Shown here: in pieces, positions 1 through 52,513 of the stretch | Layout: each line of letters begins with the position of its first letter | How positions within the stretch are numbered: the first letter of the stretch is position 1 | Assembly (NCBI GenBank): GCA_035310805.1 | Contig: DATGDO010000245.1 | Coordinates: 1 to 52,513 of the forward strand | DNA length: 52,513 bases | DNA from: Solirubrobacterales bacterium | GTDB taxonomy: Bacteria; Actinomycetota; Thermoleophilia; Solirubrobacterales; 70-9 | Direction of reading: 5' to 3' | Notes under the pieces: model-generated | The model's input: only the letters and a program-made list of their open reading frames with translations | What the model was told of the DNA's origin: nothing | Database searches by the model: none | Translations under genes and position numbers: made by a program

Positions 1-134
1 TCTTCAAGTTCAGGTCCTCTCTACGAGTCGGGTGGCTCCTCCAACCTCTCACGGGTCGCGCTGGCGCGCGCCCCCGCATCTTCGGAGCCCCTCGCACAAA
101 CGGGCGGCGCGGGATATTAGCGACTTCGCCTGGC

Positions 135-148
135 TGACTGACCAGTCA
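135..148. promoter_or_regulatory. 14-bp inverted repeat TGACTG-AC-CAGTCA, candidate operator or small hairpin in the non-coding window edge
   Basis: Read directly: tgactg (135-140), ac, cagtca (143-148). No supportable gene in 1-237, and any partner regulator is outside the window. Confidence 0.2.
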
Positions 149-237
149 ATCGGCCCGTCCCGCTGGTCGGGTGCGGAGGCACCTCTGCTACCCGTGGCGC
201 GAGGATGAACTCGCGCCTCCGCGCCCAGCGGCTCGGT

Positions 238-912
238 CTAGCCGCTGAAGTGGGCGACCAGAGGCTGGCCGCCGGGCGCCGGCAGCAGGCGGAGCACCGA
301 GACGTTCTGGGGGTCCACCGGGATCCCACCGCCGGAGCTGCCGGAGGAGTCCAGATGGAACCAGGTGAGCGGTACCTGCCTGCCGTCGTTCATGACGAGC
401 TCGGCGCTCTGGATCGCCTGGCGATGGCCGGGGTCGATCGTGACCAGCACCCACGAGGGAGAGCCCTTGTAGCTGAAGACCGTCCCGGCCAGCGTCCCGT
501 CGCTGCCCCGCAGCTGGTAGGACTCGAACTCCTTGCCGTTGGCCTCCTTCAGGGTGTGGCGGTAGTGGGAGGCGAGCTGGAGGTCGCTGGAGACGATCGC
601 GAGCGTGATCGCCACCGCGGCCAGCGCCGCCGCGGCCGGGGCGAGCACGAGCGACAGCCGGCGGCGGCGGCGCGGAGGCTCGGGCGCGGGCACCACCTCG
701 GAGAGCACCTTGGACTCGAAGCCGACCGGGACCTCACGGTGCGGGGCGAGCAGGAGCAGCTCGTCGGCCACCTCCGAGAGCTGCTCCACCTGCCGGCGGC
801 AGTCGGGGCAGCGGGCGAGGTGCTCGAGCGCGCGGCCGCGCTCCTCGCCCTCGACGATGCCCAGAGCGAGCTCGGCCGCCATCTCCCGGGGCTCCTCGCA
901 GCGCGGGTTCAT
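238..912 (-). CDS. anti-sigma factor (zf-HC2 type, single-pass membrane)
   Basis: N-terminal H-x3-C-x2-C motif (LEHLARCPDCRRQV), a central TM segment (LSLVLAPAAAALAAVAITLAIV) and an extracytoplasmic C-domain. Its ATG overlaps the stop of the upstream ECF sigma gene (ATGA at 909-912). Confidence 0.75.
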   Translation of the reverse strand: MNPRCEEPREMAAELALGIVEGEERGRALEHLARCPDCRRQVEQLSEVADELLLLAPHREVPVGFESKVLSEVVPAPEPPRRRRRLSLVLAPAAAALAAVAITLAIVSSDLQLASHYRHTLKEANGKEFESYQLRGSDGTLAGTVFSYKGSPSWVLVTIDPGHRQAIQSAELVMNDGRQVPLTWFHLDSSGSSGGGIPVDPQNVSVLRLLPAPGGQPLVAHFSG

Positions 913-1463
913 CTTTCCTGCACCTCGAGTTGCTCGCGCAGCTTCAGCATCGCGGTGCGGATCCGCGTCTTCACCGTGCCCAGCGGGACGTCGTCGAGCA
1001 CGCTGATCTCACGCGCGGTCCGCCCCATGTACGCGGCCAGCACCAAGGCGCGGCGCTGGTCCTCCGGCAGATCGCTGATCGCGCTGCGCAGCTGCGCGCG
1101 CTCGTCCGGCTGCAGGCCGATCTCGTCGGCGCCGGCTGTCTGGGACTCGATCGAGAGCTCAGCGGCGATCACCTCGGGGTCGACCGGGTCGAGGCGCTTC
1201 ATCCTGGTCACGTCGATCGCCTGGTTGCGGGCGATGGAGAGCAGCCAGGTCGAGACGCGGCCCTTGCGGGCGTCGTAGTTGCCCGCGTGCCTGTAGGCGC
1301 GGACGAAGGTCTCCTGGGCGACCTCCTCCGCGATCGCCGGCTGACGGACGATCGTCATCGCCAGGCCGTAGACGCGCCCCTGGAAGCGGCGCACGAAAGC
1401 CGCTGCGGTGCGAGGGTCGCCGGTGGCGAAGCCGGCGAGCAGTGCCTCATCGGAGGGGTCCAC
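909..1463 (-). CDS. ECF-type RNA polymerase sigma-70 family factor
   Basis: Region 2 (QETFVRAYRHAGNYDARKGRVSTWLLSIARNQAIDVTR) and region 4 HTH (LPEDQRRALVLAAYMGRTAREISVLDDVPLGTVKTRIRTAMLKLR). I chose GTG 1463, which follows AGGA at 8-11 nt upstream. The 287-aa ORF-track version runs over the divergent lipoprotein gene and was rejected. Confidence 0.8.
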   Translation of the reverse strand: MDPSDEALLAGFATGDPRTAAAFVRRFQGRVYGLAMTIVRQPAIAEEVAQETFVRAYRHAGNYDARKGRVSTWLLSIARNQAIDVTRMKRLDPVDPEVIAAELSIESQTAGADEIGLQPDERAQLRSAISDLPEDQRRALVLAAYMGRTAREISVLDDVPLGTVKTRIRTAMLKLREQLEVQER

Positions 1464-1578
1464 GTCAATTCCTACGTCCGAGGCCGTCAAAGGGATTGAC
1501 CCCAATCCCGGTCGACACCGCCGGCGTAGTACGTGCGAGGGGGGTCGGACACAACGCTTCCAAGGTAAAGGAGACACC

Positions 1579-1803
1579 GTGACTCGCATACGTCGTTTGA
1601 TCCTGGCCGGTGCCTGTGCGCTGGCCCTCGCCATCGGCCTCGCCGCCTGCGGGGGCAGCAGCGACAACTCGAGCAGCTCGTCGCCGGCGGCCGGCGGCAG
1701 CGGTACCGCCGCCAAGGCGGCCAGCAGCTCCACCGGGGTCGCGAACGGCGGCACCGCGACAGGCGCGAGCAACAGCTCGAGCGGCGGGGGCTACGGCTAC
1801 TAG
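1579..1803 (+). CDS. small Ser/Gly-rich lipoprotein (74 aa)
   Basis: AAGGAG sits 6 nt before GTG 1579. Signal peptide with lipobox ([24 protein letters not shown]). The mature part is low-complexity S/G/A/T ending GGGYGY. Confidence 0.5.
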
Positions 1804-2246
1804 GCGGAAGAGGCCTGGTTCGAGGTCGAGGGCGCTTCGCGGCCCTCGACCGCTTTCCGCACGAACTCGACGATCTCGTCCGTCGGCGCCCCGGGCGTGA
1901 AGACCTCGGCGACGCCGAGCTTCTTGAGCTCGGGGATGTCGTCCGCCGGGATCGTGCCGCCGACCGTGACGACCACGTCGTCGGCGCCCTGTTCGGAGAG
2001 CAGCTCGACCACGCGCGGGACCAGCGTCATGTGGGCGCCGGAGAGGATCGAGAGGCCGACCGCGTCGGCATCCTCCTGGATCGCGGTCTCGGCGATCTGC
2101 TCTGGCGTCTGGTGGAGACCCGTGTAGATCACCTCCATACCCGCGTCGCGCAGCGCCCGGGCGATGATCTTCGCGCCCCGGTCGTGGCCGTCGAGACCCG
2201 GCTTGGCGACCACGATCCTGATTTTTCCGGCGGTGTCGGTCGGCAC
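1800..2246 (-). CDS. B12-binding small subunit of an acyl-CoA mutase (IcmB / MCM C-terminal domain-like)
   Basis: Cobalamin DxHxxG motif ([12 protein letters not shown]). Whole-length resemblance to mutase B12-binding domains ([17 protein letters not shown]...GLSILSGAH...VVTVGGTIP). Confidence 0.85.
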
Positions 2247-2374
2247 TGTTCAGCCATGCGTTCGTTCGAAGGCGACTTAACCGTAGTTGAACAGGAAGCT
2301 TCTACGGTTCTCAGCGCGGTATTCCGATAAGTGGAGTTGAAGCCGATGGGGGAATCGCAATAGGAGGCACAGCG

Positions 2375-2572
2375 GTGTACGACGTTCTCTTCATAGACCG
2401 CACGCACGGAGAGAGGCTGCTCGCCAGCGGTCTCGATCACGACGCTGCATGTGCGCTGGCGAGGAGCGAGTCCCAGCGACGCGGCGTCGGCCGGATGTTC
2501 CTCGCGGGGTCCGAGGTCAGCCCCGTCGGGGAGATGATCGTGATCGTCGAGTCGGCACCCCGCGCGGCTTAG
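2375..2572 (+). CDS. hypothetical small protein (65 aa), antisense-oriented between the two mutase subunit genes
   Basis: Strong AGGAGG 6 nt before GTG 2375. Third codon positions are mostly G/C. No recognisable domain. Confidence 0.4.
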   Translation: MYDVLFIDRTHGERLLASGLDHDAACALARSESQRRGVGRMFLAGSEVSPVGEMIVIVESAPRAA

Positions 2573-2666
2573 CTGACCGCCTCGGCGGCCCGGAGGATCT
2601 GCCGGACGATCGGCTTGCGGTCGATCGCCGAAGGCCCCGTCGCCCGGGGAGCCCCCCGCCAGCGAG

Positions 2667-4325
2667 CTAGAAGACCGGCAGCTCGGTGTACGAGCCGAAG
2701 ACCTCCTGGAGGGCCGCCACCATCTCGCCCTCCGAGGCCCTGGCGCGGGCGCAATCCAGGATCGGCGGCATCAGGTTCGCGCCGGTCGCCGCGGCGGACT
2801 TGAGCGCGCCGAGCGTGCGCTCGACCTCGGCCGAGTCGCGGCGCGCCTTGGTCGCCTCCACCCGGCCGCGCTGCTTGCGCTCGAGCTCGGGGTCGATCCG
2901 CAGGATCGGGGTCTCCTCGTCGTCCGCCAGCACGTACTCGTTGACGCCGACGACGATGCGCTGCTTTGAGTCGACCTCCTGCTGATAGCGGAAGGAGGCG
3001 TCCGCGATCTCCCTTTGCGGGAAGTTCTGCTTGATCGCCTCGACCATCCCGCCGAGCTCGTCGATGCGGGCGAAGTACTCGTAGGCTGAGCGCTCCATCT
3101 CGTCGGTCAGGGTCTCGACGAAGTAGGAGCCGCCCAGCGGATCGATCGTGTTGGTGACGCCGGTCTCGTTTGCGATCACCTGCTGGGTCCGCAGGGCGAT
3201 CCGAACGGCCTCCTCGGTCGGCAGGGCGAGTGCCTCGTCGTATGAGTTCGTGTGCAGCGACTGGGTGCCGCCGAGGACACCGGCGAGCGCCTCGATCGCG
3301 GTGCGGATGATGTTCACCTGCGGCTGCTGGGCCGTCAGGGAGACCCCGGCGGTCTGGGTATGGAAGCGCATCCGCAGGGACTCCTCGCGCTTGGCGCCGT
3401 AGGTCTCGCGCATCTCGCGGGCCCAGATCCGGCGCGCAGCCCGGTACTTGGCGATCTCCTCGAAGAAGTCGATGTGGGCGTTGAAGAAGAAGGAGAGGCG
3501 CGGCGCGAAGTCGTCGACGTCGAGGCCGCGCTCGATCCCCTGCTCGACGTAGGTGAAGCCGTCCTTGAGGGTGAAGGCGAGCTCCTGCTGGGCGGTCGAT
3601 CCCGCCTCGCGGATGTGGTATCCGGAGATCGAGATCGGGTGCCAGCGCGGCATCTTCCGCGCGCACCACTCGATCATGTCCCCGACCAGCCTCATCGCCG
3701 GCTCGATCGGGAAGCACCACTCCTTCTGGGCGATGTACTCCTTGAGGATGTCCGTCTGGATCGTGCCTCCGAGTCGCTCCGGCGGGATCCCCTGCTCCTC
3801 CGCCGTGCAGACGTAGAAGGCCAACAGGACCGCCGCGGGCGCGTTGATGGTCATCGACGTCGTCACCTCGCCGAGGTCGATGCCGGAGAACAGGGTCTCC
3901 ATGTCGTCGAGGGTGTCGATCGCGACCCCCTCCACCCCGACCTCGCCGAGGCTGCGCTCGGCGTCAGAGTCCAGGCCCATCAGCGTGGGCATGTCGAAGG
4001 CGGTCGAGAGGCCGGTCTGCCCGTGGTCGAGGAGGTAGTGGAAGCGCTCGTTTGTCTCCTCGGCGGTTCCGAAACCGGCGAACTGGCGCATCGTCCAGAG
4101 CCGGCCCCGGTACATGGACGGATAGACGCCGCGCGTGTAGGGGTACTCGCCTGGGAAGCCCAGGTCCCGGTCGGGATCAGAGCCGGCCCGATCCTCCTCC
4201 GTGTAGAGCGGCCTGATCTCCTCACCCGAGATCGTCTCGAAGAGTGCCTCACGCTCCTCGAGGCGGGCGTAGACGTCGGCAAGCCACTCGTGGGCGCGGC
4301 GCCGTGCCTCGGGCTCTACGGCCAT
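2667..4325 (-). CDS. acyl-CoA mutase large (catalytic) subunit, methylmalonyl-CoA mutase family, isobutyryl-CoA mutase-like signature
   Basis: 552 aa with MCM-family motifs ([32 protein letters not shown]). It has Phe in RQFAGF and Gln in YIAQKEW where MCM has Tyr89 and Arg207, which is the pattern described for IcmA. Confidence 0.85.
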
Positions 4326-4369
4326 GCCGGCAGTCTAGATAGAAGGTCAGCCCAGCCGGAGGGGATGGG

Positions 4370-5164
4370 CTAGCGCCACCGCACGCCTCGCGCGGACCGC
4401 AGCCCGGTGCTCTGACGGCGCCTCGAGGCGAGCGCGCCGATCCCGCCCGCGGCCGCCGCCAGCACGGTCGCGCCGGCGATCGCCAGCTTCCGGCCGAGCT
4501 TCTCGAAGCGCATCACCTGCCAGCCCTCCTGGCGGGCGATCTCGAGCAGGTCGGCATCCGGGTTGACGACCACCGCCTGGCCGACCGACCGGAGCATCGG
4601 CAAGTCGCTCACCGAGTCCGAGTAGGCGTAGGAGGCGTCCATATCGATGTCGTGGCGCTCGGCGAAGCGCCGCATCGCCTCGACCTTGCCCTTGCCGTAG
4701 ACGAAGGGACCGTCCATCTCGCCGGTGTAGGTGCCATCGGCCCCGATCTGCCAACGGGTCCCGATCCCGCCCTCCATGCCGAGCACCGCGGCCAGCGCCT
4801 TGACCAGATCGTTGCCCGCCGCGCTGACGATGAAGGTGGCCCTGCCCTCGTCCTGGTGGCGATACACCTCGTCGAGCATCTGCGGGTAGATCCGGGGCAG
4901 GATCCCGGCGAGCACGGCGGGCGCCATCCGCTCGACGTCCCGCTCCGGGATCTCGGCGAAGACCCGCTTGGCCACGTCGAGGACCGCGTTGGTCTGCTCG
5001 TCCGAGGAGCCCCGGAGCCGGTAGCGCAGGTGGTCCCATCCCCACCTGGCGAGCTGCCTGCGGGGCACGAACCCACGCTGGTTCGCGACCCGTGCGAAGA
5101 CCATCCCGGAGGAGCCCGCCATCAGCGTCTTGTCGAGGTCGAAGAAGGCCGCCGAGTTGGCCAT
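4370..5164 (-). CDS. HAD-IB family hydrolase (SerB-like) with C-terminal membrane anchor
   Basis: HAD motif I (AAFFDLDKTL), motif IV region (YSDSVSDLPML), and a C-terminal hydrophobic stretch (LAIAGATVLAAAAGGIGAL). Confidence 0.75.
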   Translation of the reverse strand: MANSAAFFDLDKTLMAGSSGMVFARVANQRGFVPRRQLARWGWDHLRYRLRGSSDEQTNAVLDVAKRVFAEIPERDVERMAPAVLAGILPRIYPQMLDEVYRHQDEGRATFIVSAAGNDLVKALAAVLGMEGGIGTRWQIGADGTYTGEMDGPFVYGKGKVEAMRRFAERHDIDMDASYAYSDSVSDLPMLRSVGQAVVVNPDADLLEIARQEGWQVMRFEKLGRKLAIAGATVLAAAAGGIGALASRRRQSTGLRSARGVRWR

Positions 5165-5393
5165 GGTCGGCGGAGGATAAGACGCCCCGCCGCGGCCGCC
5201 ACTGGTACGTGTGGCGAAAGACGCGCTCCAGCGGCGGCCGGCGCGTTGACGGCGCCGTACCCCCGGGCATCATTGGCCACCTTGCCGCGCTCGCGCTCGT
5301 CGCTCACGGCCCGCAGGGCGCTCAGCGTGTCGCTTTCGAGATGAATCCGCACCCCGAGGGCTTGCCCCGCGGACGGAGGGGGCGAAACGCGGG

Positions 5394-6578
5394 TCAGCCC
5401 CCGTTCAGCTCGACCAGGATCGCGTCGCCCTGGCCGCCGCCCGAGCAGATCGCGGCGCAGCCCAGGCCGCCGCCTCGGCGTCGGAGCTCGTGCACCAGCG
5501 CGCCGACGATGCGGGCGCCGGAGGCTCCGATCGGGTGACCGAGCGCGATCGCCCCGCCGTTGACGTTCACCTTTTCCTCGTCGATCTCCAGCATCCGCAC
5601 GGAGTTGATCGCGACGGAGGCGAAGGCCTCGTTGATCTCCCAGAGGTCGACGTCGCCGGGCTTCTTGCCGATCTTCTCGAGGGCCTGGATGGCGGCGCGC
5701 CCCGGGGTCTTGGCGAGGTAGGGGAAGTCATCCGCGACCTGGCCGTAGGCGAGCACCGTCGCGATCGGGCTCTTGCCGTTCTGCTTCGCCCACTCCTCGG
5801 AGGCAACCACCACGGCGCCGGCGCCGTCGTTGACCCCCGGCGAGTTGCCGGCGGTGTGGGTCGCGTCGTCGCTGCCGACGGCCTTCAGCTTGGAGAGCAC
5901 CTCCAGTGTCGTGTCGGGCCGGATCCCCTCGTCCGCGGCGACCTCGCTCTCGCCCTTCCTCGACTTGACGGTGACGGTGACGATCTCCTCGGCGAGCTTG
6001 CCGTCCTCGGTCGCCTTGTGGGCGAGCTGATGCGAGCGCTCGGCGAAGCGGTCCATGTCGGCGCGGGTGATCTCGAGCTCGTTGGAGACCTCGCTCGCCT
6101 CGTTGATCATCTGCTTCTCGGTGAAGGGGTTGGTGAGCCCGTCGTGGGTCATCGCGTCGATCGCGGTGACGTCGCCCATCCGGAAGCCGAAGCGGGCGCC
6201 GGGGAGCAGGTAGGGCGCCTGGCTCATCGACTCCATGCCGCCGGTGACGGCGATCTCGAGATCGCCGGCGCGAATCGCCTGGTCGGCGATCCCGATGCTG
6301 CGCATCCCGGACGCGCAGACCTTGTTGACGGTCTCCGAGGGCACCTCGCGCGGGATGCCGGCCTTGATCTGCGCCTGGCGGGACGGAATCTGGCCCTGAC
6401 CCGCCTGCAGCACCTGGCCGTAGACGACGCCCTGCACCTGCTCCGCGCTCACCTCGGCGCGGTCGAGCGCCTCCGCGATCGTGGTGCCGCCCAGGTCAGT
6501 GGCATCGAGGGAAGAGAGCCCACCGCCCATCTTCCCGAACGGGGTCCTGGCGGTGGAGAGGATGACCGTCTTCGACAT
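5394..6578 (-). CDS. acetyl-CoA C-acetyltransferase (thiolase II)
   Basis: 394 aa with active-site Cys context (VNKVCASGMRSI) and C-terminal thiolase motifs (NVNGGAIALGHPIGASGAR, GLGCAAICSGGGQG). Confidence 0.9.
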   Translation of the reverse strand: MSKTVILSTARTPFGKMGGGLSSLDATDLGGTTIAEALDRAEVSAEQVQGVVYGQVLQAGQGQIPSRQAQIKAGIPREVPSETVNKVCASGMRSIGIADQAIRAGDLEIAVTGGMESMSQAPYLLPGARFGFRMGDVTAIDAMTHDGLTNPFTEKQMINEASEVSNELEITRADMDRFAERSHQLAHKATEDGKLAEEIVTVTVKSRKGESEVAADEGIRPDTTLEVLSKLKAVGSDDATHTAGNSPGVNDGAGAVVVASEEWAKQNGKSPIATVLAYGQVADDFPYLAKTPGRAAIQALEKIGKKPGDVDLWEINEAFASVAINSVRMLEIDEEKVNVNGGAIALGHPIGASGARIVGALVHELRRRGGGLGCAAICSGGGQGDAILVELNGG

Positions 6579-6700
6579 CTGCGCCTTTCGTCTGCGCCGG
6601 CGGTCGATCCGCCAGGCTGTTGATCCGGCGGCGACGATTGCGGCCGCCGAAGATGCTGACCTCGAATGCTAGTCAGTCCCACCTGTAATCTGCCGACGCC

Positions 6701-8140
6701 TTGCGAGTCGAGGTCGCGGACAAGCCGCTTGCGGAGGTGGATGCGGACCTGCTCGCCGTGCTGCTGTTCGAGGGAGACGATCTTCCCGAGCCGCTCGCGG
6801 GGGCGCCGGGATCGGAGGATGTCCGGGCGGGCTACAAGAAAACCTCCATCGTCCACCCCGAGAGCCCTCGTCGCGCGCTGGTGATCGGCCTCGGCGACCG
6901 CGAGGAGTTCGAGCCGGAGCGCGCCCGGGTGGCGGGTGCCCTTGCCGCGCGGAATGCAGGCCCGCTGGAGGCCACCTCGCTGGCGCTGGCCGGCCCTGAG
7001 CCGGTGGACGCGCAATCAGCGGCGAGCGCGATGGTCGAGGGCGCGATCCTCGCCTCATACCGTTTCGATCGCTTCAAGTCCAAGAAGAACGGCAACGGCG
7101 GCGACGACACCGGCCGCCTTGAGGAGATCTCGGTGATCGGGGACCGCGCCCTCGCGGGCGGAGTTGAGGCCGCCCGGATCGCCGCCGAGTCCGCCAATTT
7201 CGCTCGCGAGCTCCAGGACCTTCCCGCGAATATCGTCACGCCCTCCTACCTGGCCGGTCGGGCGAAAGCGATCGCGGACGAGCATTCGACCGTCAGCTGC
7301 GAGGTGCTCGGCCGGGAGGAGATCCTCGCCAGGGGAATGGGAGGCCTCGAGGGGGTCTCCAGGGGGACCGTCGAGGAGCCGCAGCTGATCGTGCTCCGCT
7401 ACCAGGAGGGCGAGGGAGAGACGCTCGGTCTGGTCGGCAAGGGCGTCACCTTCGACACGGGCGGCATCTCGATCAAGCCGGCGGGCGGCATGCACGAGAT
7501 GAAGATGGATATGTCGGGCGCGGCCGCCGTGCTGGAGGGCTTCTCGGCGATTGCAAAGCTCGAGCTGCCGATCAACCTGCTGGCGGTGATCCCGGCCACC
7601 GAGAACATGCCCAGTGGCGCCGCTCTCAAGCCGGGGGACATCGTCACCCAGCTGAACGGCAAGACGGTGGAGGTGCTCAACACCGATGCCGAGGGGCGGC
7701 TGATCCTCGCCGACGCGCTCTGCTACGCGGTCGAGCTGGGCGCCGATCGGATCGTCGATCTGGCCACTCTCACCGGCGCCGTGGTGATCGCGCTCGGGTC
7801 GACGTACGCGGGGCTGATCTCCAACGACGACGAATGGGCCGCGGAGGTCGAGCGTGCGGCGAGGCGCACAGGTGAGCTCGCCTGGCGGCTTCCCCTGCAC
7901 CCCGAGTACAAGGAGCTCACCAAGGGCACCGATGCCGACCTGACCAACGCCTCCGCCAAGCGCAAGGCGAGCACGATCTACGCCGGCTCCTTCCTGGAGG
8001 AGTTCGTCGACGGCAAGCCGTGGGTCCATCTCGACATCGCCGGGACGGCGTGGGACGTCGGCCGCGAGTACGTCGGCAAGGGCCCGAGTGGGTTCGGCGT
8101 CAGGCTGCTGGTGGACCTCGCACGCAGCCTGGCCGGCTGA
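6701..8140 (+). CDS. pepA: leucyl aminopeptidase (M17, PepA)
   Basis: M17 signature region (GKGVTFDTGGISIKP, NTDAEGRLILADAL). TTG start at 6701. Confidence 0.9.
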   Translation: MRVEVADKPLAEVDADLLAVLLFEGDDLPEPLAGAPGSEDVRAGYKKTSIVHPESPRRALVIGLGDREEFEPERARVAGALAARNAGPLEATSLALAGPEPVDAQSAASAMVEGAILASYRFDRFKSKKNGNGGDDTGRLEEISVIGDRALAGGVEAARIAAESANFARELQDLPANIVTPSYLAGRAKAIADEHSTVSCEVLGREEILARGMGGLEGVSRGTVEEPQLIVLRYQEGEGETLGLVGKGVTFDTGGISIKPAGGMHEMKMDMSGAAAVLEGFSAIAKLELPINLLAVIPATENMPSGAALKPGDIVTQLNGKTVEVLNTDAEGRLILADALCYAVELGADRIVDLATLTGAVVIALGSTYAGLISNDDEWAAEVERAARRTGELAWRLPLHPEYKELTKGTDADLTNASAKRKASTIYAGSFLEEFVDGKPWVHLDIAGTAWDVGREYVGKGPSGFGVRLLVDLARSLAG

Positions 8141-8216
8141 CGGCCTCGCCCCATACGGTCACCAAGAGCGGTCGGAACACCTGGGACGGCGGGGTCCACC
8201 GGATGTCGGCCGGGTC

Positions 8217-8642
8217 TCAGACGGCAAGCAGCCTCAGCAGCCGGCGGCCCAGGACGCGGTCGCCCTCGATCCTGACCCGGCCGCTGGCGAGACGGCCGAG
8301 GGCTCGGCGGCCGTGTCGCCGGCGTGGATCGGGAACGCCGTGCAGCCGGCCCCGGAGTGTCGGAACGGTCGCGAAGTGGACGATGTCCGGGAGACGGCCT
8401 GAGATCACCAGGTCGGGCCTGCGTGAGTCGCCGTCCTCGACCACGACGCTGCGCGGCCTGAACTGGATGCGGAGCGGCGAGAAGTCCTCGGCGAAGCGGA
8501 AGACCACGCGGCCGCGCATCTGGGCGGCCAGGTCGGGCTCCCTCGCGATCCCGCGCTCGAGCAACCCGAAGATGCTGGGAGCCACGCCGTCCTCGACCAT
8601 CCGGCCGAGGCGGACGCTGGGAACCTTGCCATTGGCGCTCAT
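8217..8642 (-). CDS. SCP2 sterol-binding-like domain protein
   Basis: About 140 aa with an SCP2-like pattern (RVVFRFAEDFSPLRIQF...VISGRLPDIVHFA...LASGRVRIEGD). ATG 8642 was chosen, with GGGGA upstream. Confidence 0.5.
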   Translation of the reverse strand: MSANGKVPSVRLGRMVEDGVAPSIFGLLERGIAREPDLAAQMRGRVVFRFAEDFSPLRIQFRPRSVVVEDGDSRRPDLVISGRLPDIVHFATVPTLRGRLHGVPDPRRRHGRRALGRLASGRVRIEGDRVLGRRLLRLLAV

Positions 8643-8899
8643 TCCCCGATCGTAGGGTGGCCGGCGTCGCCATTGGATCGCGGCCGGTGGCGGGCGCGGG
8701 ACCTGGAGGATCAAGCAGGTGCTGGTGCCGGTGGCGAGCAGCTTCCCGTCTCGGCGGGGAAAGCCGGCCCGGGCCCGCCTCGAAGCTGGTCCTGCGCGTG
8801 CTGGTCGTCTCCGGAGAGCGCTCCGCGAACGCGAGGGCAGCGTCCACCGCCCTCTCGCTCAGCTGGCCTCCCCGTTGACCGACGGAGCCGACCCGACGC

Positions 8900-9043
8900 T
8901 CACCCGCGCACCCGGCGGCGGCGGGCGGCCTTGCGGGCGGGCTCCACGCGGTCACGGCGAACGGGGTAGCGCAGGTCGGCGAGGATCTCCTCGGAGCTGA
9001 TCCTGACCCGCTCTGGATGGAACTCGAACCGGAGTGCTCTCAT
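8900..9043 (-). CDS. hypothetical small Arg-rich protein (47 aa)
   Basis: AAGGAG sits 6 nt before ATG 9043. Divergent from the HxlR gene. No domain recognised. Confidence 0.35.
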   Translation of the reverse strand: MRALRFEFHPERVRISSEEILADLRYPVRRDRVEPARKAARRRRVRG

Positions 9044-9064
9044 GCTCGACTCCTTGCTTGTGTT

Positions 9065-9081
9065 GGTTGCTTCACGCAACC
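9065..9081. promoter_or_regulatory. palindrome GGTTGC-N5-GCAACC, candidate HxlR operator (site 1)
   Basis: Read directly in the divergent promoter region between the 47-aa ORF and hxlR. A second copy of the core lies 42 bp away. Confidence 0.4.
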
Positions 9082-9107
9082 CCGATGCCGCCACCGTATC
9101 AGCGTGA

Positions 9108-9122
9108 GTTGCATGACGCAAC
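9108..9122. promoter_or_regulatory. palindrome GTTGC-N5-GCAAC, candidate HxlR operator (site 2)
   Basis: Same half-sites as site 1 (gttgc atgac gcaac), located 23 nt upstream of the hxlR ATG. Confidence 0.4.
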
Positions 9123-9144
9123 CGAGTGTGCCAAGATCACACTG

Positions 9145-9639
9145 ATGCTGGGCAACGAATACGAGGGCCAGATCTGCTCCATCGCCCGCAGCCTCGAGCT
9201 GGTCGGCGAGCGCTGGACCCTGCTCGTGGTGCGCGAGATCTTCCACGGCAGGCGGAAGTTCTCCGAGATGCAGCGGTCGCTCGGCGTCGCCCGCAACGTG
9301 CTCACCGCCCGCCTCCAGCGAATGGTCGACGAGGGGATCCTCGAGCGCCGTCCCTACAGCGAGCGGCCCGAGCGCTACGAGTACTTCCTCACCGAGAAGG
9401 GGCTCGATCTATGGCCGGTGATGATCGCCCTGATGCACTGGGGTGACAAGTACGAGCCGCTGCCGGGCGGGCCACCCTCGCTCGTCGTCCACAAGGGCGA
9501 GTGCGGCGGCGAGATCGACGATCGCCGGATCTGCACCAAGTGCGGCAAGCACCTCAGTGTCCGCGAGGCTCGTGCCATCGACGGCCCGGGGATGAAGGCG
9601 GCGCTGGCCGCCGCCAGGCCTGCCGCAGTGGGAGCGTAG
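9145..9639 (+). CDS. HxlR-family winged-helix regulator with C-terminal Cys/His-containing extension
   Basis: HxlR core (CSIARSLELVGERWTLLVVREIFHGRRKFSEMQRSLGVARNVLTARLQRMV...YFLTEKG). An extra ~55 aa contains H-x3-C-x10-C-x2-C (HKGECGGEIDDRRICTKCG). Confidence 0.85.
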   Translation: MLGNEYEGQICSIARSLELVGERWTLLVVREIFHGRRKFSEMQRSLGVARNVLTARLQRMVDEGILERRPYSERPERYEYFLTEKGLDLWPVMIALMHWGDKYEPLPGGPPSLVVHKGECGGEIDDRRICTKCGKHLSVREARAIDGPGMKAALAAARPAAVGA

Positions 9640-9724
9640 GGCGCAGTCCGAAGCGACTTCCGAGGCCCGGCCGCTCGCGGTCGCGATCTGATCGCAAAGC
9701 CGTCCACCTAGACTGTCGCGCTCC

Positions 9725-10870
9725 GTGGACTTCGATCTGACCGACGAGCAGCGTCTGCTGCGGGACACGGTCCGCGACTTCGCCCGCCAGGAGGTCGCAC
9801 CGGTCGCCGAGGAGCTCGACCGGACCAAGGCCTTCCCCTACGAGCTGGTCGCGAAGATGGGCGAGCTCGGTCTGATGGGGATCCCGTTTCCCGAGGAGTA
9901 CGGCGGCGGCGGGGCCGACACGCTCTCCTACGCGCTCGCCGTCGAGGAGCTGACCCGGATCGACTCCTCGGTCGCGATCACGATGGCGGCGCACACATCC
10001 CTCGGCACGATGCCGATTCACCTCTGGGGCACCGACGTGCAGAAGGACGACTGGCTGCCGCAGCTCTGCAGCGGTCAGAAGCTGGCTGCGTTCGGCCTGA
10101 CGGAGCCCGAGGCCGGCTCCGACGCGGGCAACACGCAGACGCGAGCAGCCCTGCAGGGCGATCAGTGGGTCGTCAACGGCGCCAAGCAGTTCATCACCAA
10201 CTCCGGCACCGAGATCTCGGGCTGCGTGACGATCACCGCGGTCACCGGCCAGGAGAACGGCGCCAAGGAGATCTCGAACATCATCGTTCCCAACGGCGTG
10301 CCCGGCTACGAGCCCGGCGAGCCCTATCGCAAGATGGGCTGGAACGCCTCGGATACGAGGCCGCTCACCTTCGACGACTGCCGCGTCCCGGATGGCAACC
10401 TGCTCGGCCGCCGGGGCGACGGCTTCAAGCAGTTCCTGCAGATTCTCGACGGCGGGCGCATCGGCGTCGCCGCGATGGGCGTCGGTTTGGCCCAGGGCGC
10501 CCTGGACGAGGCGATCTCATACGCGAAGGAGCGGCGCGCCTTCGGCCAGCCGATCGGCAAGTTCCAGGCGATCCAGGCCAAGATCGCCGATCTCTCGGCC
10601 CAGATCGAGGCGGCCCGGCTGCTGGTCTACCGAGCGGCGGTTCTCAAGGAGCGAGGTGAGCCGTTCACGCTGACCGCCGCCCAGGCCAAGCTGATCACCG
10701 GGCGGCTGGCAGTCCGCGCGACCGAGGAGGCCGTGCAGATCCATGGCGGCTATGGCTACATCGAGGAGTACCCGGTCTGCCGCTTCTACCGCGACGCCAA
10801 GATCCTCACCATCGGCGAGGGCACCGACGAGGTGCAGCAGATGGTGATCGCGCGCCAGCTGGGGTGTTGA
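9725..10870 (+). CDS. acyl-CoA dehydrogenase (short/branched-chain type)
   Basis: 381 aa with ACAD motifs (GLTEPEAGSDAG, QIHGGYGYIEEYPVCRFYRDAKILTIGEGTDEVQ). GTG start. Confidence 0.9.
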   Translation: MDFDLTDEQRLLRDTVRDFARQEVAPVAEELDRTKAFPYELVAKMGELGLMGIPFPEEYGGGGADTLSYALAVEELTRIDSSVAITMAAHTSLGTMPIHLWGTDVQKDDWLPQLCSGQKLAAFGLTEPEAGSDAGNTQTRAALQGDQWVVNGAKQFITNSGTEISGCVTITAVTGQENGAKEISNIIVPNGVPGYEPGEPYRKMGWNASDTRPLTFDDCRVPDGNLLGRRGDGFKQFLQILDGGRIGVAAMGVGLAQGALDEAISYAKERRAFGQPIGKFQAIQAKIADLSAQIEAARLLVYRAAVLKERGEPFTLTAAQAKLITGRLAVRATEEAVQIHGGYGYIEEYPVCRFYRDAKILTIGEGTDEVQQMVIARQLGC

Positions 10871-10874
10871 CGAG

Positions 10875-10901
10875 CGGGGGTCGCTCGCGAGCCCCGTCTT
10901 T
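10875..10901 (+). terminator. candidate intrinsic terminator after the acyl-CoA dehydrogenase gene
   Basis: GC-rich hairpin CGGGG(G)TCGC-TC-GCGA(G)CCCCG with one mismatch, followed by TCTTT. It begins 5 nt after the stop codon. Confidence 0.35.
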
Positions 10902-10915
10902 GCGGCGCAGCCGTC

Positions 10916-11383
10916 CTAGCCCTCGGCAGGGACCGCGGTGATCTCGTCCGCGTCGTGCTCGGCCACCTCGGCCGCTCTACCCTGCCCCTCGCCGACACCC
11001 CAGTGAGCGCAGAGCTCCAGCTCCTGCAATGCCGTCAGGGACTCGTTCGGGCGAAAGCGCGGCGCCTCGCGGATCCAGTCTCGGTCGTAGGCGGCCCAGA
11101 GGCGGCCCGCCCCCTCGGCGACGTGCTCAAAGGGGATCGCGGTGCAGCCCGCGAGCGGTCCCAGCCGGATCAGCGCCCAGCGTGGCTCTCCGTCCTCGGC
11201 CGCGACGTGGATCCCGGCTATCCGGCCGAGCCTCCTCCCCTCGAGCCCGTCGATCCGCATGCCCTTCCACTCCATGGCCTCCTCGAGGGTGGGAAGCGGG
11301 ACCTTGCCGTGCTTTGATCCTTCGGCGCTGTTCGTGGTCGCCGCTTCTGAGCTGGGTTGCGTCTTCGACTCGGCCTCAGCCAT
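10916..11383 (-). CDS. PRC-barrel domain protein
   Basis: WKGMRIDGLEGRRLGRIAGIHVAAEDGEPRWALIRLG pattern. Its ATG overlaps the meaB stop by 8 nt (ATGGCTGA). Confidence 0.55.
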   Translation of the reverse strand: MAEAESKTQPSSEAATTNSAEGSKHGKVPLPTLEEAMEWKGMRIDGLEGRRLGRIAGIHVAAEDGEPRWALIRLGPLAGCTAIPFEHVAEGAGRLWAAYDRDWIREAPRFRPNESLTALQELELCAHWGVGEGQGRAAEVAEHDADEITAVPAEG

Positions 11384-12329
11384 CGTCTCGCTCCAGCAGC
11401 TCCTTCGCCGCGCTGGCCGGATCCAGCTCCCGCTTGACGACACGAGCCAGCAGCTCGCGGACGGATGGATCGTCCGTGACAGCCGCCGCCAGGCGCCGCC
11501 GCATCCGTGCTGCCGCCACCTCCAGCACCTCGTTGCGCAGGTTGCGCGCCCGCCGTTCATCGAGGGTTCCCTCCGTCTCGATGTGGGCGCGGTGCTCGGC
11601 GATCTTCTCGGCGAGCTCCGCCACGCCCTCTCCCTTGGCCGCCTCGGTCCGGAGGATCGGGACCTTCCAGGAGGTCGGGGGCCCCAGCGAGAGGACTCCG
11701 CGGATCTCGCGGATCATCGTGTCCGTCATCGGATGGTCCGCCTTGTTGACGACGATCACGTCGGGGATCTCCATGACGCCGGCCTTCAGAGCCTGGATCG
11801 AATCGCCCGATCCAGGCATCAGGACCAGCACGATCGTGTCGCCGTGATCGACGATGTCGATCTCGGCCTGCCCGACGCCGACGGTCTCGATGAAGACGTC
11901 GTCCTTGCCGGAGGCGTCCATCAGCAGCGCCGCCTGCAGCGTCGCCTCGGAGAGGCCGCCGAGCGCGCCGCGGCTGGCCATCGAGCGGATGAAGACGCCG
12001 GGATCGAGGAAGTGCTCGGAGAGCCGGATGCGGTCACCGAGCAGGGCGCCTCTGGTGAAGGGGCTGGAGGGATCGATCGAGAGGACGGCGACCTCCCGGT
12101 CTGCCTTCCGCATCTCGGCCGTGAGAGCGCCGATCAGGGTGCTCTTCCCGACGCCGGGGGGCCCGGTCAGGCCGACGATCCTTGCCCTTCCCGTGCGGGG
12201 GAAGACCTCGCGGACGAGCTCCCAGCCGGCCGGATCGTCGTTCTCGATCAGCGTGATCGCCCGCGCCAGGGCCCGCTTGTCCCCCGCGACGAGCCGCTCG
12301 GCCAGGCTCTCCTGCGTCTTCTGCGCCAC
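11376..12329 (-). CDS. meaB: methylmalonyl-CoA mutase-associated G3E GTPase (MeaB/ArgK)
   Basis: P-loop GPPGVGKST, VVNKAD, and overall MeaB layout (317 aa). Confidence 0.9.
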   Translation of the reverse strand: MAQKTQESLAERLVAGDKRALARAITLIENDDPAGWELVREVFPRTGRARIVGLTGPPGVGKSTLIGALTAEMRKADREVAVLSIDPSSPFTRGALLGDRIRLSEHFLDPGVFIRSMASRGALGGLSEATLQAALLMDASGKDDVFIETVGVGQAEIDIVDHGDTIVLVLMPGSGDSIQALKAGVMEIPDVIVVNKADHPMTDTMIREIRGVLSLGPPTSWKVPILRTEAAKGEGVAELAEKIAEHRAHIETEGTLDERRARNLRNEVLEVAAARMRRRLAAAVTDDPSVRELLARVVKRELDPASAAKELLERDDG

Positions 12330-12388
12330 GGCCGGTGAGTCTAGGTGCGCGGACGGTCGCCGGCCTCCCGAACCTAGACTCCCCGCCC

Positions 12389-13009
12389 GTGGTAAGGCTG
12401 CTCGGCTTCCTGCGCCGCAACGGCATGCTCAACGCACGCTACGCCCGGCTGCTCTGGCGATACCTCTGGCGCCGCTTCCTCACGCCGGCCGGCTGGCGCT
12501 GGAAGACCGACGGCCCGGTGTTCTTCGGCAGGCACCTGCAGCTGCAGATCGCCAAGGGCGCCGAGGTCCGATTCGGCCGCTTCTCCTGGATCGGCGACGG
12601 CACCAAGATCCGTTGCCACGAGGGCGTCGTCGAGATCGGCGCCAAGACCGTGTTCGGCCAGGAGTGCACGATCTCGGCCTACAGGCGGGTGCGGATCGGG
12701 GAGCAGTGCGTGATCGCGGACCGGGCCATGTTCATCGACTTCGACCACGGCGTCGTCGAGGTGGAACGGCCGATCCGCCGGCAGGGCATCTACATGCGCG
12801 AGTGCGTGATCGGCTCCAACGTCTGGGTGGGCTACGGAGCCTGCTTCCTGCGCGGCGTCCGGGTCGGCGACAACGCGGTCGTGGGCACGAACTCCGTCGT
12901 CACCAGGGACGTCCCCGCCAACGCCGTCGTGGGCGGCGTGCCGGCGAAGGTTATCCGCATGCGAGAGGCCCCCAGGGAGCTGCGCTGGCCGGATCCGGTC
13001 GAGCCCTGA
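12389..13009 (+). CDS. hexapeptide-repeat (LbH) acyl/acetyltransferase
   Basis: Left-handed beta-helix repeats (IGSNVWVGYGACFLRGVRVGDNAVVGTNSVVTRDVPANAVVGGVPAKV). The start is ambiguous: GTG 12389 was chosen, and ATG 12425 is the alternative. Confidence 0.75.
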   Translation: MVRLLGFLRRNGMLNARYARLLWRYLWRRFLTPAGWRWKTDGPVFFGRHLQLQIAKGAEVRFGRFSWIGDGTKIRCHEGVVEIGAKTVFGQECTISAYRRVRIGEQCVIADRAMFIDFDHGVVEVERPIRRQGIYMRECVIGSNVWVGYGACFLRGVRVGDNAVVGTNSVVTRDVPANAVVGGVPAKVIRMREAPRELRWPDPVEP

Positions 13010-13016
13010 GACGACG

Positions 13017-13265
13017 CTAGAGCCTCCTCCCGGAAGCGAACAGAAGGATGCCGGCCGCCACAGCGACGGCTCCGGTGATCCAGAAGACGAGGCTGCCCGA
13101 GCTGGCCGCGGCGGCGATCAGGGCGACCCCGACCACCACGAGCGGCAGCCCGAAGGAGATCGGAACGCTGACGTTGAGGCCGGGGCCGAAGTCGGGCGCC
13201 CTGCGCTTCGGCCTCGACTGGCGCGACGGATAGACCTCCCGGCGCCCGTTTGGGAGCCGGGTCAC
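13017..13265 (-). CDS. small two-TM membrane protein (82 aa)
   Basis: Two hydrophobic helices after a basic N-terminus. It lies 18 nt downstream of the GT4 gene on the same strand. GTG start. Confidence 0.45.
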   Translation of the reverse strand: MTRLPNGRREVYPSRQSRPKRRAPDFGPGLNVSVPISFGLPLVVVGVALIAAAASSGSLVFWITGAVAVAAGILLFASGRRL

Positions 13266-13283
13266 CGGCGCGCCTGCCCCCGG

Positions 13284-14501
13284 TCAGCCCTCATCGACCG
13301 CGGCGGCGCGCCTGCCCACCAGCTCGGCGTAGACCCCGCCCGTTCGCTCGGCGACGTCGCCCCAGTCGAAACGGCGCAGGTGCTCGAAGGCCTCGGCGGT
13401 GAGGCGGCGGCAGAGCTTGGCGTCGTCGAGCACGCGGACCATCATCTCCGCCAGCGACTGCGGGTCGCGTGCCCGAAAGCGCAGCCCGACCTCGTCGTGC
13501 GGGACGACCTCCCGCAGCCCGCCGGTGTCGGCGACGATGCAGGGACAGCTCGACGCCATCGCCTCGAGGGCGACCAGCCCGAACGGTTCGTAGATCGAGG
13601 GGACCACGCAGACGTCGGCGATCCGGTAGAGGGAATGGAGGACGTCGTCGCCGATCCAGCCGACGAAGGTGCCGTGCTCCATCAGGCCGAGGTCGTCGGC
13701 CTGGTGCCGGAGCTCCTGCTCGTGGGTGCCCGAGCCGGCGACCACGAAGCGGGTGTTCGGCAGCAGCTCGATCACCTCGGGCAGCGCTTCCAGCGCGAAC
13801 TGGAAGCCCTTCTCGTAGACCAGGCGGCCCACCAGCAGGACCAGCGACTGATCGGGCTCGGCGAACTCGGCCCGCAGGCGGCGAAGCTCGTCGCCGTCGT
13901 GGGGCTGCAGGTCCTCGGGGTCGATCCCGTTCGGGATCACCTCGATCGCCGTCTCGGGTACGCCGAAGACGTCGACGATCTGCTCCCGCATGAAGGTCGA
14001 GCAGGCGATCACGCGCTCGGACCGGTTCGTGATCCAGCGCTCGACCCCGTGGATGTAGGCCTGTGGATGCTTGTCCACCCATCCTTGGTGCCGTCCATGC
14101 TCGGTTGCGTGGATCGTCGTCACCAGCGGGGAGTCGAACCGGCGGGCGAGGTGGTCGCAGGCATTGGCGACCAGCCAGTCATGGCCGTGGACCAGGTCGA
14201 AGTCGTAGCGGTCGCCCAGCTCGACGCCCGCGGCCAGCATGTCGGAGTTCATCCTCTCGACCCAGGCGACGAACTCGTTGAGCTCGGCGGGCCTGGTGGG
14301 CTCCATGACGCGATGGACGTGGACGCCGGCCATGATCTCCTCGGATGGCGACTCCTCCCCTCCGCGGGTGAGCACGTGGACCTCGATGTCCCGCTCCGAG
14401 AGCGCCTCGGCGAGCTTGCGGACGTGCCGCGCCAGGCCTCCCTCGATCAGGGGCGGGTACTCCCAGGAGAGGATCAGGACCCGGTTCATGGAGGCCGTCA
14501 T
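13284..14501 (-). CDS. GT4 family glycosyltransferase (glycogen-synthase-like, Rv3032-like alpha-1,4-glucosyltransferase candidate)
   Basis: N-terminus MNRVLILSWEYPPLIEGGLARHV, and a C-terminal GT-B E-x7-E region (PSIYEPFGLVALEAMASSCP). Confidence 0.85.
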   Translation of the reverse strand: MTASMNRVLILSWEYPPLIEGGLARHVRKLAEALSERDIEVHVLTRGGEESPSEEIMAGVHVHRVMEPTRPAELNEFVAWVERMNSDMLAAGVELGDRYDFDLVHGHDWLVANACDHLARRFDSPLVTTIHATEHGRHQGWVDKHPQAYIHGVERWITNRSERVIACSTFMREQIVDVFGVPETAIEVIPNGIDPEDLQPHDGDELRRLRAEFAEPDQSLVLLVGRLVYEKGFQFALEALPEVIELLPNTRFVVAGSGTHEQELRHQADDLGLMEHGTFVGWIGDDVLHSLYRIADVCVVPSIYEPFGLVALEAMASSCPCIVADTGGLREVVPHDEVGLRFRARDPQSLAEMMVRVLDDAKLCRRLTAEAFEHLRRFDWGDVAERTGGVYAELVGRRAAAVDEG

Positions 14502-14529
14502 TTCCAGCGAGATGTTTCTGGACGGGGCA

Positions 14530-15942
14530 CTAGGGCTCGAGCAGCGGCGCCAGGCTCAGGTCGGGGGCGAGATTGCGCACGCGTGGGTCTACTCCCCCGG
14601 AGGAGTCTATGGCCTCGAGCAGGCTCTGGGCGTGGGCCGTGGCGCGCGTGTACGGGTAGTCCCCGGCCTGGCCACGGTGGTCCATGAAGGCCCAGTCGCT
14701 CGACTGCAGCGCGAGCAGCTCGCGGGCGGCGCGCATCGCAGCGGAGCCCTGCGTCAGCCCCCGACCGAGGGCCCGGAGCAGCCGAAGCTCGCAGCGCCTG
14801 GTCGCCCAGACGAGGTCCGAGACCGACGGAGAATCCCAGGTCTCCATGCTCTTGCCCTCACCCCAGCTGGCCTCGGCCGCCGGTCGTTCCTCGGCCTCGT
14901 GCTCCGTGAGCGCCTGCGGGAGGGTGAGCAGGCGCACCCCATCGAGCTCGGCCCCCCTGATCACCTCACGCAGCCAGATCGGTCCCTCCGCCCACCAGTG
15001 CCCGAGCAACTCCGTGTCGGTGGCGAACACGCAGAGTCCGCGGCGGCCGCCTTCCGCTCGGTGGCGCTCGAGCCGGTCGCGCACGGCGGCGAGGAACAAG
15101 GCGGCGTGCTCGGTCGCCCGCTTGGCGGCCGCGGCCGGGCTGTACGGCGCCCCCGAGATCGACCAGAGCCGCATGCCGTTGGCGGAGAGCCGGTGGTACT
15201 CGAGATAGACGTCGTCGGAGGGGTATCCACCATCTGACCAGACGAGTCGCACGGTCGGCCAGTCGATCGTGAACGCAACCGGGCCGCCGGGCAGGCGAAT
15301 CGGGGCGAGCGCCGCGGTGCCGCGCTCGTGCGAGCTCTGGTCCAGGCAGGTGTAGGCGAGACCCCGCTCGGCGAGGACGCCCTCGAGGCCGGCGACGTAG
15401 GCGCACTCCGGCAGCCAGAAGCCGGTGGCCTCCCCGAAGCGCCGCTCGTGCGACCGGAGCCCGGCGTCGACCTGGAGACGCCGTCCGGCGAGGGTGGCGA
15501 GCTTGGGGAGCACGGCGTGGGTGGCCGCCGAGGCCATCAGCGCGATCCGGCCCTTGGCGTGCGACTCCTGGAAGGCGCGCAGCGGATCGCCCCCGAGCTT
15601 CGACAGGCCCTTGATCGCGCGGGTGTGGTGCTCGGCCTCGGCCTTCGCGGCGGGGCGCAGGGCGGGCTCGGCGTCGGCGACGTCCCGGTCGGCTGCGTCG
15701 ACTCTGTGGCGCCGGAGGAATCTGCGCATCCTCTCCCCCACCCCATCCGCCTCCAGCTGGTCCGCGAGCACCGGCGTGATCGTCATCGTGATGCACTCGG
15801 CGACGTCGAGCACCGGCAGGTGGGAGCGCGCGAAGGCGTCGAAGAGCCACTCCTCACCGAAGGGATAGGTGCCGAAGCCCTCCACGTAGGGCATGTGCGA
15901 GTGGAGGACGATCGCCAGGTCGCCGACTGTGCGGTCAGCCAT
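14530..15942 (-). CDS. glycoside hydrolase family 57 protein (Rv3031-like)
   Basis: GH57 N-terminal signature (LAIVLHSHMPYVEGFGTYPFGEEWLFDA) and 470 aa length. Confidence 0.8.
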   Translation of the reverse strand: MADRTVGDLAIVLHSHMPYVEGFGTYPFGEEWLFDAFARSHLPVLDVAECITMTITPVLADQLEADGVGERMRRFLRRHRVDAADRDVADAEPALRPAAKAEAEHHTRAIKGLSKLGGDPLRAFQESHAKGRIALMASAATHAVLPKLATLAGRRLQVDAGLRSHERRFGEATGFWLPECAYVAGLEGVLAERGLAYTCLDQSSHERGTAALAPIRLPGGPVAFTIDWPTVRLVWSDGGYPSDDVYLEYHRLSANGMRLWSISGAPYSPAAAAKRATEHAALFLAAVRDRLERHRAEGGRRGLCVFATDTELLGHWWAEGPIWLREVIRGAELDGVRLLTLPQALTEHEAEERPAAEASWGEGKSMETWDSPSVSDLVWATRRCELRLLRALGRGLTQGSAAMRAARELLALQSSDWAFMDHRGQAGDYPYTRATAHAQSLLEAIDSSGGVDPRVRNLAPDLSLAPLLEP

Positions 15943-15947
15943 GGCGA

Positions 15948-16706
15948 TCAGGCGTGGCAGAAGGCGATCAAGTCGAGCGCTCGATCGAGGTCGGCCGACC
16001 GGAGGCGAAAGTCCCTGGCGCTGATCGCCGGGATGAAGCGGTCGTAGAACGGCTTGGTGACCTGGAGCGCCGGGTGGATCCGGTCCCAGCCGAGCCGGAG
16101 CGCCAGCTCGTGCGCCCGCAGCTTGCGGGCGTGGAAGAGGCCGTGCAGCTCGACCCGCTGGAAGTGCGCCTCCAGCAGCTCCCGGTACTGCACGGCGTCG
16201 TACTCACGCAGGTGCCAGGGGTTGTCCGACTTCTCGGCCCCCGGCGGGGCCAGCGTGAGCCGGTTGGGAGTCGAGATGTAGGCGACCGGCGCCAGCTGCG
16301 CGATCTGCTCGAGCAGGCGAGCCGGCTCGTGGATGTGCTCGATCGTCTGCAGGAAGACCACGGCGTCGAACTCGTCCTCGAACTCCTCGACCAGCCCCAG
16401 GCGGAAGCTCAGGTTCGGCCGGCGGTAGCGGGCGCTGGCGTGCTCGTAGGCGTCGGGGTTGGCGTCCACTCCGATCACCACGGAGGCGCGCCGCGCCAGC
16501 AGATCCGAGCCGTAGCCCTCCCCGCAGGCCAGGTCGACCACCCGCAGGCCCTCGCAGCGCGCGGCGATCCATTCGTACACGGCGACGTGCCGCCGGTACC
16601 AGTAGTTCTCCTCCGGCACGTCGGGCAGCGTGCGCTCCCCCGTGAGCTCGAGCGGCGGCACCCCCTCGGGCTGGTTCTCCTGCAGGTAGTGCATGCGGGG
16701 CAACAT
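15948..16706 (-). CDS. class I SAM-dependent methyltransferase (Rv3030-like)
   Basis: SAM motif I VVDLACGEGYG and post-I/II motifs. It lies 5 nt upstream of the GH57 gene. Confidence 0.8.
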   Translation of the reverse strand: MLPRMHYLQENQPEGVPPLELTGERTLPDVPEENYWYRRHVAVYEWIAARCEGLRVVDLACGEGYGSDLLARRASVVIGVDANPDAYEHASARYRRPNLSFRLGLVEEFEDEFDAVVFLQTIEHIHEPARLLEQIAQLAPVAYISTPNRLTLAPPGAEKSDNPWHLREYDAVQYRELLEAHFQRVELHGLFHARKLRAHELALRLGWDRIHPALQVTKPFYDRFIPAISARDFRLRSADLDRALDLIAFCHA

Positions 16707-16796
16707 AGAACGACCGGCACGTCCTCCGCTTCGCGTCCGGGGATCAAGGCGCCGCGAGCCCCAGGCACCGCCCTAAGATGCCCGCCGGTGCCCAGC

Positions 16797-17738
16797 ATGA
16801 AAAAGGTTGCGCCTCGCTCCGCTGCGGCGCACCCTCGCATAAGCCCCGAGCGGATCAAGGAGGTCAACGAGCGCTACCACGACGCGGCGGCGGCCTCGTA
16901 TGACTCCAAGTGGGGCATCGACTTCGGGGACATCGGCCGGCAGCAGGTCTCGGGCAAGCTGCGCAAGGCGCTCGGCCGCTGGCCCGATCGGCCCTTCGGG
17001 GACACCCTCGAGATCGGCGCCGGAACCGGGTACTTCTCGCTCAACCTGCTGCAGACCGGCGCGATCGAGCGCGCCACCGCGACGGACATCTCCCCGGGAA
17101 TGCTGGCGAGGCTCGAGGCCAATGCGGAGCGGCTGGGCCTCGCGGTGCGCACCGCCGCGGCCGAGGCGGAGACGCTGCCCTTCCCGGACGAGAGCTTCGA
17201 TCTCGTCTTCGGCCACGCGGTCCTGCATCACATCCCTGACCTGGGCAGCGCCTTCTCCGAGTTCGCCCGGGTCCTTCGTCCCGGCGGGACCATCGCCTTC
17301 TGCGGCGAGCCCTCGCGCTATGGCGACCTTCTCGCGGCCATCCCCAAGCGCACCGCGCTCCTCACCGCGCCGCTCTGGCGGCGACTGGTCGGCGCCTCGG
17401 CCCGCGACAACGAGGCGGAGGCGAGCGCCGAGAACGGCCACGACCTCGAGCCCGAGGTCGATGTTCACTCCTTCTCCCCCGGTGACCTGCGTCGCTTCTG
17501 CGAGGCGGCGGACCTCGAGGAGACCAGGGTGCGCGGTGAGGAGCTGCTCGCCTCGATCCACGGATGGACGGTGAGGACCCTCGAGGCGAGCGCCGTGCCC
17601 GACGAGGTGCCCTGGAGGTGGCGACGCTTCGCGTTCCACAGCTATCTGGCCCTGCAGCGCCTGGACAACCAGGTGCTTGAGCCGCGCCTGCCGCCCCAGC
17701 TCTTCTACAACCTGCTGGTCTCCGCCCGGCGGCCCTAG
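16797..17738 (+). CDS. class I SAM-dependent methyltransferase with C-terminal extension (Rv3037c-like)
   Basis: Motif I LEIGAGTGYF, plus FDLVFGHAVLHHIPD and LRPGGTIAF. ATG 16797 was chosen; the 594-aa ORF-track version is an antisense shadow upstream. Confidence 0.8.
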   Translation: MKKVAPRSAAAHPRISPERIKEVNERYHDAAAASYDSKWGIDFGDIGRQQVSGKLRKALGRWPDRPFGDTLEIGAGTGYFSLNLLQTGAIERATATDISPGMLARLEANAERLGLAVRTAAAEAETLPFPDESFDLVFGHAVLHHIPDLGSAFSEFARVLRPGGTIAFCGEPSRYGDLLAAIPKRTALLTAPLWRRLVGASARDNEAEASAENGHDLEPEVDVHSFSPGDLRRFCEAADLEETRVRGEELLASIHGWTVRTLEASAVPDEVPWRWRRFAFHSYLALQRLDNQVLEPRLPPQLFYNLLVSARRP

Positions 17739-17779
17739 CCGGGCCGGCTGCGAGCGGCCGGCGGCCCTCCAACCGGACG

Positions 17780-18106
17780 CTAGCCGCGGCCGCCAGGCTC
17801 CTCGTCCACCGTGCGGTCCGCCCACGGGATCGCCTCGAGGCGCCCATCCGGGATCGGATCGCCGCTGACGACCGAGACGCCGTAGGTCCCCTGCTCCAGG
17901 CGGGCCTCGGCGCGCTCGATCGCCTCCAGGGTCTGGCGCAGGTCCTGCCGCAGGGCGTTGTCGGTACCGGCCTGCTCGAGCTCGTTGGCCTGATCGCCGA
18001 TGTCCTCGGGCTGATCGGCCGCCTGCGGCTGACCGAGCCCTTCCAGCTCCTTCTCGATCCGGGCCCGCTCCTCGGCGAGCCGCTCGCGTGCGCGTTCGCG
18101 GTCCAC
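17780..18106 (-). CDS. DksA/TraR-like protein lacking all four zinc-finger cysteines
   Basis: Coiled-coil N-half, then LEQGTYGVSVVSGDPIPDGRLEAIPWADRTV. This aligns by eye to the DksA/TraR motif GxYGxCxxCGxxIxxxRLxAxPxAxxCxxC with the Cys residues replaced by S, S, V and E. Confidence 0.55.
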   Translation of the reverse strand: MDRERARERLAEERARIEKELEGLGQPQAADQPEDIGDQANELEQAGTDNALRQDLRQTLEAIERAEARLEQGTYGVSVVSGDPIPDGRLEAIPWADRTVDEEPGGRG

Positions 18107-18250
18107 GGCAGTTGATCCTAATCCCCCCGCGCTCGGCCGTTTACCTCCCTTTAGGGAGACGCAACAGCGGCGTTTATGACGCGGTCCTAGCTTTCAGGGC
18201 GGATCCGGGAATCCCCGTGGTCGAGGCTGCGGAATGAAAGCGGACGCACG

Positions 18251-20344
18251 ATGAACCGCCGATTCGGGAGTTGGAGACGCGGTCTGACGGCCGCCGCGAC
18301 CGGGATCGCCGGCGGCACGACGGTGACCGGCCAGCTGTCGGGCGCCCTGCTGGCAGGACGGCATCACGGCGGCGGCCTCTCCCTCCTCCCGCTTCACGCG
18401 CTCGGGATCGCGGGCGGAGCCGGGCTGCTCGTCCTGGCCGCAGGCCTCTGGCGGGGCAAGCGCCGCGCGGCCGAGGTCTCGATCGCCGCCCTCTGCATGA
18501 TCGCGGCGGCCAGGCTCGTTCACGGCATGTCCCCCATTGACGTCGGAATCGACGTCGGCGCGGCCCTCTTCATCCTCCTCAACCTGAGCGCCTTCCCAAG
18601 CGGCTCCGGACGCTGGAGCTCGGGAGGGATCACGGACACGCTGGCCCTCGCGTCCGGAGCGAGCCTCTATGCCCTCTACGCCGTCGCCGCGGTCGCGGCG
18701 ACGGAGGGCACGGAGGTGGATCGGGTGGTCGCGTCCGCCGGCCGCCACCTGCCCGCCGGGGCGATCATCGCCGGGACCGCCTCACATCCGGGCCTGGTGC
18801 TCAATGCCGCGATCGCCGTCAGCCTGGTCTGCGGCTGGGCGATGCTCCGCGCGCTGCTGCGGCCGGCGGCGCCCGTGCGTGGTCACGACCCGGCCGGGTA
18901 CGGCCGGGCCGCCGCGATCGTTCGCGAGCACGGAACCGACTCCCTCGACCCCTTCACGCTGCGTGAAGACAAGTCGTTCCATTTCGCCGCGGGCGGATTC
19001 GTGGCCTACCGGGTGCTCCGGGAGACCGCCGTCGTCTCGGGCGACCCGGTGGGGCCACCCGGGAGCGCGGCGGCGGTCCTGGAGAGCTTCGTGCGCTTCG
19101 CGCAGGAGCGCGGCTGGAACGTCGTCGTCACGGCCGCCTCGGACCGGCACCTGCAGGAGTGCAAGCGCCTTGGGCTGCGGGTACTCCGGATCGGCGACGA
19201 GGCGGTCGTCGACCCACGGCGGTTCAGCCTCGAGGGCCGGCCGATCCGCAAGGTCCGCCAGTCGATCGCCCGGATCAAGCGTCAGGGCTGGCGAGTCGAG
19301 GTGGTCGGCGACCGCGACCTGACGCCCCGGCTGAAGTCGGAGCTGGCCGCCGTCGAGTCGGACTGGCGCTCCCGCCAGCGGCGGTTGATCGGCTTCGCCA
19401 TGACCCTGGGACGGCTCGCCGGCGCCGAGGAGCGCGACATGGGCATCTACGTCCTCGGCAGGGACGCGGCCGGCCGGCTGCGCTCCTTCCTGCGCTTCGC
19501 TTCCTACCGGGGCGGCCTGTCCCTCGACCTGATGCGGCGCGCGGGCGACGAGCCGAACGGGCTCACCGAGGCCCTCGTGGTCGCGGCGATAGAGCATGCG
19601 AAGGCGCTCCAGCTCGGCTCTGTGAGCCTCAACTTCGCCGGCTTCGCCCACGTGATGGCGGCGGACGCGGCCCTGAGCCGGAGCCAGCGACTGCTCCGTC
19701 TGCTGCTGCGGCTGTTCCACGGCCGCTTCCAGCTCGAGCGGCTCGTTCGCTTCAACGCGAAGTTCCTCCCGGCCTGGCAGCCGCGCTACCTCGTCTACGA
19801 CGGCCTCACGTACCTGCCGCTCTCGGCGCTGCGGGTCCTCCAGGCCGAGGCGTACCTCTCGGGCCCCGACGAGCCGCGACGGGCTGGCTTCTTCCGCGGC
19901 GCGCCCGCCTGGGTGCGCGGCGCCTCCGCCGCGGCCGCGATCTGCGTCGGCCTGACGGCATCCACGGCGCTGGTCGGCACCCACGCCACAGCCCGCCCGC
20001 TTCACATCCGCGCCGAGGTGCGGCACTCGGACTGGTCCTTCGTCTACGGCCGTCCGGGTGACAGGACGACGGAGCGATCCCTGTACCTGCCGAAGGACCG
20101 CCCTGTGATTCTGCGGATCGTGAGGCAGAGCGATCGGAGCGACCGGGCGCGCTCAGCGCCGGCCCCGAGGACCTCGCCCAAGCGGACCATCCGCATGGAC
20201 CCGCTCCACCGCGGCGTCATCAGCGTGCAATGCGGAAGCTGCCGGTCCGGCATCTCGGCCGACGTCCTCGGGCCGAAGCGATTCCGCTCGCAGCTCGAGG
20301 CGTTCGCCGCGGGCAGGCCCGGCGCAGGGGTCCATCCGTCGTGA
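18251..20344 (+). CDS. MprF-like aminoacyl-lipid synthase (DUF2156/LPG-synthase C domain) with short TM N-domain and ~160-aa C-terminal extension
   Basis: DUF2156 hallmarks (HGTDSLDPFTLREDKSFHF, VVSGDPVGPP, FAMTLGRL, LSLDLMRR, LNFAGFAHV, LVRFNAKFLPAWQPRYLVY). About 5-6 N-terminal TM helices and an extra TM plus soluble tail after residue ~540. Confidence 0.8.
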   Translation: MNRRFGSWRRGLTAAATGIAGGTTVTGQLSGALLAGRHHGGGLSLLPLHALGIAGGAGLLVLAAGLWRGKRRAAEVSIAALCMIAAARLVHGMSPIDVGIDVGAALFILLNLSAFPSGSGRWSSGGITDTLALASGASLYALYAVAAVAATEGTEVDRVVASAGRHLPAGAIIAGTASHPGLVLNAAIAVSLVCGWAMLRALLRPAAPVRGHDPAGYGRAAAIVREHGTDSLDPFTLREDKSFHFAAGGFVAYRVLRETAVVSGDPVGPPGSAAAVLESFVRFAQERGWNVVVTAASDRHLQECKRLGLRVLRIGDEAVVDPRRFSLEGRPIRKVRQSIARIKRQGWRVEVVGDRDLTPRLKSELAAVESDWRSRQRRLIGFAMTLGRLAGAEERDMGIYVLGRDAAGRLRSFLRFASYRGGLSLDLMRRAGDEPNGLTEALVVAAIEHAKALQLGSVSLNFAGFAHVMAADAALSRSQRLLRLLLRLFHGRFQLERLVRFNAKFLPAWQPRYLVYDGLTYLPLSALRVLQAEAYLSGPDEPRRAGFFRGAPAWVRGASAAAAICVGLTASTALVGTHATARPLHIRAEVRHSDWSFVYGRPGDRTTERSLYLPKDRPVILRIVRQSDRSDRARSAPAPRTSPKRTIRMDPLHRGVISVQCGSCRSGISADVLGPKRFRSQLEAFAAGRPGAGVHPS

Positions 20345-21294
20345 GGTGGCGCGTCGCCGTCCTCCTCGCAGCCGTCTTCCTCGGCACGGGCATCTACGGG
20401 GCTTGGGCATACGTCCGCGCCTACTCCGTCTACCGCGGCTTCCCGCCGCCCTCCGACCCCCACGGCATCCCGTCGGGGCGCCTCGTCGAGGTCCATTTCC
20501 ACTCGCAGGCGCTCGGACGCGAGGACGCCTACATGGTCTACGAGCCGCCCGGGTTCCAGCGGCTGGCCGCCAGGGGAGTCCGCTTCCCCGTCCTCTACCT
20601 CCTCCACGGCACGGTCAGCAACGCCCTCCATTACGTCAACGTCGGGCGCGTCGGCGTGAGCCTCGACGAGCTGCTCGCCGCCGGTCGGACCCGCCCCTTC
20701 CTCGTCGTCATGCCGGAGTCGAGCGACGGCAGCTTCGTCGACGACACCGAATGGGCGAACACCCGGCACGGCGCCTACGAGAGCGCCGTGATGGAGATCG
20801 TTCACCAGGTGGACCAGCACTGGCCGACGATCGCCAACCGCTCGGCGCGGGCCATCGCCGGGCTCTCCATGGGCGGCTACGCGGCGCTCAACATCGGGCT
20901 GCACCACCTCTCCGCCTTCAGCGTGCTCGAGAGCTGGTCCGGCTACTTCAAGCAGACCCGCTCGGGCGTCTTCTCCGGGGCGTCCCCGGCGACGCTGCGG
21001 TTCAACAGCCCCGCGGCCTACGCCCCCTCGATCGCGGCCGCGCTCAAGCGCCTGCCGCTCCACGTCTTCCTCTACAGCGGGCGCCAGGACCGGGTGACTC
21101 GCTACCAGCCGGGCTTCGCCCGCGAGCTACGTGGCCTGGGAGTCTCCGTCCGGGCCGCGCAGCCCCCGGGAGTACACGACTGGAGGCTGTGGCGTGCCCA
21201 GATGCCCGTCGCCCTCCAATACGCCGGGCGGTGGCTCCACGGTCCCGGCTCCGCGGCCCAGCCCGGCCGGGGCCATCCCCGCCGCGCCGGCTGA
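20341..21294 (+). CDS. putative esterase (esterase D / PF00756-like alpha/beta hydrolase), membrane-anchored
   Basis: GTG 20341 overlaps the MprF-like stop (GTGA). N-terminal TM (VAVLLAAVFLGTGIYGAWAY). Nucleophile elbow GLSMGGYAA, plus FPVLYLLHG. Confidence 0.75.
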   Translation: MRWRVAVLLAAVFLGTGIYGAWAYVRAYSVYRGFPPPSDPHGIPSGRLVEVHFHSQALGREDAYMVYEPPGFQRLAARGVRFPVLYLLHGTVSNALHYVNVGRVGVSLDELLAAGRTRPFLVVMPESSDGSFVDDTEWANTRHGAYESAVMEIVHQVDQHWPTIANRSARAIAGLSMGGYAALNIGLHHLSAFSVLESWSGYFKQTRSGVFSGASPATLRFNSPAAYAPSIAAALKRLPLHVFLYSGRQDRVTRYQPGFARELRGLGVSVRAAQPPGVHDWRLWRAQMPVALQYAGRWLHGPGSAAQPGRGHPRRAG

Positions 21295-22146
21295 GCTCAC
21301 CAGCCGCGCCTGAGCAGGGGCGAGGTTCCAGACGGCGACGCCCACCCCGACGAACGCGGCCAGGTGAAGCAGCGCGACGGCGGGGGTCGCCCCGAGCGGG
21401 TCCCCGAACGCGACGAGGCCTGCCAGCACCCCTCCCCCGGTGGCCCCGGCCTCCATCACAGCGATCGCGGTCAGGGGCCGGTTCGTCTGCAGCGCCCGCT
21501 GGAAGCAGAAGAAGGCGGCGATCGCCGTCACGACCGCAACCAGCAGGAGGGGCGAACGGAGCACCTCCGACGGACCGCCCCCGCGCGCCAGGTCGGCCAG
21601 GCCCTTTGTCGAGCTGTCGAGCGCCCCGTAGAAGAGGCCGGCCGATAGCCCCAGGGCCGGATGGCGAAGAGGCCCTCCGACCGCCGTTGCGAGGAGCGCG
21701 GCGAGGAGGATCAGGCCGGCGAGGTAGAGGTCGAGCGTCCCGGCGTCGAAGCTCAGCTGCTTGGCCGGCTCGGAGATCCCGAGCGCCAATGCAGCGAGGC
21801 TGCCGGCCATCAGCGGGACGGCCCGCTTCTCCGTCGTGGTCAGCTCGTGCCTGAACGCGCGGCCGGCGAGCGGCACCACCAGCGCCAGGCCGCCGGCGAC
21901 GAACGCCTGCACGAGGGAGATCGGAGCCAGGGCGAGGGCCGCGAGGTGCAGAAGGAATCCCGCCCCCCCGAGGGCCAGCCCCACGCGCCACCAGGGAGAG
22001 CGCAGCATCGAAGCGAGGGTGCGGAGCGGGCGCCGGGCGCTGACGGGGGGCCGCTCCGCGGCCGTGAGGTGCTGGCACAGATAGCCCGCCCCCTGCGCCA
22101 CGGATGCCGCCACCGCCAGGGCGAGACCGATCAGCACGACCGTCAT
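21127..22146 (-). CDS. polytopic membrane protein (DMT/EamA-like by topology only)
   Basis: About 9-10 hydrophobic helices. It starts 3 nt after the stop of the upstream esterase paralog. Its last ~56 codons overlap the convergent esterase gene. Confidence 0.55.
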   Translation of the reverse strand: MTVVLIGLALAVAASVAQGAGYLCQHLTAAERPPVSARRPLRTLASMLRSPWWRVGLALGGAGFLLHLAALALAPISLVQAFVAGGLALVVPLAGRAFRHELTTTEKRAVPLMAGSLAALALGISEPAKQLSFDAGTLDLYLAGLILLAALLATAVGGPLRHPALGLSAGLFYGALDSSTKGLADLARGGGPSEVLRSPLLLVAVVTAIAAFFCFQRALQTNRPLTAIAVMEAGATGGGVLAGLVAFGDPLGATPAVALLHLAAFVGVGVAVWNLAPAQARLVSSAGAAGMAPAGLGRGAGTVEPPPGVLEGDGHLGTPQPPVVYSRGLRGPDGDSQAT

Positions 22147-22149
22147 CGC

Positions 22150-23148
22150 TCAGGCGCCTCCCCCGTTCGAGAGCCAGTGGCCGGCGAAGCTCAGGGCGAG
22201 ACCCATGTGATCCGCCCAGAGGGCGAAGTTGTGCGGGCCCCCGAAGAGCCGGGTCTCGACGGGGACGCCGAGGGAGCGCAGGCTCGCCGCAAACGGCGCC
22301 TGCTGGACGTGGAGCGGATCGGTCGGGCTGGCGTAGAGCAGGACGTGGATCGGGTCGGCCGCCAGTTGAGCCCGCAGCCCCCCGACGTACGAGGCCGGGC
22401 TGTTGACCCTGAGCGCCGCGCGCGAGGCCCCGGCGAATGGGCCCGTCGGGGTCTGGGTGAAGTAGCCGGACCAGCTCTCCACGGTCGAGAAGAGGCGCAG
22501 GTGGCGAAGCGCGATGTTGACCGCTCCGTATCCGCCCATCGAGAGCCCGGCGATCGCGCGCCCGGCGCGGGAGCCCACGGTGGGCCAGGTCCGATCGACG
22601 CTGCGGGTGAGGTCGATGACGTCGGACGCGAAGCGGCCCCTGGAGGTGTTGGCCCACTCGGTGTCCCCGACCACCGAGCGGTCGGTGGCCTCCGGGATGA
22701 CGATCAGCATCGGCGCCAGGCGGCCGGCCTCCGTCAGGGCGCTCGCCGCCCGTCCGATCCGCCCCCTCTGGAAGAGGTGGCCCGCACCGTGGCGCTGATG
22801 GCGCCCGTCGCCGTGCAGCAGATAGAGCACCGGGAACCGCGTGCCCGCCTTCGCCAGGCGGCTGTATCCAGGCGGCAGGTAGATCAGGTACGAGTCGGGC
22901 CGTCCCAGGGCCTTCGACGCGAAGTGGACCCGGCGCAGGTCACCGCTCCCGTCCCGGGCCTTGGTCAGGTCCCGGCCGGGCAGCGCCGGGTTCGGGTTGA
23001 CGGCAGCGCTCGTGCGCCGGGCCGGCGGGTCATGCCGGGCGGCGCTCGGCCCGTTGCCGGAGAAGCCGTTCAGTGCACCGAGTGCGAGCACGAGCCCGAG
23101 CGCTGAGCCGAGGCCCGTCGCGAGTGCACGTACCCCGATCCGATTCAT
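22150..23148 (-). CDS. putative esterase (PF00756-like), secreted or anchored paralog of 20341-21294
   Basis: Signal/anchor MNRIGVRALATGLGSALGLVLALGAL. Shares FPVLYLLHG, DTEWANT, RAIAGLSMGGYGA and ESWSGYF with the other esterase. Confidence 0.75.
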   Translation of the reverse strand: MNRIGVRALATGLGSALGLVLALGALNGFSGNGPSAARHDPPARRTSAAVNPNPALPGRDLTKARDGSGDLRRVHFASKALGRPDSYLIYLPPGYSRLAKAGTRFPVLYLLHGDGRHQRHGAGHLFQRGRIGRAASALTEAGRLAPMLIVIPEATDRSVVGDTEWANTSRGRFASDVIDLTRSVDRTWPTVGSRAGRAIAGLSMGGYGAVNIALRHLRLFSTVESWSGYFTQTPTGPFAGASRAALRVNSPASYVGGLRAQLAADPIHVLLYASPTDPLHVQQAPFAASLRSLGVPVETRLFGGPHNFALWADHMGLALSFAGHWLSNGGGA

Positions 23149-23252
23149 CGCCTCTCGGGATGCTGCGCCCCGGAGCTGCTCGTCCGATAAAGGCAGCCTT
23201 CGGGGTCTCTAAACGGTCGTCAGCGGGAATTTCGCGGCGTAAGCTGAGTGTG

Positions 23253-23807
23253 ATGGAGGCGATCGCAGCACGGCGCTCGCGGGTAAGGCCCGCCCGGCTC
23301 GGCCGCCTCGCCGATTCGCTGGCTCCGGCCGGCGCCTTCCTGGTCGCCTTCGCGTCGCTCTTCGCCGGCATCGGGATCCTCTACCTGATCCGCGACGAGT
23401 CCATGCTCCGGATCGGTCCCATGGTGCCCGGCGCCCTGCCCCTCGAGCAGCTGGCCGGCCGGGACGGCCAGCCACTCGCCCACATGGTGATCGCCTGGGT
23501 TTCAGCTGGACTCGTCGCGGGCCTCGCGCTCACCTCCCTCACCAGCTTGGGGGCCGTGGCGAAGACCGCTTGCCTGGCCCTGCTCTCGGCGGTCACGCTC
23601 CTGCTCGCCGGGGCCCTCTCGGATTCCATCGCGGTCAACGACCCGCTCTCGCCGCACCTCGCGCCGCAGCTCTCGCGGGCAGGGACCTGGATCGCGGTCG
23701 GGCTGTTCACGGGCGGGTCTGCCGCATCGGCCCTGATCGGGGTGCGTCGCCGAGAGGCCGCGAGCGACAGCCCGGGGAACGTGAGCGGCGCAAGCGCGTC
23801 CCGCTAG
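23253..23807 (+). CDS. hypothetical integral membrane protein (about 4 TM)
   Basis: Hydrophobic helices throughout, with ATG 23253 (GTG 23250 possible). No domain recognised. Confidence 0.45.
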   Translation: MEAIAARRSRVRPARLGRLADSLAPAGAFLVAFASLFAGIGILYLIRDESMLRIGPMVPGALPLEQLAGRDGQPLAHMVIAWVSAGLVAGLALTSLTSLGAVAKTACLALLSAVTLLLAGALSDSIAVNDPLSPHLAPQLSRAGTWIAVGLFTGGSAASALIGVRRREAASDSPGNVSGASASR

Positions 23808-25528
23808 CCGAACGTGAACGCGTAGCCGGAGATCCCGGGGGCGAAGATCAGGGAGAGCCGGTGCCGTGAGACGGCCGGCAGGTCCACCAGGCGGTAGAGC
23901 CGCTGGACGTCGATCGTGGCTCGCCCGTGGCGGACGTCGGCCCCCGCCAGCTTCGCCGGGATCGGCCTGCCGTCGAGGAGCACCTGGATCTGGCGGGCCT
24001 GGTCCGGGGAGCCCAGCACCAGGAAGACTCGCCGGGCGTTGAACTCGAGGTCGATCTCGCCGCCGACGCCGGATCTCGCGTACTCGTCCGTGATCCCCCA
24101 GTCGCCCGCATAGGCGAACCGATCGGCGGCGAGCTCGGCCGGGGCCGCGCCGAAGCCCTGGTCGCCCGGATGAACCGCGGTGACCCAGCCGCGGGCACGG
24201 GCGGCTCCGAGGTAGGTCTCGGGCGTGATCGCTCCGCTCGAGGGTGCCTGTCCGGTCGCGCGGGCGCCCGCTCCGAGGTCCTGGTGGCCGGCCTCGCGCA
24301 GCAGGCTGCGAATCGCGAGCTCGGTCTGCGCGTAGCCGCCCTCGCCGAAGTGGGCGTCCCGGACGTTCCCCTGCGCGTCCACGAGGTAGTCCGCCGGCCA
24401 GTACTGGTTGCCCCAGGCGTCCCAGGTCGCCAGGTCGTTGTCCTGGACGACCGGGTAGGTCAGATGGTTCTGGTGGATCGCGGCCTGGACGTTGTCCGCG
24501 TCCTTCTCGAACGGGAACTCGGGCGAGTGGATCCCGACGACGGTGAAGCCCCGGCTCCCGTAGCGCTGCTGCCAGGCCTCCAGATAGGGCAGGGTCCTGA
24601 TGCAGTTGATGCAGGTGTAGGTCCAGAAATCGATCAGGACCACCTTTCCGCGCAGCTCGCTCAGCGAGAGCGATTCGCCTCCGGGGGTGTTGAACCACTT
24701 CTGCGTCCCGGTGAAGTCCGGCGCCTGCCCGTAGGTCTGGAGGGTGAGGGAGTTGTCGAGCTTTGACGGGTCGACGATCGGCTTGCCGGCCTGCCTGACC
24801 TTCGCGAGGTCGGCCGCCACCACGCGGCTCTTCTCGAGACCGCCGCTCGGGTTGACCAGGAAGCCGGGCAGGTCGCTCGCGATCGCGGTCTGGAAGCGGG
24901 TGTCCAGGTTCGCGGTCATCGCCACGGCGACGATCACCATGACCGCGCCCATCGCCATCTGGATCCGGCCGCGGACCGGCGCCAGCCGCTGAGCGAGACG
25001 CCGGCCGCCGAGCAGGAGCAGGTAGAGGACGATCGCCGAGCCGACCGCGTAGGAGAGGGCGACGGCCAGGCGTCCGGCGGTGAAGTCCTGGGCGGCGCTG
25101 ACGACGATCACGCCGGCGAGGATCGGGCCGGCACAGGGCGCATAGACGAGCCCGAGGCTGGCGCCCACGACCAGGCCGGAGCCGAAGCCGTCGCCCCGGA
25201 GGCGAGCCGGGCCCGGGGTGAAGCTGCTGGCGAAGGCCTCGACCCGGTCGCCGAGCGGCGGGATCAGCAGCGAGATCCCGAAGGCGAACAGCACGACGAT
25301 CGCGAGGTCGCGCGCGAACCCGTTCGGCAGGCCGAGGGCGTCGATCACGTAGACGAGCCCAACCGTTGCGAAGGTGAACGAGATCGCCAGGCCCGTGACA
25401 ACGCCAAGCGGCCTCCGCCTGCCGCCCGTGACCCCGGCCGAGAGCACGGCCGGCAGGATCGGGAGAACGCACGGGGACAGGGCGGTGCCCGCCCCGGCCA
25501 CGAGCGCGAACAGCATCAGCAGTGCCAT
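23804..25528 (-). CDS. DipZ-like protein: CcdA/DsbD membrane domain + thioredoxin-like domain + C-terminal beta-rich domain
   Basis: CcdA N-terminus (GTALSPCVLPILPAVLS ... YAPCAGPIL), Trx-like domain with CxxC (VLIDFWTYTCINCIRTLP), and a ~150-aa C-terminal domain as in mycobacterial DipZ. Confidence 0.8.
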   Translation of the reverse strand: MALLMLFALVAGAGTALSPCVLPILPAVLSAGVTGGRRRPLGVVTGLAISFTFATVGLVYVIDALGLPNGFARDLAIVVLFAFGISLLIPPLGDRVEAFASSFTPGPARLRGDGFGSGLVVGASLGLVYAPCAGPILAGVIVVSAAQDFTAGRLAVALSYAVGSAIVLYLLLLGGRRLAQRLAPVRGRIQMAMGAVMVIVAVAMTANLDTRFQTAIASDLPGFLVNPSGGLEKSRVVAADLAKVRQAGKPIVDPSKLDNSLTLQTYGQAPDFTGTQKWFNTPGGESLSLSELRGKVVLIDFWTYTCINCIRTLPYLEAWQQRYGSRGFTVVGIHSPEFPFEKDADNVQAAIHQNHLTYPVVQDNDLATWDAWGNQYWPADYLVDAQGNVRDAHFGEGGYAQTELAIRSLLREAGHQDLGAGARATGQAPSSGAITPETYLGAARARGWVTAVHPGDQGFGAAPAELAADRFAYAGDWGITDEYARSGVGGEIDLEFNARRVFLVLGSPDQARQIQVLLDGRPIPAKLAGADVRHGRATIDVQRLYRLVDLPAVSRHRLSLIFAPGISGYAFTFG

Positions 25529-25593
25529 TTGGGTCCAGACTCGGAGAGGGGCCGATCGTTACGCCGGGTCCTCAGGCGCGGATCAACGCCGGG

Positions 25594-26718
25594 TCAGCCT
25601 CGCCCCGCCCGCCGCACCCGGTGGACCGAGGTCTCCCCGCTGATGCCCTTGAAGCGGCGCTTGCCCGCGAACGAGAAGCTGAACCGGTGGCCGTCGGCCG
25701 ACTCGAGCGCGTCCTTGACGCCCTGGGCGACGACCACGCTGTCGGGGCGGGCGAAGCCCGTGATCCGCGCCGCCAGGTTCACCGGGCGCCCGTACCAGTC
25801 CCCACCGCGCCCCAGCGCCTGTCCATTGGCGACGCCCGCCCGCAGGGATGGGATCTCGTCGCCCCCCGCGGCTTCGACCAGGCCCATGACCGCCTCGAGC
25901 AGCGGCAGCGGCTCCCGCGATGCGAACATCGCCGCGTCGCCGATCATCTTGACCAGCCGGATCGGGGGCCTGGCGGCGTCCGAGGCGAGCTCGAAGAGGC
26001 GGCCCGTGAGCGTCCCGATCTGCTCGATCTCGAGCGACTCGCCGAGCCGGGTGAACCCAACCAGGTCGGCGAAGGCGATCGTGATCTCGTCGGTCCCCGA
26101 GAGCCTTCCCTCGGCGAGCTCTGCCTCCGAGATCACCGCCTGGCGAATCGCCTCGCGAAGGTGGATCCGATACGCATGCAGCAGGGTGTCGCCGAGGATC
26201 GGCGACATCGTCTTCGCGGCGGCCGCGTAGCGCAGCGCCAGCTCCCGCTCGTCGATGCCCGGCTCGGTGAAGACCTCGCCGACCATCTCGCGGTTGGCGT
26301 CGGCGAGGCTCGCCATCGAGATGCCGATCAGGCGGGACGTCTCCAGCACCCCCTCCTCCGGCAGGCCGGCGTCGAGGAAGAGCTTCGCCCGCCCGGCGGC
26401 CTCGAGGTCGTGCTCTCCCCAGGCGCGCTCGTCGTCCGCCGGCATCGGCGCGCCGAGGGCCTGAAGCAGCCGCACCAGGAACTCGTGCTCGAGCCCGGCG
26501 CGTTCCGCGATCTCCGCCGCGGTGTAGCGCTCGTCGCCCGAATCGAAGACCCGCTCCACCGGCAGCAGCACGAGCCGGTTCTCCTCGACCGCCCGCTTCA
26601 GCTCCTCCAGGGGGACGCCGGCGTCCGAGAGCTCCTCGAGCAGGGCGAGCCTGGCCTCGCGCGCCCTGCCCTCGAGGCCGTCGAGCAGGCCCTCAGCCGC
26701 GAAGTCGATACCGCCCAC
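25594..26718 (-). CDS. class III adenylate/guanylate cyclase with N-terminal helical sensor/regulatory domain
   Basis: Cyclase core (ITIAFADLVGFTRLG ... VKMIGDAAMF ... RAGVANGQALGRGGDWYGRPVNLAARI). Confidence 0.8.
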   Translation of the reverse strand: MGGIDFAAEGLLDGLEGRAREARLALLEELSDAGVPLEELKRAVEENRLVLLPVERVFDSGDERYTAAEIAERAGLEHEFLVRLLQALGAPMPADDERAWGEHDLEAAGRAKLFLDAGLPEEGVLETSRLIGISMASLADANREMVGEVFTEPGIDERELALRYAAAAKTMSPILGDTLLHAYRIHLREAIRQAVISEAELAEGRLSGTDEITIAFADLVGFTRLGESLEIEQIGTLTGRLFELASDAARPPIRLVKMIGDAAMFASREPLPLLEAVMGLVEAAGGDEIPSLRAGVANGQALGRGGDWYGRPVNLAARITGFARPDSVVVAQGVKDALESADGHRFSFSFAGKRRFKGISGETSVHRVRRAGRG

Positions 26719-26791
26719 GCGGGGATCCTAGGGTCCGGCCGGGAATGTCAAGCCCGCCATCTTGCTTCCTGACGGACCTAGAATCGACGGG

Positions 26792-27424
26792 ATGGCAGGT
26801 CTCGAGCTTCCGATCTTCGAGCTGCCGCTGGTCCTCCTCCCCGGCGAGCGGGTCCCGCTGCACATCTTCGAGGACCGCTACAAGCGGATGGTTGGGGCCG
26901 CGCTCGAGCAGGGGGAGCCGTTCGGGATCGTCCTGCGCGACGACGAGGGCGCTCGCTCGATCGGCTGCACGGCGCGCATCGACGACGTGCTTGAGCGCTT
27001 CGACGACGGGCGCATGAACATCGTGGTGAGCGGCGAGGCTCCCTTCAAGGTGCTCGACCGCTTCGAGTCGACGGACTACCCGAGGGGAGAGGTCGAGCTG
27101 ATCGGAGACGAAGGCTTGCCGCCGGTCGACGGCGCGTCCGCGAGCGCGGCAAGGGAGGCCTTCGCCGAGCTCGCCGAGCGGGCCACCGGCGAGCGGCCCG
27201 AGCCCGAGGAACTCGACGGCGCCAGCGCCTACTCGATCGCCTCGCGGATCGAGTTGCCGCCGGAGACCAAGCAGCGGCTGCTCGAGATGCGGGACGAGGA
27301 CGACCGGATGGCGCTGCTGGCGAACGCGCTGGGCGCCGTCGGCAAGGCGCTGGAGCGAGCCGAGGAGGCAGCCGAGCGGGCCAGCGGCAACGGCAAGGTC
27401 CACTTCCCCGGTCTGCCCGAGTAG
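26792..27424 (+). CDS. LON N-terminal substrate-binding domain protein
   Basis: LPIFELPLVLLPGERVPLHIFEDRYKRMV and the following LON-N pattern. There is no AAA or protease domain. Confidence 0.7.
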   Translation: MAGLELPIFELPLVLLPGERVPLHIFEDRYKRMVGAALEQGEPFGIVLRDDEGARSIGCTARIDDVLERFDDGRMNIVVSGEAPFKVLDRFESTDYPRGEVELIGDEGLPPVDGASASAAREAFAELAERATGERPEPEELDGASAYSIASRIELPPETKQRLLEMRDEDDRMALLANALGAVGKALERAEEAAERASGNGKVHFPGLPE

Positions 27425-27522
27425 GGCTGCCGCGGGCGCCTTCGGTGGTGCCCACGCCACGACCGGGTCGGTCTACTACCGCCCATCGCCGCGGAGTGGC
27501 TGCCCATCGAACGCTGATCGAG

Positions 27523-29091
27523 CTAGGCGAAGGCGACGGCGCCGCCCCGGCGCGGGTCGCCGCCGCCGCTCAGCTCACCGCTGGCGGGATCCCTGGCGAC
27601 GGCCTGGACGCCGCCGAAGTAGAGGTTCTTGCGCTTCCATCGAACGACCGGGACTCCGCGTCGCTCGAGGTCATCCAGTTCATCGTCGTCGACCCCCGGC
27701 TCGGCCTGGACGGTGCCGGCCTCGAAGTGAAGGCGGCCGGCGATCACCGCTTCCCTTGCGTCCATCCCCTGGTCCAGCACCCTGACGGCGGTCTGCAGGA
27801 TTGCCGAGCGGATCCGGTTCGAGCCGGCGCTGCCCAGGCCGAGGACGACCTCTCCGTCGCGCAGCGCCAGCGTCGGCGACATCATCGAGCTCACCCGCCG
27901 CCCGGGAGGGATCCGGTGGAAGCCGTGGGGATTGAGGTCCTCCTCGCCGAGCATGTTGTTGACGTGCACCCCGGTCCCGGGCACGACGACCCCGGAGCCG
28001 GTCCCGTTCGAGCAGGTGACCGTCGCGCAGTTCCCGTCGGCGTCGAGCACAGCGACGTGGGTGGTGGACCCGAGCCGGTCCTCCGGATGATCGGGTCCGC
28101 CGGCCCCGCCGTGGCCCCCGGCCCACTCGCCGCCCCGGATCCGGGCGGCGACCGCGTCGAGGTCCGAGGCGAGGAAGCGCTTCACGTAGCCCTCGTCGTG
28201 GAGGCCCTCGTGGAAGTCGTCCGAGCGCCGCGCATTGGCAGCCTCCGAGACCGCGACGATCTCCTCCACCCCGCTCCTCCCGAGGCGTTCCAGCAGCCCC
28301 AGCGAGTAGCCGATCAGGATTCCGCCGGACGACGGCGGCGGGTTGGTGAGCACCTGGTGCCCCCGGAAGCGCGCCGTAACGGGTTCGCGCTCGATCGGCT
28401 CATACGCAGCCATGTCGCCCATCCCCAACGTCCCACCGCGCTCGCGGACCCAATCGCAGACCGCCCTCGCCGTCTCCCCGCGATAGAACGGCTCCGACCC
28501 CTCCGCCGCGAAGCGCTCGAGCGCCTCCGCCATCTCCGGGTAGTGGAAGGTGTCGCCCTCGACCAGTTGCCTGCCCGCGGGCGTGTAGAGGGCGGCCGAT
28601 TCCGGGCTGGAGGTCAGGATCGGGTGCAGGATCTCGTGGAAGTACTCCGCCTCGGCCGTCAGCAGGACGCCCTCGCGCCCGAGCTCGATGCCCGGCTTCG
28701 CGAGCCGCTCGAGCGGCACGGAGCCGAAGCGCCGCCAGACGTGCTCGAGTCCGGCGGGCGTCCCCGGCACCCCGCAGGACGCCGCGCCACAGTTGAAGGT
28801 CTGCGGCGTCTCGTCGAAGTAGACGGGGATCGGCAGGAGCTCGGCCCCCCGCTCCGCCCCGTCGGCGCCGCCCGCCGCAACGAAGAAGTCGATCAGGGTG
28901 TCCCCGCCGCCCTCGTGAACCATCATGAAGCCGCCCGCCCCGAAGCCCGTCAGCTGGCTCTCGCAGACGAACGAGGTGAGCACGGCGCAGATCGCCGCGT
29001 CCACGGCGTTGCCCCCTTCACGCAGGACCTGCGCGCCGGCCTCCGCGGTCAGGGGATGTCCCGCAGCGACGACTCCGTTCAGCTCTGGCAT
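27523..29091 (-). CDS. ggt: gamma-glutamyltranspeptidase
   Basis: 522 aa with the autoprocessing/nucleophile region (GSTTHVAVLDADGN) and NNMLGEEDLNP. Confidence 0.9.
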   Translation of the reverse strand: MPELNGVVAAGHPLTAEAGAQVLREGGNAVDAAICAVLTSFVCESQLTGFGAGGFMMVHEGGGDTLIDFFVAAGGADGAERGAELLPIPVYFDETPQTFNCGAASCGVPGTPAGLEHVWRRFGSVPLERLAKPGIELGREGVLLTAEAEYFHEILHPILTSSPESAALYTPAGRQLVEGDTFHYPEMAEALERFAAEGSEPFYRGETARAVCDWVRERGGTLGMGDMAAYEPIEREPVTARFRGHQVLTNPPPSSGGILIGYSLGLLERLGRSGVEEIVAVSEAANARRSDDFHEGLHDEGYVKRFLASDLDAVAARIRGGEWAGGHGGAGGPDHPEDRLGSTTHVAVLDADGNCATVTCSNGTGSGVVVPGTGVHVNNMLGEEDLNPHGFHRIPPGRRVSSMMSPTLALRDGEVVLGLGSAGSNRIRSAILQTAVRVLDQGMDAREAVIAGRLHFEAGTVQAEPGVDDDELDDLERRGVPVVRWKRKNLYFGGVQAVARDPASGELSGGGDPRRGGAVAFA

Positions 29092-29124
29092 CAGGCCCGC
29101 AGCGTAGGCGGGTCCGCGGCCGCG

Positions 29125-30756
29125 CTAGTTCTCGGGGCTGAATTCCGGCACGTCGAGGACGCGACCGTCCAGCCGGCGCGGCTGGGTCGGTGGACGATCA
29201 CGGGGATCGCGCCCCGAGCCCCCGTCGCCGTAGAGCTCCTCGGCGCTGCCCGAACGCGGTCGGGGCGTCCCGCTGCCGCGCCAGTCGCCGACCGGGTCGG
29301 AGTAGCGCTCCGGCCGCAGCGCCGCGTCCCTGTCCGGGGTGCGCGGCTCGCGCGGCTCGGTGCGCCGGTCAAACCGGTGACTGCGGACATCAGCCGGATC
29401 GAAGCGGGTGGCGATCACGGTGATCCACACCTCCTCGCCGATGTCCTCGTCCACGCTGGCCCCGAAGATGATGTTCGCCTCGGGGTGGGCAGCCTCCTTG
29501 ACGACCGCCGCGGCCTCGCTCGCCTCGATCAGGGAGAGGTCGGGTCCACCGGTGATCGAGAGCAGCATGGAGCGCGCGCCCTCGACGGAGGTCTCGAGCA
29601 GCGGTGAGGAGACCGCCTTCTCGGCGGCCAGGGTCGCCCTGTGCTCGCCGACGCCCATGCCGATGCCGAGGATCGCGTTGCCCGCCTCGATCATCGTGGT
29701 GCGCACATCGGCGAAGTCGAGGTTGATCAGACCCGGCAGCATCACCAGGTCGGAGATTCCCTGCACGGCCTGGCGCAGGACGTCGTCGGCGACCCGGAAG
29801 GCGTCGACGATCGAGGTGCGTCGCTCGAGGATCGTCAGCAGGCGCTCGTTGGGGACGACGATCATCGTGTCGACCTCTTTGCCCAGCGCGGCGATCCCCT
29901 CCTCGGCCTGAGCGGCGCGACGGGCGCCCTCGAAAGCGAAGGGCCTGGTGACGGCAGCGACCGTCAGCGCGCCGATGTCTCGGGCCAGCTTCGCAACCAC
30001 CGGGGCGGCCCCGGTGCCGGTGCCGCCTCCGGAGCCGGAGGCGAGGAACACCATGTCGGATCCCTTGAGCAGCTCCTTGATCTTGTCCTGCTCCTCGAAG
30101 GCCGCGCGGTAGCCCACCCGGGGATCCGAGCCGGAGCCCAGGCCGCGAGTCAGCTCTGCGCCGATGTGAAGCGTGACGTCGGCCCTCGAGCTCTGCAGCG
30201 ACTGAAGATCCGTGTTGATCGCTACGAACTCCACGCCGGGTAGCTCGGCCTCGACCATCCTGTTGACCGCGTTGACGCCGGCCCCGCCGATGCCGACCAC
30301 CCGCAGGACGGCCTGGTGCGTTCTCGGCACAACGGGCTGCCGGGCGGCGGGCTGATCGGTCGAGGGCTCCTCGCGGCCGAACCTCGGCCGCCGCTCTCTG
30401 CCGGGTCCGCCCATCAGGCGCTCCAGGCCCTCGTGGTGGATCTCGGGGGCTTCGACGACCACCTTCGCCCCGGCAACGGGCTCCGGCGGGGTCGGCTCGG
30501 GAACCGGCTGCGGGCCGGGAAGCGGCTCGGGCACGGGATCGGGGGTCGGCTCCGGAACGGGCTCCGGGGTGGGCTCCGGAACGGGCTCGGGAGTAGGCGT
30601 CTCCCCGACGGGCGCCTCGACGGCGACCTCAACCTGGCCGGCGCCACCGTCGTTGGCGGTGACCCTGACCTGATCGGGCGCGACCGACTCGTCGGTCGTG
30701 CGGAAGAGATCGGCGAGGGGGCCCTCGCGCATGCTGGCGCGCTTGTTACGAGCCAT
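29125..30756 (-). CDS. ftsZ: FtsZ with ~150-aa N-terminal extension
   Basis: Core motifs LRVVGIGGAGVNAVNRM, tubulin signature GSGGGTGTGAAP, NTDLQSL, and C-terminal peptide LDVPEFS. ATG 30756 overlaps the parA stop by 11 nt. The extension keeps high third-position G/C. The alternative internal ATG is at 30414. Confidence 0.85.
   Translation of the reverse strand: MARNKRASMREGPLADLFRTTDESVAPDQVRVTANDGGAGQVEVAVEAPVGETPTPEPVPEPTPEPVPEPTPDPVPEPLPGPQPVPEPTPPEPVAGAKVVVEAPEIHHEGLERLMGGPGRERRPRFGREEPSTDQPAARQPVVPRTHQAVLRVVGIGGAGVNAVNRMVEAELPGVEFVAINTDLQSLQSSRADVTLHIGAELTRGLGSGSDPRVGYRAAFEEQDKIKELLKGSDMVFLASGSGGGTGTGAAPVVAKLARDIGALTVAAVTRPFAFEGARRAAQAEEGIAALGKEVDTMIVVPNERLLTILERRTSIVDAFRVADDVLRQAVQGISDLVMLPGLINLDFADVRTTMIEAGNAILGIGMGVGEHRATLAAEKAVSSPLLETSVEGARSMLLSITGGPDLSLIEASEAAAVVKEAAHPEANIIFGASVDEDIGEEVWITVIATRFDPADVRSHRFDRRTEPREPRTPDRDAALRPERYSDPVGDWRGSGTPRPRSGSAEELYGDGGSGRDPRDRPPTQPRRLDGRVLDVPEFSPEN
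30478..30600 (-). repeat. imperfect tandem DNA repeats encoding a Pro/Glu linker (TPTPEPVPEPTPEPVPEPTPDPVPEPLPGPQPVPEPTPPEPV) inside ftsZ
   Basis: Read directly: reiterated ggctccggaacggg / ggctcggg units on the plus strand, with a PEPxP periodicity in translation. Confidence 0.8.
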
Positions 30757-31726
30757 GGGTGAGGACCTCCTTTGCGAGCTCGCGGTAGGCACCCGCGGCC
30801 TTCGACTTCGGGTCGTACTTGAGGACCGAGGTGCCGCGGACCGGCGCCTCGGCGAACTTGATCGCCTTGCGGATCCGCGACTTGAAGACGAGCTCCCCGA
30901 AGTTCTCCTCGAGGATCTCCACGGCCTCCTTGGCATGGACGGTCCGCGAGTCGAGCATCGTCGGGAGGATGCCCTCGATCTCGACGCCGGGGTTGAGGTT
31001 CTCCCGGATCATCTGAAGCGTGTTCTGAAGCTGCACGAGGCCGCGCATCGAGAGGTACTCGCACTGGACCGGCACGATCACCTTGTCGGCGGCGGTCAGG
31101 GCGTTGACGGTCAGCAGCCCGAGGCTGGGCGGCGTGTCGATGCAGACGAAGTCGTAGTCGTTGCGGACGCCCTCCAGGCCCTTCTGCAGCGCCCGCTCGC
31201 GCCCGATCTGGGTGCTCATCGCGATCTCGGCGCCGGCCAGGTCGATCGAGGCGACGGCGACGTCGATCTCGCGCTCGACGATCACCTCGCTGATCGGGAT
31301 CCGGTGGACGAGCACGTCGAACATGCTCTTCTCGACCTTGTCGGGGTCGACGCCCTGGCTCATCGTCAGGTTGCCCTGCGGGTCCATGTCGACGGCGAGG
31401 ACGCGATGACCGGACTCCTTGAAGGCGACGGCGAGGTTCAGCGCCGTGGTCGTCTTGGCGACGCCGCCCTTCTGGTTCGCGAAGGCGATCACCTTGGCCG
31501 GGCCCTTGTTCTTGGGGGAATCGGGCTGCTTGGCCGGGCCGGAGGCGCCATTCGGAGCGTCGCTCCTGGGCTCGTCGGCGGCCTTGCCGTTGGTGGACCC
31601 AGACTCGGCCTGATCGGCCTCGCCTGAATCCTTTCTCTCAGGCGTCGGCGCGACCAGGTCCTCGGGCTTCATACGCCCCGCCTCGTCGACGGTTTGGGTG
31701 ACGTGCTTTCGGAGAAATCTGGGCAT
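30746..31726 (-). CDS. orphan ParA/Soj-family ATPase (PldP-like) with low-complexity N-terminal extension
   Basis: Deviant Walker A NQKGGVAKTTTALNL, plus VLAVDMDPQGN and FVCIDTPPSLG. No parB gene is adjacent. The alternative start ATG 31672 has GAGG upstream. Confidence 0.85.
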   Translation of the reverse strand: MPRFLRKHVTQTVDEAGRMKPEDLVAPTPERKDSGEADQAESGSTNGKAADEPRSDAPNGASGPAKQPDSPKNKGPAKVIAFANQKGGVAKTTTALNLAVAFKESGHRVLAVDMDPQGNLTMSQGVDPDKVEKSMFDVLVHRIPISEVIVEREIDVAVASIDLAGAEIAMSTQIGRERALQKGLEGVRNDYDFVCIDTPPSLGLLTVNALTAADKVIVPVQCEYLSMRGLVQLQNTLQMIRENLNPGVEIEGILPTMLDSRTVHAKEAVEILEENFGELVFKSRIRKAIKFAEAPVRGTSVLKYDPKSKAAGAYRELAKEVLTHGS

Positions 31727-31789
31727 CTATGGGCGCTATTTCGCAGGCGAGGCCCGCTTTCCTTCTCCTGGTTGGAAGAATCCGCGCGC

Positions 31790-32710
31790 ATGACTGATCT
31801 GCTCGACAAGCGATTGGCCTTCGTCACCGGCAAGGGCGGCGTCGGCAAGTCGACGATCTCGATTGCCCTCGGCCTCGCCGCGGCCTCGCGAGGCATGCGG
31901 ACGATCGTCTGCGAGATCGGCGGCCAGGAGACAGCCTCACGCATGTTCAGGCGCGCGGAGGTGGGCTTCCACGAGGTCGAGGTGGCGGACAACCTCTGGG
32001 CTATTTCGATCGACCCCGACCACTCCCTGCGCGAGTACCTGCTCTTGCAGCTCAAGGTCCGCGCGATGCGCGACATGCTGGTGCGCTCCAAGATCTTCAA
32101 CTACCTGGCGGCCGCCACGCCCGGGCTCAAGGAGCTGGTCACGATCGGAAAGATCTGGGAGCTCGCCCAGCCCGACCGCCGGGTGAAGAAGGCACAGGAC
32201 TACGACATCGTGATCGTCGACGCGCCGGCGACCGGCCACGGCATCGGTTTCCTGCAGACGCCGCGCACGTTCGCGGGGATCGCCCGGGTCGGACCCGTCC
32301 ACTCACAGGCGCAGGAGCTCGACCGGTTCATCACCGACCACGACGCGACCGGCGTCGCGATCGTCTCGCTGCCCGAGGAGATGCCGGTCAACGAGTCGGC
32401 CTCCCTCGAGCAGCAGCTCACCGACGACATCGGGATGTCCGTCGACCGCGTCTACATGAACGCGCTCTACCCGGAGCGCTTCGCCAAGGACGAGGCCTCC
32501 CAGCTCGAGAGGGCGCTCGAGCAGGCCGACGGGCCCGCCCGGGCAGCCGTGCGGGCCGCGCTCTCGGAGTACCGCCGCTCGCGCTCCCAGCGGGCGCAGC
32601 TGCAGCGCCTGAAGCGGGCGGTCTCCTCCCCCGTCAAGACCCTGCCATTCATCTTCAAGCCCTCCCTCGACGTGCCCTCCCTGGAGCGCCTGGCTGGGGC
32701 CCTGGTCTGA
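31790..32710 (+). CDS. ArsA/Get3-like P-loop ATPase (first of pair)
   Basis: TGKGGVGKSTISIALG and DIVIVDAPATGHG. It resembles the first member of the conserved actinobacterial ArsA-like pair (Rv3679-like). Confidence 0.75.
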   Translation: MTDLLDKRLAFVTGKGGVGKSTISIALGLAAASRGMRTIVCEIGGQETASRMFRRAEVGFHEVEVADNLWAISIDPDHSLREYLLLQLKVRAMRDMLVRSKIFNYLAAATPGLKELVTIGKIWELAQPDRRVKKAQDYDIVIVDAPATGHGIGFLQTPRTFAGIARVGPVHSQAQELDRFITDHDATGVAIVSLPEEMPVNESASLEQQLTDDIGMSVDRVYMNALYPERFAKDEASQLERALEQADGPARAAVRAALSEYRRSRSQRAQLQRLKRAVSSPVKTLPFIFKPSLDVPSLERLAGALV

Positions 32711-33855
32711 TGCCGACGATCACCGACATCGTCGAGGGACGCGGGATCTGCATCTGCGCGGGCTCGGGGGGCGTGGGCAAGACCACGACCTCGGCCGCGC
32801 TGGCCGCCGGCCTCGCGGCGCGGGGCCAAAAGGTCGCCGTGCTCACGATCGACCCAGCCAAGCGCCTTGCGGACTCCCTGGGCCTGACCGAGCTCGAGAA
32901 CACGCCCAGGCGCGTCGACCCGAAGCTCTTCGAGCGCGCCGGCATCGAGATGCAGGGCGAGCTCTGGGCGATGATGCTCGACGCCAAGGCGACCTTCGAC
33001 GAGCTCGTGCGCAAGCACGCGCCGGACGCCGAGACGCGCGACCGAATACTCGAGAACCGGATCTACCGGCAGCTCTCCAACGCCTTGGCGGGCTCTCAGG
33101 AGTACATGGCGATGGAGAAGCTCTTCGAGCTCCACCAGGAGGGCCGTTACGACTTCCTCGTCCTCGACACGCCGCCCTCGCGCAACGCCCTCGACTTCCT
33201 CGACGCTCCGAAGCGGCTCACCCAGTTCATCGAGGGGCGCGGGATGCAGATGTTCATGAGGCCGACGGGCTTTGCGACCAAGGTCGTCGGCCGCGGCAGC
33301 TCGATGGCCTTCAGCGTGCTGAAGCGGGTGACCGGCCTCGACATGCTCTCCGACCTGAGCGAGTTCTTCCAGGCCTTTAGCGGCATGGTCGACGGTTTCC
33401 GGGAGCGGGCCAAGCGGGTCTCGGAGCTGCTCGCCGACCCGGCGACCACCTTCGTCGTCGTCTGCGGACCGCAGGGCGAGCCGATCGAGGAGGCCGTCTA
33501 CTTCCACCGCAAGCTGGTCGAGGCCAGGCTGCCGGTTGGCGGCGTGATCGTCAACAAGGTGCACTACGAGGCCGAATCGGAGGCGGAGGGCGAGGCCGAG
33601 GCTGACCTCCACGGCCTCCTCGACGACGACCTGGCCGAACGGGTCGCGCACAACTTCTCCGACTACCAGGCGCTCGCCCAGCGTGACGCCAAGAACGTCC
33701 GCCACCTCGAGCGCGAGCTCAATCCAAGGGCCGTGATCCGGGTCCCCTATCTGGACGAGGACGTGCACGATCTCGACGCCCTGCTCAAGATCGATCGCTA
33801 CCTGTTCGCGACCGAGGAGCAGCGCGAGGAGCTGGCGGCCTCAGGCGCTGCGTAG
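32710..33855 (+). CDS. ArsA/Get3-like P-loop ATPase (second of pair)
   Basis: GSGGVGKTTTSAALA, TIDPAKRLADSLGL and FLVLDTPPSRNALDFL. Its ATG overlaps the upstream stop (TGATG). Rv3680-like. Confidence 0.75.
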   Translation: MPTITDIVEGRGICICAGSGGVGKTTTSAALAAGLAARGQKVAVLTIDPAKRLADSLGLTELENTPRRVDPKLFERAGIEMQGELWAMMLDAKATFDELVRKHAPDAETRDRILENRIYRQLSNALAGSQEYMAMEKLFELHQEGRYDFLVLDTPPSRNALDFLDAPKRLTQFIEGRGMQMFMRPTGFATKVVGRGSSMAFSVLKRVTGLDMLSDLSEFFQAFSGMVDGFRERAKRVSELLADPATTFVVVCGPQGEPIEEAVYFHRKLVEARLPVGGVIVNKVHYEAESEAEGEAEADLHGLLDDDLAERVAHNFSDYQALAQRDAKNVRHLERELNPRAVIRVPYLDEDVHDLDALLKIDRYLFATEEQREELAASGAA

Positions 33856-33861
33856 CTAAAG

Positions 33862-35547
33862 CTAGCCGCTCTGCTTCCTCTCGTACCGAAGCTCGCCGAC
33901 GGTCCAGTCGGTCGCGTCCGGGACCGGGAAGAGGTAGCGGACCCGGTCCTTCGAGGGCTCGCGGTCCGCGCTGCGATTGCGCCTTGGTCTCGCGAAGGCG
34001 GGCCATTCGGGCTCGCCGTCGCCAGCACTGAACCAATCGGCTCGATCCCCGGGCTCGGGCTGGGTCGTGGCGCGAGGCTCGCTCTCGGCTCCCATTAGAC
34101 GCGGTAGTTCGACGTCATCGACGACGATCCTCGTCGTCGGTTGCCGATCCTCCTCGCCTGCCCGGACGGAGAAATCGTCCAATTGGTTCGTCTCCGGCCC
34201 AGTTTCCTCTTCGGCCTTGTGAACGGAGATCTCGTCATCGGCGAGGTGGCCGTCGGCGATCGCCGAGAGCTCGAGCTTCTCCTCGGGCATCTCGGGCAGG
34301 CGCCACTCGGCTGTCTCCCCGATACCCGGAGTCTCGACGTGCGTCGCCGAGAGACCGTGGGAGAGCAGGACCTCATCGGCGGCGGCCCGCAGGTCTCCTC
34401 CCAGCTCCCCGGTCGCGAGACCCTTGAGCAGCCGCCGCAGCAGCTCCTCCAGCTCCGCGATCACATCCAGCGGCGAGGCGCCGGCCGCTGGCCGGTAGCG
34501 CCCGCCGCTCATCAGCTTTCTCTCGATCGCCAGGCCGCGCTCGACGGTGACCCGGCCCTGCTCGCGCTCGTTTGGCTCGCAGGCGAGCGCCGCGACGCGG
34601 GCGGACAGCGAGGTCCTCGCCGGACCGCCACCCTCCAGCAGGCCCCGGAGGGCGAGCAGGTAATCGCTCAGCGCCTCGATCAGTGATCCGCGCTCGGCTC
34701 CCAGCTCGAATCGGGATGCCGCCCAGTCGAGCTGGGGAACCCGCGAGCCCCGTTCGGCGAGCATGCGCGAGAAGCTCTCCAGCTCGGCGACCTCGTTGCC
34801 GGTCAGCCGGTAGCCGCCCTGGCGGGGGCGGCCGACGCCGGTGCCGAAGCGCTCCCAGCCGCCGGAGCGCCTCGCCCAGCCGTGGGAGGCGAGCCCGACC
34901 GCACCTGGCCTGAACAACCTCATGGTGCGAAGGGCGCGGCGAAGGTCGTCGGCCACCGCGGCGGCCGGGGCGACCGCGGCCAGTCCGCAGCTCAGGCAGG
35001 CGAGAAAGCCCGGCTTCCCCCGTCCCCCGGAGCGGGTTGCCTCGACCGCGTCGAGTGGCGCGTCCTCGACCAGGTCGGCGCGCACGATTCGAACCCCGTC
35101 GAGCTCGATCTCGTCCTTCGGCATGTGGAAGCCGACCAGCGGGACGATCACCTCACCGGCCGGCGTGGCCTCCTCCGAGTCCGACCGGATCATCGAGAGG
35201 ACCCCGTCGATCGCGCCGCGCAGCCTGTCTCCGGCCACGTCGAACTCGGCCTTGCCCTGCCAGAGGCCGACCATGAAGCCGATCGCGGCATCCTCGCCCG
35301 CGATCTCACGCACCTCAACGAAGGCCTCCAGGCGGCGCAGCTCGGCCAGATGGCGCTCGATGAACTGCCCCGTCAGGGGGGCGTAGGAGAACATCGGCAG
35401 CGGCCCGTCGTCTGAGGGCTCGAGGTCGAAGGGCATCTCCGCCCCGCTCGCGAGCAGCTCCTCGAAGAGGTCGGCCGCCTCCACCGCGAGGCGCCTCAGC
35501 GCCTCCTCGAGCCTGTCCGTCGTGCTCTCGAGCATCGTCACGCGCAC
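33862..35547 (-). CDS. large hypothetical protein (561 aa), no recognisable domain, acidic disordered C-terminal third
   Basis: Long ORF with coding-like third-position G/C and a GTG start (ATG 35535 is the alternative). No motif I can assign. Confidence 0.55.
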   Translation of the reverse strand: MRVTMLESTTDRLEEALRRLAVEAADLFEELLASGAEMPFDLEPSDDGPLPMFSYAPLTGQFIERHLAELRRLEAFVEVREIAGEDAAIGFMVGLWQGKAEFDVAGDRLRGAIDGVLSMIRSDSEEATPAGEVIVPLVGFHMPKDEIELDGVRIVRADLVEDAPLDAVEATRSGGRGKPGFLACLSCGLAAVAPAAAVADDLRRALRTMRLFRPGAVGLASHGWARRSGGWERFGTGVGRPRQGGYRLTGNEVAELESFSRMLAERGSRVPQLDWAASRFELGAERGSLIEALSDYLLALRGLLEGGGPARTSLSARVAALACEPNEREQGRVTVERGLAIERKLMSGGRYRPAAGASPLDVIAELEELLRRLLKGLATGELGGDLRAAADEVLLSHGLSATHVETPGIGETAEWRLPEMPEEKLELSAIADGHLADDEISVHKAEEETGPETNQLDDFSVRAGEEDRQPTTRIVVDDVELPRLMGAESEPRATTQPEPGDRADWFSAGDGEPEWPAFARPRRNRSADREPSKDRVRYLFPVPDATDWTVGELRYERKQSG

Positions 35548-35692
35548 TGGATTCGCTCGCCGCCGCGGGCGTTCCTGCGCGTGCAGGCTGAATTGCAGGC
35601 GCTCGCCACCAGATCGCGTCGCCAGGCGTCCGCCCTGCCCAAGTCGCTTCGGCTTCGCCCTCCGTTGCCGCAGTGGAGCGGCCTGGTCGCCG

Positions 35693-36031
35693 CTAGAGGC
35701 CGGCGGGAACCGTGTCGTGCTCGTCGACCGACAGCCAGCGACGGCCGTAGGCGCGCATGTCCTCGATCAGCGGCACCAGGGCCCGGCCCTTGTCGGTGAG
35801 CTGATAGGTGACGCGCGGCGGCACCTCGGGGAAGGTGCGGCGCTCGACGATCCCCTGCTCCTCCAGCGCCCTCAGGCGCAGGGAGAGGGTCCTGGGGCTG
35901 ATCCCATCCAGAGAGCGCTCCAGCTCGCAGAAGCGCAGCGACTCGTCGGCGAGGTCGCGGATGATGAGGAGGGTCCACTTGCCGGAGATGACCTCGGCCG
36001 TCCGGCAGACGGGACATTCGCGGTCGAACAC
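35693..36031 (-). CDS. HxlR-family transcriptional regulator
   Basis: CPVCRTAEVISGKWTLLIIRDL...RFCELERSLDGISPRTLSLRLRALEEQGIV...YQLTDKG. Confidence 0.85.
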   Translation of the reverse strand: MFDRECPVCRTAEVISGKWTLLIIRDLADESLRFCELERSLDGISPRTLSLRLRALEEQGIVERRTFPEVPPRVTYQLTDKGRALVPLIEDMRAYGRRWLSVDEHDTVPAGL

Positions 36032-36100
36032 AATCCGCAGGATAGCGTCAAAGCTTTACTTTGTGAAGTGGGGGGCGTACGGAGGAGGGATACTCAGCTG

Positions 36101-36682
36101 GTGGACAGGGGCAAGGGCGAGGACTTCGAGACGATCGACGGCGTCCGGCTGTGCGTCCGCCCGATCACCCCGGAGGACAAGCTCGCGCTCGTGGGCGCCT
36201 TCGAGCATCTCAGCCAGGAGTCCGTCTACAAGCGCTTCCTGGCCCCCGTCAAGCGCCTCACGGAGAGCGAGCTCGCCTACCTCACCGAGCTCGATCACGA
36301 GGCGCACGAGGCGCTGGTCGCGGTCACCGAGGCGGACGAGATCGTCGGGGTGGCCCGCTACGTCTGCGAGCTCGAGGACCCCGGTCGGGCCGAGGTCGCG
36401 GTCACGGTTGCGGACGAGTGGCAGGGCCGCGGGGTCGGCACCGCCCTGCTGCAGATGCTGGCGAGGCTCGCCGGGGAGAACGGCGTCGAGCACTTCACCG
36501 GCGTCTGCCTGGCCGAGAACAGGGAGATGCTCCAGCTCTTCGACGAGCTGGGGCCCACCACCCGGCGTCGCTCCGACGGCGAGGTGATCGAGGTCGAGGT
36601 CACCCTGCCGGCGAGGGCGACGCACGCGATCCGCCCCGCGCTGCGGGCGGCCGCCAGGGCGCGGAAGAGCTCAGCCGACTAA
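36101..36682 (+). CDS. GNAT family N-acetyltransferase
   Basis: GGAGGAGGGA lies ~10 nt before GTG 36101. GNAT motif A ([24 protein letters not shown]). Confidence 0.75.
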
Positions 36683-37779
36683 GCGACTTCGCGGAGCTTC
36701 TGCGCTTCCGCCAGCGACTGCAGCTTCTTGAGCGACTGGTTCTCGATCTGCCGGATCCGCTCGCGGGTGACGTTGAAGGTGCGGCCGACCTCGTCCAGGG
36801 TGCGCGGATGCTCGCCCCCGAGCCCGTAGCGAAGCTCGAGCACGCGACGCTCGCGGTAGGAGAGGTTCTCGAGGGCTTCCTTCAACGCCTCCTTGGTGAG
36901 CAGCTCCGCGGCGCGCTCGAAGGGAGACTCGGCACGCTCATCGGCGATGAACTGGCCGAACTCCGACTCCTCCTCGTCGCCGACCGGCTTCTCCAGCGAG
37001 ACCGGGGCCTGCGCCGAGCGCTTGATCGAATCGACCTCCTCGGGCTCGATGCCGGTGACCTCGGCGATCTCCTCCGGAGTGGGCTCGCGGCCCAGCTCGG
37101 TGACCAGCTTGCGCTCCGCGCGCCCGATCTTGTTCAGCTTCTCGACCACGTGGACCGGGATGCGGATGGTCCGCGCCTTGTCGGCGAGCGCACGGGCGAT
37201 CGCCTGGCGGATCCACCAGGTGGCGTAGGTCGAGAACTTGAACCCCTTGCGGTAGTCGAACTTCTCAGCGGCTCGAACCAGACCGAGCGTGCCCTCCTGG
37301 ATCAGATCGAGGAAGGGCAGGCCCTGGTTGCGGTAGTTCTTGGCGATCGAGACCACCAGCCGGAGGTTCGACTCCACCATCTTCTGCTTGGCGTCGAGGT
37401 CGCCACGCTCGATGCGCTTCGCGAGCTCGACCTCCTCGGCGGCGGTGAGCAGCCTGACCTTGCCGATGTCCTTGAGGAAGAGCTGCAGGGAATCGGTGGT
37501 CATGTCCGGCTTCAGGTCGAGCGCCTTCTGGCGCTTGCGACCGCGCTTGCCGTCGGAGCGCTCGTTCTCGGCGGCGGCCTTCTGGGCCGGGTCGAGGTCC
37601 TCGACCAGCTCGATGCCGTTCTTCTCGAGGTGCCCGTAGAGGTCCTCGACGTCGGATTCGTCGAGCTCGACCTCGGACACTGCGCTGGCGACGTCGCCGA
37701 AGGTGAGGACGCCGAGCTGCTGGCCTCTGGTGACCAGCGTCTTTACTTCTTCAAGCTCTTGGATCTCCGCTACCAGCAT
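36679..37779 (-). CDS. principal (group 1/2) RNA polymerase sigma factor, HrdB/SigA-like
   Basis: Regions 1.2 to 4.2 are present ([70 protein letters not shown]). ATG 37779 was chosen, with AGGAAGGAAGAG upstream. Confidence 0.9.
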
Positions 37780-37909
37780 TCGCCTACGCTCTTCCTTCCT
37801 GGCTGTCTTTCGGTTTCCTGGCTGTAGGTCCGTGTACCTGACTCTCGGGGGACCTGAACTCATCTCCCCCGCTGACGAAAACCCTTACTCCATCCCCCTC
37901 AGAGGCCAC

Positions 37910-37940
37910 AAAAACGCGGTGCGGGCGAGCCGCAACCGCG
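37910..37940 (-). terminator. intrinsic-terminator-like hairpin + U5 within the leader of the principal sigma gene
   Basis: The minus strand reads CGCGGT-t-GCGG-ctcgc-CCGC-ACCGCG-TTTTT. That is a 10-bp stem with a 1-nt bulge and a 5-nt loop, followed by T5. Confidence 0.45.
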
Positions 37941-37996
37941 CTTCGTCGCCTTCTTCGTGCCTAATCCTCGCGAGTGTTCCTCAAACGTCCGTTCGT

Positions 37997-38025
37997 ATGG
38001 TAGCCACTATATTTTTTGAAGTCAA
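37997..38025 (-). promoter_or_regulatory. candidate sigma-70-type promoter (TTGACT-17 nt-TACCAT) in an AT-rich island
   Basis: The minus strand reads TTGACT (38025-38020), a 17-nt spacer, then TACCAT (38002-37997). This is the only AT-rich stretch in the sigma/yihY divergent region. Confidence 0.35.
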
Positions 38026-38130
38026 CGCCAGCGGCGGGCCCCGTGAGCCGCTTGCCAACGCCAGAACAAGCAGTTCGGGGCAAAGTTCCGGCCGCTCATC
38101 GAGGTACCCCGGTCTGGACGTTCGTTACGC

Positions 38131-39021
38131 ATGAGCGTCTGGCCACTCAGCCGACCCGAGCCGCAGTACCCACGCTGGCACCTGTGGCGGCACCGCTGGA
38201 TGCGCGCCTTCTGGAACCGCGCCTACAAGGAGAACATCACCGGGCTCGCCGGCATGGTCGCCTACAACCTGGTGCTGGCTGTCTTCCCGTTCGCCCTGCT
38301 CGTGCTCTTCATCTTCGGCAAGGTCGTGAACAGCGGCGAGGTCGAGCACAGCGTCATCCTCGACATCCAGCGGCTCTTCCCCAACATCGAGCAGGGCGCC
38401 CTCCAGGACGCGATCGACCGCGTGCGAGCCAGCTCGACGACCATCGGAATCGCGGCGATCGTCGGCGGGATCTGGATCGGCGCCTCCTTCTGGGGGGCGA
38501 TGGACACGGCCTTCTGCCGGATCTACCACGTCGAGTGCCGGGGTTGGGTCCAGCAGAAGCGCTTCTCGCTCGTGATGCTGCTCGGACTGCTCCTCCTGCT
38601 GCTCGCCAGCGTCACCGTTCCGACCGTCGAGAGCGCGGTCCTGACGAGCGCGGACAACCTGCCCTTCGGGCTCTCCGACTTCGGGGCGACCCGCACTCTG
38701 ATCGTGGTGATCGGCGGCCTGATCGCCACCTTCCTGATCATCTCGGCGATCTACTGGGCCGTCCCGAAGGGCCACATGCCGTGGCGCTCCGTCTGGCCGG
38801 GCGCCCTCTTCTTCGCGCTGCTCACCTCGGCGGGCAACTACATCTTCCCGCTCTACCTCGCCAAGATCTCCGACCTGCACCGGATCGGGGGGACGATCGG
38901 CTTCATCCTCGTCACCCTGGTCTGGTTCTACGCGATCAGCCTGGCGATGCTCGCCGGCGCGGTGATCAACTCGCTGCGTCACGAGAGGGATGACACCGGG
39001 CGCCTCCCGGTCGAAGGCTGA
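38131..39021 (+). CDS. YihY/BrkB family membrane protein
   Basis: About 6 TM helices and YihY-like motifs (AGMVAYNLVLAVFPF, LIISAIYWAVP, FILVTLVWFYAISLAMLAGAVIN). Confidence 0.75.
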   Translation: MSVWPLSRPEPQYPRWHLWRHRWMRAFWNRAYKENITGLAGMVAYNLVLAVFPFALLVLFIFGKVVNSGEVEHSVILDIQRLFPNIEQGALQDAIDRVRASSTTIGIAAIVGGIWIGASFWGAMDTAFCRIYHVECRGWVQQKRFSLVMLLGLLLLLLASVTVPTVESAVLTSADNLPFGLSDFGATRTLIVVIGGLIATFLIISAIYWAVPKGHMPWRSVWPGALFFALLTSAGNYIFPLYLAKISDLHRIGGTIGFILVTLVWFYAISLAMLAGAVINSLRHERDDTGRLPVEG

Positions 39022-39036
39022 GCTGGCGGCGCCGCG

Positions 39037-40068
39037 CTAGCCGTAGCGGCCGCCCACGACCTCCCTGAGCTTCGGGCGGTTGTGGGTGGCCCGCACCCGG
39101 CGCACGGTGCCCGAGCGCGAGCGCATCACCAGGGACTCGGTGGTCGCGTGGCCGTCGTCCAGGTAGCGGACGCCGTCGAGCAGGTCGCCGTCTGTGACAC
39201 CGGTGGCGGCGAAGAAGACGTCCTCCCCCGAGACCAGGTCGTCCGCGTCCAGGATCCGGGAGAGGTCGTACCCGGCGTCCTCGGCCGCCTTGCGCTCCTC
39301 GTCGTTCCGCGGCCAGAGGCGTCCCAGGATCCTGCCGCCCATGCACTTGATCGCCGCCGCGGAGAGGACGCCCTCCGGCGTTCCCCCGACCCCCCAGAGC
39401 AGGTCGACGTGGGTGTTCGGCATGACCGAGAAGAGCGCAGCCGCGACGTCGCCGTCGGAGATGAACCTGATGCTCGCGCCGACCTCGCGGAGGGTCTCGA
39501 CCGCTTCCTCGTGACGGGGGCGGTCGAGCATGATCACCGTGACGTCCCCGGGCTCCCCCCCCTTGCGCTCGGCGACCTTCTTGATCACGTCCTCGAGCGG
39601 CTCGTCGAGGCTGATCAGGTCGGCGGCGCGCGGACCGGTCGCGATCTTCTCCATGTAGACGCAGGGGCCCGGATCGAACATCGTTCCGCGCTCGGACAGC
39701 GCGATCACGGAGAGCGCCGAGGGCTGGCCGCGCGCGGTCAGCGTGGTGCCCTCGAGCGGGTCGACCGCGATGTCGACCACCGGAGGGCTGCCGTCGCCGA
39801 TCTCCTCGCCGTTGTAGAGCATGGGCGCCTCGTCCTTCTCGCCCTCGCCGATCACGACCACGCCGTCCATCGGGACCGTGTCGAGCATCAGCCGCATGGC
39901 GTCCACCGCTGCACCGTCGGCGCTCTCCTTCTGGCCCCGGCCGATCCAGCGACCGGCGGCCAGCGCGCCCGCCTCGGTCACGCGGACCAGCTCGAGCGCC
40001 AGGTTGCGATCCGGATGCGAGGCGTCCCGGACGTCATGCGAGATGACGTGTTGCTCGGCTTCCGCCAT
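39037..40068 (-). CDS. glpX: class II fructose-1,6-bisphosphatase
   Basis: GlpX motifs (VVIGEGEKDEAPMLY, DIAVDPLEGTT, GVGGTPEGVLSAAA). Confidence 0.9.
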   Translation of the reverse strand: MAEAEQHVISHDVRDASHPDRNLALELVRVTEAGALAAGRWIGRGQKESADGAAVDAMRLMLDTVPMDGVVVIGEGEKDEAPMLYNGEEIGDGSPPVVDIAVDPLEGTTLTARGQPSALSVIALSERGTMFDPGPCVYMEKIATGPRAADLISLDEPLEDVIKKVAERKGGEPGDVTVIMLDRPRHEEAVETLREVGASIRFISDGDVAAALFSVMPNTHVDLLWGVGGTPEGVLSAAAIKCMGGRILGRLWPRNDEERKAAEDAGYDLSRILDADDLVSGEDVFFAATGVTDGDLLDGVRYLDDGHATTESLVMRSRSGTVRRVRATHNRPKLREVVGGRYG

Positions 40069-40135
40069 TTGCTCTCAGAGGCTATCGGCGCACGGCTTTG
40101 CCATGCACGGCGGCCACAAACACGCCGCCGAACGA

Positions 40136-40624
40136 TCAGAAGGTGGCGGGCGGTTTTCGCCGGGCTCCGCCGCCGCTCTCCACGGCACGCGAAGCGCCCG
40201 TGACGAAGATGCCTACGGAGGCGAGCAGCGCGAGCCAGTATCCGAACGAGAGGCTGATCTCGAGCCCATCCTGCGGCTTGGCGACGATCCCGTTGTAGGC
40301 GATCAGGACGAAGGCGGTCAGGCCGACGATCGCCGTCAGCTCGCCCCTCGGCCAGGAGAGTGCGTGGCCCCGGACCACGATCCAGGCGAGGATGAAGGGC
40401 GCGGCGGCGGCGGCGAGCAGCAGCCAGCGGAGGATCGGAAAGGTGTGCCAGGCGCTGCAGCTCGATTCGCCCACCCCGCAGGCCCAGTTGGCGGGATCGT
40501 TGCCGCGCTGGACGACGCTCGGGTCGGTCGAGAGCGAGAACCACTCGAGGAACAGGCTGACCACCAGCAGCGCCGCGGCGATCATCCCGATGATCTCCGA
40601 GCGATCGAGCCTGGACGCATCCAC
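40136..40624 (-). CDS. hypothetical membrane protein (4 TM)
   Basis: Four hydrophobic helices and an extracytoplasmic loop with two Cys (ANWACGVGESSCSAWH). Confidence 0.5.
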   Translation of the reverse strand: MDASRLDRSEIIGMIAAALLVVSLFLEWFSLSTDPSVVQRGNDPANWACGVGESSCSAWHTFPILRWLLLAAAAAPFILAWIVVRGHALSWPRGELTAIVGLTAFVLIAYNGIVAKPQDGLEISLSFGYWLALLASVGIFVTGASRAVESGGGARRKPPATF

Positions 40625-40665
40625 GCGCGCGACCCTATCCGAACCGCCCTTATAGGGTCGCGGTT

Positions 40666-41601
40666 GTGGCGCAGCGCTGGGGACTGACCGTCCCTCTCAC
40701 CGGGATCGGGCTGCCGCAAAACGCGGAGCACTTCCGGAGGGCCGAGGCGGCCGGCTACACGGACCTCTGGTCCGGCGAGACGAACGGGCCGGACGGCTTC
40801 ACGCCGCTCTCGCTGGCGTCCGCCTGGACCGAGAGCGTGCGGCTCGGAACCGGAGTCGTGGGAGTGATGCAGCGCGGCCGGGCTCTGCTCGCGCAGGAGA
40901 CGGCGGCACTCGCGGACGCCTCTGGAGGCCGCTTCGCGCTCGGGATCGGCGCCTCCTCGGACCGGATCGTGGAGGGCTGGAACGGCATGCCCTTCGAGAA
41001 GCCGCTCAGCAAGATGTCCGAGACGATCGACTTCCTGAGGGCGGCCCTGACCGGCGAGCGGGCCGACGGAGGCTTCAAGCTCGAGCGCGCCCCGGAGGCG
41101 AGGGTGCCGATCATCGTCGCCGCGCTGCGGGGCAGGATGCTCCGGCTCGCGGTCGAGAAGGGCGACGGAGCGTTCACGAACTTCCTGCCGCTCGCCGGGC
41201 TGCCGAAGGTCGTCGAGCAGCTGGAGGGAGCACCGCAGGGCTTCGAGCTGCTCTGCCGCTTCTTCTGCATCCCCGGCGAGCGCGAGCAGGTCGAGCCGCT
41301 CGCCCGGTTCATGTTCTCCTCCTACATCACCGTCCCGGTCTACGAGGCCTTCTACCGCTGGCTCGGCTACGGGGAGAGGATCGACGAGATGGTCGAAGCG
41401 TGGAAGGCCAAGGACCGCCAGAAGGCGGCCGAGGCCGCGCCCTGGGAGCTGATCGAGGAGATGTTCATCTTCGGGCCGCCCGAGCGGATGCGCGAGCGGC
41501 TTCGGGCCTTCGTCGAGGGCGGGATCACGCTGCCGGTGATCACCCCGATCACGACGCCGGACCGGCTCGGCGAGCTGATCGAGGCGCTGGCGCCGGCGTA
41601 G
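40666..41601 (+). CDS. LLM-class (luciferase-like) flavin/F420-dependent oxidoreductase
   Basis: TIM-barrel LLM pattern (GYTDLWSGETNGPDGFTPL ... RFALGIGASS ... FGPPERMRERLRAF). Confidence 0.75.
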   Translation: MAQRWGLTVPLTGIGLPQNAEHFRRAEAAGYTDLWSGETNGPDGFTPLSLASAWTESVRLGTGVVGVMQRGRALLAQETAALADASGGRFALGIGASSDRIVEGWNGMPFEKPLSKMSETIDFLRAALTGERADGGFKLERAPEARVPIIVAALRGRMLRLAVEKGDGAFTNFLPLAGLPKVVEQLEGAPQGFELLCRFFCIPGEREQVEPLARFMFSSYITVPVYEAFYRWLGYGERIDEMVEAWKAKDRQKAAEAAPWELIEEMFIFGPPERMRERLRAFVEGGITLPVITPITTPDRLGELIEALAPA

Positions 41602-41653
41602 CCGCGCGCTACTTGATCAGCCTCGAGCGACCCGATTTGTGCAGCGGCCGGCC

Positions 41654-42607
41654 TCAGGCCGCCCTGGCCAGCGAGAGCGCGTAGAGGCCGTCGGAGTCGG
41701 TCCACCAGTCGGTCAGCTCGAGACCGGCCTCGGCGTAGATTCCCTCCAGCCCCGGCCGAAGGAACTTGGTGGAGATCTCAGTTCGCATCTCCTCGCCGGC
41801 GCCGAACGGCACCTGCATGTCGAGCCCGGAGACGTTGACCACCTGGTTGGCCTGCGAGCGCAGCCTGATGTCGACCCAGAGGTTCTCCGGGTCCCAGCGG
41901 GCCACGTGCTCGAAGGAGTCGAGGTCGAAGTCGGCGCCGAGCTCGCGGTTGAGGACCGAGAGCACGTTCTTGTTGAACTCCGCGGTCACACCCTTGGAGT
42001 CGTTGTAGGCGGCCTCGAGGATCGCCGGGTCCTTGACCAGGTCGGTGCCGAGCAGGAACCGGTCCGCCGGGTCGAGCAGGTTCGCGATGCGGCGCAGGAA
42101 GCCCGCGCGCTGGTGTGGGGCGAAGTTGCCGATCGTGCCCCCGAGCAGGGCGATCACTCTCGGACCGCCGACCGGGACGCGCTCGAGGTCGAACTCGATG
42201 TCGCAGACCAGGCCGCGGACATTGATTCCGTCGTACTCGGCCGCGATCCGCTCGGCCGTCTCACGGGTGATCTCCTCGGAGATGTCGACCGGGCAATACG
42301 TCTCCAGGCAGCCGGCGTCCCTCATCGAGTCGAGCAGGACACGGGTCTTGCGCGCTGAGCCCGAGCCGAGCTCGATCAGGCTCGCCGGGCGGTTGGCCGC
42401 CTCGCAGATCTCCGCCGAGCGGCCCTGCAGGATGGCCCGCTCGCAGCGGGTGGGGTAGTACTCCGCGAGCTCGGTGATCTGCTCGAAGAGCTCCGAGCCT
42501 CGCTCGTCGTAGAAGTAGCGCGGGGAGAGCTCCTTGAAGGGCCTCGTCAGGCCGGCGCGAACGTCCGCGGCCATGCCGGAGAGCGGCCCGCCCGGAGGCA
42601 GGTTCAC
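41654..42607 (-). CDS. egtD: L-histidine N-alpha-methyltransferase (ergothioneine biosynthesis EgtD)
   Basis: ELSPRYFYDERGSELFEQITELAEYYPTRCERAIL, LIELGSGSARKTRVLL, and GTDLVKD...AYNDSKGVTAEFNKN. Confidence 0.85.
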   Translation of the reverse strand: MNLPPGGPLSGMAADVRAGLTRPFKELSPRYFYDERGSELFEQITELAEYYPTRCERAILQGRSAEICEAANRPASLIELGSGSARKTRVLLDSMRDAGCLETYCPVDISEEITRETAERIAAEYDGINVRGLVCDIEFDLERVPVGGPRVIALLGGTIGNFAPHQRAGFLRRIANLLDPADRFLLGTDLVKDPAILEAAYNDSKGVTAEFNKNVLSVLNRELGADFDLDSFEHVARWDPENLWVDIRLRSQANQVVNVSGLDMQVPFGAGEEMRTEISTKFLRPGLEGIYAEAGLELTDWWTDSDGLYALSLARAA

Positions 42608-42742
42608 CTCGACGGTGATGCGGTCGGTGCTTGTCTCGGCGGGAGTTATGTCGGGTCCGATCCTTGGCTGTCCTCGTGCTCGCCCTGGCTTCGGATCAGT
42701 CGTTGGGGCTCGAACGCCTCGGGCCGCCGTGGTGTGATCTGC

Positions 42743-43987
42743 TCATTCGGCATCCCTCGCGCAGCGGATGCCGGAGAAGATCTGCCGACGCTCCGGCAGG
42801 TCCCAGTTACGGAAGCTCGTGCGGATCACGTCGCGACGGGTCGCCCACGCTCCGCCCCGTAGAACCTTGTGGGCGTCGCCGAAGAAGACCTCCGAGTACT
42901 CCGGGTAGGGGAAGGCGGCGAAGCCCGGGTACGCCGTGAAGTCGGAGCTGGTCCACTCCCAGACGTCGCCCAGCATCTGCAACGCCCCGCAAGCGGACGG
43001 CGCATCGCCGTAGGCACCCACCCGCGCGGGGGCGAAGGAGAGCTGGTCGAGGTTTGCCCGCTCGCGGCTGGCTCCCGCGGCGGCCACCTCCCACTCCGCC
43101 TCGCTCGGCAGGCGCTTGCCGGCCCAGCGCGCGAACGCGTCGGCCTCGGGCCAGGAGACGTGGATCACCGGCAGCCGCCGATCGACCTCCTCGGTGCGGC
43201 CCATGGCCGTCCGGACCCAGCTCCCGTCCCCCTCCCGCTCCCAGTACATCGGCGGCTCGGCCCCGGTCTCCTCGAGAAAGACGATGTAGTCGCCGTTGGA
43301 AACGGGGGTACGGTCGATCAGGAAGGAGGCGACCTCGACTCGGTGGCGGGGCCGCTCGTTGTCGTAGGCGAAGCCCTCCGGGCCTGCCCCGATCTCGCGC
43401 TCGCCGCCCTCGACCGGGATCATCTCGGGTCCCTCCGTGACCGGCTCGGCCTCGGCTGAGCCGTCGAGGGCGACCGGCTCGTAGGACTCGACCATCTGCA
43501 GCAGCTGCAGCATCGTCTCGTTGTGCTGCTGCTCGTGCGCGAGCAGCATCTCGTAGACGAAGCCGTCGGCCAGCAGCCGGTCACCGGGATCGAGCTCGAT
43601 CTCGCCGAGCACCTCGAGCGTCCGCTCCCGCACCTGCTCCATGTAGGGGCGGACCTCGTCGGCCCTCAGGATCGGGAGCTCGCCCCGGATCTTCCGCGGC
43701 TGCTCGATCGCGTCGTAGAGCTCGCCCAGGTCGCCCCGCAGAGGCTCGCGGTGGCCGATCCGCCGCACCAGCCAGAGCTCCTCGAAGTTTGCGATGTGGC
43801 CGAGATCCCAGATCAGCGGGCTGAGAATGGGGTCGTATACCCGGTTGAGCTGCTCCTCGGTGAGCGGCTCGATCAGCTCGAGGGTGTGGCGCCGCGCCTC
43901 CTCCAGACGCCCGGCCAGGGCGGCCTTGCGGCCGGAGGCGGGACGAGATCCACCCTCCGTCGTCGGTGCAGCGACCTCCGCGATCAG
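42743..43987 (-). CDS. egtB: ergothioneine sulfoxide synthase EgtB (DinB_2 + FGE-sulfatase domains); start codon non-canonical or unresolved
   Basis: C-terminal FGE-like motifs (GDVWEWTSSDFTAYPGF, RGGAWAT, SFRNWDLPERRQIFSGIRCA). The conserved N-terminus (LNRVYDPILSPLIWDLGHIANFEELWLV) is read in frame upstream of the first GTG (43768). The frame is open back to stop TGA 43988-43990 and contains no ATG/GTG/TTG. Confidence 0.8.
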   Translation of the reverse strand: MIAEVAAPTTEGGSRPASGRKAALAGRLEEARRHTLELIEPLTEEQLNRVYDPILSPLIWDLGHIANFEELWLVRRIGHREPLRGDLGELYDAIEQPRKIRGELPILRADEVRPYMEQVRERTLEVLGEIELDPGDRLLADGFVYEMLLAHEQQHNETMLQLLQMVESYEPVALDGSAEAEPVTEGPEMIPVEGGEREIGAGPEGFAYDNERPRHRVEVASFLIDRTPVSNGDYIVFLEETGAEPPMYWEREGDGSWVRTAMGRTEEVDRRLPVIHVSWPEADAFARWAGKRLPSEAEWEVAAAGASRERANLDQLSFAPARVGAYGDAPSACGALQMLGDVWEWTSSDFTAYPGFAAFPYPEYSEVFFGDAHKVLRGGAWATRRDVIRTSFRNWDLPERRQIFSGIRCARDAE

Positions 43988-44056
43988 TCAAGACTACCGA
44001 GGCAGGGTCGCCGGCTCGGGGCGTTTTCGCGAGGGCCCAGGTAGTCTGCCGCGCCG

Positions 44057-44824
44057 ATGGAGATCGAGGGAGCAAGCGCGCTGGTCGCCGGCGGGGCTTC
44101 CGGGCTCGGCGCCGCTACCGCACGGGCCCTGTACGAGCGCGGCGCCTCGGTCGTGATCGCGGACCTGAACGCCGAGAAGGGCGAGGCGCTTGCCACCGAG
44201 CTCGGCGAGCGCGCCGCCTTCATGGAGGCGAACGTGATGGAGCCCGAGCCCGTCCAGGCTGCCGTCGAGGCCGCCGCGGGCGCGGGCGGCGGCCTGCGGA
44301 TCTCCGTCTGCTGCGCCGGGATCGGCTGGGCTCAGCGGACCGCCTCCAAGCAGGGCCCCCACGACCTCGAGATCTTCCACAACGTGATCAAGGTGAACCT
44401 GATCGGGACCTTCAACGTGCTGCGTCTCGCCTGCGCCGCGATGTCTGACAACGAGCCCGATCAGGAGGGCGAGCGCGGCGTCTGCATCAACACCGCCTCG
44501 ATCGCCGCCTGGGACGGCCAGATCGGCCAGGTGGCCTACGCGGCCTCCAAGGGGGGCGTTGTCGCGCTCACCCTGCCGGCCGCCCGCGACATGTCCGGCC
44601 GCGGGATCCGGGTGATGACCATCGCGCCGGGACTGTTCGACACCCCCCTGCTCGCCGCCCTCCCCGAGGAGCAGCGCCAGGCGCTCGGCGCCGGCGTCCC
44701 CTTCCCCTCGCGCCTCGGCAGGCCGGAGGAGTACGGCCGGCTCGCCTGCGAGATCGTCGCCAACCCGATGCTGAACGGAGAGGCGGTCCGGCTGGACGGC
44801 GCCCTTCGCATGCCGCCGCGCTAG
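44057..44824 (+). CDS. SDR family 3-hydroxyacyl-CoA dehydrogenase-like oxidoreductase
   Basis: TGGASGLG cofactor motif, catalytic Y-x3-K (YAASKGGV), and HSD10/FadB2-like overall pattern. Confidence 0.8.
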
Positions 44825-44873
44825 GCGGCGGCATACGGAGCGGGTCAGCGGGACACTGGAGGGTCGGTCGAGG

Positions 44874-45992
44874 TCAATCCGTTCCGCGGTACTCCGGATC
44901 GAAATAGACGCGCTTGCGCCAGGGCGGCGTGATCGCGAACGAGTACGAGCCGCGATCGGACAGCGGCTCCAGCGGGATCAGCCGGAGGCTGCCCCTCGGC
45001 GTCGTCCGGGCGCCGGGCCCGAAGAGCGCATTGCGCAGCCGGCTCGCCAGCAGCTCCTGTCGGTGGCGTTCGGCGGTCGGCCCGAGCGGGCCGCGCAGCC
45101 GCCCGGCGCGGAGCGCCAGCCGCTCGTAGGCCAGCAGGCCGGCGAGCTCTCGGCTCAGCGAGCCCCCGGCGGCGTGCCCGGCGTGGCTGCCGCCGGAGAC
45201 GTAGAGGGTCCCCTCCGAGGCGGTCCAGCCGCCCTCGCCCCGGAGGCCCAGGTGCTCGCCGGCGTCCCTCGCCTGGGTGGCGCCCGGGACCTTGCTCGCC
45301 GCGTCCGAGGCCCAGTCGAGGGCCGGATCGTTGGCGCCGTTGTAGCCGTTGTGGGAGCTGGCGCGGGCGTCGACGCTGCCGTCGGGGTTGATCCTCACGG
45401 CGTACGACTCCCAGTCGTCCGGGTGGTACCCGGCCGCGCCGACGACCGGCGCCCCCCGCGTGGTGGCGGAGTCCCCGTAGTAGGTCCAGTACTGGATGTA
45501 GACCCGGCCCCCGCGCTCGCCCGAGCAGTCATAGCCGCGGGCGGCGGCCCCCGCCACCTCGCGGCAGTCGATCACGTGGGTGAAGGCGGATGCGGCCTCA
45601 CCGGAGAGCGATCGGTTGACGCGGCCGCTGCCCGCCCCGTCGGAGCAGCTCGGCGAGCGGCAGGAGCGGAAGTCGACCGGCAGGGCGGTCATCCCCCGCT
45701 CGTAGACGATGCGGGGGGCGTTCCCGCGGACCGCGGCGGCCAGCTCGCCGTAGGCGTCGGCGAGCTGCGGGTCGCTGCGGCAGCCGTAGCCCAGCCTGAC
45801 CGCGCAGACCATGCGCTCGCCGATCGCTCGGGCAAGCGGCATGCCCGTCGGCCGCAGGCCGATCAGCCACCCCAGCGAGACGAGCGCCGCCGAGACGAGG
45901 GCGATCAGGGCGATCCACTCGACCGTCCCCTGACCCGATCCGGTTCGGCCACACGCGGATGAAGCTACGTGCCGCCCTGCACCCGAATGCAC
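44874..45992 (-). CDS. hypothetical membrane-anchored/secreted protein with prepilin/TadE-like N-terminal segment and Cys-rich, Vps62-like (tentative) body
   Basis: N-terminus ...GSGQGTVEWIALIALVSAALVSLGWL (G-x-x-VE-aromatic plus a hydrophobic helix). Body contains YIQYWTYYGD...GYHPDDWESYAVRI. Confidence 0.5.
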   Translation of the reverse strand: MHSGAGRHVASSACGRTGSGQGTVEWIALIALVSAALVSLGWLIGLRPTGMPLARAIGERMVCAVRLGYGCRSDPQLADAYGELAAAVRGNAPRIVYERGMTALPVDFRSCRSPSCSDGAGSGRVNRSLSGEAASAFTHVIDCREVAGAAARGYDCSGERGGRVYIQYWTYYGDSATTRGAPVVGAAGYHPDDWESYAVRINPDGSVDARASSHNGYNGANDPALDWASDAASKVPGATQARDAGEHLGLRGEGGWTASEGTLYVSGGSHAGHAAGGSLSRELAGLLAYERLALRAGRLRGPLGPTAERHRQELLASRLRNALFGPGARTTPRGSLRLIPLEPLSDRGSYSFAITPPWRKRVYFDPEYRGTD

Positions 45993-46049
45993 GCTGGGGT
46001 GACGAGAGCGTCAGTAAATCGGGGCCGAGGCCCGTGCTAGGGTCGCGCC

Positions 46050-46280
46050 GTGTCCGACGAGTTGCCGACGACGCACGAGCATCGCAGGGGCACGCGCTTC
46101 TGGGTCACGATCGTCGCGATCGTCGTCGCCGCCGTCTTCATCCTGCAGAACTCACAGCACGTGGACGTGAAGTTCTTCTTCTCGACCACCAACATCCCGC
46201 TGATCTTCGCCCTGCTGCTGGCGGCCGTTCTCGGATTCATCATCGGGCTCGCACTGCCGCGCTTCCGCGGCCGCGACTGA
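46050..46280 (+). CDS. small LapA/DUF1049-like two-TM membrane protein
   Basis: 76 aa: two TM helices flanking NSQHVDVKFFFST. GTG start. Confidence 0.55.
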   Translation: MSDELPTTHEHRRGTRFWVTIVAIVVAAVFILQNSQHVDVKFFFSTTNIPLIFALLLAAVLGFIIGLALPRFRGRD

Positions 46281-46289
46281 TCCTGGGCG

Positions 46290-46331
46290 CGCGCCAGCCG
46301 GCGCGACCCGTCAGCCGTCAGTCTGGCTGAC
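46290..46331. terminator. two GC-rich hairpins between convergent genes (candidate bidirectional terminator region)
   Basis: CGCGCC-agcc-GGCGCG (46290-46305) and GTCAGCC-gtcagtct-GGCTGAC (46310-46331). There are no clear U-tracts. Confidence 0.3.
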
Positions 46332-46335
46332 CGGG

Positions 46336-47748
46336 CTAGAGCTCCTCGACCTGCGCGGCGATCTCGGAGGCGGCGCCCTTGGCGTCGCTGAACAGCATCG
46401 AGGTCTTGTCCTCATAGAAGAGGTCGTTGTCGATGCCGGCGAAGCCCGGGCTGAGGCTCCGCTTGATGACGATCACCTCCTTGGCCTGGTCGACCTCGAT
46501 GATCGGCATGCCGGCGATCGGAGAGTCGGGATCGTCCTTGGCGGCCGGGTTGGTGACGTCGTTCGCGCCGATCACGACCGCCACGTCGGTGCGCGGCATC
46601 TCCGGGTTGATCTCGTCCATCTCCTTGAGCTGCTCGTAGGGGACGTCGGCCTCGGCGAGCAGGACGTTCATGTGTCCCGGCATCCGGCCGGCCACCGGAT
46701 GGATCGCGTAGTTGACCTCGACGCCGCGCTTCTGGAGCTCGTCGGCTAGCTCCTTGACCGCGTGCTGGGCCTGGGCAACCGCCATCCCGTAGCCGGGGAC
46801 GAAGACGACCGAGTCCGCGTAGCCGAGCTTGATGGCGGCGTCCTCGGCGCCGATCGAGTGGACGGGGCGCTCCTCGATCTCGCCCGCCCCGGCGCTGACG
46901 GCGCCGAACCCGGAGAAGAGCAGGTTGCCGATCGAGCGGTTCATCGCTCGGCTCATCTCGAGGGTGAGGATCGTTCCCGAGGAGCCGACCAACGTGCCCG
47001 CGACGATCAGGACCACGTTGTCGAGGGCGAACCCGGCCGCGGCGGCCGCAAGGCCGGTGAAGGCGTTGAGCAATGAGATCACCACCGGCATGTCGGCGCC
47101 GCCGATCGGCAGGACGAAGAGGTTGCCGAGCACAGCGGCGGCGATCAGGACGCCGATGTAGAGGCCCTCCGACGGGGAGTCGTGGTCGATGCCGAGCACG
47201 ATGCAGCCCGCCAGGATGGCCGCCAGCAGGAGGCCGTTGAAGATGTGCTGGCCGCGGAACTGGATCGGGCGGCTGGGCAGGATCGCCTGGAGCTTGCCGA
47301 AGGCGATGTTCGACCCCCAGAAGGAAACCGAGCCGATCACGGTGGAGAAGAGGATCGGGACGAAGACGTCGAGCGGGATGCTGGCCCCGCCGGCGCTCGC
47401 GTGACGGAACTCCGACCAGGAGATCAGCGCCGCCGCCCCGCCGCCGACGCCGTTGTAGAGCGCCACCATCTGCGGCATCTGCGTCATCTGCACCCGGATC
47501 GAGGCGATCGCGCCGACGGCGGTCCCGAGCAGGATTCCGACCAGGATCAGGGCGCCGTTCCCGATCACGTCCAGCGAGAGGGTGATCGCGACCGCGATCG
47601 CCATCCCGCCCGCGGCGATCAGGTTGCCGCGCCGCGCGGTGCGGGGATGGGTCCCCTGCCGGATCCCGAAGATGAACAGGGAGAAGGCGACGATGTAGCA
47701 GACGGTGACGAAGTCGCTGTTCGGCGACAGCGCGGCGACCGGGATCAC
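46336..47748 (-). CDS. pntB: NAD(P) transhydrogenase subunit beta
   Basis: 470 aa with a polytopic N-domain and a C-terminal NADP(H) domain (VPGYGMAVAQAQH, HPVAGRMPGHMNVLLAEA, VIGANDVTNPAA). Confidence 0.9.
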   Translation of the reverse strand: MIPVAALSPNSDFVTVCYIVAFSLFIFGIRQGTHPRTARRGNLIAAGGMAIAVAITLSLDVIGNGALILVGILLGTAVGAIASIRVQMTQMPQMVALYNGVGGGAAALISWSEFRHASAGGASIPLDVFVPILFSTVIGSVSFWGSNIAFGKLQAILPSRPIQFRGQHIFNGLLLAAILAGCIVLGIDHDSPSEGLYIGVLIAAAVLGNLFVLPIGGADMPVVISLLNAFTGLAAAAAGFALDNVVLIVAGTLVGSSGTILTLEMSRAMNRSIGNLLFSGFGAVSAGAGEIEERPVHSIGAEDAAIKLGYADSVVFVPGYGMAVAQAQHAVKELADELQKRGVEVNYAIHPVAGRMPGHMNVLLAEADVPYEQLKEMDEINPEMPRTDVAVVIGANDVTNPAAKDDPDSPIAGMPIIEVDQAKEVIVIKRSLSPGFAGIDNDLFYEDKTSMLFSDAKGAASEIAAQVEEL

Positions 47749-47750
47749 GC

Positions 47751-48107
47751 TCAGGCGTCCTTTCCCTCAGCCGAAGCCGGCCCCGGAAGCGAAGCTGAGG
47801 AGCCGGCGTCCAGTTCTGGCTTCGGCTTGCGGTCGCGGCCGCGGAACATGCCGAGCATCCGGTCCGTGACCATGAACCCGCCGACGATGTTGATCGTCCC
47901 GAAGGCGATCGCGATCGTGCCGATCACCTTCTCCAGCGAGTCGTCGGCGGCGCCGATCACGATCAGCCCGCCGAGCATGACGATGCCGTGGATCGCATTC
48001 GTCTGCGACATCAGCGGGGTGTGGAGGGTCGTCGGGACCTTCGAGATCACCTCGAAGCCGACGAACGCGGCCAGGACGAAGATCGTGATCTCGGTGATCA
48101 GACTCAT
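47751..48107 (-). CDS. pntAB: NAD(P) transhydrogenase subunit alpha part 2 (membrane)
   Basis: Three TM helices (LHTPLMSQTNAIHGIV). It sits between pntAA and pntB, and its ATG overlaps the pntAA stop (ATGA). Confidence 0.85.
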   Translation of the reverse strand: MSLITEITIFVLAAFVGFEVISKVPTTLHTPLMSQTNAIHGIVMLGGLIVIGAADDSLEKVIGTIAIAFGTINIVGGFMVTDRMLGMFRGRDRKPKPELDAGSSASLPGPASAEGKDA

Positions 48108-49255
48108 TGACTGGACTCCTCTCCGCCGCCGGATGCGGTGCCCGCGGCCTGCTTGGCTCTCTCGTTGACGATCTCGCCGTCCTTGGTCAGGCAGGCGCCG
48201 GCGATGATCTCGTCCTCGGTGTCGATCCCGAGGTTGCCCTCGTCGTCGACGATCAGCTCGATCAGGTTCTGAAGGTTCTTGGCATAGAGGGCCGAGGCGT
48301 TTCCGGCCATCTCGCTCGGCAGGTTCGCCGGGCCGATGATCTTCACCCCGTCCTCCTCGACGGTCTCGCCCGGCACAGACCCCTCGACGTTGCCGCCGGT
48401 CTCGGCGGCGAGGTCGATGATCACCGAGCCGGGCGCCATGCTGCGCACCGCGTCCGCGGTGATCAGGCGGGGCGCGGGCCGGCCGGGGATCTGGGCCGTC
48501 GTGATGATCACGTCCTGCCGCTTGGCCGCCTCCGCAAGCTCCTCGCGAAGGCGTTCGTTCTCCTCCTCTGTCAGCGGCCTGGCGTAGCCGCCCTCGCCCT
48601 CGGCGTCCTTGACCGCCTCGACCTCGAGGAAGCGGCCGCCGAGCGACTGGACCTGCTCCTTGACGACGGATCGCACGTCGAAGCCCGTGACCACGCTGCC
48701 CAGCCGCTTGGCCGTTGCGATCGCCTGCAGGCCGGCGACTCCGGCGCCGAGGACGAGGACCTTGGCGGGTGGGATCGTCCCGGCCGCCGTGGTCATCATC
48801 GGGAAGAGCCTTCCGGACTCGCGCGCGGCGATCAGGACGGACATGTAGCCGCCCAGGTTCGCCTGGGAGGAGAGCGCGTCCATCGACTGGGCTCGCGTGA
48901 TCCGCGGGATCGACTCCATCGCGAAGCTGGTCACGCCCTGATCGGCGAGCGAGCGCGCGAGCGCGCCGTTGGTGAGCGGCTGCAGGAAGCCGATCAGGAC
49001 CTGGCCCTGCTTGAGGCGGCCGACCTCCTCGTCGGTCGGCGGTGTCACCTTGAGGACGACGTCGGCGCCCCAGACGTCGTCGCCGACCTTGGCCCCGGCG
49101 TCGGTGTACTCCGAGTCTGGATGCGAGGCGCCCTCACCCGCGCCCGGCTCGATCGCGACCTCGATCTTCTTCGCGACCAGCGCCTTGACCACGTCGGGAA
49201 CGAGCGCCACGCGGCGCTCTCCCTCTGCGGTCTCCTTTGGAACTCCGATCTTCAT
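48104..49255 (-). CDS. pntAA: NAD(P) transhydrogenase subunit alpha part 1
   Basis: MKIGVPKETAEGERRVALVP and the Rossmann motif VLVLGAGVAGLQAI. Alanine-dehydrogenase-like fold. Confidence 0.9.
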   Translation of the reverse strand: MKIGVPKETAEGERRVALVPDVVKALVAKKIEVAIEPGAGEGASHPDSEYTDAGAKVGDDVWGADVVLKVTPPTDEEVGRLKQGQVLIGFLQPLTNGALARSLADQGVTSFAMESIPRITRAQSMDALSSQANLGGYMSVLIAARESGRLFPMMTTAAGTIPPAKVLVLGAGVAGLQAIATAKRLGSVVTGFDVRSVVKEQVQSLGGRFLEVEAVKDAEGEGGYARPLTEEENERLREELAEAAKRQDVIITTAQIPGRPAPRLITADAVRSMAPGSVIIDLAAETGGNVEGSVPGETVEEDGVKIIGPANLPSEMAGNASALYAKNLQNLIELIVDDEGNLGIDTEDEIIAGACLTKDGEIVNERAKQAAGTASGGGEESSQ

Positions 49256-49265
49256 CCGGATGGCT

Positions 49266-49293
49266 CACTCCCAGCGGGCCCACTCCCAGCGGG
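49266..49293. repeat. tandem direct repeat CACTCCCAGCGGG x2 (15-nt period) immediately upstream of the pntAA start
   Basis: Exact 13-mers at 49266-49278 and 49281-49293. On the coding strand each copy contains a GGGAG Shine-Dalgarno-like core. Confidence 0.5.
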
Positions 49294-49310
49294 GATGGAG
49301 ACGCGGCAAT

Positions 49311-49739
49311 CTAGTCGGTTTCGGCCTCCGACCACTCCGGCAGGCTGGCTGCCTCGAGGGCATCGTCTCGTGTCGCGAAGAACCCGACCCGGCTGATCCT
49401 CCTGTCGCGGACGCGGTAGAGGTAGGCGTTTTCGCCGCTCACCGGCGCTCCGCTCAGCCGGCCGCGCCCACCGTGCGTGGCGAACAGGAAGACCACACCG
49501 CCGAGCTCGCGAGCCTCCTTGATCTCGAAGCGATAGTCGCGGTCGAATGTGCGAAACCAGTCGCCGAACCACTCCCCCACCGCCTGCTTGCCCTCGTAGA
49601 TCCCCGGGTTCTGGAGATTCTCCACCTGGGGCACGACCAGTACCACGTCCTCGGCGTAGTGATCCATCGCGCGCCCGAAGTCGCGCTCATTGACCGCCTC
49701 GAACTGATCGATGACCACGTCGACGTCGGCCTGCGACAC
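49311..49739 (-). CDS. SnoaL/NTF2-like fold protein
   Basis: VDVVIDQFEAVNERDFGRAMDHYAEDVVLVVP...GKQAVGEWF pattern. GTG 49739 was chosen (TTG 49745 is the alternative). Confidence 0.55.
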   Translation of the reverse strand: MSQADVDVVIDQFEAVNERDFGRAMDHYAEDVVLVVPQVENLQNPGIYEGKQAVGEWFGDWFRTFDRDYRFEIKEARELGGVVFLFATHGGRGRLSGAPVSGENAYLYRVRDRRISRVGFFATRDDALEAASLPEWSEAETD

Positions 49740-49747
49740 GGGCAATG

Positions 49748-50191
49748 TCAGCTGCGACGCCTGGCTCGCACCAGGAAGTCGATCTGGTCCTGCTTGCGCA
49801 TGATCACGTGCTCGAGCATGTGCTCCAGCGCCTCCGAGCGGCCCTCGCGCCCGGTCGGCTCGATCGCGGCCTGGAGCGTCTCCACGGCCTCGGACTCCGA
49901 CTCGACCAGCCAGTCCACCGCGCCGTCGGGCTCGCCTGTCCACTGAAGCGGCGCAACCTCGATCGTCGGCTCGCCGCCCAGCGCGACGATCTTCTCCACC
50001 AGCTTGCGGCCGTCCGCAAGCTCGGCCAGCGCGTACTCCCAGAGGCGGTCGCCGAGCGCCTGGAACTCGAAGCCGAAGAGGCTGCCCGAGCTCAGCATGT
50101 ACTGGTGCGCCGCGCGGTACTGGAGCTTGAGCGCGTCGTTGAGGCGGATGATCGCCTCCTCGACGTCGAGCTTCTCCTCCGAGTCCCCCAT
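49748..50191 (-). CDS. ferritin-like four-helix-bundle protein
   Basis: Paired E...ExxH-like motifs (YALAELADGRKLVEKI ; SEALEHMLEHVI), 147 aa. Confidence 0.55.
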   Translation of the reverse strand: MGDSEEKLDVEEAIIRLNDALKLQYRAAHQYMLSSGSLFGFEFQALGDRLWEYALAELADGRKLVEKIVALGGEPTIEVAPLQWTGEPDGAVDWLVESESEAVETLQAAIEPTGREGRSEALEHMLEHVIMRKQDQIDFLVRARRRS

Positions 50192-50194
50192 GCC

Positions 50195-51280
50195 TCAGGC
50201 CGGAGAGCCGGCGCCGACCATCTCGGCGAGCCGCTCGAGCGTGCGGGTGTTCTCCTCGGCGTTGCCGTGCATCGGCGAGACGATCATCCGATCGACGCCG
50301 GCGTCGGAGAAGCGCTTGACGCGCTCCGCGATCTCGTCCTCGGTGCCGATCATCGCGGTTGCGTCGACGAGCTCGTCGGGGATGGCGGCGTATGCCTGCT
50401 CCCGCTTGCCGTCGAGGTAGAGCGACTGGACTTCGTCCGCGACCTCGGCGAAGCCGAAGCGCCGGGTCAGGTCGGCGTAGAAGTTCGTCTTCTTCGAGCC
50501 CATGCCCCCGAGGTAGAGCAGCAGGCCGGCCTTGACCAGGCCGCGGGCCGCGTCCAGGTCGCCGTCGATCGCCACCTGGACCGATGGGGAGACCTGGAAG
50601 TCCTCGCGGGTCCTGCCGCCCTTGGACAGGCCGGCCTCGATGTGCTCGCCCCAGGCCTCCTGCCAGGCCTCGACCGAGAAGAAGATGGGGATCCAGCCTT
50701 CGGCGATCTCGGCCGCGAGCTCGACCGACTTCCTGCCGATCGCCCCGAGGTAGACGGGGATCTCGTTCCGAATCGGGTGGACGTTGAGCTTCAGGGCCTT
50801 GCCCTGGCCGGTGACGCCCTCGCCCTCCCTCAGCGGCAGCTTGAAGTGCTTGCCCTCGTACTCCAGGCGACCCTCCCGCGCGACGATCTGCCTGACGATC
50901 TCTACGTACTCGCGGGTGCGGCCCCACGGCTTCTCGTAGGGGACGCCGTACCAGCCCTCGGAGACCTGCGGCCCGGAGGGACCGAAGCCGAAGATGAAGC
51001 GGCCGCCGGAGAGCGCGTCGATCGTCACCCCGGCCATCGCGGCGGCGGCCGGCTGGCGAGCCGGGACCTGGAGGATCGCGGCGCCGAGCTGAATCGTCTC
51101 CGTCTTCGCCGCCAGGTAGGCCAGCACGCTGACGGCGTCGGATCCATAGGACTCGGCCGACCAGACGGAGTCGAATCCGGCGCGCTCGGCGGCGAGCACG
51201 ATCTCAGTCGCCTCGTCGCCCTGGGGGCCGATCCCCCAGTAGCCGAGGTTCAGTCCGAGCTTCAAACCCATGCGCGGCAA
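50195..51280 (-). CDS. LLM-class F420/flavin-dependent oxidoreductase
   Basis: 361 aa with LLM pattern (LGLNLGYWG, FDSVWSAESYGSDA, GRFIFGFGPSGPQVSEGWYG). Confidence 0.75.
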   Translation of the reverse strand: MPRMGLKLGLNLGYWGIGPQGDEATEIVLAAERAGFDSVWSAESYGSDAVSVLAYLAAKTETIQLGAAILQVPARQPAAAAMAGVTIDALSGGRFIFGFGPSGPQVSEGWYGVPYEKPWGRTREYVEIVRQIVAREGRLEYEGKHFKLPLREGEGVTGQGKALKLNVHPIRNEIPVYLGAIGRKSVELAAEIAEGWIPIFFSVEAWQEAWGEHIEAGLSKGGRTREDFQVSPSVQVAIDGDLDAARGLVKAGLLLYLGGMGSKKTNFYADLTRRFGFAEVADEVQSLYLDGKREQAYAAIPDELVDATAMIGTEDEIAERVKRFSDAGVDRMIVSPMHGNAEENTRTLERLAEMVGAGSPA

Positions 51281-51366
51281 CCCTAGTGATTCCTCACCCC
51301 TTCCGGGGTGGAGACTCCGCCTGCCGCCTAGAGCTTGCGGATTGCTTGCGCTAGGATGGGATCACG

Positions 51367-51696
51367 ATGAGTCCCGTCCTCACTCCCACCCTGCTCGACC
51401 CGATCGCCGAGACCCTGGAGCTCTCGGAGACCGAGCTGGGTCGCCTCTTCGGCGTCAGCCGCCAGGCGGTCGGGCAATGGCGCGAGCGCGGGGTGCCGTC
51501 GAGCCGGATGGCGAAGGTGGCGACCGTCGCCGCGATCTGCGACCTGCTCCATCACCGGCTGAAGCCGGAGCGCATCCCGGGCATCGCCCGGCGCCCGGCC
51601 GATGCGTACGGCGGCGTCTCGATGCTCGAGATGATCGAAGGCGACCGCCAGGACGAGCTCCAGACGCTGATCCGGCGCTCGTTCGACTGGGCCTGA
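51367..51696 (+). CDS. Xre/MbcA/ParS-type antitoxin (HTH + DUF2384 toxin-binding domain)
   Basis: HTH LSETELGRLFGVSRQAVGQWRERG, and a C-terminal DUF2384-like ADAYGGVSMLEMIEGDRQDEL. Located upstream of a RES-domain gene. Confidence 0.8.
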   Translation: MSPVLTPTLLDPIAETLELSETELGRLFGVSRQAVGQWRERGVPSSRMAKVATVAAICDLLHHRLKPERIPGIARRPADAYGGVSMLEMIEGDRQDELQTLIRRSFDWA

Positions 51697-51766
51697 TGCG
51701 AGGGTCAGGCGAGGGCGCTCCGTCAGGAGTGACCCGTCTCTTGAGGCGCGACCGGTGTAGCGGGGC

Positions 51767-52333
51767 ATGAGGACGATCCGGCGGGGCGGGCCCTACCTGC
51801 GGGTGGCGGACCCCGACTGGCGGGACCCGCTCGACGGGCGCCATGCGGCCCAGCGCGGCGGCCGCTGGAATCCGCCTGAGTCGTTTCCCGTCGTCTACCT
51901 CTGCCGGACCGTCGCGGTGGCGCGCGCCAACGTCTATCGGCTGCTGGAGAGGCAGCCCTACGGCCCTGAGGACCTGCGGCCCGAATCCGCCCCGGTCCTG
52001 GTGCGGACGACGGTGCCCGAGGACCGCTACCTGAACGTGGTCACGGACGCCGGCTGCCGCGACGCCGGGCTGCCCAGGACCTACCCCTATGACAGCCGCC
52101 GCCGAATCGTGTCCCAGCGCCGCTGCCAGCCGATCGGGCTTCGGGCATGGGAGGCGGGGCTGCCGGGCGTCGCGGCGCGCAGCGCAGCGCCGCCTGATGC
52201 GAGGGCGCTCCGCAGGCGAAGCCGGGGAGCGACCCGTTTCATCTTCGAGGAGGAGCTCGCCTACTTCGGCCGCCGGCGCCTGCGGCGGGGAGCCGTGCGC
52301 CCCTTCGAGCGATGGTTCTGGGACCCCCCATGA
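51767..52333 (+). CDS. RES-domain toxin (MbcT/ParT-like NAD+-targeting enzyme)
   Basis: GGRWNPPESFPVVYLC (the R of RES), then a downstream E (RLLERQ/PEDL region) and S (AARSAA) context. 188 aa. An in-frame stop sits 9 nt upstream of the ATG. Confidence 0.75.
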   Translation: MRTIRRGGPYLRVADPDWRDPLDGRHAAQRGGRWNPPESFPVVYLCRTVAVARANVYRLLERQPYGPEDLRPESAPVLVRTTVPEDRYLNVVTDAGCRDAGLPRTYPYDSRRRIVSQRRCQPIGLRAWEAGLPGVAARSAAPPDARALRRRSRGATRFIFEEELAYFGRRRLRRGAVRPFERWFWDPP

Positions 52334-52373
52334 CACCGGGTCAAGACGGGGTCGCTTCGCTAACAATGGAGCG

Positions 52374-52513
52374 GTGACCGACCAGCGTCATCCAGGAGGG
52401 CTCTCGGAAAAGGAGGCGGCGAAGCGCCTGCGCCAGCTCGGCCCGCTCGAGGACCGGACCAGCCGCTCGGTGGCGAGCATCGTCGCGGGCAACGTCTTCA
52501 CCCTCTTCAACCT
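52374..52513 (+). CDS. 5' end of a P-type cation-transporting ATPase (partial, runs off the window)
   Basis: N-terminal motif GLSEKEAAKRLRQLGPL...SVASIVAGNVFTLFN. GTG 52374. Confidence 0.45.
   Translation, partial: MTDQRHPGGLSEKEAAKRLRQLGPLEDRTSRSVASIVAGNVFTLFN

Follow-up and report, generated by a model that had tools for sequence, protein, structure and literature searches.

A conserved, overlapping parA-ftsZ gene pair in Thermoleophilia with a candidate ParA-binding peptide at the N-terminus of FtsZ

The parA-ftsZ locus and its genomic context

We analyzed a 52,513-nucleotide stretch of DNA (the window) from a Solirubrobacterales bacterium, a soil actinobacterium of the class Thermoleophilia (Actinomycetota). 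At the locus of interest, a gene for a ParA-type ATPase runs directly into ftsZ. The features are listed in the direction of transcription, with the parts of FtsZ given by residue.

30746..31726, minus strand: parA, encoding a 326-aa ParA/Soj-type deviant-Walker-A ATPase (translation and Pfam AAA_31)
30746..30772, minus strand: predicted translational-coupling junction, with Shine-Dalgarno sequence, ftsZ ATG and parA stop (sequence)
29125..30756, minus strand: ftsZ, encoding 543 aa with an N-terminal extension of ~150 aa; ATG at 30756, stop at 29125
30694..30756, minus strand: FtsZ N-terminal peptide MARNKRASMREGPLADLFRTT (residues 1-21), proposed ParA-binding/activating motif
30304..30693, minus strand: disordered tether (residues 22-151; alignment and AF2 pLDDT)
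30406-30438, minus strand: second conserved motif, HHEGLERLMGG (residues 107-117; alignment)
29401..30303, minus strand: FtsZ GTPase core and C-terminal domain (residues 152-452; Pfam Tubulin and FtsZ_C)
29140..29157, minus strand: C-terminal conserved peptide LDVPEF (residues 534-539; alignment)
27523..29091, minus strand: ggt, gamma-glutamyltranspeptidase, 33 nt 3' of ftsZ (Pfam, 2.1e-100)

The parA stop codon (TAA, 30748-30746) lies downstream of the ftsZ start (ATG, 30756-30754), giving an 11-nt overlap exactly as described in the initial annotation of this DNA. A Shine-Dalgarno sequence, AAGGAGG (30772-30766), is embedded in the parA codons for K-E-V, 9 nt 5' of the ftsZ ATG. Pfam scans of ~60 open reading frames in the window were negative for ParB, Min, Mur, FtsQ, FtsW and SepF domains, in agreement with the earlier statement that this ftsZ has neither a parB nor a dcw flank. 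The window likewise holds no parS, and no minC/minE or Noc genes.

Divergent from parA is a pair of ATPase genes on the plus strand, ending at 32710 and 33855, for which the proposed ArsA/Get3 fold was confirmed. Their best NCBIfam matches were BagA and BagB, and by sequence they resemble the actinobacterial Rv3679/Rv3680 (BagA/BagB) pair. In Miltoncostaeales-type loci this pair does not adjoin parA. On both counts, we gave no weight to the earlier point about three SIMIBI-class ATPase genes around ftsZ. On the other side, ggt was found 3' of ftsZ in nearly all loci, at distances of 30 to >1000 nt and sometimes with other genes intervening; it is a frequent downstream neighbor whose membership of a functional module is doubtful.

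Conservation of the parA-ftsZ junction

The order parA then ftsZ, with orthologs of this ParA as the upstream gene, was found in all 80 loci from GTDB genomes wherever upstream sequence was retained. The genes overlapped by 8, 11, 14 or 17 nt in 77 of the 78 evaluable Solirubrobacterales loci, and the same layout of an (a/g)aggagg sequence within parA, 9 nt 5' of the ATG, was kept across those loci. Five more distant loci (L081, L082/L083, L086, L087 and L088) had overlaps of 4-17 nt. Among these are a contig of Gaiellales-like origin and a cultured species, Miltoncostaea marina (L088, CP064655.1; proteins WP_217915239.1 and WP_217915240.1). The clade names Solirubrobacterales, Miltoncostaeales and Gaiellales are used here as given by the sources.

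The initial annotation had called for a survey of relatives and had taken a lack of conservation as the mark of a chance juxtaposition. The overlapping pair is instead kept across three Thermoleophilia orders, which argues against chance; judged by gene order, the pairing is not accidental. On the same comparative evidence, ftsZ lies outside the dcw cluster across Thermoleophilia, as the second gene of a predicted translationally coupled parA-ftsZ pair. We found no description of such an arrangement in the searchable literature, as had been supposed.

Identity of the FtsZ protein

The assignment of this gene as ftsZ was borne out. The protein carries VGIGGAGVNAVNRM, GGGTGTGAAP and a C-terminal LDVPEF, and scored 397.5 bits against the NCBIfam equivalog TIGR00065 (cut-off, 295.2). 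Pfam placed Tubulin at residues 152-310 (1.9e-43) and FtsZ_C at residues 359-452 (1.9e-29); in the AF2 model, the GTPase domain had pLDDT values of 85-95, and those of the C-terminal domain were mostly 70-87. The GGGTGTG motif and the T7 loop LINLDFADV were invariant in 40 homologs. In other bacteria, the FtsZ C-terminal peptide is the docking site for membrane anchors and regulators. Among 20 aligned Solirubrobacterales homologs, V536, P537 and E538 of LDVPEF were invariant and L534, D535 and F539 were at least 90% conserved. The corresponding peptide is LEPPSFL in the Gaiellales-like clade, and Miltoncostaeales C-termini are divergent.

A position outside the dcw context and an unusual N-terminal extension are what might be expected of a second, specialized FtsZ paralog with its own ParA, with the housekeeping ftsZ elsewhere in a dcw cluster, as the initial annotation had suggested as an alternative. 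We consider this quite unlikely. The protein scored 100 bits above the equivalog cut-off and keeps the GTP-binding and T7 motifs, and the C-terminal docking peptide is present in Solirubrobacterales and the Gaiellales-like clade. FtsZ identity is ~80-90% within Solirubrobacterales. In three homolog searches, every FtsZ that the sources name as from Solirubrobacterales, Miltoncostaea, Thermoleophilia or Gaiellales is of the type with the N-terminal peptide described below, the only type recovered for the class. One metagenome-assembled genome did contain two loci (L017 and L028), but the full synteny is repeated at both, as would be expected of a mixed bin. This FtsZ is probably the cell-division FtsZ of the bacterium and its only one.

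A conserved N-terminal peptide on a disordered tether

The N-terminal extension of FtsZ, with the peptide at its tip, had escaped notice in the initial annotation; it is the main clue at this locus and our strongest evidence. The 120 closest FtsZ homologs, of 528-555 aa, all have the same extension. The peptide motif was present in 120 of 120 and 119 of 120 matches of two homolog searches. In a third, 105 of 121 matches fit the scan pattern, 13 more carried a His variant (SMHDGPL) and the other 3 were truncated gene calls. Its consensus, (K/R)xSM(R/H)(E/D)GPLxxLF(R/K), is essentially invariant over three orders. Among 40 sequences from these orders, M1, S8, M9, G12, P13, L14, L17, F18 and T21 were invariant and R6 and R10 were at least 90% conserved. 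After these nine, all located in residues 1-21, no further residue of FtsZ is invariant until position 149. The FtsZ cores of the three orders, in contrast, share only ~50-65% identity. FtsZs of different orders are 49-66% identical, which is no closer than their 57-62% identity to FtsZ of the class Actinomycetes.

Could the extension be an artifact of gene calling, with the true start near the core at about residue 140? High-GC genomes do yield long spurious upstream reading frames, and here the frame stays open on to 30936. Several observations argue strongly in the other direction. Across the 80 loci, the third codon position varies in 14 of 15 peptide codons while 13 of 15 residues never change, the sole replacements being Ala to Ser (9 loci) and Asp to Ala (one locus). 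This pattern of synonymous change points to strong purifying selection on the peptide at the protein level. The motif directly follows the first Met in all cases across three orders, the ATG at 30756 is preceded at 9 nt by a perfect Shine-Dalgarno sequence, and the extension has a GC3 of 0.87 in the ftsZ frame with low GC2. The extension is almost certainly translated as annotated.

Between the peptide and the core lies a tether (residues 22-151) with PEPVPEPTPEP-type repeats and, immediately before the core, an (F/Y)GR(E/D)EP motif. AF2 pLDDT was below 50 at residues 20-66, 80-108 and 115-147, and a short helix was modeled at residues 109-114, within the second conserved motif. The peptide itself has a predicted helix at residues 13-22 in a low-confidence region, with flanking pLDDT below 50. 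Among the representatives examined, peptide and core were ~54 to 173 residues apart, and the tether is roughly 40-150 residues long over the class.

The ParA protein and its predicted partner pocket

ParA consists of a variable, low-complexity extension (residues 1-75) and a conserved core (residues 77-326). It matched Pfam AAA_31 (4.8e-61, 206 bits), with CbiA and partial MipZ matches in addition, and contains the deviant Walker A KGGVAKTT, VDMDPQGN and the Walker B DFVCIDTPP, which upholds its earlier placement in the deviant-Walker-A ParA/Soj family. The best matches among solved structures were the Mycobacterium smegmatis ParA-like protein 4PFS (206 bits) and Myxococcus xanthus ParA 8RAY (199 bits).

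Other identities were considered and rejected. The match to the MipZ profile (PF09140) covered positions 2-141 of 262 and scored 49.9 bits, versus 206 bits for AAA_31, and the bacterial MinD model scored 54 bits against a cut-off of 213. A MinD-type C-terminal amphipathic membrane helix is absent from ParA, whose C-terminus (...YRELAKEVLTHGS) is the end of the last core helix. A canonical Soj working with ParB also fits poorly: the gene overlapping parA is ftsZ, not parB, none of the window ORFs scanned has a ParB domain, and the residues equivalent to E117 and E176 of M. xanthus ParA (MxParA) are replaced, as described next.

In alignment with MxParA, the pocket residues V116, L150, L152, L155, L187 and L192 correspond to I168, L202, L204, V207, M239 and L244; Y81, E82 and D110 correspond to F137, D138 and D162, which we counted as kept. 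The DNA-binding R238 is K290 here, a position held by Arg in three and Lys in three of six other aligned Thermoleophilia ParAs. In MxParA, Y81, E82, D110 and E117 form an acidic/aromatic cluster contacting the central Arg/Lys of the ParB motif, and E117 was reported to be invariant in 3800 ParAs (PMC12462528). In our protein, E117 is A169 and the pocket-adjacent E176 is R228, changes that are consistent with a partner other than ParB; 4PFS has both residues replaced as well. The alignment indicates that ParA retains the hydrophobic pocket for partner peptides and the DNA-binding residues. Since ParA proteins at large conserve these pocket residues, their retention is permissive, not specific, evidence.

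Comparison of the FtsZ peptide with ParA partner peptides

ParA/MinD ATPases have partners with short, positively charged, disordered N-terminal peptides, usually encoded beside the ATPase (PMC7993993; PMC10241942). The FtsZ peptide agrees with this description in location, being at the extreme N-terminus, rich in basic residues (R3, K5, R6 and R10, or four K/R among the first 10 residues) and set in disordered surroundings with a short predicted amphipathic helix. It also agrees in its adjacency to, and conservation together with, a cognate ATPase.

The agreement with the ParB peptide is partial. The M. xanthus ParB motif, L11-x-R13-x-L15-x-x-L18-I19, forms a helix in the hydrophobic pocket (PMC12462528). 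The FtsZ sequence M9-R10-E11-G12-P13-L14-A15-D16-L17-F18 has the L-x-x-L-(F/I) half of this pattern but not the full L-x-R/K-x-L-x-x-L-I: M9 sits 5, not 4, residues ahead of L14, the basic residue is offset and Gly-Pro intervenes. From its sequence, the peptide is an analog of the ParB motif, not a member of it. These features suggest the kind of handle that ParA-type ATPases use for cargo and, with it, a two-protein system for placing the ring.

Co-occurrence of the peptide with parA

We searched 1.84 billion cluster representatives exhaustively and read N-terminally extended FtsZs among the top 150 matches. Of the 30 extended proteins read, only 5 had the peptide; a sixth top-150 match aligned from query residue 1 and was not among the 30, and the remaining matches align from their own N-termini. 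Four of the five peptide carriers were looked up, and in all four a parA lies upstream and overlaps ftsZ. Among FtsZs lacking the peptide, the one with the best score (P0124, with 86% identity to the FtsZ of Kribbella) is encoded in a classic dcw cluster, ftsW-murG-murC-ftsQ-ftsZ-sepF, with no parA, and P0125 has no parA neighbor either. Among the FtsZs compared, the peptide strictly co-occurs with linkage to parA in the sequence record, an association that amounts in effect to a single evolutionary event because all occurrences are in one clade.

These data bear on whether the overlap merely co-regulates division with segregation or another ParA function, the peptide serving control of self-assembly, membrane or adaptor binding, or control of degradation. 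In favor of such a reading, ParA is Soj-like and keeps its basic DNA-binding residues; its closest solved relative, 4PFS, is probably an ortholog of Rv3213c/ParP, a proteasome substrate of unknown function; and cyanobacterial FtsZ N-terminal peptides affect polymerization without any ParA (PMC6175996). Coupling for co-expression alone nevertheless seems unlikely to us, as overlap and peptide are kept together class-wide while neighboring genes change, FtsZs unlinked to parA are without the peptide (among those compared), and ParA has lost residues used for ParB by canonical ParAs.

Proposed mechanism

The initial annotation had raised the possibility of a dedicated ParA-FtsZ module, and with the pairing and overlap conserved in three orders we judge this the best reading. 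Specifically, we consider it probable that FtsZ, by way of its N-terminal peptide, is a direct target of nucleoid-bound ParA, which thereby positions the Z ring. We infer the physical interaction, the stimulation of the ATPase, the nucleoid as the matrix and the sign of the regulation. FtsZ would have acquired a basic N-terminal peptide on a disordered tether, and overlapping translation would couple the synthesis of the two proteins. ATP-bound ParA dimers would sit on the nucleoid, and the peptide would act on them at the pocket used by ParB peptides in canonical systems. Because a filament displays many peptides, polymerized FtsZ would be much better than monomeric FtsZ at occupying the two sites of a ParA dimer, and it would stimulate ATP hydrolysis, with ParA being released. 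In such a ParA gradient, FtsZ would serve as cargo and at the same time as the partner that activates the ATPase, and the Z ring would be placed relative to the chromosome, at mid-nucleoid or in the gap between nucleoids.

The sign may be the opposite: ParA could be a nucleoid-bound or gradient-forming inhibitor (MipZ/MinCD-like) or a nucleoid-occlusion factor that captures FtsZ by its peptide and blocks the Z ring over the chromosome. All the evidence for a direct contact between ParA and the peptide fits this equally well, ParA has the partial MipZ match, and Min and Noc genes are absent from the window. Direct FtsZ inhibitors do exist in the ParA family, MipZ being an example. We regard inhibition as somewhat unlikely, since the generic ParA model was matched far better than MipZ and since long-tethered basic peptides at the N-terminus typify ATPase activators and cargo adaptors rather than the targets of inhibitors (PMC7993993; PMC10241942).

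Positioning of FtsZ as cargo has its closest parallels in known ParA systems. In the PomXYZ system of M. xanthus, a nucleoid-bound ParA-type ATPase (PomZ) positions the division site, and PomX has an activating N-terminal peptide (residues 1-22) that is conserved, positively charged and carried on an Ala/Pro-rich disordered region (PMC7993993). There, however, FtsZ is recruited indirectly via a 15-MDa PomX/PomY scaffold, whereas here the peptide is in FtsZ itself and no adaptor is apparent; sequence homology to PomX is lacking, and the gene order differs. ParABS systems share the ATPase fold, the hydrophobic pocket, the DNA-binding basic residue and a partner gene that directly follows parA and overlaps its 3' end, and the ParB and FtsZ peptides have in common an amphipathic L-x-x-L-(I/F) preceded by basic residues (PMC12462528). 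Their partner is a CTPase/parS clamp, not FtsZ, and L-G-R-G stands upstream of the LxxLF-type half where FtsZ has M-R-E-G-P.

The actinobacterial orphan ParA-like proteins (Rv3213c/ParP and Rv1708; Corynebacterium PldP) are similar in that 4PFS is the closest solved structure to our ParA. We know of no activating partner for the mycobacterial and corynebacterial proteins. Unlike parA here, their genes are away from ftsZ, and their FtsZ is free of the peptide and encoded in the dcw cluster. A link to septum placement has been reported for Rv1708/MSMEG_3743 and PldP (PMC10482377; PMC3989709). MipZ of Caulobacter and MinD/MinC are also ParA/MinD-family systems that control the site of FtsZ polymerization, but MipZ and MinCD inhibit FtsZ at its core or C-terminus, and their patterning depends on ParB or MinE. 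Finally, FtsZ of heterocyst-forming cyanobacteria also has a clade-specific conserved N-terminal extension needed for normal function, and Anabaena FtsZ requires its N-terminal peptide for normal polymerization (PMC6175996). That peptide is unrelated in sequence to the one described here, has no parA linked to it and affects polymerization itself.

Implications for Z-ring placement

How the Z ring is placed in bacteria without Min or Noc is a long-standing question, especially in Actinomycetota. To our knowledge, every known ParA/MinD-type division regulator reaches FtsZ by separate adaptors or inhibitors (MinC, PomX/PomY, ParB-MipZ). As a tentative extension of our model, which we put forward with less than even confidence, Thermoleophilia may use a minimal two-protein positioning system that replaces Min, Noc or PomXYZ-type machinery, in which only polymerized FtsZ would be positioned, via its many peptide copies, and which may have arisen as ftsZ left the dcw cluster and gained a ParB-like handle. 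The proposal is tractable: the motif is ~20 residues long, its key residues are predictable, and the arrangement occurs in at least one cultured and completely sequenced species, M. marina.

As the survey documents, ftsZ has left the dcw cluster, which is otherwise very stable, throughout the class. If our model is correct, a cytoskeletal polymer can take on the modular N-terminal handle of ParA partners, which would be directly useful in the design of synthetic positioning systems, and a direct ParA-FtsZ pair with the peptide inside FtsZ would be simpler than any other such system known.

parA and ftsZ share an overlapping, conserved junction

The parA and ftsZ genes lie in tandem on the minus strand of the window, with the end of the first running into the start of the second:

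31726 to 30746, minus strand: parA, 326 aa, deviant Walker A motif KGGVAKTT
30772-30766, minus strand: Shine-Dalgarno sequence AAGGAGG, within parA codons K-E-V and 9 nt 5' of the ftsZ ATG
30756 to 29125, minus strand: ftsZ, 543 aa, with VGIGGAGVNAVNRM, GGGTGTG and a C-terminal LDVPEF
30748-30746, minus strand: parA stop codon TAA, 11 nt inside ftsZ

Both genes had been called in the initial annotation, and both calls were borne out by Pfam and NCBIfam: ParA matched AAA_31 at 4.8e-61, and FtsZ carried Tubulin and FtsZ_C domains and scored 397.5 bits against TIGR00065 (cut-off 295.2). The 11-nt overlap described there was likewise confirmed in the sequence. A scan of 27300-32100 found no consensus promoter or terminator; at 70% GC, this result is silent on any internal promoter.

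A neighborhood survey, suggested in the same annotation, was carried out with one genome per GTDB species and patterns specific to the window FtsZ type. It returned 80 loci, mostly from Solirubrobacterales MAGs, with FtsZ identities of 54-92%. Searches using tblastn with the window proteins recovered one gene order in all of them (the 561-aa protein, the ArsA2-ArsA1 pair, and, in divergent orientation to the pair, ParA followed by FtsZ and GGT). The parA stop and ftsZ start overlapped by 8, 11, 14, or 17 nt in 77 of the 78 evaluable loci, and the same 77 carried (a/g)aggagg 9 nt 5' of the ftsZ ATG. The 5' region of ftsZ was frameshifted in two long-read MAG contigs, L034 and L041, in what looks like an assembly error, which explains why L034 was the only exception to the overlap. 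One MAG, MFD02199.bin.2.51, held two full copies of the syntenic block on different contigs (L017 and L028, with FtsZs 77% and 83% identical to the window FtsZ); a mixture of two related strains in this bin is more probable than a true duplication.

That the window FtsZ could be a second, specialized paralogue, as had also been proposed, is unlikely given its equivalog score, its intact motifs, and the ~80-90% identity within the order. In three database searches, every FtsZ from a named Thermoleophilia source was likewise of the window type, and together these comparisons indirectly favor the window FtsZ being the primary one.

FtsZ begins with a conserved peptide

The initial annotation overlooked an N-terminal extension of FtsZ, whose core begins only at about residue 150. 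Three parts precede the core:

Part 1, extreme N-terminus: MARNKRASMREGPLADLFRTT
Part 2: proline-rich, of PEPVPEPTPEP type
Part 3: two small motifs, HHEGLERLMGG and FGREEP

The extension was present in all of the best 120 database homologues (72-100% identical, 528-555 aa, the named ones being Solirubrobacterales), and its first ~20 residues, hereafter the peptide, were nearly invariant among them. Across the GTDB loci, the segment KRASMREGPL(A/S)DLFR showed synonymous variation at 14 of its 15 codons, and 13 of its residues were never replaced; the only replacements were Ala to Ser (nine loci) and a single Asp to Ala. Synonymous change around fixed residues indicates that the peptide is translated and under strong purifying selection, and because it lies almost wholly 3' of the parA stop, its conservation is not accounted for by the shared coding sequence. 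The pattern GPL(A/S/G)xL(F/L/I/M) occurred nowhere outside ftsZ in a six-frame regular expression search of the 80 loci and the window (~1.7 Mb).

The peptide and parA occur together beyond Solirubrobacterales

With HMMER, 1.84 billion representatives of 50%-identity clusters were searched exhaustively, and we examined the best 150 matches. Five of the 30 N-terminally extended FtsZs inspected among them bore the peptide (P0123, P0126, P0131, P0132, and P0138); a sixth match, the fragment P0121, which was outside these 30, aligned from query residue 1. The other matches began at the core or bore unrelated extensions. In every peptide-bearing cluster that was looked up, parA lay directly upstream of ftsZ and overlapped it:

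Locus L081: 4 nt
Loci L082/L083: 17 nt
Locus L086: 4 nt
Locus L087: 14 nt

Further searches seeded with P0132 and P0271 assigned the distant peptide-bearing clades to Miltoncostaeales and Gaiellales. Of the 120 matches listed for the first search, 119 carried the motif; in the second, the scan pattern was found in 105 of the 121 listed and a His variant (SMHDGPL) in 13 more, the few remaining motif-less matches in both being truncated gene calls. In the cultured Miltoncostaea marina (CP064655.1), ParA (WP_217915239.1) overlaps FtsZ (WP_217915240.1) by 4 nt, and FtsZ starts with MSTRGGRPSMREGPLSELFRR. The embedded Shine-Dalgarno sequence and an overlap of 4-17 nt strongly suggest that parA and ftsZ are translationally coupled.

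Across the class, the peptide consensus is (K/R)xSM(R/H)(E/D)GPLxxLF(R/K). In a 40-sequence alignment from three orders, M1, S8, M9, G12, P13, L14, L17, F18, and T21 were invariant, and the next invariant residue was A149. FtsZ identity between these orders (49-66%) is the same as that to FtsZ from class Actinomycetes, and the distance from peptide to core ranges from ~54 to 173 residues. At the other end of the protein, Miltoncostaeales-type FtsZs (M. marina, P0396, P0132, P0284) had no LDVPEF or PPSFL-type C-terminal peptide; their termini are long acidic tails bearing, for example, RVFDVE or NPVT(R/Q)LF, and they may therefore rely on different anchoring partners.

Flanking genes change while parA-ftsZ is retained

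Among ~60 window ORFs, chosen on GC3 and scanned with profiles, there were no dcw, ParB, or Min genes, in agreement with the earlier description of this ftsZ as lying outside a dcw context and without parB. The window is otherwise ordinary chromosome, with genes for methylmalonyl-CoA mutase and MeaB, a thiolase, a primary sigma factor, glpX, ergothioneine genes, and PntAB. Features around the pair and farther out are as follows:

27523-29091, minus strand: gamma-glutamyltranspeptidase (ggt), 33 nt downstream of ftsZ
31694-33855, plus strand: pair of ArsA/Get3-fold ATPases, divergent from parA, best matching BagA and BagB (mycobacterial Rv3679/Rv3680 family) at scores under the equivalog cut-offs
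33862-35547, minus strand: 561-aa protein without a Pfam or NCBIfam match
36679-37863, minus strand: primary sigma factor (RpoD/HrdB-type), ~5 kb from parA, with 84-99% identity among the loci in which it was found
41654-43768, minus strand: EgtD-like histidine methyltransferase (Methyltransf_33) beside an FGE-sulfatase/EgtB-like gene, apparently an ergothioneine biosynthesis pair
51355-52333, plus strand, at the window edge: small protein with a weak antitoxin-like match followed by a RES-domain protein, likely an Xre-RES toxin-antitoxin pair

The BagAB-like pair adjoins parA in Solirubrobacterales. In L082, a Gaiellales-like locus, an M48 peptidase gene comes between them, and in Miltoncostaeales the adjacency is lost, a two-component system lying there instead. 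Every Solirubrobacterales locus has the 561-aa protein (33-95% identity) next to the BagAB-like genes. We rejected both as parts of the module since their adjacency is lost in Miltoncostaeales-type loci. The ggt gene, followed by a Lon-N-domain protein, lies just 3' of ftsZ in nearly all Thermoleophilia loci, an odd but persistent neighbor for a division gene; it was rejected as an operon member because the spacing is variable and genes are sometimes inserted between the two. As flanking genes change between orders, the conserved unit is parA-ftsZ; ggt often follows it, but at no fixed distance.

As a control we took P0124, which scored best among the FtsZs lacking the peptide and is 86% identical to that of Kribbella. 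It is encoded in a typical dcw arrangement, ftsI...murD-ftsW-murG-murC-ftsQ-ftsZ-sepF-yggT, without parA, and a second peptide-less FtsZ, P0125, likewise had no parA neighbor. Since all carriers fall in a single clade, the association of peptide with parA counts as one evolutionary event. It is persuasive because it has been kept throughout a deep class despite changing flanks and tether, the disordered stretch between peptide and core.

ParA appears to keep an intact peptide pocket with altered contacts

The closest solved structures to the window ParA were a Mycobacterium smegmatis ParA-like protein (4PFS, 206 bits) and Myxococcus xanthus ParA (MxParA; 8RAY, 199 bits). MxParA residues of experimentally defined role (PMC12462528) were placed on the window ParA through a HMMER alignment.

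Correspondence of functional residues (MxParA; window ParA)
ParB-peptide pocket: V116, L150, L152, L155, L187, L192; I168, L202, L204, V207, M239, L244
Contacts to ParB R13: Y81, E82, D110; F137, D138, D162
Contact to ParB R13: E117; A169
Pocket-adjacent residue: E176; R228
DNA binding: R238; K290

E117 is reported to be invariant in 3800 ParAs (PMC12462528); in 4PFS, the positions of E117 and E176 are also non-canonical (Met and Arg). Position 290 is Arg in three and Lys in three of the other aligned Thermoleophilia ParAs. By this mapping, the window protein resembles a ParA that binds DNA, retains the peptide pocket, and has a changed partner specificity. A membrane helix of the MinD type was not found in it, and its Pfam match to MipZ was only partial. 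Residues 1-75 of the Solirubrobacterales ParA (31502-31726, minus strand) form a low-complexity extension of ~75 aa rich in Pro, Ala, Ser, and Lys, which is not present in Miltoncostaeales and Gaiellales-like orthologues (253-267 aa). This extension and the longest FtsZ tether occur in the same order.

FtsZ as a putative ParA partner

ParB, MinE, ParG, PomX, McdB, and others act on ParA/MinD ATPases through short, positively charged, disordered N-terminal peptides; these partners are usually encoded beside their own ATPase, and the remainder of the partner serves the cargo (PMC7993993; PMC10241942). The FtsZ peptide fits this description. It stands at the extreme N-terminus with four K/R among its first ten residues, is predicted by AF2 to form a helix at 13-22 between regions of pLDDT <50 and ahead of a long disordered tether, and is coded by the gene that directly follows and overlaps that of the ATPase. 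It has in common with the ParB motif the L-x-x-L-(I/F) half (MxParB L15, L18, I19), but the upstream half is unlike, which makes it an analogue rather than a member.

The literature searched describes neither a parA-ftsZ operon nor an FtsZ bearing a ParA-partner-like peptide; co-mentions of Thermoleophilia and FtsZ were unrelated, and nothing relevant was found on FtsZ in this class. The conserved pair and the N-terminal peptide support and sharpen the initial proposal of a dedicated ParA-FtsZ module, and we consider it moderately probable, judging from sequence, that ParA and the FtsZ peptide interact directly for spatial control. Nucleoid-bound ParA-ATP dimers would bind the peptide in the dimer-interface pocket. 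Linked peptides activate ParA much better than single ones (PMC12462528), and with two peptide sites per dimer, FtsZ filaments should activate it far better than monomers. The Z-ring precursor would then be a self-activating cargo of a ParA gradient, a logic like that of PomXYZ but needing no PomX/PomY scaffold. Alternatively, this contact could function in inhibition or in nucleoid occlusion, as the sequence data fit either sign of control. Read as positioning, the parA-ftsZ pair would represent a ParA/MinD system in which FtsZ itself is both partner and cargo.

Follow-up and report, generated by a model that had tools for sequence, protein, structure and literature searches.

A class-wide invariant N-terminal peptide on FtsZ of Thermoleophilia, encoded directly after a ParA-type ATPase gene, as a candidate ParA-interaction tag

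The FtsZ of a Thermoleophilia (Solirubrobacterales) bacterium begins with a basic peptide, K-R-A-S-M-R-E-G-P-L-A-x-L-F-R-x-T, which on sequence comparison is a short linear motif invariant throughout the class, and its gene lies directly behind that of a ParA-type ATPase. Actinobacteria are without Min and Noc, and how they choose their division site is a long-standing question (PMC3989709, PMC10482377). We consider a ParA-interaction tag on FtsZ to be the best explanation of the peptide, with a probability of roughly 0.5. A preliminary description of this DNA had proposed that FtsZ acquired such a tag on a spacer, so that the co-encoded ATPase would act on FtsZ directly, and this hypothesis is partly supported by the analysis reported here.

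The window, i.e. the whole stretch of 52,513 nucleotides that was analysed, contains the ftsZ reading frame on its minus strand (29125-30756; translation of 543 aa). The protein matches Pfam Tubulin at residues 152-310 (149 bits, cut-off 33), Pfam FtsZ_C at residues 359-452 (102 bits, cut-off 27) and TIGR00065 ftsZ at query residues 145-455 (397 bits, cut-off 295). Family matches and alignment to solved chains place canonical GTPase and C-terminal domains at 29401..30303 (minus strand), including the tubulin signature GGGTGTG (residues 243-249; 30010-30030) and the T7 synergy loop NLDFADV (residues 345-351; 29704-29724). The C-terminal linker, C-terminal peptide and stop codon follow at 29125..29400 (minus strand), where the peptide LDVPEF (residues 534-539; 29140-29157) ends a disordered linker; V536 and P537-E538 do not vary among 41 relatives, and L534, D535 and F539 hardly do. 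LDVPEF resembles the C-terminal FtsZ peptide to which SepF or FtsA binds, a partner binding that is putative here. The gene is a bona fide division ftsZ.

In comparison with solved full-length FtsZ chains from M. tuberculosis (1RLU), B. subtilis (2VAM) and P. aeruginosa (2VAW), alignment begins at residues 143-149 of the query and 6-12 of the chain, which leaves about 140 additional residues at the N-terminus of the protein. This agrees with the extension of about 150 residues reported in the preliminary description, LRVVGIGGAG at the start of the GTPase core being residues 151-160. An AlphaFold2 model of full-length FtsZ built with 41 homologues was poor (mean pLDDT 43, pTM 0.27) because the alignment was too shallow, all sequences being at least 80% identical, and nothing was concluded from it. 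Matches of the extension alone to TonB and internalin families (Pfam, NCBIfam) were discarded as meaningless low-complexity, proline-rich similarity.

Translation of ftsZ begins at ATG 30756. The coding frame shifts from parA to ftsZ exactly at this position, and the Shine-Dalgarno sequence AAGGAGG (30766..30772, minus strand) lies 9 nt 5' of it, embedded in the conserved K-E-V codons of the ParA C-terminus; 116 of 119 related genomes have a GGAG-type match ending 7-12 nt 5' of the ATG. GC content at codon positions 1/2/3 is 0.82/0.55/0.87 over the extension and 0.72/0.50/0.90 over the rest of ftsZ, in line with the G/C-rich third positions noted earlier. It is extremely improbable that the extension is an annotation artefact and that translation really begins at Met115 (30412-30414, located as had been described) or at Met9. 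A GGAG does stand 6 nt ahead of ATG 30414, and some gene callers choose Met9 as the start, but the frame switch at 30756, the conserved Shine-Dalgarno ahead of Met1 and a GC3 of 0.87 across the whole extension all stand against this. So does the replacement of Met115 by F outside the close clade. Synonymous codon variation is found all along the peptide coding sequence; codons 5-8 (KRAS), which precede Met9 and lie outside the parA overlap, show synonymous changes with the protein sequence kept. Translation of the extension from ATG 30756, which the earlier hypothesis required, is supported. The stop codon of parA overlaps the start codon of ftsZ (ATGGCTCGTAA; 30746..30756, minus strand), which implies translational coupling. 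Locus L001 has an identical 11-nt overlap, and the parA stop lies 8-29 nt within ftsZ in about 110 of 120 genomes.

FtsZ residues 1-23, MARNKRASMREGPLADLFRTTDE (30688..30756, minus strand), read as previously given and form the basic N-terminal peptide, delimited by homologue and profile conservation. The pattern M-A-R-x-K-R-A-S-M-R-E-G-P-L-A-x-L-F-R-x-T is unchanged in 120 close homologues found via the whole protein; K5, R6, R10 and R19 are invariant, and of 119 genomes 116 have S and 3 have T as the eighth residue. Searching with a profile of the peptide gave 1024 matches among 50%-identity cluster representatives at E<=1e-3. The best 150 of these 1024 all bear the peptide and include no other family; except in three gene calls that fuse ParA with FtsZ, its place in these 150 is the predicted N-terminus or close to it, and the sequence behind it is unrelated between matches. 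About 15 of the best 150 reach the GTPase motif, and all of these are FtsZ, the remainder being mostly short fragments. At least 120 species genomes from Solirubrobacterales, Thermoleophilales (Thermoleophilaceae) and Gaiellales encode the peptide, which precedes the FtsZ core in all 120 genome matches with enough downstream sequence, a count in which 13 frameshifted assemblies were accounted for. Its recurrence in hundreds of independent sequences is not due to chance, and conservation of the extension among orthologues, on which the earlier hypothesis depended, holds across the 120 homologues and at least 120 species genomes. A literature search on FtsZ of Thermoleophilia, Gaiella or Solirubrobacter, ParA-like proteins and N-terminal peptides found no description of the feature. 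The organisms concerned are common in soil and have hardly been studied.

A function that would not involve ParA at all is that the basic amphipathic N-terminus tethers FtsZ to the membrane or to DNA, as a membrane-targeting helix or as a patch that binds the nucleoid. The five K/R within residues 1-19 and a small hydrophobic face made up of L14, L17 and F18 would suit this, the resemblance to a membrane-targeting helix is greater in lineages with GPLAALFRK, and FtsZ proteins with a membrane helix of their own are known from Mycoplasma and Odinarchaeota. We nevertheless regard it as improbable: membrane and DNA tethers keep their physicochemical character rather than 15 consecutive identical residues class-wide, E11 and D/E16 are unfavourable for anionic surfaces, the hydrophobic face consists of three residues only, and LDVPEF, canonical for a protein tether, is still present at the other end of the molecule.

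The gene directly 5' of ftsZ (30746..31726, minus strand; putative start codon) encodes a ParA-type deviant Walker A ATPase, which matches Pfam AAA_31 with 206 bits and also CbiA. Its core comprises residues ~77-326 and is preceded by ~75 variable residues. Among solved structures, M. smegmatis 4PFS (206 bits) and M. xanthus ParA 8RAY (199 bits) come nearest. Walker A reads KGGVAKT in 88/88 ftsZ-linked orthologues; the catalytic residues D113, D115 and N119 correspond to D58, D60 and N64 of M. xanthus ParA, and K290 aligns to R238 at a DNA-binding position. Assignment of this protein as MipZ was rejected, as it matches the MipZ profile only over positions 2-141 of 262 (49.9 bits), a stretch that makes up its generic P-loop half.

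The ATPase gene is directly upstream of ftsZ in 119/119 genomes with upstream sequence, covering three orders, and is the sole neighbour of ftsZ conserved across orders, the other neighbours being variable; the extension is tightly linked to the ATPase that the preliminary description called co-encoded. Scanning 121 loci with a ParB-box motif found no parB, and a tubulin-signature scan of the same loci found no second ftsZ, L116 alone giving two signature matches. Family scans of the reading frames in the window found neither parB nor dcw genes.

The preliminary description had likened the peptide to the N-terminus of ParB/Spo0J. In M. xanthus the ParB motif is L11-G-R13-G-L15-x-x-L18-I19 (PMC12462528). 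FtsZ P13-L14-A-D-L17-F18 aligns in register with ParB G14-L15-x-x-L18-I19, so that L14, L17 and F18 occupy three of the four ParB hydrophobic positions (i, i+4, i+7, i+8), and both share an L-x-x-L-Φ helix register. At position i, where ParB has the hydrophobic L11, FtsZ has R10. On comparing FtsZ R10-E11-G12-P13-L14 with ParB L-G-R/K-G-L, the glycine-flanked R/K is missing and the arginine stands three positions earlier. LG(R/K)G was found in none of hundreds of peptide sequences (best profile matches and genome matches), and the peptide profile retrieved no ParB chain from 177,635 PDB sequences at E<=10. Judged by its sequence the peptide is not ParB-like, and the resemblance that had been seen by eye comes down to L14, L17 and F18.

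These findings make it very improbable that the peptide descends from a ParB N-terminus, captured as ftsZ replaced parB after parA, and that it binds in the exact ParB mode. Such a history would account for ftsZ occupying the usual place of parB after parA, and for the L-x-x-L-Φ register after Gly that it has in common with the ParB motif (PMC12462528); against it, the LG(R/K)G half is missing from every sequence, the profile detects no ParB, and the motif is too short to prove homology.

The comparison is more favourable when it is widened from ParB to the general class of ParA/MinD activators, whose members are found at the extreme N-terminus and are basic, with a short amphipathic helix on a disordered tether (PMC7993993). 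The FtsZ peptide proper, residues 5-21, lies at an unstructured extreme N-terminus and is followed by a Pro/Glu-rich linker, a placement like that of the ParB motif; it is a short positively charged stretch on a disordered region, and it is encoded together with a ParA-type ATPase. In these respects it appears to fit the class. On the ATPase side, the M. xanthus ParA residues that grip the ParB helix, V116, L150, L152, L155, L187 and L192 (PMC12462528), align to I168, L202, L204, V207, M239 and L244 of the window ParA. This conservation is weak evidence, because the pocket residues are kept in ParA proteins generally. Covariation of the variable peptide positions 16 and 20 with ParA columns was also considered and set aside, as it is dominated by phylogeny and did not single out the pocket; several of the highest-ranked columns (105, 130, 282 and 307) show charge changes in a compensating sense, but they lie outside the pocket and reflect one or two lineage splits.

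Between peptide and core lies an acidic, proline-rich disordered tether, residues 24-94 in this protein (30475..30687, minus strand). The PEPVPEPTPE repeat within it spans residues 56-94 (nt 30475-30591), slightly displaced from the 53-93 given previously. That it is encoded by imperfect tandem DNA repeats was confirmed with Tandem Repeats Finder (period 12/24/54, 30488-30592, score 133). As a conserved rigid spacer, however, it did not hold up: it is one lineage's version of an acidic Pro/Glu/Ala-rich linker of ~75-180 residues that is hypervariable across Thermoleophilia (P 19%, E 15%, A 15%; median net charge -11), accompanied by two semi-conserved motifs. The whole extension spans 98-203 aa across the class. 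Aligning the pre-core regions from 96 genomes revealed the motif ERLxxxF/M, here EGLERLMG at residues 109-116 (30409..30432, minus strand), which sits ~40 residues ahead of the core and is invariant in close relatives. The further motif R[FY]GRxEP, here PRFGREEP at residues 124-131 (30364..30387, minus strand), is lineage-restricted, being found in 18/95 genome sequences and the clade of the window.

These additional motifs hint at several partners, and it is conceivable, although on balance rather unlikely, that the N-terminal peptide has a binding or regulatory role towards a partner other than ParA. It could, for example, be a switch controlled by a Ser/Thr kinase at the conserved S/T8, since only S (116) and T (3) occur at that position in 119 genomes, and the co-expressed ParA would then have as its target either the chromosome or, like MipZ, the core of FtsZ. 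The absence of a sequence relationship to ParB is compatible with this, and other clade-specific FtsZ N-terminal peptides reportedly alter polymerisation rather than bind ParA (PMC6175996). Such a partner would nonetheless leave unexplained why parA-ftsZ, with overlapping frames, is the only synteny kept across three orders, and the peptide agrees with the ParA-activator pattern in where it sits, in its charge and in being tethered.

We therefore return to ParA as the partner and infer binding of the peptide to ParA and activation of its ATPase, with a regulation that may run towards positioning or towards inhibition. The N-terminal motif would most likely serve as a docking and ATPase-activating peptide for the translationally coupled ParA encoded upstream. 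[quoted passage not shown] The upstream basic residues of the peptide would then trigger ATP hydrolysis and release, and a two-component ParA system, with FtsZ assemblies as its cargo or target, would set the site of the Z-ring.

It is a tentative extension of this proposal that the Z-ring of Thermoleophilia is placed by a minimal, adaptor-free two-component system in which FtsZ filaments are multivalent cargo of nucleoid-bound ParA. If so, mid- or inter-nucleoid placement of division would follow from a flux or ratchet mechanism as for plasmids, carboxysomes and the PomXYZ cluster, and no ParA-based positioning system seen so far would be simpler than one in which FtsZ itself bears the tag of a ParA partner, a modular activating peptide grafted directly onto a cytoskeletal polymer. 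Should the ParA link fail, a class-invariant motif of 20 residues on FtsZ would still mark a conserved division interaction. A 20-residue peptide and one ATPase make a sharply defined and cheap test system.

The peptides of ParB/Spo0J, MinE, ParG, PomX (NPEP), McdB and TlpT (PMC7993993, PMC12462528, PMC13170346) are likewise ~20 residues long, situated at the extreme N-terminus, K/R-rich, partly helical and within a disordered region, and their genes adjoin that of the cognate ATPase. The FtsZ peptide, whose activity is putative, is unrelated to all of them in sequence, and its carrier is FtsZ rather than a DNA-binding, scaffold or topological-specificity protein. A clade-specific conserved extension at the N-terminus of FtsZ has a precedent in heterocyst-forming cyanobacteria, where it is required for normal function (PMC6175996). 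The cyanobacterial peptide is unrelated in sequence, shorter (~50 aa) and reportedly acts on polymerisation, and a linked ParA gene is not known to have been described.

Among Actinobacteria, PldP of Corynebacterium and Rv1708/MSMEG_3743 are orphan ParA paralogues implicated in division-site choice, for which the activating partner is not known (PMC3989709, PMC10482377). They are ParA-like, as is the window ParA, and any orthology between them is putative. The M. smegmatis ParA-like protein 4PFS, the closest solved structure to the window ParA, has the same unusual KGGVAKT Walker A. The genes for PldP and Rv1708/MSMEG_3743 presumably adjoin scpAB/xerD and not ftsZ. In contrast to the FtsZ described here, that of the organisms with PldP or Rv1708 has no N-terminal tag, 1RLU beginning 6 residues before the core.

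MipZ of Caulobacter, a ParA-like ATPase, has FtsZ as its direct target, as proposed for the window ParA, but it is positioned by ParB and binds the core or polymer end of an FtsZ that has no such N-terminal tag. In PomXYZ of Myxococcus xanthus, too, a nucleoid-bound ParA-type ATPase and a cargo with an N-terminal activating peptide set the site of FtsZ. There the peptide belongs to the scaffold PomX, a second activator, PomY, is required, and FtsZ is recruited secondarily, whereas in Thermoleophilia no adaptor genes are seen beside the parA-ftsZ pair and the peptide is on FtsZ itself.

The minus-strand ORF at 29125-30756 encodes a 543-residue protein, in which Pfam places a tubulin/FtsZ GTPase domain at residues 152-310 and an FtsZ C-terminal domain at 359-452. 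It scores 397 bits against the NCBI ftsZ equivalog model (cut-off 295). On alignment with full-length solved FtsZ chains (1RLU, 2VAM, 2VAW), homology starts at query residue 143-149, equivalent to chain residue 6-12, so that about 140 residues lie ahead of the start of a typical FtsZ. With GGGTGTG (tubulin signature), NLDFADV (T7 loop) and the C-terminal peptide LDVPEF all kept, the protein has the look of a functional division FtsZ and not of a degenerate paralogue.

Several features of the gene junction show that the extension is translated from the ATG at 30756. Codon-position GC1/2/3 over residues 1-150 is 0.82/0.55/0.87, resembling the remainder of the gene, and this bears out the preliminary description, which had judged the frame genuinely coding from its G/C-rich third positions. 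Upstream of 30756 the same frame gives 0.38/0.95/0.63, and the coding signal there lies in the parA frame. The parA stop overlaps the ATG (ATGGCTCGTAA), AAGGAGG stands 9 nt 5' of it within conserved ParA K-E-V codons, and a GGAG-type Shine-Dalgarno match ending 7-12 nt before the ATG was observed in 116/119 related genomes. Across genomes, codons 5-8 (K-R-A-S), between the parA stop and Met9, use up to six synonymous codons with the residues fixed; since these genomes were chosen by the peptide pattern, residue identity at the positions it specifies is circular here, but it was seen independently in 120 homologues found via the whole protein and in a profile search. The competing internal ATG at 30414 (Met115) has a GGAG 6 nt before it, but in the alignment of pre-core regions other lineages have Phe at this position, so the conserved product cannot arise from an internal start. 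The frame switch, the Shine-Dalgarno sequence and the codon 5-8 variation all favour 30756, and it is most improbable that the start is mis-called and the extension an annotation artefact.

The extension begins with an invariant peptide (FtsZ residues 1-21) carrying five K/R in its first 19 residues and G12-P13, then L14-A-x-L17-F18-R19. Residue 8 (30733-30735, minus strand), within K-R-A-S-M, is Ser in 116/119 genomes and Thr in the other three; with a hydroxyl so conserved behind two basic residues, the tag may contain a Ser/Thr-kinase site. A variable linker follows (residues ~24-108; P 19%, E 15%, A 15%) with a median net charge of -11 across genomes, and the total extension length ranges from 98 to 203 residues. 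The PEPVPEPTPE repeat is the window lineage's version of this linker, its Pro/Glu string arising from imperfect tandem DNA repeats (30488-30592); the sequence text given earlier was accurate, while the numbering of this string is corrected here to residues 56-94. Ahead of the core by about 40 residues is a semi-conserved motif ERLxxxF/M (residues 109-116, EGLERLMG), and some lineages only have R[FY]GRxEP (residues 124-131, PRFGREEP); both were examined at 30364-30432 (minus strand) against the pre-core regions of related loci L003-L057. Gaiellales linkers instead contain PYEPPASRFxxPMPExAPRL. These embedded motifs may be additional binding sites, and for the stretch first called a rigid spacer, "variable acidic tether containing further motifs" is the more fitting name.

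The tag M-A-R-x-K-R-A-S-M-R-E-G-P-L-A-D-L-F-R-S/T-T-D/E-E was found in 120/120 best homologues (72-100% identical, 528-555 aa), of which the few organism-named ones are Solirubrobacterales MAGs. A 37-column profile of the peptide region matched 1024 proteins at E<=1e-3 among 1.84 billion cluster representatives. In all of the best 150 of these, K-R-A-S-M-R-E-G-P-L-A-x-L-F-R-x-T lies at or near the predicted N-terminus, preceded in three by ParA C-terminal sequence (a fused gene call); the sequence after it is unrelated between representatives, and an FtsZ core follows in those long enough to reach one. A degenerate DNA pattern for the peptide matched at least 120 species genomes, titled as Solirubrobacterales/-aceae, Thermoleophilaceae, Gaiellaceae/Gaiellales and unclassified Actinomycetes MAGs. 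Every match falls 2-5 codons past an ATG, with the FtsZ core ~95-200 codons downstream wherever enough sequence exists. Thirteen of 120 genomes seem to be exceptions, tag and core being in different frames owing to a shift inside the low-complexity linker (L004, L015, L023, L025, L038, L040, L046, L053, L064, L077, L084, L092, L112; mostly Microflora Danica (MFD) MAGs). Indels introduced during assembly are the most likely cause, and the shifts explain many short or odd database "proteins" among the matches (e.g. P0124, P0127, P0133). Homologue, profile and genome matches together indicate that the tag is a class-level feature of Thermoleophilia FtsZ, which answers the earlier call for a survey of orthologues; at the stringency of these searches it was found on no non-FtsZ protein. 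Unusually long tag-initiated ftsZ ORFs occur in L116 and L082 (605 and 923 aa), and the tubulin signature regex matches twice in L116; both ORFs may be read-through fusions or errors. One record labelled 'MAG: Bifidobacterium breve' (L006, CAMCUD010000008.1; 73% G+C) bears a Thermoleophilia parA-ftsZ pair and is most likely mis-binned or mislabelled.

The upstream gene (30746-31726, minus strand) encodes a ParA/Soj-type ATPase (AAA_31, 206 bits; 206 bits to M. smegmatis 4PFS and 199 bits to M. xanthus ParA 8RAY). ParA lies immediately 5' of ftsZ in 119/119 genomes with upstream sequence, frameshifts being allowed for the remaining cases, and its ORF terminates 8-29 nt inside ftsZ in about 110/120. 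The Walker A motif is KGGVAKT in 88/88 distinct ftsZ-linked orthologues and in 4PFS, whereas chromosomal ParA of Myxococcus and Thermus has KGGVGKT. The ParA N-terminal extension is variable, with a lineage-conserved motif G-R-M/I-x-A-x-D/E-L/A-I/L-A-P-T-R (EAGRMKPEDLVAPTPE in the window, 31499-31726, minus strand; compared with regions upstream in L003, L009, L012, L013 and L043); Gaiellales ParA starts M-G-L-S/I-R-L-L-P-R instead, and the start codon of the window parA is uncertain.

No other neighbour is conserved across orders among the window, L001 (Solirubrobacterales) and a Gaiellaceae locus, and the parA-ftsZ junction is the only part of the neighbourhood under selection. The window and L001 share BagA/B-like ATPases and a gamma-glutamyltranspeptidase, in place of which the Gaiellaceae locus has an Fpg glycosylase. 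Divergent from parA are two tandem Get3/ArsA-fold ATPases (31694-33855, plus strand), best matched by the M. tuberculosis BagA and BagB models at 150 and 351 bits, both below curated cut-offs; L001 also has one divergent ArsA-like gene. A 561-residue ORF with good coding statistics (33862-35547, minus strand) has no Pfam or NCBIfam match, and L001 has an unannotated 574-aa gene (5170-6894) a few kb upstream of parA. At a distance of 6 kb from the pair is a gene for a full-length, 394-aa sigma-70 with regions 1.1 to 4 (36679-37863, minus strand), which fits a core chromosomal location. Neither parB nor any dcw-cluster gene turned up in a scan of the window ORFs over ~1-45 kb. At 41654-43987 (minus strand), an EgtD-like histidine-specific SAM methyltransferase gene adjoins one for an EgtB-like DinB_2/FGE-sulfatase protein, a predicted ergothioneine-type biosynthesis pair.

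The M. xanthus ParB motif spans residues 11-19, with hydrophobic L11, L15, L18 and I19 and, at its centre, an R13 that activation requires; about half of ParBs have Lys at this position (PMC12462528). ParB G14-L15-x-x-L18-I19 is in register with FtsZ P13-L14-A15-x16-L17-F18, but in place of the L-G-R/K-G half FtsZ has R10-E11-G12-P13, its arginine three positions earlier. Searched against PDB sequences with a threshold as loose as E<=10, the peptide profile retrieved no ParB. Because that half is missing and no ParB was retrieved, we do not assign the peptide to the ParB-motif family; the ParB/Spo0J resemblance noted earlier shrinks to the P13-F18 register, and descent from ParB is very doubtful. 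The peptide does fit a broader class: in the non-homologous ParB, MinE, ParG, PomX, McdB and TlpT, activation is by a short N-terminal peptide that is positively charged and sits on a disordered region (PMC7993993, PMC13170346). By alignment, the M. xanthus ParA residues holding the ParB helix (V116, L150, L152, L155, L187, L192) correspond to I168, L202, L204, V207, M239 and L244 in the window ParA, and those of the arginine site (Y81, E82, D110, E117) to F136, D137, D162 and A169. Catalytic and DNA-binding positions are retained. Such a pocket appears permissive and is not discriminating.

Sequence comparison reveals a strict, class-wide, overlapping gene pair with an activator-like architecture. 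Based on this, we put at about 0.5 the probability that the peptide is a tag which docks onto the co-encoded ParA and activates it; a two-component ParA system would then act directly on FtsZ, as its target or cargo. From this arrangement we infer peptide-ParA binding, ATPase stimulation and the direction in which regulation runs. The main rival is a role for the peptide with a different partner or in adjusting FtsZ assembly; the unrelated N-terminal peptide of Anabaena FtsZ, which is reported to tune assembly (PMC6175996), is a precedent, and we regard this rival as rather unlikely. A membrane or DNA tether is less likely again, since neither the 15 invariant residues nor the two acidic positions would readily be expected of one. 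The AlphaFold model of FtsZ (pLDDT 43) is too low in confidence to use, and peptide-ParA covariation is confounded by phylogeny.

Full-text searches on FtsZ in Thermoleophilia (Gaiella, Solirubrobacter, Conexibacter), ParA-like proteins and N-terminal peptides found no description of this feature. If the ParA-tag reading holds, it would be a new variation on the ParA-activator theme, in which the cytoskeletal polymer has itself acquired the tag. Closest to it are PomXYZ, in which the peptide sits on a scaffold and not on FtsZ, MipZ, which acts directly on the FtsZ core, and the actinobacterial PldP/Rv1708 proteins, which have no known partner (PMC3989709, PMC10482377).
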